A DNA stretch of 30,484 nucleotides from NCBI GenBank assembly GCA_964509585.1, contig CAZDXU010000137.1:1-30484 (forward strand). The letters are read 5' to 3'. Positions 1-30,484 of the stretch are shown piece by piece; within the stretch, counting starts at the first letter, position 1, and every line of letters starts with the position of its first letter. The DNA comes from an uncultured Actinomycetota bacterium (GTDB lineage Bacteria > Actinomycetota > Humimicrobiia > Humimicrobiales > Humimicrobiaceae). Position numbers and translations under genes: made by a program. Under the pieces are notes generated by a model, which had not been told where the DNA came from, did not search any database, and saw only the letters and a program-made list of their open reading frames with translations.

Positions 1-93
1 ATCTTTAAAAAGACAAGAGCCATAGGGATCCTCCAGTCAAAAAGTTTTATATTTTTCTGGAGGTATTTAAACCTTAGGCCCGCAAAAGCATAA
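1..93 (+). CDS. Probable 3' end of an upstream gene (partial, product unknown)
   Basis: Frame 1 is open from base 1 to TAA at 91-93 (IFKKTRAIG...RPAKA*). It is followed at once by the GGAG RBS of the gene at 104, as in the other tightly packed junctions here. Confidence 0.4.
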   Translation: MFKKTRAIGILQSKSFIFFWRYLNLRPAKA

Positions 94-103
94 GGAGCAT
101 CGC

Positions 104-847
104 ATGGATAAAGTAGATTACACAAGGATATACAGCAAATGGCATTCCGGGGACCCCGGACATATAAAAAAGATGAAGGATTTCCATAAACGTACCATAG
201 GAAGGTTTCTTCCGGAAGATAAAAAGGCAGCTATCCTGGATATCGGATGCGCTATGGGTTTTACCCTGATGATGCTGGATGATGAAGGCTATGACAATGC
301 CGAAGGCATTGATACCGACAGTAAGCTGATAGAGTTTTGCAGGGAGAAAAGGCTGAAAGCAAAAAGAGTAGATGATTCCGCAGCATATCTTAATAAAAAA
401 AAGGGCAGCTATGACCTGGTGCTGGCTCTTGACCTTATCGAGCATATACCGCATAAAAAACAGCCGGAGCTGGTAAAGGCGGTCTCTGGCAGCCTGAAGA
501 AGGGCGGAAAGCTTATCTGCACCGTACCCAATGCAAATTCGATGCTTGCTTCCAGATGGAGGTATAACTGCTGGACACATGAAAACAGCTTTACAGAACA
601 CAGCCTGGATTTCCTTCTCCACAATGGCGGATTCAGGGATATACAGGTGACAGGCACGGAAGCTATGCCCAGGCCCAGGCATATGTGGATAATAAGGAAA
701 TCAGTAATAAGGTGGTGGCTCCTGAAGCTTTTGAGAGCCCGGCGCAAATTAGAATACATAGCCGAACTCGGTTATAGAGAAGGCATAAAGATACCCATGA
801 CTTTAAACCTTCTGGGAACAGGAGTTAAGAAGGCTGATGATGAATGA
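104..847 (+). CDS. Class I SAM-dependent methyltransferase
   Basis: Motif I ILDIGCAMG, acidic EGIDTD, post-II YDLVLALDLIEHI, LKKGGKLICTVPN. RBS AAGGAG upstream. Confidence 0.9.
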   Translation: MDKVDYTRIYSKWHSGDPGHIKKMKDFHKRTIGRFLPEDKKAAILDIGCAMGFTLMMLDDEGYDNAEGIDTDSKLIEFCREKRLKAKRVDDSAAYLNKKKGSYDLVLALDLIEHIPHKKQPELVKAVSGSLKKGGKLICTVPNANSMLASRWRYNCWTHENSFTEHSLDFLLHNGGFRDIQVTGTEAMPRPRHMWIIRKSVIRWWLLKLLRARRKLEYIAELGYREGIKIPMTLNLLGTGVKKADDE

Positions 848-2831
848 TCGCCTGAGACCAGGATACAGCTATTATACTTTTGACGTATTTGATACTGTAC
901 TTGTAAGGAAATGGGCAAGACCGCAGGACCTCTTTTTTGAACTGGGCAGCATACTTCTTGGAGAAGGCGGGACCGATATAGGACCTGAAAGGTTTATGCA
1001 GCTGAGGATACTGGCTGAGAAGAAAGCAAGAAGGGGAAGAAAAAACGGGGAGATAGCAATAACCGATATTTACCGGGTCCTATCCCGGGACATCGGCCTG
1101 GATGCCTCCTGGGAAAAGAAAGCGATGCAGATGGAGATCGGGCTGGAGAAAAGATCCGTTTATCCCGTACCCGGGGTAAAAATAGCCATAGATGATATCA
1201 GGAAAACGGGTAAAAAGATCTATTATATCTCTGATATGTATCTGCCATCCGGGATAATAATAGACATGCTAAAGGAAAATAAGCTGTGGGATGCCGGGGA
1301 CAGGATATTTGTTTCGGGCGAACGGGGCTGCAATAAAAGCTCCGGAGGCATATACGACCTTCTCTTTAAGGATGAAGGGCTGGTCCCCGGCCAGGGATGC
1401 CATACGGGAGATGATCACAGGAATGATCTCAGTATGGCCCGCAGGAAAGGCATGGGATCAGTCCGCTTTACCGACTCTGCCCTTAACCGCTATGAAAAGA
1501 TGATAGCTGAAGATAGCCGCCTGGACAGGAGGTTTTCCTCCCTGCTTTCCGGGACCAGCAGGCTTTGCCGCTTAAGCGGTCTTATGGCGGATGCCGGCAA
1601 AAAAGTAATATGGGACTGCGGATGCAGTGTAGCCGGACCGGTCCTTCTGGGATATGTTTACTGGTGCCTGCAGGAAGCTATGAAACTGGACCTGGAAAGA
1701 CTATACTTTGTCAGCAGGGAAGGCCAGATACTTAAAAAGATAGCAGAAATCCTTTGCCGCAGATACGGGATCGGTATAGAATGCAGGTACCTATACGGGT
1801 CCAGGCATGCCTGGCATTTCCCGGCTATATCAGGTTTGGATGAAGATGATATCGGGATTATTTTCGACCATACGGATTTTATGTGCGTAAATTCTGTTTT
1901 TAGAAGGGTAAACACCAGACCGGAAGATTTCGAAGAGATACTCAAAGAGTATGGTTTCAGCAGGCCAGGATGGGATAAAAACCTGGATGAAGAAGAAAGG
2001 ATAAAACTCCGCCAGGTCTTCAGGCATGAAAAGGCCAGGTCTGCAATCTCTGCACTTGCAGGGGAATACCGAAGAGACGCCCTGGGCTATTTAAGGCAGG
2101 AAGGGCTTTTCTCTAAGAAAAGATGGGGCCTGGTTGATATGGGCTGGAAGGGCAGGATGCAGTATTCCCTGGGAAGGCTTCTGCAAAAAGACATGCCGGG
2201 AGCTGAAGACGGGATAAAGGGATTCTACTTCGGCCTGGACAGGCGCGATGATGATCATGGGGATAATAAGATGCTAAGCTATCTCATTGATGTAAAACGC
2301 GGCATAAACAGCAGGTTTACCAGATATATCCAGCTCCTGGAGCTCTTTACCTCAGCCGATCACGGGCTTACCCTTAAATACGGCCGCATAGACGGAAGGT
2401 ATGTACCGGTACTTAGAGAGGATGTAAACGAAGAGGCAGTCAGCTGGGGGATAAGGATACTCCAGGACTCTGCAGCCAGGTTTGCCGGGGAATTCGCAAA
2501 CAACTGCGATATCAAAGAAGATGATATTGGCGGTCTCAGGAAGGCTTCTGCTTTGCTGCTTGATATGTTTTTTACAGATCCTGCACCGGAGGAGGCAGAA
2601 GTATTCGGGAAGTTTATAATGGGCGAGGACCAGACAGAATACAGGAAATACGAGATAGCTCCAGTCATCAAAAAAGCCGGGTTCCTCAAAGCTTTTTTTC
2701 TTGGAGGCAAATATATTTACGGCATACCCTGGCTGGAAGGTTCTGCCGCCAGGTCCTTCAATGGAAACAATATAGTATCAAACCTTTTAAAAGCGAGGTT
2801 TTTTATGGGCGGGCTATTAAAAGGCCGGTAA
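837..2831 (+). CDS. HAD-superfamily phosphatase fused to a C-terminal phosphoribosyltransferase-like domain; putative bifunctional ribofuranosyltransferase (PRP-gPRT type)
   Basis: N-terminal HAD motifs FDVFDT (D16/D19), YISDMY and HTGDDHRND. C-terminal YFVSREG and LVDMGWKGRMQ (PRPP-loop-like). Overlaps the upstream stop. HAD call is strong; gPRT call is inferred. Confidence 0.7.
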   Translation: MMNDRLRPGYSYYTFDVFDTVLVRKWARPQDLFFELGSILLGEGGTDIGPERFMQLRILAEKKARRGRKNGEIAITDIYRVLSRDIGLDASWEKKAMQMEIGLEKRSVYPVPGVKIAIDDIRKTGKKIYYISDMYLPSGIIIDMLKENKLWDAGDRIFVSGERGCNKSSGGIYDLLFKDEGLVPGQGCHTGDDHRNDLSMARRKGMGSVRFTDSALNRYEKMIAEDSRLDRRFSSLLSGTSRLCRLSGLMADAGKKVIWDCGCSVAGPVLLGYVYWCLQEAMKLDLERLYFVSREGQILKKIAEILCRRYGIGIECRYLYGSRHAWHFPAISGLDEDDIGIIFDHTDFMCVNSVFRRVNTRPEDFEEILKEYGFSRPGWDKNLDEEERIKLRQVFRHEKARSAISALAGEYRRDALGYLRQEGLFSKKRWGLVDMGWKGRMQYSLGRLLQKDMPGAEDGIKGFYFGLDRRDDDHGDNKMLSYLIDVKRGINSRFTRYIQLLELFTSADHGLTLKYGRIDGRYVPVLREDVNEEAVSWGIRILQDSAARFAGEFANNCDIKEDDIGGLRKASALLLDMFFTDPAPEEAEVFGKFIMGEDQTEYRKYEIAPVIKKAGFLKAFFLGGKYIYGIPWLEGSAARSFNGNNIVSNLLKARFFMGGLLKGR

Positions 2832-2843
2832 ACAGAAAAACAG

Positions 2844-3896
2844 ATGAAGAAAATACCATTGACAAAAAGGATTATCAAAAGGTCTGCCAGGGACCTGAAA
2901 AAGCTCTTTTACGGGTCTTTGCCGCCTGAGACTGCCTATTACCTGAGAAAGAAGATATACGGCGCCATATTGAGAAGATACTCATGCCAGGAGGACCTTC
3001 CCATAGAAGAATTAAAAAATATCCATATCATCATGGGCCTAGCCTGCAATTATAGATGCAGGATGTGCTACCAGACAGACTTCAGCAAGAAGCTGGATCC
3101 GGATATTTATCTTAACAGCTTAAAGGGCATATATCAAAATATAGAAGAGATAATAATCCAGGGAGGCGAACCGACCATTATGGCTGGCGCCAGGGAGCTT
3201 ATCGGATTCCTTACTTCAAGATACGAAAATATGAAGATCAGCACTTTCACCAACGGGTATCTTTTTGACGGATGGTGGAGAGAGACGTTTGCAAAAAATG
3301 GAGGCTTTGTAAATTTTTCCATAAATGCAGCCGGAAGGGAAAAATATTCAGAGATCAACGGAAAGGACAACTGGGACCAGGCAGTTTATAACCTGCAGCG
3401 GCTGATAAACATAAGGAACAGTTCCGGGAGCGGGCTGGAGATAAGGTCAAGTTTTGTGATCCTGGAAGAAAACCTGGGGGAGCTGTATGATTTTGTCTGT
3501 TTCTTTCATAAACTGGGAGTAGACAGGATAAGCTTTTTTTATGATATGAACCTTTTTCCTTCAAATACCGGGGAAGCCCGCTGCCAGATCGACAGCATAA
3601 ACAGGTACAGAAAGGAAAATACAGGATTAGCCATCGAAGGCCTGGATAGTTTTGGGAACTGGATCTTCAATAGAAGGCAGGGACCGCCGCTGCAATGCAA
3701 GTATCCATTCAACAGTATATTCATAGATGAATCAGGAAATGTCTATTTCTGCTGTCTCATCAGCAAATCCATAGGCAATCTTAATTATGAACGCATAGAG
3801 GCATTATGGAATAATATACTGGCAAAAAATATCAGGGCCCGTTTTAAAAATGGAGATTACAGGTACTGCGGGCATTACTGCATACCGCATGACTAA
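2844..3896 (+). CDS. Radical SAM protein with C-terminal SPASM/twitch domain
   Basis: CxxxCxxC in ACNYRCRMCY, QGGEP, FTNG. C-terminal CKYPFNSIFIDESGNVYFCC...IGNL...CGHYC. Confidence 0.9.
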   Translation: MKKIPLTKRIIKRSARDLKKLFYGSLPPETAYYLRKKIYGAILRRYSCQEDLPIEELKNIHIIMGLACNYRCRMCYQTDFSKKLDPDIYLNSLKGIYQNIEEIIIQGGEPTIMAGARELIGFLTSRYENMKISTFTNGYLFDGWWRETFAKNGGFVNFSINAAGREKYSEINGKDNWDQAVYNLQRLINIRNSSGSGLEIRSSFVILEENLGELYDFVCFFHKLGVDRISFFYDMNLFPSNTGEARCQIDSINRYRKENTGLAIEGLDSFGNWIFNRRQGPPLQCKYPFNSIFIDESGNVYFCCLISKSIGNLNYERIEALWNNILAKNIRARFKNGDYRYCGHYCIPHD

Positions 3897-3897
3897 A

Positions 3898-5076
3898 ATG
3901 AAAATACTTTGGTTTCCCAGATTAATATCAGGGATCGACGACCTGCACATGACTACATGGAAAGAGATGAGCGCAGAGCTCATCAAGAAAGGCCATAAGG
4001 TAAAAATAGCCCTGGCCGGGTATGATGATGCCTGCAATATTGAGAACCGGGTCCACATAAGGATAATCAACAGGAAGATACTCAGGATGATAAGCTTCTG
4101 GATATCAGGCTATCTGAGATTTATGATAGATATCTTCAGGTTCAGGCCGGATGCAGTGATCCTTGATATATATACGGTATGGTTTGCTGGGGCATTACCG
4201 GTGTTTTTGAGAAATACTATCTTCATACTCGATAACCGGACGCCCATAGTCCACAATTCAGAGAAGCTTTCTTATGCAGGATATTATATATTCAGGGATC
4301 ATGTGCTTGAGAAATACAGCATCCTTGCGCACCGCTATTCAGGTCTTATGATGGACGGTATAACTGCTATTACCGGCTACTACAGGGATTATCTTATAAA
4401 AAGGTTCAGGTATGACCGGGACAGGGTCTCTGTGTTCAGTTCCGGAGTCAACCAGGATAAGTTCAGGGCCATGGATGGAGATAGGGCAAGACCCGCATAT
4501 CTTAAGGGAAGATTTGTCTTTATCCATCATGGGGAGATATCATTCAACCGGGGTATTATTGAGACGGCCGCTGCGCTGGAAAGTATAGATAATGAAGAGA
4601 TAACGCTGCTCCTTCTGGGGAAGGGGCCGGCTGATAGCCATATAAAAGATATGATAAGGGATAAGAAGCTTGAAAACAGGGTGTTACTGCTGCCGCCGGT
4701 CCCATATGAAGATGTCCCCGGGATAATCAGCTATTGTGACTGTGCAGTTATGGCATACCCGCCTACAGATTACTGGAATAAGAACAATCCCATAAAACTG
4801 CTGGAATACCTGGCATCGGGCAAGCCGGTCATATGCACTGATTTCCGGACTTTCAGGGATGTTGCCGGGGATAAAAAATGTATAAAATATATAAAGGATA
4901 ATAGCCCCTTAAGCATAAGGGATGCCATGATCTATCTTTATAAAAACAGGAAGCTGCTGGGTGAATGGGGCAAAGAAGGGATAAAAGTGGTTTCAAAAAA
5001 TTTTACCTGGGAAAGGCAAGCCGGGGATCTTGTTGGTTTTATATTGAAACTTAAGCAGGGAAAGAAGAAGAGATGA
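3898..5076 (+). CDS. GT4 family glycosyltransferase
   Basis: Start revised to ATG 3898 (MKILWFP), 1 nt after the upstream stop; 3889 is an alternative. HHGEISFNRG and PIKLLEYLASGKPVICTD are GT4 C-terminal motifs. Confidence 0.88.
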   Translation: MKILWFPRLISGIDDLHMTTWKEMSAELIKKGHKVKIALAGYDDACNIENRVHIRIINRKILRMISFWISGYLRFMIDIFRFRPDAVILDIYTVWFAGALPVFLRNTIFILDNRTPIVHNSEKLSYAGYYIFRDHVLEKYSILAHRYSGLMMDGITAITGYYRDYLIKRFRYDRDRVSVFSSGVNQDKFRAMDGDRARPAYLKGRFVFIHHGEISFNRGIIETAAALESIDNEEITLLLLGKGPADSHIKDMIRDKKLENRVLLLPPVPYEDVPGIISYCDCAVMAYPPTDYWNKNNPIKLLEYLASGKPVICTDFRTFRDVAGDKKCIKYIKDNSPLSIRDAMIYLYKNRKLLGEWGKEGIKVVSKNFTWERQAGDLVGFILKLKQGKKKR

Positions 5077-5530
5077 GAACCATAAAGATAGTAGTAATAC
5101 ATCCATTCGATCCCTGGGGCATAAAAATCGGAGGAGCTGAAGTATTTATAAAAGAATTTGTAAAAAATTCCCCTGATAATTTTGAGATAGAATTCATAGG
5201 CGTTTCTTCAGATCCCGCCGAAAGGCCGGTTGGAAGACGGAAAGCCGGATATCTGGGAGGGAGAAAAATATCCTTCTACCCGGTTTTATATGTCCGTGAC
5301 GAGAATATAAAGACAAGGATACCCCTGTCGCTAATATTTACCATCGTTCTGTTTTTCTCAAGGGTCGACTATGGAAATAAGGTGATTTTCTTTAACAGGA
5401 TAGAACCGGCAATATTATTTAAAAGACACAGGGGATTAAAGATCCTGATGGTGCACAATGATGTCCAGGAACAGATATACAAGAAAAAAGGGGAAGTCAT
5501 CTGGAACAGGATACCATGGTTATACAGAAT
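5073..5530 (+). pseudogene. 5' fragment of a GT4 glycosyltransferase interrupted by the mobile element
   Basis: GT4-type N-terminus MRTIKIVVIHPFDPWGIKIGGAE. ATGA overlap with the upstream stop. The frame runs into element DNA and stops at 5544-5546. Confidence 0.85.
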
Positions 5531-5543
5531 TGAACTAAACCGC
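5529..5543. repeat. Left terminal arm ATTGAACTAAACCGC
   Basis: Its reverse complement GCGGTTTAGTTCAAT matches 8078-8092 at 12/15. 5528-5538 is the exact reverse complement of 7791-7801. Confidence 0.8.
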
Positions 5544-5644
5544 TAACGCGGTAGTTTTATCTTTCCTAAATCTTAAACCAAATGAATTTTTCAACTCCCC
5601 AGGCAATCCACATATTACTCTCATAAGAATATCTAAGATACTTT

Positions 5645-5672
5645 TTAACTAAAACTTAAAAGACATTACAAT
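5645..5672 (+). promoter_or_regulatory. Possible sigma70-type promoter of the recombinase-transposase pair
   Basis: TTAACT-N16-TACAAT upstream of the AGGA RBS and ATG 5726. The region is AT-rich, so a chance match is possible. Confidence 0.3.
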
Positions 5673-5725
5673 AATAGCCCACGGATACATTCAAATTGAT
5701 AAACGATTTAAAGAAAGGAAACACC

Positions 5726-6571
5726 ATGACCACTCTTCGTACAAAAATGATTGAAGACATGCAGCTTCGCAGGTTTTCTGTAAATACCCAGAGGTCCTAC
5801 CTGCAGGCAGTAACAGGACTGGCCAGACACTTCAGAAGATCTCCGGATAAGATAAGCAGGGATGAGTATAGAGACTATATACTTTTTCTAACAAACGAGC
5901 GTAAATTAAGCTATAGCACGATAAGGACGGCAACTGCCGGCATAAGCTTTTTCTACAAAGAGATACTGCATAGAAAAGATATGGCTCTTGCGATACCTAA
6001 ACGTAAGAAATCAAGACGTCTGCCGGAGGTCTTTAGCAGAAGTGAACTTGTAAGACTGTTCGGAAGCGTTAAAAATGAAAAACACAGGGCAATGCTCATG
6101 ACAGCTTACGGCTGCGGGCTGCGTGTAAGCGAGGTCATAGCTCTTAAAGTAGCTGACATCGACAGTAAAAGGATGATGGTCAAGATCTACCAGTCAAAAG
6201 GAGCAAAAGACCGTTATACTATCCTTCCCCCAATCCTACTTGCAGAGCTCCGCTCGTACTGGCTTAAATACCGGCCCCCATACTGGCTTTTTACCAGCAA
6301 TCAGACCAGGGGAAAGCTTTCCAGAAAAACTGCCCATAAGATATTTATAGAGGCCAAAGATAGGGCCGGTATTAAAAAAAATGTCACTTTCCATGGATTT
6401 CGCCATAGTTTTGCAACCCATATGCTTGAAGAGGGAGTGGATATAAGGACTATACAGATCCTTATGGGACACGCGTCAATTTCCTCCACTATGACTTACC
6501 TTCATATTGCCAGAAAAGACATAGGTCCCGCCAAAAGCCCGCTGGACCTATTGTATGCCGGGGTCCGGTAA
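5726..6571 (+). CDS. Tyrosine recombinase (phage integrase/XerD-like) with N-terminal SAM-like domain
   Basis: Catalytic residues in YGCGLRVSE (R), KGAK (K), FHGFRHSFATH (HxxR), MGH and TMTYLH (Y). Start revised to ATG 5726, which follows an AAAGGA RBS (281 aa). Confidence 0.95.
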   Translation: MTTLRTKMIEDMQLRRFSVNTQRSYLQAVTGLARHFRRSPDKISRDEYRDYILFLTNERKLSYSTIRTATAGISFFYKEILHRKDMALAIPKRKKSRRLPEVFSRSELVRLFGSVKNEKHRAMLMTAYGCGLRVSEVIALKVADIDSKRMMVKIYQSKGAKDRYTILPPILLAELRSYWLKYRPPYWLFTSNQTRGKLSRKTAHKIFIEAKDRAGIKKNVTFHGFRHSFATHMLEEGVDIRTIQILMGHASISSTMTYLHIARKDIGPAKSPLDLLYAGVR

Positions 6572-6576
6572 GCGCT

Positions 6577-7794
6577 ATGCCGGCAGCACAGGCAACCAAA
6601 GAGAAGAAAAAAGCACCCGGCCGGGATCTTTCCGATATATTTATAGAGTATGGCGGTGCCTATCACAAGACCCACCCTATGTCGTTTTGCCAGAAAAAAG
6701 TCATGCATGATGTCAAGGTGTGCAGGACATCCTACCTGGGAGGACATGTAAAGACATGCGACTTCTGCGGATATGAGCATCCGGCATATAACTCCTGCGG
6801 CAACCGCCACTGTCCCAAGTGCCAGAACATTGCCAAGTTTCGCTGGATAAAAAAACGGGAGGAAGAACTTCTGCCGGTTGATTATTTTCATAATGTGTTT
6901 ACCCTTCCTCACGGACTTAACCCACTTTCCCGGGCCAATAAAAAAGTGATATACGATATCCTTTTTAAGAGTGTATCTGAGACCCTTATACAGTTTGGCC
7001 AAAATGAACTTGGCGGCAGGCTGGGATTTCTTGCCATACTGCATACCTGGGACCAAAAACTTTGCCAGCATATACATCTTCACTGTATCATCCCGGCAGG
7101 AGCACTATCAGCTGGAAAGATAAGATGGATAAGATCTCTAGATGATAGTTTCCTCTTTTCTGTAAAAGCACTATCAAAAGTATTTAGGGGTAAGTTTCTA
7201 TGCTATCTTAAAAAAGCATATACCGGGGGCCGGCTTGTCTTTGCTGGAAAGTCTTCCGAATACGAGAGCAAAGAGGGATTTAAGACCCTAATAGACAGGC
7301 TATACAAAAAAGACTGGGTAGTATATTCGGCCAGACCTTTTGCCGGACCAGGTAAAGTCTTGGATTATCTTGGCCGCTATACACATAGGATCGCCATATC
7401 CAATGACCGCATAAAGAGTGTTACCGGCGGCATGGTCACTTTTTCCTACCGTGACCGAAAGAATGGCAACCAGAAAAAAGAGATGACTCTTTCTGCGAGT
7501 GAATTTATCAGGCGGTTTCTAACACATGTCCTTCCAGATTCCTATACCCGCATAAGGCACTATGGATTTCTTAGTAACCGCAACCGTAAAGAAAATGTAG
7601 CACGGGTAAAGGATCTTCTGGGAGTCTCTTCGGAAAATGGCACTAAAAAGAAGCAAGATGCTCGGGAGATCATGCTTGAACTCACCGGAAAGGATATATT
7701 AAGATGCCCGCAATGTAAGACTGGTACCATGGCAACCTGCCGTTTGATTACCAGGTTTTCTGTGTGGATCGACAGTCAGTTCAGCGAGCCTTAG
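6577..7794 (+). CDS. IS91-family rolling-circle (Y2 HUH) transposase
   Basis: N-terminal Cys-rich zinc domain CRTSYLGGH..CDFCG..NSCGNRHCPKCQ, HUH region HTWDQKLCQHIHLHC, YLGRY (YxxxY), IRHYGFLSN and C-terminal CPQC. Confidence 0.95.
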   Translation: MPAAQATKEKKKAPGRDLSDIFIEYGGAYHKTHPMSFCQKKVMHDVKVCRTSYLGGHVKTCDFCGYEHPAYNSCGNRHCPKCQNIAKFRWIKKREEELLPVDYFHNVFTLPHGLNPLSRANKKVIYDILFKSVSETLIQFGQNELGGRLGFLAILHTWDQKLCQHIHLHCIIPAGALSAGKIRWIRSLDDSFLFSVKALSKVFRGKFLCYLKKAYTGGRLVFAGKSSEYESKEGFKTLIDRLYKKDWVVYSARPFAGPGKVLDYLGRYTHRIAISNDRIKSVTGGMVTFSYRDRKNGNQKKEMTLSASEFIRRFLTHVLPDSYTRIRHYGFLSNRNRKENVARVKDLLGVSSENGTKKKQDAREIMLELTGKDILRCPQCKTGTMATCRLITRFSVWIDSQFSEP

Positions 7795-7801
7795 TTCAAT
7801 T
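7791..7801. repeat. Internal copy of the terminal arm (TTAGTTCAATT) overlapping the transposase stop codon
   Basis: Perfect 11-bp inverted repeat of AATTGAACTAA at 5528-5538. TAG 7792-7794 is the transposase stop. Confidence 0.7.
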
Positions 7802-8077
7802 GATACATCATGTACTATTATTTAGACAATATTAAATATTATCCTTTTACCTCTCTTTTAAAGAGCAGTGGTAGGGCTATGGCTTTTTATCCTGTTACTT
7901 CTTTTTATCTATATCATTTTTATATCAAAAAGAGATCTTTTATATGGCTTTACCGGTTTATTGATATAATCTTATGGTTTTTGTGTGCTCTGAGTCTTCT
8001 TTTTGGCGGTTCTCCTATTTTAATGATTCCAATACTTTCTACATAGAAAAAGTTCTTACTTCTTTGACTAAATATAC

Positions 8078-8137
8078 GCGGCTCAGCTCAATAATGTTTT
8101 ATCTCCAATGCTTGTGCACAAGAGATAAAACGCTAAT
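8078..8137. repeat. Right-end structure: arm + perfect 10-bp stem-loop (attC-like half site)
   Basis: GCGGCTCAGCTCAAT (8078-8092), AAT, GTTTTATCTC (8096-8105), a 16-nt loop, GAGATAAAAC (8122-8131), GCTAAT. A 12-bp palindrome CTTGTGCACAAG lies at 8111-8122. Confidence 0.8.
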
Positions 8138-8894
8138 CCTAATGGAAAGAAGCATAATGCCGGTACTTGATATTGTCTATTCATCTAATAACAGACAGGT
8201 TCATTACTACCGGGAGACCCATAAAGGAAAAAAGTTTCTTTTCATACCTTCAATGGTAGATGTGTCTATATTCTATGAAACTACTGTAAGAAAAGAATAT
8301 TTGAAGGAAGCCATATCATGCAGATATCCAGTTATACCTGGAAGATGTGTATGGTTATTATTTACCGGGAGACTGCAAAAACAGAAAGCTCCTCTTCGGC
8401 TGGTGCAAGTATTCTACCAGTATCTGAAAGAATACAATTATGACGCGGCGCTTATCATAATCGGAGATGGTGACTTGAAGAATAGGCTGAATACCATGAT
8501 AAATGAGCTTGGACTGGCCGGCAGGGTATTTATCCTCCCACCAATTAGTCAAACTGAGCTTGCCGAATTCTACAGAGCCAGTGATGTCTTTTTACTGACC
8601 AGCAATTATGAAAATATGCCCTTCAGCGTTTTGGAAGCCCAGAGCTGCGGACTTCCTGTAGTATCTACCGATGCAGGCGAAGTGCGCAATGTGGTAAGGG
8701 GAGGCCTTTCAGGTATAGTGCTCAGAGATGCAGACGACAGGCAGCTGGCTGAAGCCGTCAATAAAATCCTGGTCGATAGAGAAATTTTCAGCTCCCTGAA
8801 CTGTGTAGAGTCTGTAAGCGGATACAGGCCCGGGAATGTCTTTAAGCCAGTGTATAAGCTGATAGAAAAGCATTGCAAAAAAGATTATTCATGA
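8138..8894 (+). pseudogene. 3' fragment of the interrupted GT4 glycosyltransferase
   Basis: Contains LFTGRLQKQK and the Ex7E motif YENMPFSVLEAQSCGLPVVST. In frame with the 5073 fragment when joined at AAT. The ORF-track start at 7974 lies in element DNA. Confidence 0.85.
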
Positions 8895-8902
8895 ATGATT
8901 TT

Positions 8903-10468
8903 TCAAGAAAATATCTTTGGAGAGATCTCTTTACAGTCAATGCCGGGAAAATTCTTTCTTATCACCCCGCACCTGTGATCCCTGGTCCAATTGATAAGCT
9001 GTTTTCTTTCCCTTCTATCAAGCCAGGCAGAGACTGTCCACCACAGCCAATTCAGCCATCTGCTGTCTAAGCATCTGAAGATAAAAGGCCTGGTGCACAT
9101 TTTTAGAAGGCACCTGTTCAGGTTATGGCTGTAAGCCCACAGGCAGACCCGGAAAAAACACCTGTCCAGGGCTACCATATTACTTCTATATGGAGACCTG
9201 AAAGCCGATCCCGCTTCTTCTGCCATTTTTGCTATCTCTGTGCCGGGAAAGAAGGTCATCGAATATAATGACAGCTGGAATGGATATCCGATCCTTTCCA
9301 GAAGTTTCAGAGTATCAAGCCTGTCCTCTGCCTTCTGGAATAATGGGTCTATGATGAAGTCGAATACTGGCGCCCTTATAGCCCCCCTGTACCCTGCCAG
9401 AAGGTTACCTGCCCTTACCAGCACTTCCGGATCATTATTCCTGTGGTAGATCTTCTGTATCCTCCTGCTGCCCGTCTGCATGCCTATCCATATATAGCGC
9501 AGTCCTGCCGGGACCAGCGCATCCATGCGCCTTTTATCCAGGGTAGACGGGCTTGAGCATGCAAAGAAGGGCAGGGAGACCTTATCCTTATACAGCATAG
9601 AGAATTCTTCAATACTTTCATGGGAGGCAGCAAAAAACGTATCATCCATGAATGCGACTTTGTCGATAAAAGGCATCTTTTCCCGCATATAGCATATCTC
9701 TTCGACAATCCGCCGGTTACTGTATCTGCGCACCCTGTTCCATCCATCATATATGCCGGAATAAAATGAATTGCAGCAGTATGCGCAGCTATGGGGGCAG
9801 CCGCGGGTAGCCAGGATATGATAGGCTGAGCCCTGTCCAAAACTGTATCCATCGCTCAGATGCCAGCAGGCCAGTGACGGTGTCAGCGATATGAGCTCTC
9901 CCTTATGCATTATAAAGCTGGTGCCGGTTTCATATAGGGGATACGGCAGACTGTCAAGGTCGCTTATGAATGGCCTTAAGGGGTTGATAACCGGCCTGCC
10001 CGAATCTTTGTCCATCCAGCAGAGATTGCGGACTTCCCGGCCGCTGCCTCCCCTCTCCAGCTTTTCTGCCAGCTCCAGCATGGCCAGCTCGCCTTCGCCG
10101 CGGCATACATAGTCTGCATGTCCGAGGCATTCTTCAGGAGAGACACTGGGATGGATACCCCCCCAGATGACAGGTACGTCTGAATTATTAGAGCGAAGAT
10201 GATCGGAAAGGACGGCAAGACGTTCAAAATGATTCGTGGCGCAGCTTATCCCTACAAGTCCTGCATCCCCGCATATCCCGCATAAGCTTCTAAGTATGTT
10301 TTCCGGATAGCTGCAGGCCTTTTCCAGTCCCGGCAAAGGTTCTATCTCTTCGGGAAAGGGCAAAAAGACCATGCATATCTCATGGCCGGCTTCCTTAAGG
10401 CAGGCGGCTATCTGGCGGAGACCGTAGGCTATCAGGCTCCCGTGAGGCGATATAAGGACGATCTTCAT
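8903..10468 (-). CDS. Cobalamin (B12)-binding radical SAM protein (class B methyltransferase-like)
   Basis: B12-domain motifs GLVGISCATNH, VIWGGIHPS and DYVCRGEGE. CxxxCxxC in TRGCPHSCAYCCN. FMDDTF, IGMQTGS, FFPGT. Likely start ATG 10468 (MKIVLISP); the ORF track extends it to 10537. Confidence 0.9.
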   Translation of the reverse strand: MKIVLISPHGSLIAYGLRQIAACLKEAGHEICMVFLPFPEEIEPLPGLEKACSYPENILRSLCGICGDAGLVGISCATNHFERLAVLSDHLRSNNSDVPVIWGGIHPSVSPEECLGHADYVCRGEGELAMLELAEKLERGGSGREVRNLCWMDKDSGRPVINPLRPFISDLDSLPYPLYETGTSFIMHKGELISLTPSLACWHLSDGYSFGQGSAYHILATRGCPHSCAYCCNSFYSGIYDGWNRVRRYSNRRIVEEICYMREKMPFIDKVAFMDDTFFAASHESIEEFSMLYKDKVSLPFFACSSPSTLDKRRMDALVPAGLRYIWIGMQTGSRRIQKIYHRNNDPEVLVRAGNLLAGYRGAIRAPVFDFIIDPLFQKAEDRLDTLKLLERIGYPFQLSLYSMTFFPGTEIAKMAEEAGSAFRSPYRSNMVALDRCFFRVCLWAYSHNLNRCLLKMCTRPFIFRCLDSRWLNWLWWTVSAWLDRRERKQLINWTRDHRCGVIRKNFPGIDCKEISPKIFS

Positions 10469-10694
10469 ATGGACCCAAACTATTGTTTTTCCGGCAATGA
10501 GCATAGGATAAAAGATTTTCCTGAAAATGTTAATCACTGATTATTGAATAAAAGGCTTTATTTTTATATTTCTTTATTTAAAATATAATCTGATCATAAA
10601 AAGGATAACAGGAGCCTATATCAGTATAACCGGGCAGATCGCAAAGAAATTTTCTTTAAAACCGCATAGTAGCAGCAAAACAGCATCGTCCTTT

Positions 10695-12275
10695 ATGCTC
10701 TGGGCTGTCTTTATATTCTTTATCCTTCTCTCATGCCTGTATGTAGCGGTTTTTAACAGGACGTCCATAGCCATTTACATATTTTCAGCAATATCATCTA
10801 TGATCCTGATATCATATTCTGCGGCAAGGCTCGAACAGGCTGCCTTATGGTTTATCTTTTCCATTCCCCTCTTCGGATCGGTTACCATCATCCTTAAGAC
10901 CCAGGATATTTATATAATATTTTTTTTATTTATAGCGCTTCTGGGAGGGATGCTGTTCTATTCCATCAGGAGCAGGGATTTCAGGTTCACGGCTATACCG
11001 GGGATCTATATTCCCGCATCCCTGTACATGATAATTACTACCATCTCATTCATCCCCCAATTATATAAGTTTTACTTCTCATTGATGCCCGAATATGGTC
11101 CGCGGGATATAGTAGACAATATATTTAATACCGATATTTATTTCAGCCTGAAGTTCTCAACTGTCTTTTATATCATATTCGTCTCAGGTTTTGTGGTGGC
11201 ATTTATAATGCTCAATCTGAAGACCGGAAGGGAATTCCTGGACAGGCTTTTCATGTTTCTATCGGCAAGCCTGCTGATAATAACAGGTTTCGGATCATAC
11301 CAGTTTTTTATAGATCCTTTTTGGGGAAATATCAGCTATACGGTGATCGGCGATAACAGGCAGGTAAATGCCTGCATGAGAGACCCCAATGCATTGGGAC
11401 AGTACCTGGCGATAGTATTCCCCGTATTTATAGGGTTCCTTCTTTATTATATAGCAAAAAGAAAGAAGGCATTTATAATTATTTCTTTGGCAGCCTGTTT
11501 TGCAATCCTTTTCCTGGCGGCTGTCTCAGGATCAAGGATAAGCATACTTTCGATAGTAATTACGATTATCATCTACTCCGTAATCGCATGCGAAAGGCTT
11601 ATAAGAAAAAAAGTCCTGAAACTGGAAAAGCCTTCTTTCAGGTCATACCTGGTCTCCGCGATAATAGTATCATCAATCCTGATATTATTATTCTTTTTAT
11701 CCATAAGTCTCCTGGGCATAATGGAATTAGATGAAAACTCGCCAATACTGCTTCTGAGGCTGCAGGAAAATGTCCGGCATCTGTCCGGTGAAGACCCCCT
11801 GTATTTTATTCTTCACGGGAGGATCAATCTATGGAGGCAGGCGGTAAACATGTTCCTGGACCACCCTTTCACCGGCATCGGCATCGGCCGGTATGGCCCC
11901 AATTTACAGGATTACAATATAAGGTTTTTGGGAAGAGAGGAATGGACTGATATAACTCCCAACAATTTTTATCTTCATATACTGGCGGAGTCAGGCATAT
12001 TCTCTCTTTTATTCTTCATATGGTTTCTGGCGGCGGTATTTATCTATTCCCTGCATTCCCTGAAGAAAATAGTAGACAAATCATCAAGACTGTTTTACCA
12101 TAGTCTGGTGCTGAGTTTCTCGGTATTTGCTGTTTCATTTATTGTAGGTTCTGGATTGATATACATGGAAGTCCAATTCATATTTTATACAGTCATAGGG
12201 CTTCTTCTAAACAAATGGCCTGTCAAAGACGATGGCGCCGGCACCAGGATCTGCCGGGAGCCCGGAGAGCAATAG
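10695..12275 (+). CDS. O-antigen ligase/Wzy_C-family polytopic membrane protein
   Basis: Many hydrophobic segments, [31 protein letters not shown] and [15 protein letters not shown]. Confidence 0.82.
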
Positions 12276-12306
12276 AAAGTCGCAGGAAGATGGAGGAGAA
12301 GCCAAT

Positions 12307-13266
12307 ATGAAAAAGACCTCCCTGGTCACAGGAGGAGCAGGCTTTATAGGAAGCCACCTCTGTGATTATCTGCTGGGTATAGATCATCGCGTAATATGCA
12401 TAGATAACCTTATCACCGGGCGTATGGAAAATATAGAGCACAACCTTGGCGATAAGGATTTCATCTTTATAGAGCATGATATCACCGGAGAAATAGAGAT
12501 CGATAGTGAAATCGGATGTATTTTCCATCTGGCTTCGCCCGCAAGTCCCATAGACTATATCAAATACCCCATACAAACATTAAAAGCCGGTTCTATGGGG
12601 ACATATAATATCCTTGAAATAGCCAGGAAAAATAATTCAGTTTTCATCCTGGCCTCTACATCTGAGATATACGGAGACCCCAAAGTCCATCCGCAGAAAG
12701 AGGATTATTGGGGCAATGTAAACCCGGTAGGCCCCAGGGGAGTATATGACGAGGCAAAGAGATTTGCCGAAGCGATGACCATGGCCTATCGCAGGCAGCA
12801 TGGACTCAGGACCCATATTGCCAGGATATTCAATACCTATGGACCCAGGATGAGGAAAGGAGACGGCAGGGCTATACCCACATTCCTTAACCAGGTCCTG
12901 GAAAAAAAGGACATCACAGTATTCGGGGACGGCAGCCAGACCAGGAGCTTCTGCTATGTCACAGATACCATCGAAGCATTATACCGCCTTGCCCTGTCGC
13001 CATATCATCTGCCTGTGAATATAGGCAATCCTGAGGAGATGAATATACTGGAAGTTGTAAACAGCATAAAGGCGATCTATAAGAGCGGCAGCCGGGTGGT
13101 ATTTAAGGAATTGCCAGTCGATGATCCTACAGTGAGATGCCCGGATATCTCTACAGCAGCAAGGATCCTGGGCTGGAAACCCCTGGTATCATTCCGTGAA
13201 GGTATCGAGAAGACCTATAAATGGTTTAAGAAAAGCCAGCTGGTATGGGAAGAAGATCCGTGTTAG
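12307..13266 (+). CDS. UDP-glucuronate decarboxylase (UXS)-like extended SDR
   Basis: [54 protein letters not shown]. Start revised to ATG 12307, which follows a GGAGG RBS (319 aa). Confidence 0.9.
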
Positions 13267-13811
13267 AGAAATTCCTGCGCAATATGAGAATAAAAAAAGT
13301 CCTGCCCCATATAGGGGAAGGCAAGATCGTCTGCGACCTTGGCTGCGGGAATGGAGAATTACTTGGAAGGCTGGGGGGAATAATAGAAAAAGGAATAGGC
13401 ATAGATAAAAGGCCGTCCAAAAATAGTGTTGGGGAAAATATCGAACTGATAAAGGGCGACCTGACGTCCGGGCTTCCTGTCGAAGACGGATTTTGCGACG
13501 TAGTAACTATTCTTGCCGTAATAGAACATTTGGAAGAACCGCAAAAACTGATAAAGGAAGTCTTCAGGATCCTTAAGGACGGGGGAATAGCAATAATAAC
13601 GACACCCGCCCCGGCCGCTAAAAGGATCCTTGAGTTTATGGCATTCAGGCTTAATATAATAGATAAATGCCATATAAGAGAGCATAAAAAGTATTTTACC
13701 AGAAAAGATCTGGCCAGGCTTCTGGAAAACAGTAACCTGTGTATTGTAAGTTTCGATCGTTTCGAGTTCTTTATGAATAGCCTCGCAATAGCAAGAAAAC
13801 CTGGAAAATAA
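13245..13811 (+). CDS. Class I SAM-dependent methyltransferase (small, type 11-like)
   Basis: [37 protein letters not shown]. Confidence 0.88.
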
Positions 13812-13812
13812 T

Positions 13813-14514
13813 ATGAGATTATCAATAATCATCCCGGTATATAATGAAGCAAATACAATAGAGAAGCTAGTCAAGAAAGTCAGGGATGCCGAGCTTGTAG
13901 GAATAGAGAAAGAAATAATAGTCATCGACGACTGTTCTGACGACGGGACGGCCGGATTATTGAAACAGAAGATCGAAGGCGGGGTAAGCAGGGTAATCTA
14001 TAAAGAAAAAAATGAGGGCAAAGGCTCAGCGGTCAGGCTTGGTATCAAACATTCCAGCGGAGACATAATCATAATACAGGATGCTGACCTTGAATATGAC
14101 CCTTCCGAATATAGCAGGCTTATCAGTCCTATACTGGAAGGCAGGGCAGATGTGGTATACGGCTCCCGGTTTATAAGCAGCTCTCCCCGCAGAGTACACC
14201 TGTACTGGCATTCAGCAGGAAACAGGTTAGTCACCACTCTTTCAAATGTGTTTACCAATCTGAACCTTACCGATATGGAGACATGCTATAAGGCTTTCAG
14301 GGCCGAATTCATAAAACCGGTAGACCTTAAAGAAAATGGCTTTGGAATAGAACCGGAGATAACTGCGAAAGTAGCTCGCAGCAAAGCCAGAATATATGAA
14401 GTAGGGATATCGTATTTTGGCAGGGATTATGAAGAAGGAAAAAAAATAAACTGGAAAGACGGCATAAAGACAATTTTTGTCATAATCAAATATGGGATCT
14501 TTAAAAACAAATAA
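13813..14514 (+). CDS. GT2 glycosyltransferase, polyprenol-phosphate glycosyltransferase (DPM synthase-like)
   Basis: LSIIIPVYNE, IDDCSDDGT, NEGKGSAVR, QDADLEYDP, VYGSRF, DMETCYK, GFGIEPEIT. Confidence 0.92.
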   Translation: MRLSIIIPVYNEANTIEKLVKKVRDAELVGIEKEIIVIDDCSDDGTAGLLKQKIEGGVSRVIYKEKNEGKGSAVRLGIKHSSGDIIIIQDADLEYDPSEYSRLISPILEGRADVVYGSRFISSSPRRVHLYWHSAGNRLVTTLSNVFTNLNLTDMETCYKAFRAEFIKPVDLKENGFGIEPEITAKVARSKARIYEVGISYFGRDYEEGKKINWKDGIKTIFVIIKYGIFKNK

Positions 14515-16525
14515 AGCTGCTCAGCTGATTGATAAATATCATCCCTACCTTTTATCTGTCATCTTTTTTGCAATTGCCGCATTGCTGGCCTTAAGGCACG
14601 AGCCGAATTCCGAAGAAATACATGCATGGAATATCGTATCGACCTATGACAGCTTTCCCGGCTTTATCAGTTTCATGAGATTTGAGGACCCTGCTTCAGC
14701 CGTAAGCCAGGGGCATCCCCTTTTATGGTATGTATTGCTATATTTCATAAACCATTATATCTCAGGCAGTATTATAGCCATGATCCTTACCCATGTTATC
14801 ATCTCAGCCTTAACTGTCTTTTTGATACTTAAGTACTCTCCATTCAATCTTTATATCAGGTTTTTATGGATATTCGGATACTACCAGTTTTATAACTACT
14901 CACTTATCATAAGGAATTATAGTATCGGCATCCTTTTTCTGATACTTTTTTGCGTTTTTTACCGTGTCAGGACCAAAAATCTAATATTATGTTCCGTGAT
15001 CCTTTTTATAATGTCCCAGGCAAATCTTTTTTCATTCATACTTGCAGCCATACTCTTCTTTATGATGATCTTCGATATTATAATGCAAAGGAGGTCGCTT
15101 TCCCGGAAAGATGCCATTTATGCCGGATCGGTTTCTTCTGTGTTTTTTCTGGGAAGTGTAGCATTCATATACTGGGTGCTCTATTACCAGATCTTCAATA
15201 ATACATTCGGGGAGAATATAAATACCATTTTTGCTAAAACACCGGGGGAATATTACAGTTCGCTGCTTGTGGGGCTGAGGGGTATCGTAAGGGCATTTCT
15301 TCCCATAAACCAGTTCACCATAAAATTCTGGGAAAATAATGTCATAACCGGCTTTCTGGAAGCTCATGGGGCCTTCTTATTGATACCGGCATCAATAATA
15401 TTGCTTATATTAAGCGCCTTCATCCTGGGAAAAAGATATATATATTTTTATATATTTTCCGTTTCGGCCATGCTTCTGGTGCCAGTATTGATATACCCGA
15501 AACTATTTGACAGGCATTACGGGCATTTTCTATATATATTCCTGGTCCTGGTCTGGCTGTCAAGAAAGGCCCGCTGCCGTGAACCGCTGCTTTTCTTTTC
15601 ACCCGGAGCAAGGCAGGTATTTGCTTCAGCTTTCCTGACCGCAATAATGCTGTTATCATTTATAAACTCGGCAGTCTGCAGCTGGTATGAATATAAATAT
15701 GTGTTTTCACACGAAAAGCTGGTACCGGAGTATGCAGCCGGCAAAGGCGAAGATGTCCTTGTCATATCGGATAAATTCGATATAGCCGATGCAGTAGGAG
15801 GATATCTGGACCAGTATTCATATAATACTGTCCTGGGTGAATATATAAAAATACCGCCATGGTCCCGGCCTGCCCGGGTCATTGATGACAGGTATATTTT
15901 CAGGGATTCTATGGGATTGATAAAGGAAGGCTTAAACGCCGTACTTGCTACAAGCAAGTCAGGCCTTTCAGATTATAAAGACATCGAGGTCTATCAGGCC
16001 GATGACTGCTATATGGTATTTAAAAGGACTTATTTTCTGGATAATAAAGAAGTGATATCAAATGACCTGGACCTCCATATCTATGAGCCTCTGTTATCAT
16101 ATGAAATTGTTGAAAGCATCAGGTTTGATGCTGAGGATATAGCCGAAAACTGGGAAGCCGTAAATGACTGCAGAATGTCAATAAAAGAAAACGGGGTCTT
16201 TATCGATGTCCTTGGGAAAGACCCGCAGATAGAGAGCCGTTTTGAAATACAGTGGATGGATGATAACCCTCTGCTCCTGGTCATAGATATAGACTGCGAA
16301 GAAGATTCAGCCCTGAAAATATACCTGGATTCCGGGGGGAGCGGATATTCGGAAGCCGGCAGCAGATCCTTTGTACTCCGGGAAGGAAAGAACCAGGCAT
16401 CATTTATATTAGAAAATGATCCCGGACTCAGTACTATCCGCATAGATCCTGTAAATCTGGAGACCGACTGTATTATCTATGGTTTAAACATATTCAATAT
16501 TACCGGCAGCCGTAAATATAATTAA
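14492..16525 (+). CDS. Polytopic membrane protein, GT-C-like, with C-terminal soluble beta-rich domain
   Basis: An acidic motif after TM1 (HEPNSEEIHAW, 14597-14629), then GHPLLWY, many TM segments and a C-terminal domain ending IRIDP. Overlaps the GT2 stop. Confidence 0.6.
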   Translation: MGSLKTNKAAQLIDKYHPYLLSVIFFAIAALLALRHEPNSEEIHAWNIVSTYDSFPGFISFMRFEDPASAVSQGHPLLWYVLLYFINHYISGSIIAMILTHVIISALTVFLILKYSPFNLYIRFLWIFGYYQFYNYSLIIRNYSIGILFLILFCVFYRVRTKNLILCSVILFIMSQANLFSFILAAILFFMMIFDIIMQRRSLSRKDAIYAGSVSSVFFLGSVAFIYWVLYYQIFNNTFGENINTIFAKTPGEYYSSLLVGLRGIVRAFLPINQFTIKFWENNVITGFLEAHGAFLLIPASIILLILSAFILGKRYIYFYIFSVSAMLLVPVLIYPKLFDRHYGHFLYIFLVLVWLSRKARCREPLLFFSPGARQVFASAFLTAIMLLSFINSAVCSWYEYKYVFSHEKLVPEYAAGKGEDVLVISDKFDIADAVGGYLDQYSYNTVLGEYIKIPPWSRPARVIDDRYIFRDSMGLIKEGLNAVLATSKSGLSDYKDIEVYQADDCYMVFKRTYFLDNKEVISNDLDLHIYEPLLSYEIVESIRFDAEDIAENWEAVNDCRMSIKENGVFIDVLGKDPQIESRFEIQWMDDNPLLLVIDIDCEEDSALKIYLDSGGSGYSEAGSRSFVLREGKNQASFILENDPGLSTIRIDPVNLETDCIIYGLNIFNITGSRKYN

Positions 16526-16557
16526 AAAATTAGAATATATCAATGAAAGACTGGCCC

Positions 16558-17545
16558 TTAGCGGACAGGTCTTAACATTTCCATAAGGCCGGCCCTGAAT
16601 CCGGCAACCGGCTTATAGCCGAGGTCCCGGGTGATCTTTTCTATGGAGGCAAGGCTATGCCTGACATCGCCTATTCTTTCATCTTTATAGTCTACGGGTA
16701 TCTCTTTCCCGAAATGTCCTGAAAGTATGCGGATAATCTCATTGAGACTGATATTGCTTCCGCAGGCTACATTATAGAAATTGCCGAAGATCTTTTTATT
16801 ATCCGAGAATGCGGCCAGGTAATTTGCATAGACAACATTATCGATATAGGTAAAATCACGGCTCTGCTCTCCGCCCCCATATATTACCGGCGGGATCCCC
16901 CCGGATATATTTTTTAAGAATCTTGGTATTACGGCAGAATATATGGAGTCCGGATCCTGCCGTTTGCCAAATACATTGAAGTAGCGCAGGGAAACAGTCT
17001 GCAGCCCATACAGGCCATAATACAGCCTGCAGTAATACTCTGCAGCCAGTTTTGTCACCGCATAGATAGATTTTGGGTTTGGAGGCATCAACTCTTCCTT
17101 GGGCAGCTTTTCGGAATCACCATATATGGAAGAGGATGAAGCATAAATAAACCTTTTTACGCCATTTTCGGCAGAAGCTTTCAGCATATTCAGGGTCCCG
17201 TCGGTATTGGCTGAATTAGAGTCGATCGGTTTTTCGATAGATCTTTGTACGGATCCTAAAGCAGCCTGGTGCAGTACAATATCTATATCCCTGGTACAGG
17301 CAAGACAGTCATCAAGATACCGTATGTCCTTATCCATGAAAACAAAGTCAATATTGCTGTTTTGAATGCGGGCATCTGATAATGCCTCATCTATATTTTT
17401 CATGGAACCTGTTGAAAGATTGTCCATTCCCCTGACCGCCAGGCCTTTTTTCAAAAAACTCAACCAGGTTAGATCCAATAAAACCGGCACATCCGGTTAT
17501 AAGAATTCCGGGTTTTCCATCGGCTTTTAGTTTTGCGGGGTCCAA
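16558..17545 (-). pseudogene. Frameshifted UDP-GlcNAc 4-epimerase-like SDR (WbpP/TviC-like)
   Basis: TTG 17545, 8 nt after a GGAGG RBS, encodes ILITGCAGFIGSNLVEFF. The catalytic part (HQAALGSV, ASSSSIYG, YAVTK, LRYFNVFG) is in the +1 frame. The shift falls in G-T6-G-A6 at 17446-17458. The first frame stops at 17387-17389. Confidence 0.85.
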
Positions 17546-17547
17546 TC

Positions 17548-18852
17548 CTACAGCCTCCAGTACCTGTATCCCAGGTTTTCAGCATATTCCCTGTCAAAGA
17601 TCCATTTGACATCGAATAAATAATGATTATCTTCTCTCATCCTTGCCTTAAGCCCGGCCAGGTCGAGCTTTTTAAATCCATCATGAGCCACACAGAAAAC
17701 TGCTGCATCTATGTCATGGATATCATCATACTCAATAAGTGATAAACCATAATGCTCCCCTACTTCACGCCTGTTTGCAACAGGGTCGCATATGTACACT
17801 TCAGCGCCCTTTTTTGTCAAATAATTATATATATCTATGACTTTTGAATTCCTTGAATCCTTTACATTTTCCTTGAAAGTGATGCCGAAAAGGACGATCC
17901 TGGGCTTTTTATCTCTTGCCCTGCGTCCTGAAAGGGCATCCATCACCTGCATTCCGATGAAAGAGCCCATAGTGTCATTTATTTTTCTTCCCGCATTTAT
18001 GACTTCAGGATCGTGACCGGTTCTTTTTGATAAATACGTAAGATAATAGGGATCCACGCCTATACAGTGTCCTCCTACCAGCCCCGGGACAAAATGCAGA
18101 AAATTCCATTTTGTGCCTGCTGCCCTGAGTACATCACTTGTATCTATGCCGACTTTTGAAAATATCATGGCAAGTTCGTTAATAAGGGCCACATTTATAT
18201 CCCTCTGGGTATTTTCTATCACCTTTGCCGCTTCTGCCACCTTTATGCTGGAAGCCCTGAAAGTGCCGGCTTTTATTATACTGCTGTAGACCTTATCTAT
18301 CACATCAAGCGATCCTTCTGTCTGGGCAGATACCACTTTTATTATGTCTTCCAGCGTATGGACCCTGTCGCCTGGATTTATCCTCTCGGGAGAATACCCC
18401 ACAAAAAAATCTTCCAGGTTTTTCATGCCCGACTTTTCTTCCAATAATGGAACGCATATGTCTTCGGTCACCCCGGGGTATACAGTTGATTCATAGACTA
18501 CTATAGATCCTTCCGGCATGTTCTCTGCCACCAGGGAAGTGGCCTGTTTTACCATTCCGAGATCTGGCTCCTTATCACTGTTTATGGGAGTAGGCACTGC
18601 GATAATAAAGAAATGAGCTTCTTTAAGCAGCAGAGGATCGCCTGTAAGGATCGCATCCAGGGATTCAAAGTCATCTTTTTCTACCTCGTTATTCTCATCC
18701 AGCCCTTTTTTGAGGTTCAGGATCTTCTCTTCATTAGTATCAAAACCGATCACGTCAAAATGCTTTCCGAGGCTTAGAAAAAGCGGCAAGCCTACATAGC
18801 CGAGGCCTACTACGGCTATTTTCTTTTCCCTGGACCTTAACCCTTTATACAT
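17548..18852 (-). CDS. UDP-N-acetylhexosamine 6-dehydrogenase (WbpO/TviB-like nucleotide sugar dehydrogenase)
   Basis: VVGLGYVGLPL, ESTVYPG, YSPERINPG, AKVIENTQRD, catalytic GGHCIGVDPYYL, GITFKEN. Confidence 0.93.
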   Translation of the reverse strand: MYKGLRSREKKIAVVGLGYVGLPLFLSLGKHFDVIGFDTNEEKILNLKKGLDENNEVEKDDFESLDAILTGDPLLLKEAHFFIIAVPTPINSDKEPDLGMVKQATSLVAENMPEGSIVVYESTVYPGVTEDICVPLLEEKSGMKNLEDFFVGYSPERINPGDRVHTLEDIIKVVSAQTEGSLDVIDKVYSSIIKAGTFRASSIKVAEAAKVIENTQRDINVALINELAMIFSKVGIDTSDVLRAAGTKWNFLHFVPGLVGGHCIGVDPYYLTYLSKRTGHDPEVINAGRKINDTMGSFIGMQVMDALSGRRARDKKPRIVLFGITFKENVKDSRNSKVIDIYNYLTKKGAEVYICDPVANRREVGEHYGLSLIEYDDIHDIDAAVFCVAHDGFKKLDLAGLKARMREDNHYLFDVKWIFDREYAENLGYRYWRL

Positions 18853-19123
18853 AACTTTAAATTTGAATCCTTTTAAATTATAATGTTGTGAATTCTAAAT
18901 TATTATTTTCAATAATTTTTGTATTGTAAATATACATTATATTGATGACTAATTCTAATTTATTTTTGACTCAATTGGAAAATGGGTGGTATTGGTAAGT
19001 TATTATCCATCCGATTACCTTATATCGAGTATAATAAGGAGACCATAGGTATTTTGCCGGCTGAGAGATAATCCCTGTTTTTCCTCCGGCGACCCTTAAT
19101 ATGGCAGGAAGAAAAGAGGCTGC
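18853..19123. promoter_or_regulatory. AT-rich divergent intergenic promoter region
   Basis: Lies between divergent starts at 18852 (-) and 19124 (+). TATAAT at 19030-19035 (+) and 18877-18882 (-). No well-spaced -35 found. Confidence 0.45.
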
Positions 19124-20158
19124 TTGTCCCAGAAGAATATAAAAAAGATCTATTATATCACTGAACCGATCGAATGGGTTATTAGCTGGGAGGGAAAATA
19201 TATAGCGGAAAATATAAGGAAGCTATATGGTCTTGATATAAAGCTTTTAAAAACTTCCAGGATAAGGATCTCTCTTATAAGGAGACATATACTTCACTTT
19301 GGTTCCAGGAATACCTATCTTCCTGCAAATTATAAATATGTCAATAAGTCCAATAGTGTAGTGCTGACCTGGTACCATGGCACAGATGATGATATCGAAT
19401 ATATAAGGCTTCTCCCCCGGATATCCGAAATTGTGTCCTTTGTGCATACTTCAAATACAATTACCAGAAATAAGCTGATAGAATGGGGAGCAGACCCGGA
19501 AAAGATAAAGGTCATCCCCATCGGCATAGAACTGGACAGGTTCAGCCAGGCAAATGCAGGAGAAAGATCGATTATCAGGAAGGAGCTGGGGATCCCTCCC
19601 GATTCCATATGCATAGGCTCTTTCCAGAAAGACGGCAATGGCTGGGGAGAGGGGGATTCCCCCAAACTTATAAAAGGACCGGACATATTCTGCGATACAG
19701 TAGAGGAATTGAAGAAGAAAGCGCCTGTATTCGTACTTCTCACCGGGCCTGCCAGGGGCTATGTAAAAAAAAGGCTGGAGGAGGCGGGCATCCCCTATAC
19801 TCACCGCCATTTAAAAGATTACCTCGATATAGGAAGGTATTACAATGCCCTGGATCTTTATGTCATATCTTCCAGGGCTGAAGGCGGCCCCAAGGCTCTG
19901 CTTGAATCCTTTGCATCAGGAGTGCCCCTGGTGAGTACAGATGTAGGGATGGTACATGACCTGGGCAGAAATGGGGAAAATATCCTGGTCAGCCAGACAG
20001 GCGATATCAGGGGGCTGGCTAGTAATTGCCTGCGCATCCTGGAGGACGGGGAGCTGCGGAAAAAACTGATAAAAGGCGGCCTGGAGACAGCGGGGGATTA
20101 TGACTGGAAGAAAGTAGCAGCAAGATATTTCGAAGAGATATATTCAAGATTATTATAA
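19124..20158 (+). CDS. GT4 family glycosyltransferase
   Basis: TTG start after a GAGG RBS. IGSFQKDG, KGPD and Ex7E in SRAEGGPKALLESFASGVPLVST. Confidence 0.9.
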   Translation: MSQKNIKKIYYITEPIEWVISWEGKYIAENIRKLYGLDIKLLKTSRIRISLIRRHILHFGSRNTYLPANYKYVNKSNSVVLTWYHGTDDDIEYIRLLPRISEIVSFVHTSNTITRNKLIEWGADPEKIKVIPIGIELDRFSQANAGERSIIRKELGIPPDSICIGSFQKDGNGWGEGDSPKLIKGPDIFCDTVEELKKKAPVFVLLTGPARGYVKKRLEEAGIPYTHRHLKDYLDIGRYYNALDLYVISSRAEGGPKALLESFASGVPLVSTDVGMVHDLGRNGENILVSQTGDIRGLASNCLRILEDGELRKKLIKGGLETAGDYDWKKVAARYFEEIYSRLL

Positions 20159-20178
20159 CCTGACATTTTTTAGAAGAA

Positions 20179-21153
20179 ATGATCTTTATTCCGTTCAATG
20201 ACAGCATAAAAGGGATCGGTGGGCCATCTACCTTCATGAGGGATCTCCGCCGGCGCCTGATGGCGGCAGGCTATCCATTCCTGGAAGACCCGGAAAGGAT
20301 CCATGAAGCAGGCGGCATATTTTTCCCGATCTCATATGATAAAAAAATATTGGAGTTTTTCAAGAAAAGGGGCCTTCCGGTCATCCAGAGGCTGGACGGC
20401 GTCTATTATCCTTCAAAACACGGCATCAAATACCTTTATTACAACCGGGATATAAAGCTGGATTATTTAAAATATTCCGATCTCATTATATTCCAGAGCA
20501 AATACAGCAGGCTGGAATGTTTTACTATTATGGGGGAGATACCTGAAGAAAGATACAGGATAATATATAATGGCACAGATAAGAAGACTTTTTATCCAGG
20601 CACCAGGGAATTCAATAAAGACCGGATAACTTTTACGGCTACGGGCTCATTCAGGAACAGGGATATGCTGGAGCCTTCGGTAAGGGCATTGGACGAAGTC
20701 TCAAAAGACTATAATATTATATTCAAGATAATAGGTCCCATAACCGGCAGGGCTGTCGAGGCATTGACAAAAAGGGATTATATAAAGTGCCTTGGCAGTA
20801 TGGGAAAGGAAGAGATCGCGGATGAGCTTAGAAATACCGATATATTTATCCATTGCCAGCTTAATCCCGCATGTCCCAATTCTGTCATAGAGGCTTTATC
20901 ATGCGGGTTGCCCGTGGCGGGATTCGATACCGGTGCCATGAAGGAAATAGTACATTTTTGTCCCGACCTACTGGCTCATGTATCCGGTGATGTATTTCAG
21001 AGATATGAGGATTTTGATCATTTGAAGCTTCTGGAAAAGATAAAGCTGTGCATAGCCGAATATGGTAAATACAGGAAGGTATTTTTGCAAAACTCGCATA
21101 GCTTTGACCTTGGTGACACCTGCAATGAGTATATGGAGGTCTTCGATCTATAA
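20179..21153 (+). CDS. GT4 family glycosyltransferase
   Basis: IGGPSTF, QRLDGVYY, IIFQSKY, CPNSVIEALSCGLPVAGFDTG. Confidence 0.88.
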   Translation: MIFIPFNDSIKGIGGPSTFMRDLRRRLMAAGYPFLEDPERIHEAGGIFFPISYDKKILEFFKKRGLPVIQRLDGVYYPSKHGIKYLYYNRDIKLDYLKYSDLIIFQSKYSRLECFTIMGEIPEERYRIIYNGTDKKTFYPGTREFNKDRITFTATGSFRNRDMLEPSVRALDEVSKDYNIIFKIIGPITGRAVEALTKRDYIKCLGSMGKEEIADELRNTDIFIHCQLNPACPNSVIEALSCGLPVAGFDTGAMKEIVHFCPDLLAHVSGDVFQRYEDFDHLKLLEKIKLCIAEYGKYRKVFLQNSHSFDLGDTCNEYMEVFDL

Positions 21154-22633
21154 TAAAAAGTCAGAAGAACAGAAAGAAACGGCAATAAGGAATATCGCAT
21201 TTGACGGCCGGGATTATAAGGTTATCGTCTCAAGGAATAGACCAGCCGGCCCTTTAGTACCCAGGATAGTGGTAGTGGGATATCAACCCAATAAAAATGC
21301 ATCCAGGCTGCTGGAGCTCTGCATAAAGACCATAAAGAAGTTTACCTTACCGGATTATGAATTATGGATAGTGGATAATAATTCTCCCTGGAAGCATACG
21401 GCATGGCTGAAAGAGATCAATGGAATAAATACGGCCCTTATAAGGACAGAACCGAAGGGGGGCGCTTCATATGCAAACGGACTGGCACTTGAGATAGCTG
21501 TCCGGTTAATAGGACCGGATGCCAGGTTTTTAATGAGCCTGCATGAGGATACCGCGGTCTGCAGGTATGGCTGGCTGAAATACATGGTCTCAAAATTGTC
21601 CGGTGATGTAAAAGCGGCGGGTTTCCATCTTTCAAAGTCAAGGATACCGGAGGGCGTCCTCCATGTAGACGGCTATATAATAGACCTCCAGGTATTCAGG
21701 AAACTGGGACTTAGCTATATGCCCCGGCTGCCTGATTTTGATGTTGGCGATAAGGCGATATATAAATTAACTGAAAATGGCTATAAGACCTTCTGTACCC
21801 CCAATACTTTTAATGACAGTATTCTTTGCGGCAGCATACCTGAGACCCTTGAGATGCATCATCTGAATACTACCAGGTCGTTCAATGATTCTGGCGAGGT
21901 CATCTATATGCATCTGGGAAGGGGCATCCCGAAAGCCAGGGGAGAGTATAAAAATAAGGAAAAAAGTTCATCAGAGCAATGGATCGATTATGTAAAGAGC
22001 AGCCTGCTGTCAGAACCTCAGCTCCAGCGCATAGAAGAAGACCTGATTGACGGATTTGATTTCTACAGGTTTTCCATCAGTGATTTTTATTTCATAAATG
22101 CGTTTAGAAGTTTCTATCCTTTTATAAAAAGACAAAAAGGCCTTTCTGCCGCAGGAAATATCTCTTCCCTGAAAGAATATCTTGGAGACATAAGCATAAT
22201 GGATCTGAAGGACAAAGATCTCTTTAATAAAAAAATCGGTCTTATTGCATATCACGGAACAGGCTGCCATCAAGAAGACGCGGGAAAGATAATAGCCATG
22301 GCAGCTGACAGGCTGGAACCCGGAGGGGTTTTTATGCTCACCGGTAAAGGGTGCCCCCAGGAGTGCGGCAAAGTGGTCTCAAGGACCTGGGAACTGGGTT
22401 TCAGGGAGGTAAGATTTAATAAAATGGGGACAGATAATATCTGTGATCTATCTTTAGAATTGTTGAATATCAAGAATAATAATGAATCTGGTATTAAAAA
22501 AAGAAACCGGATAAAAAGAATTATTGATAAAAGATTAAAGAAAATAGCAAGGAAGGATAATATAAAAATAGAAAAGCAATTATTCGATTATGGCAAGAAA
22601 ACAATAGGACATATTATTATAGCAGTAAAATGA
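21125..22633 (+). CDS. GT2-like glycosyltransferase with degenerate methyltransferase-like C-terminal region
   Basis: ELWIVDNNSP, YANGLALE and LHED in the N-half. RLEPGGVFML in the C-terminal region. Start is uncertain (21062 or 21125). Confidence 0.6.
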   Translation: MSIWRSSIYNKKSEEQKETAIRNIAFDGRDYKVIVSRNRPAGPLVPRIVVVGYQPNKNASRLLELCIKTIKKFTLPDYELWIVDNNSPWKHTAWLKEINGINTALIRTEPKGGASYANGLALEIAVRLIGPDARFLMSLHEDTAVCRYGWLKYMVSKLSGDVKAAGFHLSKSRIPEGVLHVDGYIIDLQVFRKLGLSYMPRLPDFDVGDKAIYKLTENGYKTFCTPNTFNDSILCGSIPETLEMHHLNTTRSFNDSGEVIYMHLGRGIPKARGEYKNKEKSSSEQWIDYVKSSLLSEPQLQRIEEDLIDGFDFYRFSISDFYFINAFRSFYPFIKRQKGLSAAGNISSLKEYLGDISIMDLKDKDLFNKKIGLIAYHGTGCHQEDAGKIIAMAADRLEPGGVFMLTGKGCPQECGKVVSRTWELGFREVRFNKMGTDNICDLSLELLNIKNNNESGIKKRNRIKRIIDKRLKKIARKDNIKIEKQLFDYGKKTIGHIIIAVK

Positions 22634-23898
22634 TGGATTTAAGGTCGATTATAAGGCATTTAAATAATTCCAAGATATCGATATATTTTAAAAGAAATTT
22701 TAAAGATAGCGTATTTGGGATCTCAAACCTATTGATAGCGTCTCTTGACGGGTTTTTCCTGAATGTATTGCTTGTGCGCTATTTGAGTTTTGAAGATCTG
22801 GGAAACTATAAAATATTTTTTTCCATACTCAATATACTTATATTATTTTCAATAAACGGCCTGGGGACTTCCGTTACCAAGGCTGTGGCAAAGGGATTCA
22901 GGATATTTTTTAAAAAGGCGGTAAAGGTCAGCGGCCTCTTTTCCATTGGGGGTACTTTGATAATGATCATCCTTGCGCTAACCTATTACAGGGGAAATGA
23001 TATAAAAATGGCGCTTCTATTTTCCAGTTTTATGGTGCCTGTTTTTTTTGGTTTTAATACCTGGGAACCCTATTATTACGGGGAAAAAAGATTCAAGACA
23101 ATATTTCTGTTAAACACGCTTATAGGTGTTACAAGGTTTGTCATATGTGCAGCTCTTCTGATTATTACAAAAAACTATATTTATACCATAATAGCCTATA
23201 TCCTTACGGTTTCCATATATAATATTATCTTTTATTTCCATATATCCAGAAGGCTGAAATCTGAGACAAACGACGCGGAAAAAGAAAAGGATTACCTTAA
23301 GCACGGGTTCAGGCTTACAGGCTCAAGTGCGGTATCCGTTATTGCCAAGAATATTGAGAGGATAATACTGGAAACCGTTTCCGATGCATCTACAGTGGGT
23401 ATCTATAGCGCTGTGGTGGTCTTTCCCAACTTTTTAAAAAACAGCCTTAAGATCCTGGTAAATGTACCGACTGTCAAACTGGCTGCCAGGCCGGAAAAGG
23501 ACAACCGGAGGATCGTCAGGAAAGGGCTGAGCATAATCTTTGCCAGCGGGATAGTCATATTCGGTATCTTCTGGTTCTTGCTGCCTTATCTGCTGAGATT
23601 TTTCTTTAAGATAGATGACCCCCAGATAATATTGTATGGAAAACTGCTGCTTATTCCGATTATATTTATGCCGGCAAACCTGACAATAAGGTATCTATGC
23701 AGCTATCAGGGCAGCGGCAGGAGTTTTTTGAAGCTTTTTACTGCAATAGATATTATAAAATTGATATTTATAGCAATACTTATACCGCTTCTGCAGATAA
23801 ATGGGATAATAATAGCGCTTATACTGGCGGAAGCGGCCGCATTTATAATATTAATGACCTGGTTTATCAGAAGTAACAGGAATTTTGATCTTACCTGA
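22630..23898 (+). CDS. wzx: Oligosaccharide flippase (Wzx/MOP family)
   Basis: About 12 hydrophobic segments, RYLSFEDLGNY, KNIERIIL...VGIYSA. Located in a glycan operon. Confidence 0.8.
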   Translation: MMDLRSIIRHLNNSKISIYFKRNFKDSVFGISNLLIASLDGFFLNVLLVRYLSFEDLGNYKIFFSILNILILFSINGLGTSVTKAVAKGFRIFFKKAVKVSGLFSIGGTLIMIILALTYYRGNDIKMALLFSSFMVPVFFGFNTWEPYYYGEKRFKTIFLLNTLIGVTRFVICAALLIITKNYIYTIIAYILTVSIYNIIFYFHISRRLKSETNDAEKEKDYLKHGFRLTGSSAVSVIAKNIERIILETVSDASTVGIYSAVVVFPNFLKNSLKILVNVPTVKLAARPEKDNRRIVRKGLSIIFASGIVIFGIFWFLLPYLLRFFFKIDDPQIILYGKLLLIPIIFMPANLTIRYLCSYQGSGRSFLKLFTAIDIIKLIFIAILIPLLQINGIIIALILAEAAAFIILMTWFIRSNRNFDLT

Positions 23899-23904
23899 TA
23901 ATAA

Positions 23905-24558
23905 ATGAAAAGGATATTGATAAAAAAGCTTTTAAGGATCCTGCTGGACCTGGATAACCGAATCCATTTTCTCATATCGAAGTATTCTGTAAAGCATGAA
24001 GGCGGGCTGCATCCAAAACACCGGCTGACAGGATATCATGATTTCTTTTTGAAGAATATCAGGCCCGGCGATGATGTCCTGGATATAGGATGCGGAAACG
24101 GGTACGGAGCATGCAGGATAGCGGATAAGGCGGGAAAAGTGACGGGGATAGATATCGGCAGTGAGAATATAAAAATAGCACAAAAAAAATATTTCCGGGA
24201 TAATATTGAATATATATCCGGATATGCCACAGTTTACTTGTTTAATAAAAAGTTTGATGTAATAATACTTTCAAATGTACTGGAGCATATTGAAGACAGG
24301 GTCCGGTTCCTGGAGAAGGCCAAAAACCTGTGTAAAAAATACCTCATAAGAGTTCCCATGAAGGACCGGGACTGGAAAGTGCTTTTTAAGGAAGAGTTAG
24401 GTATTGAAAACAGGCTGGATAAGACTCATTTTATTGAATACACTATAAACAGTTTCAGGGAAGAGCTTGAAGAAGCGGGTCTGGCTATCCAGTATTTTGA
24501 GATACGGTTTGGCGAGATATGGTCTGTGGTAATAAAAAGATATGAGTCTGAAAAATAA
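23905..24558 (+). CDS. Class I SAM-dependent methyltransferase
   Basis: VLDIGCGNG, VTGIDI, FDVIILSNVLEHIED. Confidence 0.9.
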   Translation: MKRILIKKLLRILLDLDNRIHFLISKYSVKHEGGLHPKHRLTGYHDFFLKNIRPGDDVLDIGCGNGYGACRIADKAGKVTGIDIGSENIKIAQKKYFRDNIEYISGYATVYLFNKKFDVIILSNVLEHIEDRVRFLEKAKNLCKKYLIRVPMKDRDWKVLFKEELGIENRLDKTHFIEYTINSFREELEEAGLAIQYFEIRFGEIWSVVIKRYESEK

Positions 24559-25669
24559 AAAAACAGCCCTGGTCCATTATTGGCTTACAGGCATGAGGGG
24601 CGGGGAAAAAGTTGTCCAGTCGATATGCAATATATTTCCCGATATAGATATCTTTACCCTGGTGTATGATAAAGACAGGATCTCCAGTGAAATAAATTCC
24701 CATAAGGTAACCACCTCATTTATCCAGAGATTCCCCGGGGCAAAGACCAGATACCAGAACTATCTTCCTTTTATGCCGGTAGCCGTCGAACAGTTCGACC
24801 TATCCGGATATGACCTGGTAATAAGTTCGGAATCGGGCATCGCAAAGGGAGTGATCACAAAACCGGAGACCTGCCATATATGTTACTGCCATAGTCCCAT
24901 GAGGTATTTGTGGAATATGTACTTTGATTATATGGATAATGAAAGGCCCGGTTTTTTGAAAAGGAATTTTATAAGCTGGTACTTCAATTATCTGAGATTA
25001 TGGGACCTGGCTTCTGCATCCAGGGTAGATCATTTCGTGTGCAATTCAGATAATGTGAGAAAAAGGATAAAGAAGTATTACCGCAGGGAGGCCGAAGTGA
25101 TCTATCCTCCGGTGGATATAGAAAAATACAGGCCCGGTGGCCAAAAAAAGGATTACTACCTCATAGTGAGCCAGCTGGTATCATATAAGAGGATAGACCT
25201 GGCAGTCAGGGCATTCAATAAGCTGGGAAAAGAGCTCATTATAATAGGAAAGGGGCCGGAGCTTAATAAGCTGAAGAGGGAGGCCGGACCCAATATAAGG
25301 TTTCATGGCTGGATAGAGAATTCCGAACTTGCCCGGTATTATGCGGAGGCAAAAGCTTTTGTCTTTCCAGGCGAGGAAGATTTCGGGATCACTCCGGTAG
25401 AGGCGCAGGCCTGCGGAACCCCCGTGATCGGATTTGGGAGGGGCGGCCTGCTGGAGACGGTCATCGATGGAAAGACCGGGGTATTTTTTGAAAGACAGGA
25501 ACCGGAAAACATAATCGATGCCGTAAAAAGATTTGAGTCGTCAGAAAACAGTTTTGATAAGAAGGATATAAGGGATAATGCTGTCAGATTCGGCAAAGAA
25601 GTATTTGAAGAAAGATTTAAAGGTTTTGCCGAATCAAGCTATAAGGAGCATTCCCTGACATATGGATGA
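24542..25669 (+). CDS. GT4 glycosyltransferase (WbaZ-like mannosyltransferase group)
   Basis: VHYWLTGMRGGEKV, CYCHSPMRYLW, YKRIDLAV, EDFGITPVEAQACGTPVI. Confidence 0.92.
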   Translation: MSLKNKKTALVHYWLTGMRGGEKVVQSICNIFPDIDIFTLVYDKDRISSEINSHKVTTSFIQRFPGAKTRYQNYLPFMPVAVEQFDLSGYDLVISSESGIAKGVITKPETCHICYCHSPMRYLWNMYFDYMDNERPGFLKRNFISWYFNYLRLWDLASASRVDHFVCNSDNVRKRIKKYYRREAEVIYPPVDIEKYRPGGQKKDYYLIVSQLVSYKRIDLAVRAFNKLGKELIIIGKGPELNKLKREAGPNIRFHGWIENSELARYYAEAKAFVFPGEEDFGITPVEAQACGTPVIGFGRGGLLETVIDGKTGVFFERQEPENIIDAVKRFESSENSFDKKDIRDNAVRFGKEVFEERFKGFAESSYKEHSLTYG

Positions 25670-27125
25670 TATATGCCTGGATCAGGAGACCGGACAAATG
25701 ATCAGAGCTGAAAAATTAACCAGAAAAGGCCTGTTCTTCGGGCTTTCGCTGCTGATAAGCGATATTCTTGTCCTGTGCCTGTCCTTTTTTCTGGCATTTC
25801 TCCCTCTGGATCCGGCGACCATAGGCAATAATGTCGGGCTTTATTATATTTATTCCATAATCGGGATCCTCCTGATCATCATCGTTTTCAGCTCCCGAAG
25901 GCTTTACAGCTACCGGTATCTATACAGCGGGATGGGTGAAAACAGCATCTCCACTTTGAGTATCATTATCGGCGTATTTGCAATCATCATACTTAATTAT
26001 TATTTCAACCGGGATGGCTATCAGCTGTCAAGGCTATGGCTGATCTATTCCGCCGTGATCTCCATATTCCTTATAATGATAAGCAGGGCAATCGTAAAAA
26101 GAGCATTCTTTGCCTTTCTTGCCAGGACCGGCGCCCTGACCCGGACACTGGTGATCGGCGCAAACGAGGAAGGAAAAAGGATAGCCCATACATTCAGCAA
26201 AAGCAAGATAGAAAAGAATAAAGTGGTGGGCCTTCTAACTGATGAATATAAGGAAGTATCCGGCAATGAGAAACTGGGTGATTTCAGGATACTTGGCAAC
26301 CTGGGTGATATAACCGATATAGTAAGAGACCTGGGGGTGCAGAGGATAATAATCTCGACTCCCAATCTGAAGTATTTTGACATATTAAACCTGCTGGACA
26401 GGATAGGGGATGATAATGTAGAAGTGCAGATGTCGCCCTCCCTTTTTGAATTCTCTGTCTCCAGGATGAAGATGTTCGAATATATGGGGGTTCCGCTGAT
26501 ACAGATACAGAAAGTCTCTTTTAAATTCTTTGACAGGATACTTAAATCCATAATAGACCTTATGCTGGGCATATTTCTTTTTATTATCTTTGCTGTTCTT
26601 TATCCTGTTATCGGGCTGGTCATAAAACTTGATTCAAAAGGACCGGTGCTATATTCCCAGCCAAGGTATGGCAAGGATTTCAAAAGGATAAAGATATATA
26701 AATTCAGGACCATGAGGACCGGTGCAGACACCGAGAAGAAATATACCAGGAAACTGTACAGCAGGGATTCCGGCTTTAAGCTGAAAGAAGATCCCCGCAT
26801 AACCCGGGTAGGAAAACTCCTGAGGAAGACTTCCCTGGATGAGCTGCCCCAGATATTGAATATTGTCAGGGGGGAGATGTCGGTCATAGGACCCAGGGCC
26901 CTGGCTATTGAAGAGGCAGAACAGCTAAAGGACTGGGAAAAGAAAAGGATGATGGTAAATCAGGGGATAACCGGTTTATGGCAGGTAAGCGGCAGAAGCG
27001 ATGTCGACTATGATGAAAGGATGAAGCTGGACCTTTATTATATCCAGAACTGGTCCATATGGCTGGAGCTTAAGATAGTGGCCCTTACAATTATGAAGAT
27101 GTTCAGGGGGATAGGGGCATATTAA
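25662..27125 (+). CDS. Initiating polyprenyl-phosphate phosphoglycosyl transferase (WcaJ/WbaP-like sugar transferase)
   Basis: N-terminal TM bundle, a Rossmann-like RTLVIGANEEG segment, KFRTM, DPRITRVGKLLRKTSLDELPQ and GITGLWQVSGRS. ATG 25698 is an alternative start with better RBS spacing. Confidence 0.93.
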   Translation: MDDICLDQETGQMIRAEKLTRKGLFFGLSLLISDILVLCLSFFLAFLPLDPATIGNNVGLYYIYSIIGILLIIIVFSSRRLYSYRYLYSGMGENSISTLSIIIGVFAIIILNYYFNRDGYQLSRLWLIYSAVISIFLIMISRAIVKRAFFAFLARTGALTRTLVIGANEEGKRIAHTFSKSKIEKNKVVGLLTDEYKEVSGNEKLGDFRILGNLGDITDIVRDLGVQRIIISTPNLKYFDILNLLDRIGDDNVEVQMSPSLFEFSVSRMKMFEYMGVPLIQIQKVSFKFFDRILKSIIDLMLGIFLFIIFAVLYPVIGLVIKLDSKGPVLYSQPRYGKDFKRIKIYKFRTMRTGADTEKKYTRKLYSRDSGFKLKEDPRITRVGKLLRKTSLDELPQILNIVRGEMSVIGPRALAIEEAEQLKDWEKKRMMVNQGITGLWQVSGRSDVDYDERMKLDLYYIQNWSIWLELKIVALTIMKMFRGIGAY

Positions 27126-27277
27126 TAGAGAATGATAAAATGAGAAACAGAGCCATAATAACCATCTTTATTTGACCACAATGATGATGCTTTTTTCTCC
27201 AAACCGTAAAAAAATCTAGATAATAGACCGGGATAATATAAATTGGAGATATGAAAAAATGGATGACAGAATAGATT

Positions 27278-27306
27278 TTGCTACTATTTTTAAATAATGT
27301 TACAAT
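27278..27306 (+). promoter_or_regulatory. Sigma70/SigA-type promoter with extended -10, upstream of the GerMN gene
   Basis: TTGCTA (27278-27283)-N17-TACAAT (27301-27306), preceded by TGT. Confidence 0.6.
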
Positions 27307-27452
27307 ATAAAAGTTAATATATTTTTATAAATTATAATAAGTAATTCTTGACTAGTATAAGTATTTGTGTGATTATGTTATATTGTAAAAGCTCCAATAA
27401 TAGTAATTATACATAGTAATAAAGAAGCCTTATAAATAGAAAATAGGTAGTA

Positions 27453-28175
27453 ATGAATATTAATACTGGAAGATATTTAAATTCATTATCCAGTTTCCGT
27501 TTGGCCATGCTCTCTATTGCTATGATCCTTTTCTTTCTTATATCCCTGTCAGGCTGTGAAGAATTAACAGGGACAGTCCAGTCCGGGCCTGAAGATGCAG
27601 CAATAGAAGAAGAAGCTGTCGAAGATGACCTGCCGGTAGAAGATGAAAATCAGGATAATACTGACAGTGATGCTGCTCCGGATGAGGCCGATACAGATGA
27701 CCAGGCCGGAGACATTGAAACTGCTGAAGCACAGGATGAGGACACTGATCCAGCAGAAGAAGCACCAGATAATGTGGCCATAAGGGTTTATTTTGCAGAT
27801 GAGACTGGAGAATATCTGGTTGGGGAGTCAAGGACCATTCCTTATGAACACAGATACAGCAATGCGCTGGCTGAGCTTATGAAGCTTCCTGTGGATGAAA
27901 AGCTTATACCGTTAATACCTGAATCAGCTACGATAAATTCACTTAATATAAAAAACGGTATTGCGAATATTGATTTTTCACAGGAATTTGTAGACGACCG
28001 CTTTACTAGTGATACTGCAGACATACTGTTAATATACTCTATTGTAAATACACTGACCGAGTTTCCCGATATAAACGCAGTGGTATTTTTTATTGACGGA
28101 AAAAGGCTTGATCTCCTGGGAATGCTGGACCTGAGTGAACCAGTCTTCAGGAAGGATGACCTTATCCTGAATTAA
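27453..28175 (+). CDS. GerMN-domain lipoprotein with acidic linker
   Basis: Hydrophobic signal ending in lipobox LSG-C35, an Asp/Glu/Ala-rich linker, VYFAD, and IANIDFSQEF...IYSIVNTLTEFPDINAVVFFIDG. Confidence 0.85.
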   Translation: MNINTGRYLNSLSSFRLAMLSIAMILFFLISLSGCEELTGTVQSGPEDAAIEEEAVEDDLPVEDENQDNTDSDAAPDEADTDDQAGDIETAEAQDEDTDPAEEAPDNVAIRVYFADETGEYLVGESRTIPYEHRYSNALAELMKLPVDEKLIPLIPESATINSLNIKNGIANIDFSQEFVDDRFTSDTADILLIYSIVNTLTEFPDINAVVFFIDGKRLDLLGMLDLSEPVFRKDDLILN

Positions 28176-28183
28176 GGGGCAAT

Positions 28184-30484
28184 ATGGACATGAGGCAGAC
28201 AATAAAAATAGTGTCGATATTTATACTGGTCCTGGCGCTGTGTATCTCATTTTCAATTTTTCCGGCAAAGACAGAACTGCATGCCGCAGGCAATGGTATA
28301 AAAGTCTTTATAGATCCTGGTCATGGCGGAAGGGATCCGGGTGCAGTGAGAAACGGCCTTAACGAAAAAGATGCCAATATTGCCATTTCGCTGAAGCTAA
28401 AAAATAAGCTGGAGGCAGCTGGTTTTACGGTCATAATGAGGCGTACCGGCGACCAGTACAGCACACTGGACGAGATAGTAAACGCAGCAAATAGCAGCGG
28501 CGCAGATATTTTCGTTTCAATACACAATAATGCTTCTTTGTCCTCTGCTGCTCATGGTACCGAGACATACTGGTGCGCCAATGGAGTAAACGGCTCTAAT
28601 CAGCTGGCAGGATATATCCAGTCTAACCTGGTAAGCCAGATAAACAGGGCAGACCGGGGTGTTAAGACTGCAAATTTCAGGGTAATTAAATATACTTCCA
28701 TGCCGGCTGCACTGGTAGAATGCGCTTTTGTCTCCAACCCTACCGAAGCCGAGCTGCTTAAGTCTTCTGCTTTCCAGGATAAATGCGCTTCCGGCATATT
28801 CAATGGTATTTCCAGGTTTGCTGAAGGCATAAATAAGGATACAGGCGATTATACTGATACTTCCGGCAGCAGTTCGGCCGGGTTTGCCGTCATAGTAGAT
28901 GAACCTGCTTCAAATGCCACTATAGGTACTGACTTCCAGATAAGCGGGTGGGCTGCTGACCTTATAAACCTTCCCCCCAAGAAGCTGGCCAAAGTCGAGA
29001 TATATAAAGGACTTGAGAGGAGTACAGAAAACTTCCTGGGGCAGGCTTCAAGATTCGACAGGCCCGATCTGGGCAGGGCAGATATACTGGAAAGCGGCTA
29101 TGTATTGAAGATAAGCCTGGATTCACTGTCAAAGGGGGAGAATATCCTCTATGTCTATGCCTATGACCACTACGGCAATTACACTTACAGGCCGGTCAAA
29201 GTCAATATTATTAAGGAGCAGGCTGCGGAAGAGCCGCCAAACGAGATCCCTGTCGCTGTTCCGGGAGGACCGTATTCAGGATCTGCCGGTGAAGAAATAG
29301 TATTTAACGGTTCCGGTTCCACTGACAATGATGGAGAAATAGTAGAATATAAATGGGATTTCGGTGACGGCCAGGAGGGAAGTGGTGTCAATCCCACACA
29401 TGTCTACCAGGCAGAAGGGACTTACAGCATCTCATTGAAGGTAAGGGATAATGACGATGCATATTCAGCTTCAGTCATCTCCGAGGCTGTCATATCATCG
29501 GAAGGATCAGGACAGGACTCGGAAGAACCGCCGGACGGGGATGGCGAAGAAGATGACCAGTCTGCTCCAGAACTGGAAACCGTATCAAATTCAACTGTTG
29601 TTACCGGATATGGCGATGTCACTGTAGACCAGCTTGTAAAACTGTTCATAGACAGGGATTCTCCCCAGGTAGAAAGGGCTTCCAGACTGGCCCGGCTGTA
29701 TATCGATTATGGGGAGCTTTTTGATATAAGGGCTGATATTGCCTGGGCCCAGATGTGCTATTCTACAGGTTTATTGGAATTTAACGGCAGTATCTCCATG
29801 GACCAGAATAATTTCTGCGCCATGGGAGCCATAGGTGATTCCAGCGGCAACAGTTTCGATACGGAAGAGCTGGGCGTAATTGCCCATTATGCGCATCTTG
29901 CATGGTATTATTATCCTGTCCATGTCAATGAATACTGTAACAGCCAGTATGACCCCAGGCACTTCGGCACCACTCATTACAGGTATACCGGAGATACTAC
30001 CCTGGGGCACCTTAACGGAAGATGGTCTTCAAGCAGCACCTATACCAACGGGATAATAGGATATGCCAATGAAGTAGTCCAGGCTGCGGATTTCGAAGAT
30101 GATAGCCATATTGTCACCGCTGATGCGGGAGAAGATATTTCTGCTAATGCCGGTGAGGAAGTCATACTTGATGCTTCCGGCAGTATTGTCTATCCGGTCT
30201 CACAGTCTCAATCAGTGACGTATGAATGGGATTGGGAATCTGACGGAACATATGACAAGACTTCCCAGGAAGCGCTCACCAGCCATATATTTGAAGATCC
30301 CGGCATTTATACTGTTACATTGCGCCTGTCTGCATTTGACAGTATCGAGTCCCTGGATTCCCTGGATGCTTTCATAAACAGTGTTCCCGCTGCAGATGCA
30401 GGAGGGCCATATGAAGCAGAGACCGGGGAGGAGATAATATTTGACGGCTCCGCATCTTCCGACACTGACGGAGAGATAATATCA
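28184..30484 (+). CDS. Secreted N-acetylmuramoyl-L-alanine amidase (Amidase_3) with Ig-like, PKD and GH73-like domains; partial, runs off the window
   Basis: I translated the frame as open from ATG 28184 to the window end. Signal peptide; Zn/catalytic residues in DPGHGG, NEKDAN, SIHNN and LVECAF; an SGWAAD Ig-like domain; PKD motifs (YKWDFGDG, YEWDW..DG, GGPY); glucosaminidase-like AWAQMCYSTG..QNNF. Confidence 0.88.
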   Translation, partial: MDMRQTIKIVSIFILVLALCISFSIFPAKTELHAAGNGIKVFIDPGHGGRDPGAVRNGLNEKDANIAISLKLKNKLEAAGFTVIMRRTGDQYSTLDEIVNAANSSGADIFVSIHNNASLSSAAHGTETYWCANGVNGSNQLAGYIQSNLVSQINRADRGVKTANFRVIKYTSMPAALVECAFVSNPTEAELLKSSAFQDKCASGIFNGISRFAEGINKDTGDYTDTSGSSSAGFAVIVDEPASNATIGTDFQISGWAADLINLPPKKLAKVEIYKGLERSTENFLGQASRFDRPDLGRADILESGYVLKISLDSLSKGENILYVYAYDHYGNYTYRPVKVNIIKEQAAEEPPNEIPVAVPGGPYSGSAGEEIVFNGSGSTDNDGEIVEYKWDFGDGQEGSGVNPTHVYQAEGTYSISLKVRDNDDAYSASVISEAVISSEGSGQDSEEPPDGDGEEDDQSAPELETVSNSTVVTGYGDVTVDQLVKLFIDRDSPQVERASRLARLYIDYGELFDIRADIAWAQMCYSTGLLEFNGSISMDQNNFCAMGAIGDSSGNSFDTEELGVIAHYAHLAWYYYPVHVNEYCNSQYDPRHFGTTHYRYTGDTTLGHLNGRWSSSSTYTNGIIGYANEVVQAADFEDDSHIVTADAGEDISANAGEEVILDASGSIVYPVSQSQSVTYEWDWESDGTYDKTSQEALTSHIFEDPGIYTVTLRLSAFDSIESLDSLDAFINSVPAADAGGPYEAETGEEIIFDGSASSDTDGEIIS

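What the first reader, a model, noticed from the sequence alone, without database searches (positions are those of the whole stretch)
5073..8894. GT4 gene cleanly interrupted; exact excision would restore a 404-aa enzyme (possible glycan on/off switch)
Seen: joining 5073-5530 to 8138-8894 gives 1,215 nt in one frame reading ...TTA TAC AGA ATC CTA ATG GAA... (PWLYRILMERS). Both halves keep intact motifs and have no other stops. Established: reversible IS insertions switch surface polysaccharides (IS492 in eps, IS256 in ica, IS1301 in siaA). Inference: the element's own tyrosine recombinase could excise it precisely and turn the GT back on. A recent one-way knockout is equally possible.
Basis: partly seen in the sequence, partly recalled or inferred. 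Interest (0 to 1): 0.7.

Follow-up and report, generated by a model that had tools for sequence, protein, structure and literature searches.

The report
IS91-type element splits a glycosyltransferase gene
A 2.6-kb mobile element of the IS91 family, carrying a rolling-circle transposase and a tyrosine recombinase, has recently landed inside a sugar-transferase gene of a surface-polysaccharide cluster in an uncultured sediment bacterium; this is an ordinary gene knockout, and nothing yet shows that it switches back.

Summary
Identical copies of the insert in six other metagenome contigs share window 5530-8140. A circular-type contig gives a unit of 2610 nt, with one T ambiguous between the ends.

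Removing that unit leaves ...ACAGAA-T-AATGG..., a 1212-nt frame of 403 aa. It aligns to 52 intact GT4-like homologs with no gap at the junction.

The insert is an IS91-family element:
- It carries a Y2 HUH transposase (NF033538, 430 bits) and an upstream Xer/IntI-like tyrosine recombinase.
- It has no terminal inverted repeats and no target duplication, and each end has a subterminal hairpin.
- The same two-gene module occurs across phyla and is already annotated in RefSeq plasmids.

Identical copies in several contexts and an end-to-end junction show the element is active and the insertion recent. No empty-site allele was found in any assembly, protein database or contig laid. The locus is known from one sample at about 5-8x, so the test has little power.

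IS91-type circles are copy-out intermediates and do not imply that the donor site is emptied. Best reading: a recent, effectively one-way knockout. A reversible switch is compatible with the sequence but unsupported. Other first-reader notes cover this same element in this window.

The parts
5073..5529 (+). N-terminal part of the interrupted GT4-like glycosyltransferase gene (152 codons + 1 nt). As annotated, the ORF runs on into the element to a stop at 5546.
   Evidence: ORF list. 39-41% identical to the N-terminal halves of intact homologs and of a paralog. Aligns over its whole length to 52 homologs.
5530..8139 (+). IS91-family insertion sequence, 2610 nt. The boundary is ambiguous by one T (could be 5531-8140). 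No terminal inverted repeats and no target-site duplication.
   Evidence: 100% identical block 5530-8140 in L028, L029, L031 and L032. 2610-nt circular-type contig L030. Logan unitig 5530-8140 at depth 31, against 5-8 for the flanks.
5530..5556 (+). Left (terIS-like) end: TTGAAC (GTTCAA on the bottom strand) followed by a small hairpin ACCGC-TAAC-GCGGT and then AGTTTT.
   Evidence: The terminus is conserved in five relatives at 65-73% identity and in Bacteroidota copies as TTGNACTAAACC...GGTAGTTTT. Fold. The hairpin loop varies and the stem is kept.
5726..6571 (+). Tyrosine recombinase, 281 aa (alternative TTG start at 5696). Xer/integron-integrase-like, with HxxR and the C-terminal TYLH tyrosine present.
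   Evidence: PF00589 1.4e-38 and PF13495 1.5e-17. NCBIfam XerA/IntI/XerD-like, all below the equivalog cut-offs. Motifs.
6577..7794 (+). IS91-family Y2 HUH transposase, 405 aa, with zinc-binding CxxC pairs, HIHLH at 165-169 and Y264-x3-Y268.
   Evidence: PF04986 3.6e-57 and PF14319 2.2e-28. NF033538 at 429.6 bits against a cut-off of 125. Motifs.
8078..8139 (+). Right (oriIS-like) end: an inverted, imperfect copy of the left terminus (8078-8091), a 10-bp-stem hairpin with a nested palindrome (8096-8131), and the tail CGCTAATCC.
   Evidence: Fold z = -2.2 to -3.7. The hairpin is conserved in seven relatives, with changes confined to the loop. Arm match.
8140..8894 (+). C-terminal part of the GT4-like gene (Glycos_transf_1 domain; E-x7-E motif ENMPFSVLE). 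It begins with TAATG, which may be the element's target motif.
   Evidence: PF00534 2.3e-33 and PF13692 6.3e-30. 37-44% identical to about 55 intact proteins of 391-421 aa.

Best explanation
A 2610-nt IS91-family insertion sequence (tyrosine recombinase gene followed by a Y2 HUH rolling-circle transposase gene) inserted recently into the last gene of a co-directional run in a Wzx/Wzy-type polysaccharide cluster.

Shown:
- The insertion split a 403-aa GT4-like glycosyltransferase into a 152-aa N-part and a 251-aa C-part, which should inactivate it.
- The insertion is scarless, with no duplication and no deletion.

Inferred:
- It lies to the left of a T-W-A-T-S motif (TAATG here). That matches the IS91 habit of placing the oriIS end next to a short target word.
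- The left end carries GTTC(AA) beside a hairpin, like terIS of IS801 and IS1294.
- The mechanism is as follows. The HUH transposase nicks at the right end, a single strand is displaced and circularised with its two ends abutted, and the circle is inserted at a new target. The donor copy is restored by replication.
- The state in this genome is therefore a loss-of-function allele that stays until it is lost by selection or by rare excision. It is not a programmed switch.
- The role of the tyrosine recombinase is unknown.
For: - Domains and family scores; catalytic motifs intact.
- Exact boundaries from six identical copies in other samples, plus a 2610-nt circular-type contig and the Logan repeat unitig 5530-8140.
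- The corrected join is 1212 nt and 403 aa, with no indel near the junction against 52 homologs. 71 of 85 columns that are at least 90% conserved are kept.
- No duplication at three different sites of the identical element or at four sites of a Bacteroidota relative.
- The flank right of the element starts TAATG or TTATC here, and TTATG, TTCTG or ATATG in relatives.
- Both ends have hairpins.
- IS91 family properties from the literature: no duplication, a target tetranucleotide next to oriIS, subterminal palindromes, GTTC at terIS, and ss and ds circles with oriIS and terIS abutted (PMC13181058); donor strand replaced by replication (PMC5714925).
- The next gene downstream is convergent (8903-10537, minus strand), so there is no polar effect.
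- No intact allele above 44% identity among 5.8 billion protein clusters.
Against: - Nothing directly shows that the glycosyltransferase was functional before the insertion or that its loss has a phenotype.
- The gene differs from its homologs at 14 of 85 highly conserved columns.
- A 41% identical paralog exists on contig C136.
- The left junction is supported by one assembly only. A collapsed tandem or composite of two copies inside the gene cannot be excluded with short reads.
- Which end is ori and which is ter, and the target motif, are inferred by analogy.
- The element has an extra recombinase whose activity could change the donor's fate.
Confidence: 0.78

Rival explanations
1. Reversible glycan switch. 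The element excises exactly, through its tyrosine recombinase or by HUH single-strand 'peel' with resealing of the donor. This restores the 403-aa enzyme in part of the population, and re-insertion turns it off again.
For: - The insertion is scarless, so element-catalysed excision would restore the wild-type sequence.
- Both enzymes look intact.
- An end-to-end junction of the element exists in a metagenome.
- The copies are identical, so the element is active.
- There are precedents for IS-based polysaccharide phase variation: IS492 in epsG, IS256 in ica, and IS elements in the Xanthomonas O-antigen cluster (bioRxiv 10.1101/2023.04.27.538605).
Against: - No empty-site sequence was found in the MAG, in the contigs of the two runs that hold the locus, in JGI contigs or in species-representative genomes. 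No intact close allele was found among the proteins. The power of these tests is low.
- In the Logan graphs the right flank continues without a branch from inside the element.
- The circle junction comes from another sample that lacks this locus, and circles are the normal copy-out intermediate of IS91.
- Other copies of the element lie in unrelated contexts, not in glycan genes.
Confidence: 0.12
2. Integration is done by the tyrosine recombinase, not the HUH transposase. A circle junction acts as an attP-like site that recombines with short target sites, so excision would be the simple reverse reaction.
For: - The recombinase-transposase pair is strictly conserved in 30+ loci across phyla.
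- Several copies sit at the same sequence, TTATCGGATG. In L029/L031 the element lies between inverted copies of that flank, at the edge of a 7-nt spacer (GCATCCGATAA-TATCTCC-TTATCGGATG). This looks like a recombinase core site.
Against: - At most one base (T) is shared between the ends and the target in this gene, so there is no common core between the circle junction and the GT site.
- The ends look like IS91 ter and ori ends.
- L029 may be a chimeric assembly across a 2.6-kb repeat.
- Canonical IS91 members transpose without any recombinase.
Confidence: 0.07
3. Assembly artefact. The element was threaded into the gene by mis-joining across a multi-copy repeat, or several tandem copies or a composite were collapsed into one.
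For: - The element is about 4x deeper than the flanks.
- The left junction occurs in one assembly only.
- The source scaffold contains a gap elsewhere.
- A tandem-type junction exists.
Against: - The two flanks are the exact complementary halves of one gene, in the right order, orientation and frame.
- The right junction is reproduced in independent Logan contigs.
- There are no Ns near the element in the JGI scaffold.
Confidence: 0.03

Closest known systems
IS91 / IS801 / IS1294 (IS91 family, HUH Y2 rolling-circle insertion sequences)
   Same: - Transposase family (NF033538 well above its cut-off), with the zinc-binding N-domain and the HUH and YxxxY motifs.
- No terminal inverted repeats and no target duplication.
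- Subterminal palindromes at both ends.
- GTTC beside the hairpin at the end upstream of the genes.
- A short conserved word in the flank next to the downstream end.
- A junction with the two ends abutted.
   Different: - It carries an additional tyrosine recombinase gene upstream of tnpA. IS91 instead has orf121, and the others have nothing.
- It is 2610 nt rather than about 1.5-1.8 kb.
- The flank word is T-W-A-T-S rather than CTTG/GTTC.
- About 345 nt of non-coding DNA follows tnpA.
- Only IS91, IS801, IS1294 and IS1294b have been shown experimentally to transpose.
IS91-family transposase + 'site-specific tyrosine recombinase/integron integrase (xerA)' pairs annotated in RefSeq, e.g. on Clostridium estertheticum and C. 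tagluense plasmids. ISfinder also lists two-ORF IS91 members such as ISWz1 (from my memory).
   Same: Same two-gene module in the same order. The transposase is 48-49% identical. The module is found in 30+ loci from Bacteroidota, Planctomycetota, Bacillota, Spirochaetota and others.
   Different: A different lineage, under 50% identical in protein to any named record seen here. That ISWz1 has an integrase ORF is recalled, not checked. The paper read says only that it is an IS91-family element that forms circles (PMC11322121).
IS492 in epsG of Pseudoalteromonas atlantica (and IS256 in ica; IS elements in the Xanthomonas oryzae O-antigen cluster): reversible IS insertion as polysaccharide phase variation
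   Same: An IS inside a polysaccharide biosynthesis gene, an element that forms circles, and excision that would restore the gene.
   Different: Those cases have demonstrated on and off populations and precise excision, and use different transposase families (IS110 and IS256 types, from my own knowledge). Here only the 'off' allele has ever been seen.
IS200/IS605 family (HUH Y1, 'peel and paste')
   Same: Single-strand HUH chemistry, subterminal hairpins, no duplication, and insertion next to a short target word. Precise strand excision with a resealed donor is part of that family's mechanism (from my own knowledge).
   Different: A different transposase fold and family (Y1, about 150 aa). There was no match here. 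It serves only as a model for how an HUH element could excise exactly.

Membership tests
IS91 family insertion sequence | HUH Y2 transposase of the IS91 type with an N-terminal zinc-binding domain | tested here: met
   NF033538 at 429.6 bits (cut-off 125); PF04986 and PF14319; HIHLH and Y264xxxY268.
IS91 family insertion sequence | No target-site duplication | tested here: met
   The three distinct sites of the identical element share at most one T between their flanks. Four sites of a Bacteroidota relative show none.
IS91 family insertion sequence | Two different ends (no terminal inverted repeats), each with subterminal palindromes | tested here: met
   The termini are TTGAACTAAACC... and ...CGCTAATCC. 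Hairpins lie at 5533-5556 and 8096-8131. An imperfect inverted copy of the left terminus lies about 50 nt inside the right end.
IS91 family insertion sequence | Insertion next to a specific tetranucleotide at the oriIS end (CTTG/GTTC in the studied members) | tested here: inconclusive
   The flank right of the element begins TAATG or TTATC for the identical copies, and TTATG (x4), TTCTG (x2) or ATATG (x1) in relatives. The word is conserved but is not CTTG/GTTC. In the relatives it could instead be part of the element.
IS91 family insertion sequence | Circular intermediate with oriIS and terIS abutted | tested here: met
   L030 is 2737 nt with a 127-nt terminal overlap, giving a 2610-nt circle or head-to-tail tandem. 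Strandedness, and circle versus tandem, cannot be told.
IS91 family insertion sequence | Transposase as the only enzyme | tested here: not met
   A tyrosine recombinase gene lies 5 nt upstream of tnpA and is conserved with it across phyla. This defines a subgroup; it does not exclude membership.
IS-mediated phase variation of a surface polysaccharide (IS492/epsG type) | Insertion in a polysaccharide biosynthesis gene | tested here: met
   The cluster has Bac_transf, a Polysacc_synt flippase, Wzy_C, GT2/GT4 genes, epimerases and UDP-glucose dehydrogenase.
IS-mediated phase variation of a surface polysaccharide (IS492/epsG type) | Filled and empty alleles coexist in one population | tested here: not met
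   There is no empty-site joint in the contigs of the two runs that hold the locus, no other contig with the left flank, no intact close allele, and neither junction in genomes. Power is low: contigs only, depth 5-8x, one sample.
IS-mediated phase variation of a surface polysaccharide (IS492/epsG type) | Demonstrated precise excision restoring function | not testable with these tools
   The sequence allows it (403-aa frame), but no data show it.
GT4-type (GT-B fold, retaining) glycosyltransferase | C-terminal Glycos_transf_1 domain with the E-x7-E motif | tested here: met
   PF00534 2.3e-33. ENMPFSVLE is read directly from the translation.
GT4-type (GT-B fold, retaining) glycosyltransferase | N-terminal GT4-type Rossmann domain | tested here: inconclusive
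   The 152-aa part has no Pfam or NCBIfam hit. It aligns end to end with homologs, some of which carry PF13439.

The most novel reading that the evidence does not exclude
The recombinase-bearing IS91 subgroup is a two-enzyme element. The HUH transposase makes a single-stranded circle, and the Xer/IntI-like tyrosine recombinase integrates and excises it exactly at short sites. Insertions such as this one would then be truly reversible and could act as an on/off switch for a surface glycan.
Probability: 0.1. Interest if true: 0.65.

Novelty: new member of a known kind. Interest (0 to 1): 0.25.

Why it matters
For the finding as posed, it matters little. An IS knocking out one glycosyltransferase in a variable polysaccharide cluster is common strain-level variation.

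Two things have some value:
- The exact ends, the lack of duplication, the conserved end motifs, the identical copies in several contexts and an end-to-end junction are natural evidence that a recombinase-bearing IS91 relative is active. Only four IS91-family members, none with a recombinase, have been shown to transpose.
- The corrected empty-site and circle-junction sequences make the switch hypothesis testable on raw reads or at the bench.

Tried and rejected
Rejected. It is in frame but needs a one-residue insertion against the homologs, and it disagrees with the 2610-nt unit.
- **Right end at 8144.** This was my first reading, because relatives share ...TTCATTATG up to that aligned position. 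It would make excision out of frame. I dropped it once the identical copies and the circle fixed the end at 8139/8140. The shared TTATG/TAATG is better read as a target word.
- **Alternative CTAA micro-repeat junction (5538|8143).** Rejected for the same reason.
- **Empty site.**
  - Read laying on four runs showed no 5529-to-8141 joint. These were contigs only, depth was 5-8x, and 5320-5483 was uncovered. Run X4 laid nothing.
  - The left-flank 24-mer had no other hit in JGI metagenome contigs.
- **Neighbouring genes.** The upstream GT4, the downstream B12/radical-SAM gene and the truncated N-part occur by exact protein in only the one JGI scaffold. No population comparison was possible.
- **Long-range pairing across the circle junction (attC-like fold).** The minimum-energy folds show only the two local hairpins. 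I did not pursue this.
- **Outward promoter at the right end.** Nothing exceeded the shuffles.
- **Mendiola 1994 (PMC43276).** The paper was not held.


Full report
**What is there**

Window 5073-8894 holds the two halves of one GT-B/GT4-like glycosyltransferase gene, separated by about 2.6 kb. The C-part (about 8140-8894) has a strong Glycos_transf_1 domain (PF00534, 2.3e-33). The N-part has no Pfam hit but aligns to the N-halves of intact homologs.

The intervening DNA encodes two proteins:
- a tyrosine recombinase at 5726-6571 (PF00589 and PF13495);
- five bases later, an IS91-family Y2 HUH transposase at 6577-7794 (PF04986 and PF14319; NF033538 at 430 bits against a cut-off of 125).

Both keep their catalytic motifs. 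The transposase has HIHLH and Y264xxxY268. The recombinase has HxxR and the terminal tyrosine. The finding mentions only the recombinase.

**Context**

The window is contig C137 of a 1.65-Mb, 88%-complete MAG. Genomes of the same family are deposited as 'Actinomycetota bacterium' MAGs.

The gene sits in a Wzx/Wzy-type polysaccharide cluster. The cluster has a priming transferase, a flippase, methyltransferases, radical-SAM enzymes, a second GT4, Wzy_C, epimerases, a GT2 and UDP-glucose dehydrogenase. The interrupted gene is the last of a co-directional run and the next gene is convergent, so no polar effect is expected.

**Exact boundaries**

Looking up the exact transposase protein found 100% identical copies of the element in contigs from six other JGI samples.
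- The block shared with the window is exactly 5530-8140, with unrelated flanks.
- Logan contigs of the runs that hold the locus give the same picture. The repeat unitig is 5530-8140 at depth 31, the flanks are at 5-8, and a second right flank branches off after 8140.
- One contig (L030, 2737 nt) repeats its first 127 nt at its end. It is therefore a 2610-nt circle or a head-to-tail tandem, with the junction ...CGCTAATCC-T-TGAACTAAACC....

The unit is therefore 2610 nt (870 x 3), with one T that can be assigned to either end. I place the element at 5530-8139, because all relatives begin TTGAAC.

**Consequence for the observation**

The empty site would read ...TTATACAGAA-T-AATGGAAAG..., giving 1212 nt and 403 aa. 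In an alignment with 52 intact homologs (391-421 aa, 37-44% identical), the junction WLY-RIM-ERS matches WLY-FMF-EK with no gap. 71 of 85 highly conserved columns are kept.

It is also in frame but inserts one residue.

**What kind of element**

The anatomy is that of the IS91 family:
- There are no terminal inverted repeats.
- There is no target duplication at three sites of the identical element or at four sites of a Bacteroidota relative.
- There is a small hairpin next to GTTC(AA) at the end upstream of the genes.
- There is a large hairpin with a nested palindrome near the downstream end.
- Both hairpins are conserved in relatives, with changes only in the loops.

According to PMC13181058, IS91-family members:
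- make no duplications;
- insert with oriIS next to a tetranucleotide;
- carry subterminal palindromes;
- use GTTC at terIS (IS801, IS1294);
- form ss and ds circles with the two ends abutted.

Only four members have been shown to transpose.

Here the flank right of the element starts TAATG (this gene) or TTATC (the other sites). In relatives it starts TTATG, TTCTG or ATATG. I read this as a target word that differs from CTTG/GTTC, but that is an inference.

The recombinase-transposase pair is conserved in more than 30 loci from many phyla, including Pseudobacteroides cellulosolvens. RefSeq already annotates it on Clostridium plasmids as 'IS91 family transposase' beside 'site-specific tyrosine recombinase/integron integrase'. 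The element is therefore a new member of a known, little-studied subgroup.

**Switch or knockout**

In favour of a switch:
- The insertion is scarless.
- The enzymes are intact.
- The element is active.
- An end-to-end junction exists.
- IS-based polysaccharide phase variation has precedents.

Against a switch:
- In the IS91 model one strand is displaced from the donor and the donor is restored by replication. Circles are therefore expected and do not imply an emptied site.
- The circle contig comes from a sample that does not hold this locus.
- No empty-site sequence or intact close allele was found anywhere I could look.
- In the Logan graphs the right flank continues unbranched from inside the element.
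- Other copies lie in unrelated contexts.

The negative evidence is weak. The locus is known from a single sample, only contigs could be laid, and depth is 5-8x.

I rate the readings as follows:
- recent, effectively one-way knockout: about 0.78;
- true reversible switch: about 0.12;
- recombinase-driven site-specific mechanism: about 0.07;
- assembly artefact or collapse: about 0.03.

**Caveats**

- The left junction is present in only one assembly, the JGI scaffold from which the MAG evidently derives. It is identical to the window over 18.9 kb except for a scaffold gap.
- The pairing of the flanks is nevertheless secured by the exact fit of the two gene halves.
- A collapsed tandem inside the gene cannot be excluded.
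- Whether the glycosyltransferase was active before the insertion is unknown. A 41%-identical paralog exists on C136.

**Earlier notes**

Other first-reader notes on this same element gave me two leads, both only partly checked:
- An attC-like rejoined hairpin. Folding showed two local hairpins.
- A third arm at 7783-7803. It is present with 3 mismatches, which is near chance within this window.

Noticed in passing
window ~17459 (within 17387-17545): The JGI scaffold of this locus (L005) is identical to the window except here. It carries 9 Ns plus AAAAAA, where the window has a closed-up T6-C-A6 stretch. A 'homopolymer frameshift' in the minus-strand epimerase at this place sits on a scaffolding gap and may be an assembly artefact.
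   Followed up: partly
G000 contig C232, last ~170 nt (3300-3471); L028:2644-2770; L032:2297-2387; L034, L035, L036: Most other copies of the element abut, on their right, a conserved 130-157-nt sequence starting TTATCGGATG. This sequence occurs in at least three different genomic contexts. The MAG's contig C232 ends exactly at ATCGGAT of such a sequence, which suggests a second, unassembled copy of the element in this genome.
   Followed up: partly
L029:1-88 and L031:1-62 (left flanks) versus L029:2699-2776: In these contigs the element lies between inverted, ~80-83% identical copies of that flank sequence. Without the element the site would read GCATCCGATAA-TATCTCC-TTATCGGATG, an 11-7-11 palindrome like a tyrosine-recombinase core site, with the element at the spacer/arm border. 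It could also be a chimeric assembly across the repeat.
   Followed up: partly
window 7776-8021: One contig of run X3 (depth 6.9) joins 7776 to 8021. This is a variant of the element lacking 244 nt of the non-coding region after the transposase stop. It starts beside the imperfect inverted copy of the left terminus at 7786-7799.
   Followed up: no
window 7974-8894: An open frame starts inside the element's right non-coding region and runs in frame into the C-terminal half of the glycosyltransferase (306 aa). No convincing outward promoter was found.
   Followed up: partly
G000:C136:8016-8462 (L004) and G009:C139:1305-1751 (L003): A 39-41% identical paralog or homolog of the interrupted glycosyltransferase is intact on another contig of the same MAG (open frame 427 aa) and in one genus relative. 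The other nine genus relatives searched (ten in all) had no match to the N-part.
   Followed up: no
L050, L057, L075, L077 (one Bacteroidota MAG); L056, L071 (Pseudobacteroides cellulosolvens ATCC 35603): Multi-copy relatives of the recombinase + IS91-transposase element. Their left end (TGTTGCACTAAACC..GGTAGTTTT) shares the motif of the window's left end, and they show no target duplication. L056 is a copy truncated at its 5' end. A cultured host makes the subgroup accessible at the bench.
   Followed up: partly
window 5539-5561: The left-end hairpin ACCGCTAACGCGGT is followed by AGTTTTATCT and scores as an intrinsic-terminator-like site on the + strand. It might shield the element from read-through from the host operon.
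   Followed up: no

Follow-up and report, generated by a model that had tools for sequence, protein, structure and literature searches.

Why would an insertion sequence with a rolling-circle transposase also carry a tyrosine recombinase that resembles integron integrases? The question is raised by one locus in the window, by which we mean the whole stretch of 30,484 nucleotides analysed here, from an uncultured Actinomycetota bacterium (contig CAZDXU010000137.1). A preliminary description placed a recombinase-transposase element at 5528-8137 and proposed that its ends, once circularised, fold into a hairpin like the attC site of integron cassettes. The element is real, but its ends are shifted by 2 nt, to 5530-8139.

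A two-gene element interrupts a glycosyltransferase gene

5073-5529, plus strand: GT4 glycosyltransferase gene, 5' part, an open reading frame in frame with 8140-8894
5530-8139, plus strand: whole element, 2610 bp, with recombinase and IS91-family transposase; the homology of relatives starts and stops here
8140-8894, plus strand: GT4 gene, 3' part, with a Glycos_transf_1 match and starting TAATGG (N|TTA-like target)

The ends of the element are written N|TTGAAC ... GCTAATCC|T. The boundaries fall between 5529 and 5530 and between 8139 and 8140, as given by the homologous ends of relatives and by a unitig of the likely source run. The unitig from run X1 spans 5530-8140 at a depth of 31 between flanks of about 8, four times the flank depth, and in this run the identical element occupies at least two insertion sites. 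A DNA search and an end-pattern search found no second copy in the element's own genome. From these boundaries, the joint of the two ends is therefore ...GCTAATCC|TTGAAC.... The core common to both sides is NTT only, its first base often differing between the sides, and the shared AAT crossover first proposed was off by 2 nt. For the variable base N, membership of the right end is favoured by the X1 unitig and the lineage of the window copy and L048, and membership of the left end by the L014/L036 lineage.

Removal of the element in silico restores a GT4 frame of 407 amino acids. The insertion inactivates a surface-glycan glycosyltransferase, and exact excision would restore the gene. Because 40 related genomes contain no close orthologue of it (best identity 36-38%), the pre-insertion sequence is ambiguous within NTT; none of the conclusions depends on the unpublished genome G032. 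Most relatives are also inserted at N|TTA. A logo of 29 sites has T at +1 in 26, T at +2 in 26 and A at +3 in 24, the right flank being TTA in 24-26 of the 29, and a weak ATA at -10..-8 gives an inverted ATAA-N6-TTAT layout. The target was also considered as a hairpin or attC site and rejected: the flanks are complementary only in L004/L066 (11/12), not in the window copy or 27 other sites.

The contigs of four runs contained neither a circle junction, the read check suggested at the outset, nor a sequence skipping the element (empty site), a weak negative because unitigs drop rare forms. Five contigs carry element ends joined to each other, in tandem or circular form (L080, L095, L108, L109 and L118). 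Tandems in head-to-tail order are common (L095, L105, L108), and IS91 itself is also found in tandem (L126).

The transposase and both ends are of IS91 type

6577-7794, plus strand: IS91-family HUH-Y2 transposase, 405 aa, with Zn_Tnp_IS91 and Y2_Tnp matches (PF14319, PF04986)
5539-5552, plus strand: left-end palindrome ACCGC-TAAC-GCGGT, terIS-like, with compensatory variants in relatives
8132-8139, plus strand: right tail GCTAATCC, a variant of the family's CYTAT-type tail (IS91 oriIS motif)

The transposase scores 430 bits against NF033538 (cutoff 125). With CxxC pairs, HIHLH at residues 165-169 and YLGRY at 264-268 (Y264/Y268), it combines the Zn-binding domain, HUH motif and Y2 motif that define the IS91 family. 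At the left end of the element, TT-GAAC-TAA-ACCGC TAAC GCGGT parallels GAAC-CAC-GGCAGCC TGGC GGCTGC of IS1294; this tetranucleotide and single subterminal palindrome upstream of tnpA have the form of terIS and are predicted to be a cleavage module. The right end has the form of oriIS, a palindrome and terminal motif downstream of tnpA beside a short target, with no target duplication. Its tail aligns with those of relatives (TTCTATTCA, CCCTATCCG and similar) as well as with ...TTCCTATCGAT of IS91 and ...TTCCTATACGT of IS1294. Because the ends are homologous to terIS and oriIS of IS1294 and IS91, the transposase would be expected to cut at, or at most 1-3 nt from, the same boundaries.

The recombinase resembles integron integrases

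5726-6571, plus strand: tyrosine recombinase, 281 aa, with Phage_integrase and SAM_4 matches; integron-integrase-like, lacking the IntI insertion

IS91 elements with a recombinase gene are already known, as is the kinship of such recombinases to integron integrases. We take ISShvi3 and ISWz1 to be two-ORF members of this kind, in which a tyrosine-recombinase gene precedes tnpA. Both have been named as IS91-family elements (PMC9229058, PMC11322121), and IS91-borne recombinases have been placed in an integron-like subgroup (bioRxiv 10.1101/542381). The literature searched yielded no published account of the recombinase's role, the element ends or the mechanism. The present element is a member of this recombinase-carrying branch of the IS91 family, and int lies immediately upstream of tnpA in 112 of the 121 relatives with enough sequence.

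The best PDB match of the recombinase is 2a3v IntI4 (E 7e-35, in two stretches), making VchIntIA its closest solved relative. The alignment is interrupted at recombinase residues 177-201 against IntI4 179-245, and because it breaks there, some 40 residues, the IntI-specific helical insertion, are absent. The score against TIGR02249 (integron integrase) is 194 bits, below the cutoff of 265 and equal to the XerA score (194), so that neither mark of IntI proper, the extra helical insertion or a score above the family cutoff, is found. R133, H223, R226, H249 and Y258 are all present, and judged by these residues the recombinase is catalytically intact. The domain matches and catalytic residues of both proteins bear out the two-enzyme unit of the preliminary description.

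The joined ends of the window copy pair imperfectly

5530-5543, plus strand: left arm, TTGAAC (R'-like) followed by TAAACCGC, complementary to the right arm and including the GAAC of the terIS-like module
8078-8092, plus strand: right subterminal arm GCGGCTCAGCTCAAT (R''-like GCTCAAT), a 12/15 match to the left end with three C.A mismatches
8096-8131, plus strand: inner hairpin, an oriIS-like palindrome with a perfect 10-bp stem (8096-8105/8122-8131) and a 16-nt loop

The right arm stands directly before the 10-bp hairpin and pairs with the left 14-15 nt of the element. Every sequence quoted for the proposed hairpin is present as described (left arm there given as 5529-5543), as are the 12/15 outer stem with all three mismatches C.A on the top strand and the perfect inner stem with its loop. 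The reported 3/4-nt bubble gives way to spacers of 3 nt (5') and 8 nt (3') in the corrected joint. Of 20000 shuffles, 42 (0.2%) gave a 12/15 match to the left end somewhere in the final 140 nt. Folded as single-stranded DNA, the joint as first drawn reaches -14.2 kcal/mol for the top strand (z -4.8) and -16.7 for the bottom strand (z -6.3), and the corrected joint -11.9 and -15.8 kcal/mol. These energies agree with the earlier claim that the bottom strand folds better, but once the local left-end hairpin is included, the minimum-energy fold of the window copy loses the arm pairing and the palindrome at 5539-5552 wins.

The R''/R' boxes of the window copy, GCTCAAT and (C)|TTGAAC, each match the integron consensus at 6 of 7 positions; the crossover base is A/T or C, and the crossover G-C pair is missing. 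The weakest arms are those of the window's own lineage. A further 12/15 match at 7786-7800, on the tnpA stop codon, was considered as a third arm and judged to lie outside the system: it is altered in L046 and L048, which are 97-98% identical, and absent from the relatives at 70% identity.

Bottom-strand pairing of the ends is selected across the family

We curated 37 relatives from several phyla, with TnpA identities of 36-98%. All 37 share the layout in which the left end pairs with an arm before the right hairpin, and the left arm is conserved down to 40% TnpA identity. The arms covary (for example ...GAACGAAACC.../...GGTTTCGTTC..., TTGTACC/GGTACAA and TTGGAC/GTCCAA); comparison of the termini and arms of other copies, proposed as a check on the hairpin, thus came out in its favour. 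An equivalent of the inner hairpin, different in sequence, is present in nearly all relatives, whereas the joints of classical IS91 and IS1294 have no arm pairing.

Among the mismatches within the arms, 27 are C.A or A.C on the top strand, and hence G.T on the bottom, whereas 2 are G.T on the top strand (binomial 8e-7 at p 0.5; 4e-4 at p 9/14). In 32 of 36 relatives the joined ends are more stable as the bottom strand, by a median of 2.95 kcal/mol, and in 32 of 37 the arm pairing outlasts competition from local hairpins. Bottom-strand pairing is under selection across the family.

The likeness to integrons goes further than first described, although for attC it holds in part. Most relatives have R''/R' of the integron form RYYYAAC/GTTRRRY (GTTCAAC / G|TTGAAC) with the boundary at G|TT, and the relatives' N|TT boundary adjoins the bulge, the place where IntI cuts attC. 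One relative that has arms but no int occupies an exact cassette slot in a class 1 integron, bounded by G|TT of attC(aadA2) on one side and by the 3'-CS on the other. On the other side, the relatives' hairpins have a one-sided bulge of 7-8 nt and no conserved single extrahelical bases. ISUnCu1 was also considered as an IS91-type insert in an integron and set aside, since it belongs to the IS110 family.

A model for transposition and its alternatives

The family data lead to a testable model in which the joint of a bottom-strand circle made by the rolling-circle transposase imitates attC for an IntI-like enzyme. The HUH-Y2 transposase would nick the bottom strand at both ends, the ori-like right and the ter-like left, releasing a single-stranded bottom-strand circle, as has been shown for IS91 itself. 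The bottom-strand wobble bias and the joined ends of five contigs are indirect evidence for this route, and a free circle would form in this organism too. At the circle joint, the left 14 nt and the right subterminal arm would pair, with the ori hairpin as distal stem. The resulting bulged hairpin would have an integron-type R box as its proximal duplex (mostly GTTCAAC/GTTGAAC, here GCTCAAT/TTGAAC). The integron-integrase-like recombinase may then bind this folded site and carry out strand exchange with a short target, (ATAA)-N6-N|TTAT, at the bottom-strand position AA|C (N|TT on top). Replication would finish the process, as it does when attC recombines with attI or with a secondary site. Our analysis suggests, short of proof, a folded single-stranded circle as the substrate of the recombinase. 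For the model as a whole, with the circle supplied by the HUH-Y2 enzyme and the recombinase acting on its folded joint, we put the probability at roughly 0.5, the role of the recombinase being the inferred part.

Several observations weigh against the model. IntI reads extrahelical bases through an insertion that is missing from this recombinase, and in place of such bases the hairpin offers a 7-8-nt bulge; the window lineage has the weakest arms, and neither circle junction nor empty site was seen in the four runs.

A serious contender, though we would not call it likely, is ordinary IS91 chemistry. The HUH-Y2 enzyme alone would excise a bottom-strand circle and insert it 3' of TAA(C/T), with the inner hairpin and left palindrome as ori and ter. 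The arms would act as a panhandle or splint, placing the 3' end of ter beside the 5' end of ori so that termination is accurate, and the recombinase would be an accessory, for instance to termination fidelity or in regulation. The homology of both end modules to those of IS1294 and IS91 speaks for this reading and against our model. So does the finding that IS91 TnpA alone inserts the bottom-strand circle, while Orf121, encoded at the same position upstream of tnpA, tunes terIS cleavage (PMC13181058). In IS91 the target tetranucleotide is, as a rule, similar to that of ter, and the conserved TAA(C/T) beside ori and CAA(C/T) at ter (TAAY/CAAY) conform to this. The arms could be a self-splint that helps TnpA to close the circle, a bottom-strand bias is expected with any bottom-strand intermediate, and the tandems have their counterpart in IS91. 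What IS91 chemistry leaves unexplained is the conservation across phyla of an integron-like recombinase that is, to judge from its residues, catalytically intact, and the exact integron R-box consensus at the joint. Nor does it give a reason why IS91 and IS1294, without int, are armless and why the only element that has arms but no int is found in an integron. The weak left half-site at -10..-8 is unexpected for a tetranucleotide target.

It is also conceivable, but improbable, that the substrates of the recombinase are joints in duplex or cruciform state. It would then either resolve the tandem multimers or cointegrates that rolling-circle read-through leaves behind, or integrate and excise a double-stranded circle, and the transposase would only replicate. 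Xer-like enzymes resolve multimers, and head-to-tail tandems are frequent in the family; covariation of inverted repeats, moreover, would by itself also be expected if a single protein bound duplex sites, a point against the single-strand model. Yet the arms lie 45-120 bp apart in the duplex, far above a 6-8-bp core spacer, so they would form a recombinase site only once folded. The wobble counts, 27 against 2, indicate a single strand rather than a duplex, and tandems persist in the presence of an intact recombinase.

That the window arms are a functionless chance inverted repeat, as their 12/15 match, the preference of the minimum-energy fold for local hairpins and the second 12/15 match at 7786 might suggest, is scarcely credible beside a match probability of 0.2% and 37 relatives with arms at the same positions and compensatory changes, family data that contradict chance.

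If the model of recombination at a folded circle joint is true, the family would join integrons and CTX-type phages as the third natural example of a tyrosine recombinase working on folded single-stranded DNA. Such a system would connect IS91/ISCR elements with integrons, two major routes of gene mobility, could explain relatives within integron arrays, and bears on the origin of attC sites and cassette circles. One might go further and see in the recombinase-bearing IS91 branch a living relative of the source of integron cassettes, with an HUH-made circle, an ori/ter joint as proto-attC and a proto-IntI, such that attC sites and cassette circles descend from, or are still fed by, such elements; we regard this as a long shot.

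Comparison with known systems

With IS91, IS801 and IS1294 the element shares the transposase with Zn-finger, HUH and Y2, the lack of target duplication, a left end of GAAC, 3 nt and a palindrome, and a right end of a palindrome and CYTAT tail. Also common to the IS91 family are a short conserved target beside the ori end and an accessory gene upstream of tnpA, and the bottom-strand bias of the present family matches the bottom-strand circle of IS91. It differs in that the accessory gene encodes an integron-like recombinase, N|TTA takes the place of GTTC/CTTG as target, and a 14-15-nt arm complementary to the left terminus, absent from IS91 and IS1294, precedes the ori hairpin.

As in integron attC sites, two circle ends form a bulged hairpin in which the bottom strand is favoured, most of the family having the same R''/R' consensus, RYYYAAC/GTTRRRY, and a G|TT boundary beside the central bulge. 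Like cassettes, the elements insert at GTT-type, secondary-like sites, and one relative sits in a cassette slot. The recombinase is most similar to VchIntIA, but has no IntI insertion and scores below the integrase cutoff. In contrast to attC, the extrahelical bases of L''/L', which determine strand choice there, are absent (the inner stem in the window is perfect), a one-sided bulge of 7-8 nt takes their place, and the outer stem is 14-15 bp in the present family. Unlike an integron cassette, the element brings its own recombinase and HUH enzyme and sits in a GT4 gene, outside any array with intI, attI and Pc.

SEs are likewise tyrosine-recombinase elements that give strand-biased circles; going by description only, they differ in having no HUH transposase, several recombinases and a much larger size. 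In CTX-type filamentous phages, an HUH rolling-circle protein makes single-stranded DNA and XerCD exchanges one strand on a folded hairpin. The logic proposed here is the same, with an HUH enzyme supplying the single strand, a tyrosine recombinase acting on the folded site and replication resolving the product; whereas the phage uses host Xer at dif, the present element is an insertion sequence that brings its own recombinase and is loose in its choice of target.

Element boundaries and gene content

Similarity to relatives begins with TTGAAC at 5530 and ends after ...GCTAATCC at 8139. In X1, the likely source sequencing run, the element is its own unitig (5530-8140) at depth 31, with flanks at 7.6-8.4. 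The frame in the preliminary description, 5528-8137 with a shared AAT, is therefore off by 2 nt; only NTT is common to both sides. A second flank in X1 is identical to the site type of L048, a close relative, and this together with the unitig depth indicates identical copies at two or more sites, base 5529 varying. The run contigs showed no circle junction and no empty site, though their unitigs miss rare forms. The element's own genome (MAG, 88% complete) has one copy. Related loci (n = 124) were collected from public genomes and metagenomes of Actinomycetota, Planctomycetota, Bacteroidota, Bacillota, Spirochaetota, and Pseudomonadota, with TnpA identity falling from 98% to about 36%.

Genes of the element and its insertion site (window positions)
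5696-6571 (ATG at 5726), + strand: tyrosine recombinase (int), 281 aa; Phage_integrase and SAM-like N-terminal domains
6577-7794, + strand: IS91-family transposase (tnpA), 405 aa; Zn_Tnp_IS91 and Y2_Tnp domains
5073-5546 and 7974-8894, + strand: ORFs with the halves of a GT4 glycosyltransferase gene, flanking the element genes

The recombinase retains R133, H223, R226, H249, and Y258. The transposase scores 430 bits against the profile model NF033538 and carries HIHLH (165-169), YLGRY (264-268), and CxxC pairs. Judged by sequence, both genes look active. Taking out 2610 bp fuses the flanking halves into a 407-aa GT4 frame; a probable effect of the insertion is an altered surface glycan. The element sits among glycosyltransferase genes, with a GT4 at 3850-5076, the interrupted GT4 at 5073-8894, and more beyond.

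A conserved bottom-strand fold at the joined ends

The arms (5529-5543 and 8078-8092), bubble, and 10-bp inner stem (8096-8105/8122-8131) that the preliminary description assigned to the rejoined ends are all found in the window sequence. Folding its joint as ssDNA gives -14.2 kcal/mol for the top strand and -16.7 for the bottom, values reached by 0 of 200 shuffles. In 0.2% of shuffles, the last 140 nt contain a sequence that matches the left end inversely at 12/15. A second 12/15 match at 7786-7800, overlapping the tnpA stop codon, is altered in two relatives of 97-98% identity (L046 and L048) and missing from those at 70%, and is thus probably fortuitous. The left-arm CCGC can pair with a local GCGG, forming the ter palindrome (5539-5552), or with GCGG of the right arm (8078-8082). 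These folds are mutually exclusive and could act as a switch between integrated and circular states.

Family-wide structure was drawn from 37 curated elements. The left end reads N|TTGAAC-TAA (| marks the element boundary) and continues into a palindrome of 5-7 bp that shows compensatory variants. The right end consists of an arm of 14-15 nt that is complementary to the left terminus, a gap of 0-6 nt (mode 1-3), a hairpin of 6-23 bp that differs in sequence between lineages, and a tail of 6-10 nt (mode 7-8) bearing a CYTA(T) motif; the hairpin is better than all 200 shuffles in 18 of 36. The arms covary among copies, for example G/C at position 7, TTGTAC/GTACAA, and TTGGAC/GTCCAA.

That the folded bottom-strand joint is under selection is well supported. 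Arm mismatches in 30 distinct pairs comprise 27 that are C.A or A.C on the top strand, hence G.T on the bottom, 2 with G.T on the top strand, and 24 of other types (binomial 8e-7 at p 0.5, or 4e-4 allowing for arm composition, relatedness among pairs overstating significance). The biased mismatches fall at six positions across many lineages. The bottom strand of the joined ends folds better in 32/36 (median 2.95 kcal/mol), and that of the inner part alone in 27/36. Including the local left palindrome in the fold leaves arm pairing intact in 32/37, the window/L048 lineage being one where it is not kept. Contiguous joined ends occur in five loci (L080, L095, L108, L109, and L118), always in the form tail-N|TTG...; L080 has a 98-nt terminal overlap and is circular or tandem, and L095 has two variants head to tail.

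In Pseudobacteroides cellulosolvens (G041, about 857-873 kb, L138-L150), a full related copy is followed by some ten same-orientation fragments within 16 kb, a pattern suggesting that copies repeatedly inserted head to tail at a single place and decayed there.

Target sites and an integron-borne relative

The target derived from 29 independent sites is N|TTAT(S), accompanied by a weaker ATA at -10 to -8 in an inverted ATAA-N6-TTAT layout; the target is itself a hairpin at one site only (L004/L066). The left flanks of L004 and L072, whose TnpA is 68% and 45% identical to that of the window's copy, are homologous: ...AACACTCTACATA(T)AAT... (L004:1-53). Around the L004 insertion point, the flanks pair into an 11-bp stem, perhaps a repeated hairpin target.

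An IS91-like element of 1462 bp that lacks a recombinase gene (L129:1838-3299; 35% TnpA identity) is carried by pE044_IMP6 and 10 other plasmids (IncN/other). In IMP-6 class 1 integrons it runs from attC(aadA2) G|TT exactly to the 3'-CS, taking precisely the place of a cassette (G|TT to G|TT), with aadA2 on one side and qacEdelta1 on the other. It has 9-10-bp arms, R''/R' boxes GTTCAAC/GTTGAAC, and an ori-type hairpin.

The enzyme acting at the joint, and comparison with known systems

We put at roughly one half the probability that the recombinase acts on the folded hairpin joint. This reading is favored because int-tnpA linkage is near-universal (112 of 121 relatives with enough sequence), the joint carries the integron R-box consensus, IS91 and IS1294 lack both int and arms, and the int-less relative is borne in an integron. 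A serious though lesser contender is that the transposase alone acts there, given that the element ends are homologous to ori/ter, that IS91 provides a precedent, and that the arms could plausibly serve as a splint. That the recombinase instead resolves duplex joints seems improbable. The literature searched yielded no published description of the element ends or the recombinase role.

The ends of IS91 (1829 bp) and IS1294 (1688 bp), retrieved from plasmids, have the same modules as the element family: CGAG/GAAC, 3 nt, and a palindrome on the left, ...TTCCTATCGAT and ...TTCCTATACGT on the right. No arm pairing is seen when their ends are joined. In IS91 the functional intermediate is a bottom-strand circle, which TnpA alone inserts; cleavage at terIS is tuned by orf121, the gene upstream (PMC13181058). 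From these modules and the circle precedent, the transposase would be expected to cut near the element boundaries, and very probably does so at, or within 1-3 nt of, them. CAA(C/T) at ter and TAA(C/T) at the target are consistent with IS91 logic. An E. coli plasmid (L126; NZ_CP122728.1) has two IS91 copies head to tail, the ori end against the next CGAG ter tetranucleotide; therefore, classical IS91 also gives tandem arrays.

IntI cuts attC at the inner edge of the R box beside the bulge, and the element boundary lies at this same position. Most family members match attC in R'' GTTCAAC (RYYYAAC) and R' G|TTGAAC (GTTRRRY); the crossover pair is T and A in the window's subfamily and T and C in the window copy itself. 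The closest solved structure to the recombinase is the integron integrase VchIntIA (2a3v, E 7e-35), in an alignment that skips the IntI-specific insertion, and the score against the integron-integrase model, 194 bits, is under the cutoff of 265. IS91-borne recombinases have been classed in an integron-like subgroup without that insertion (10.1101/542381).
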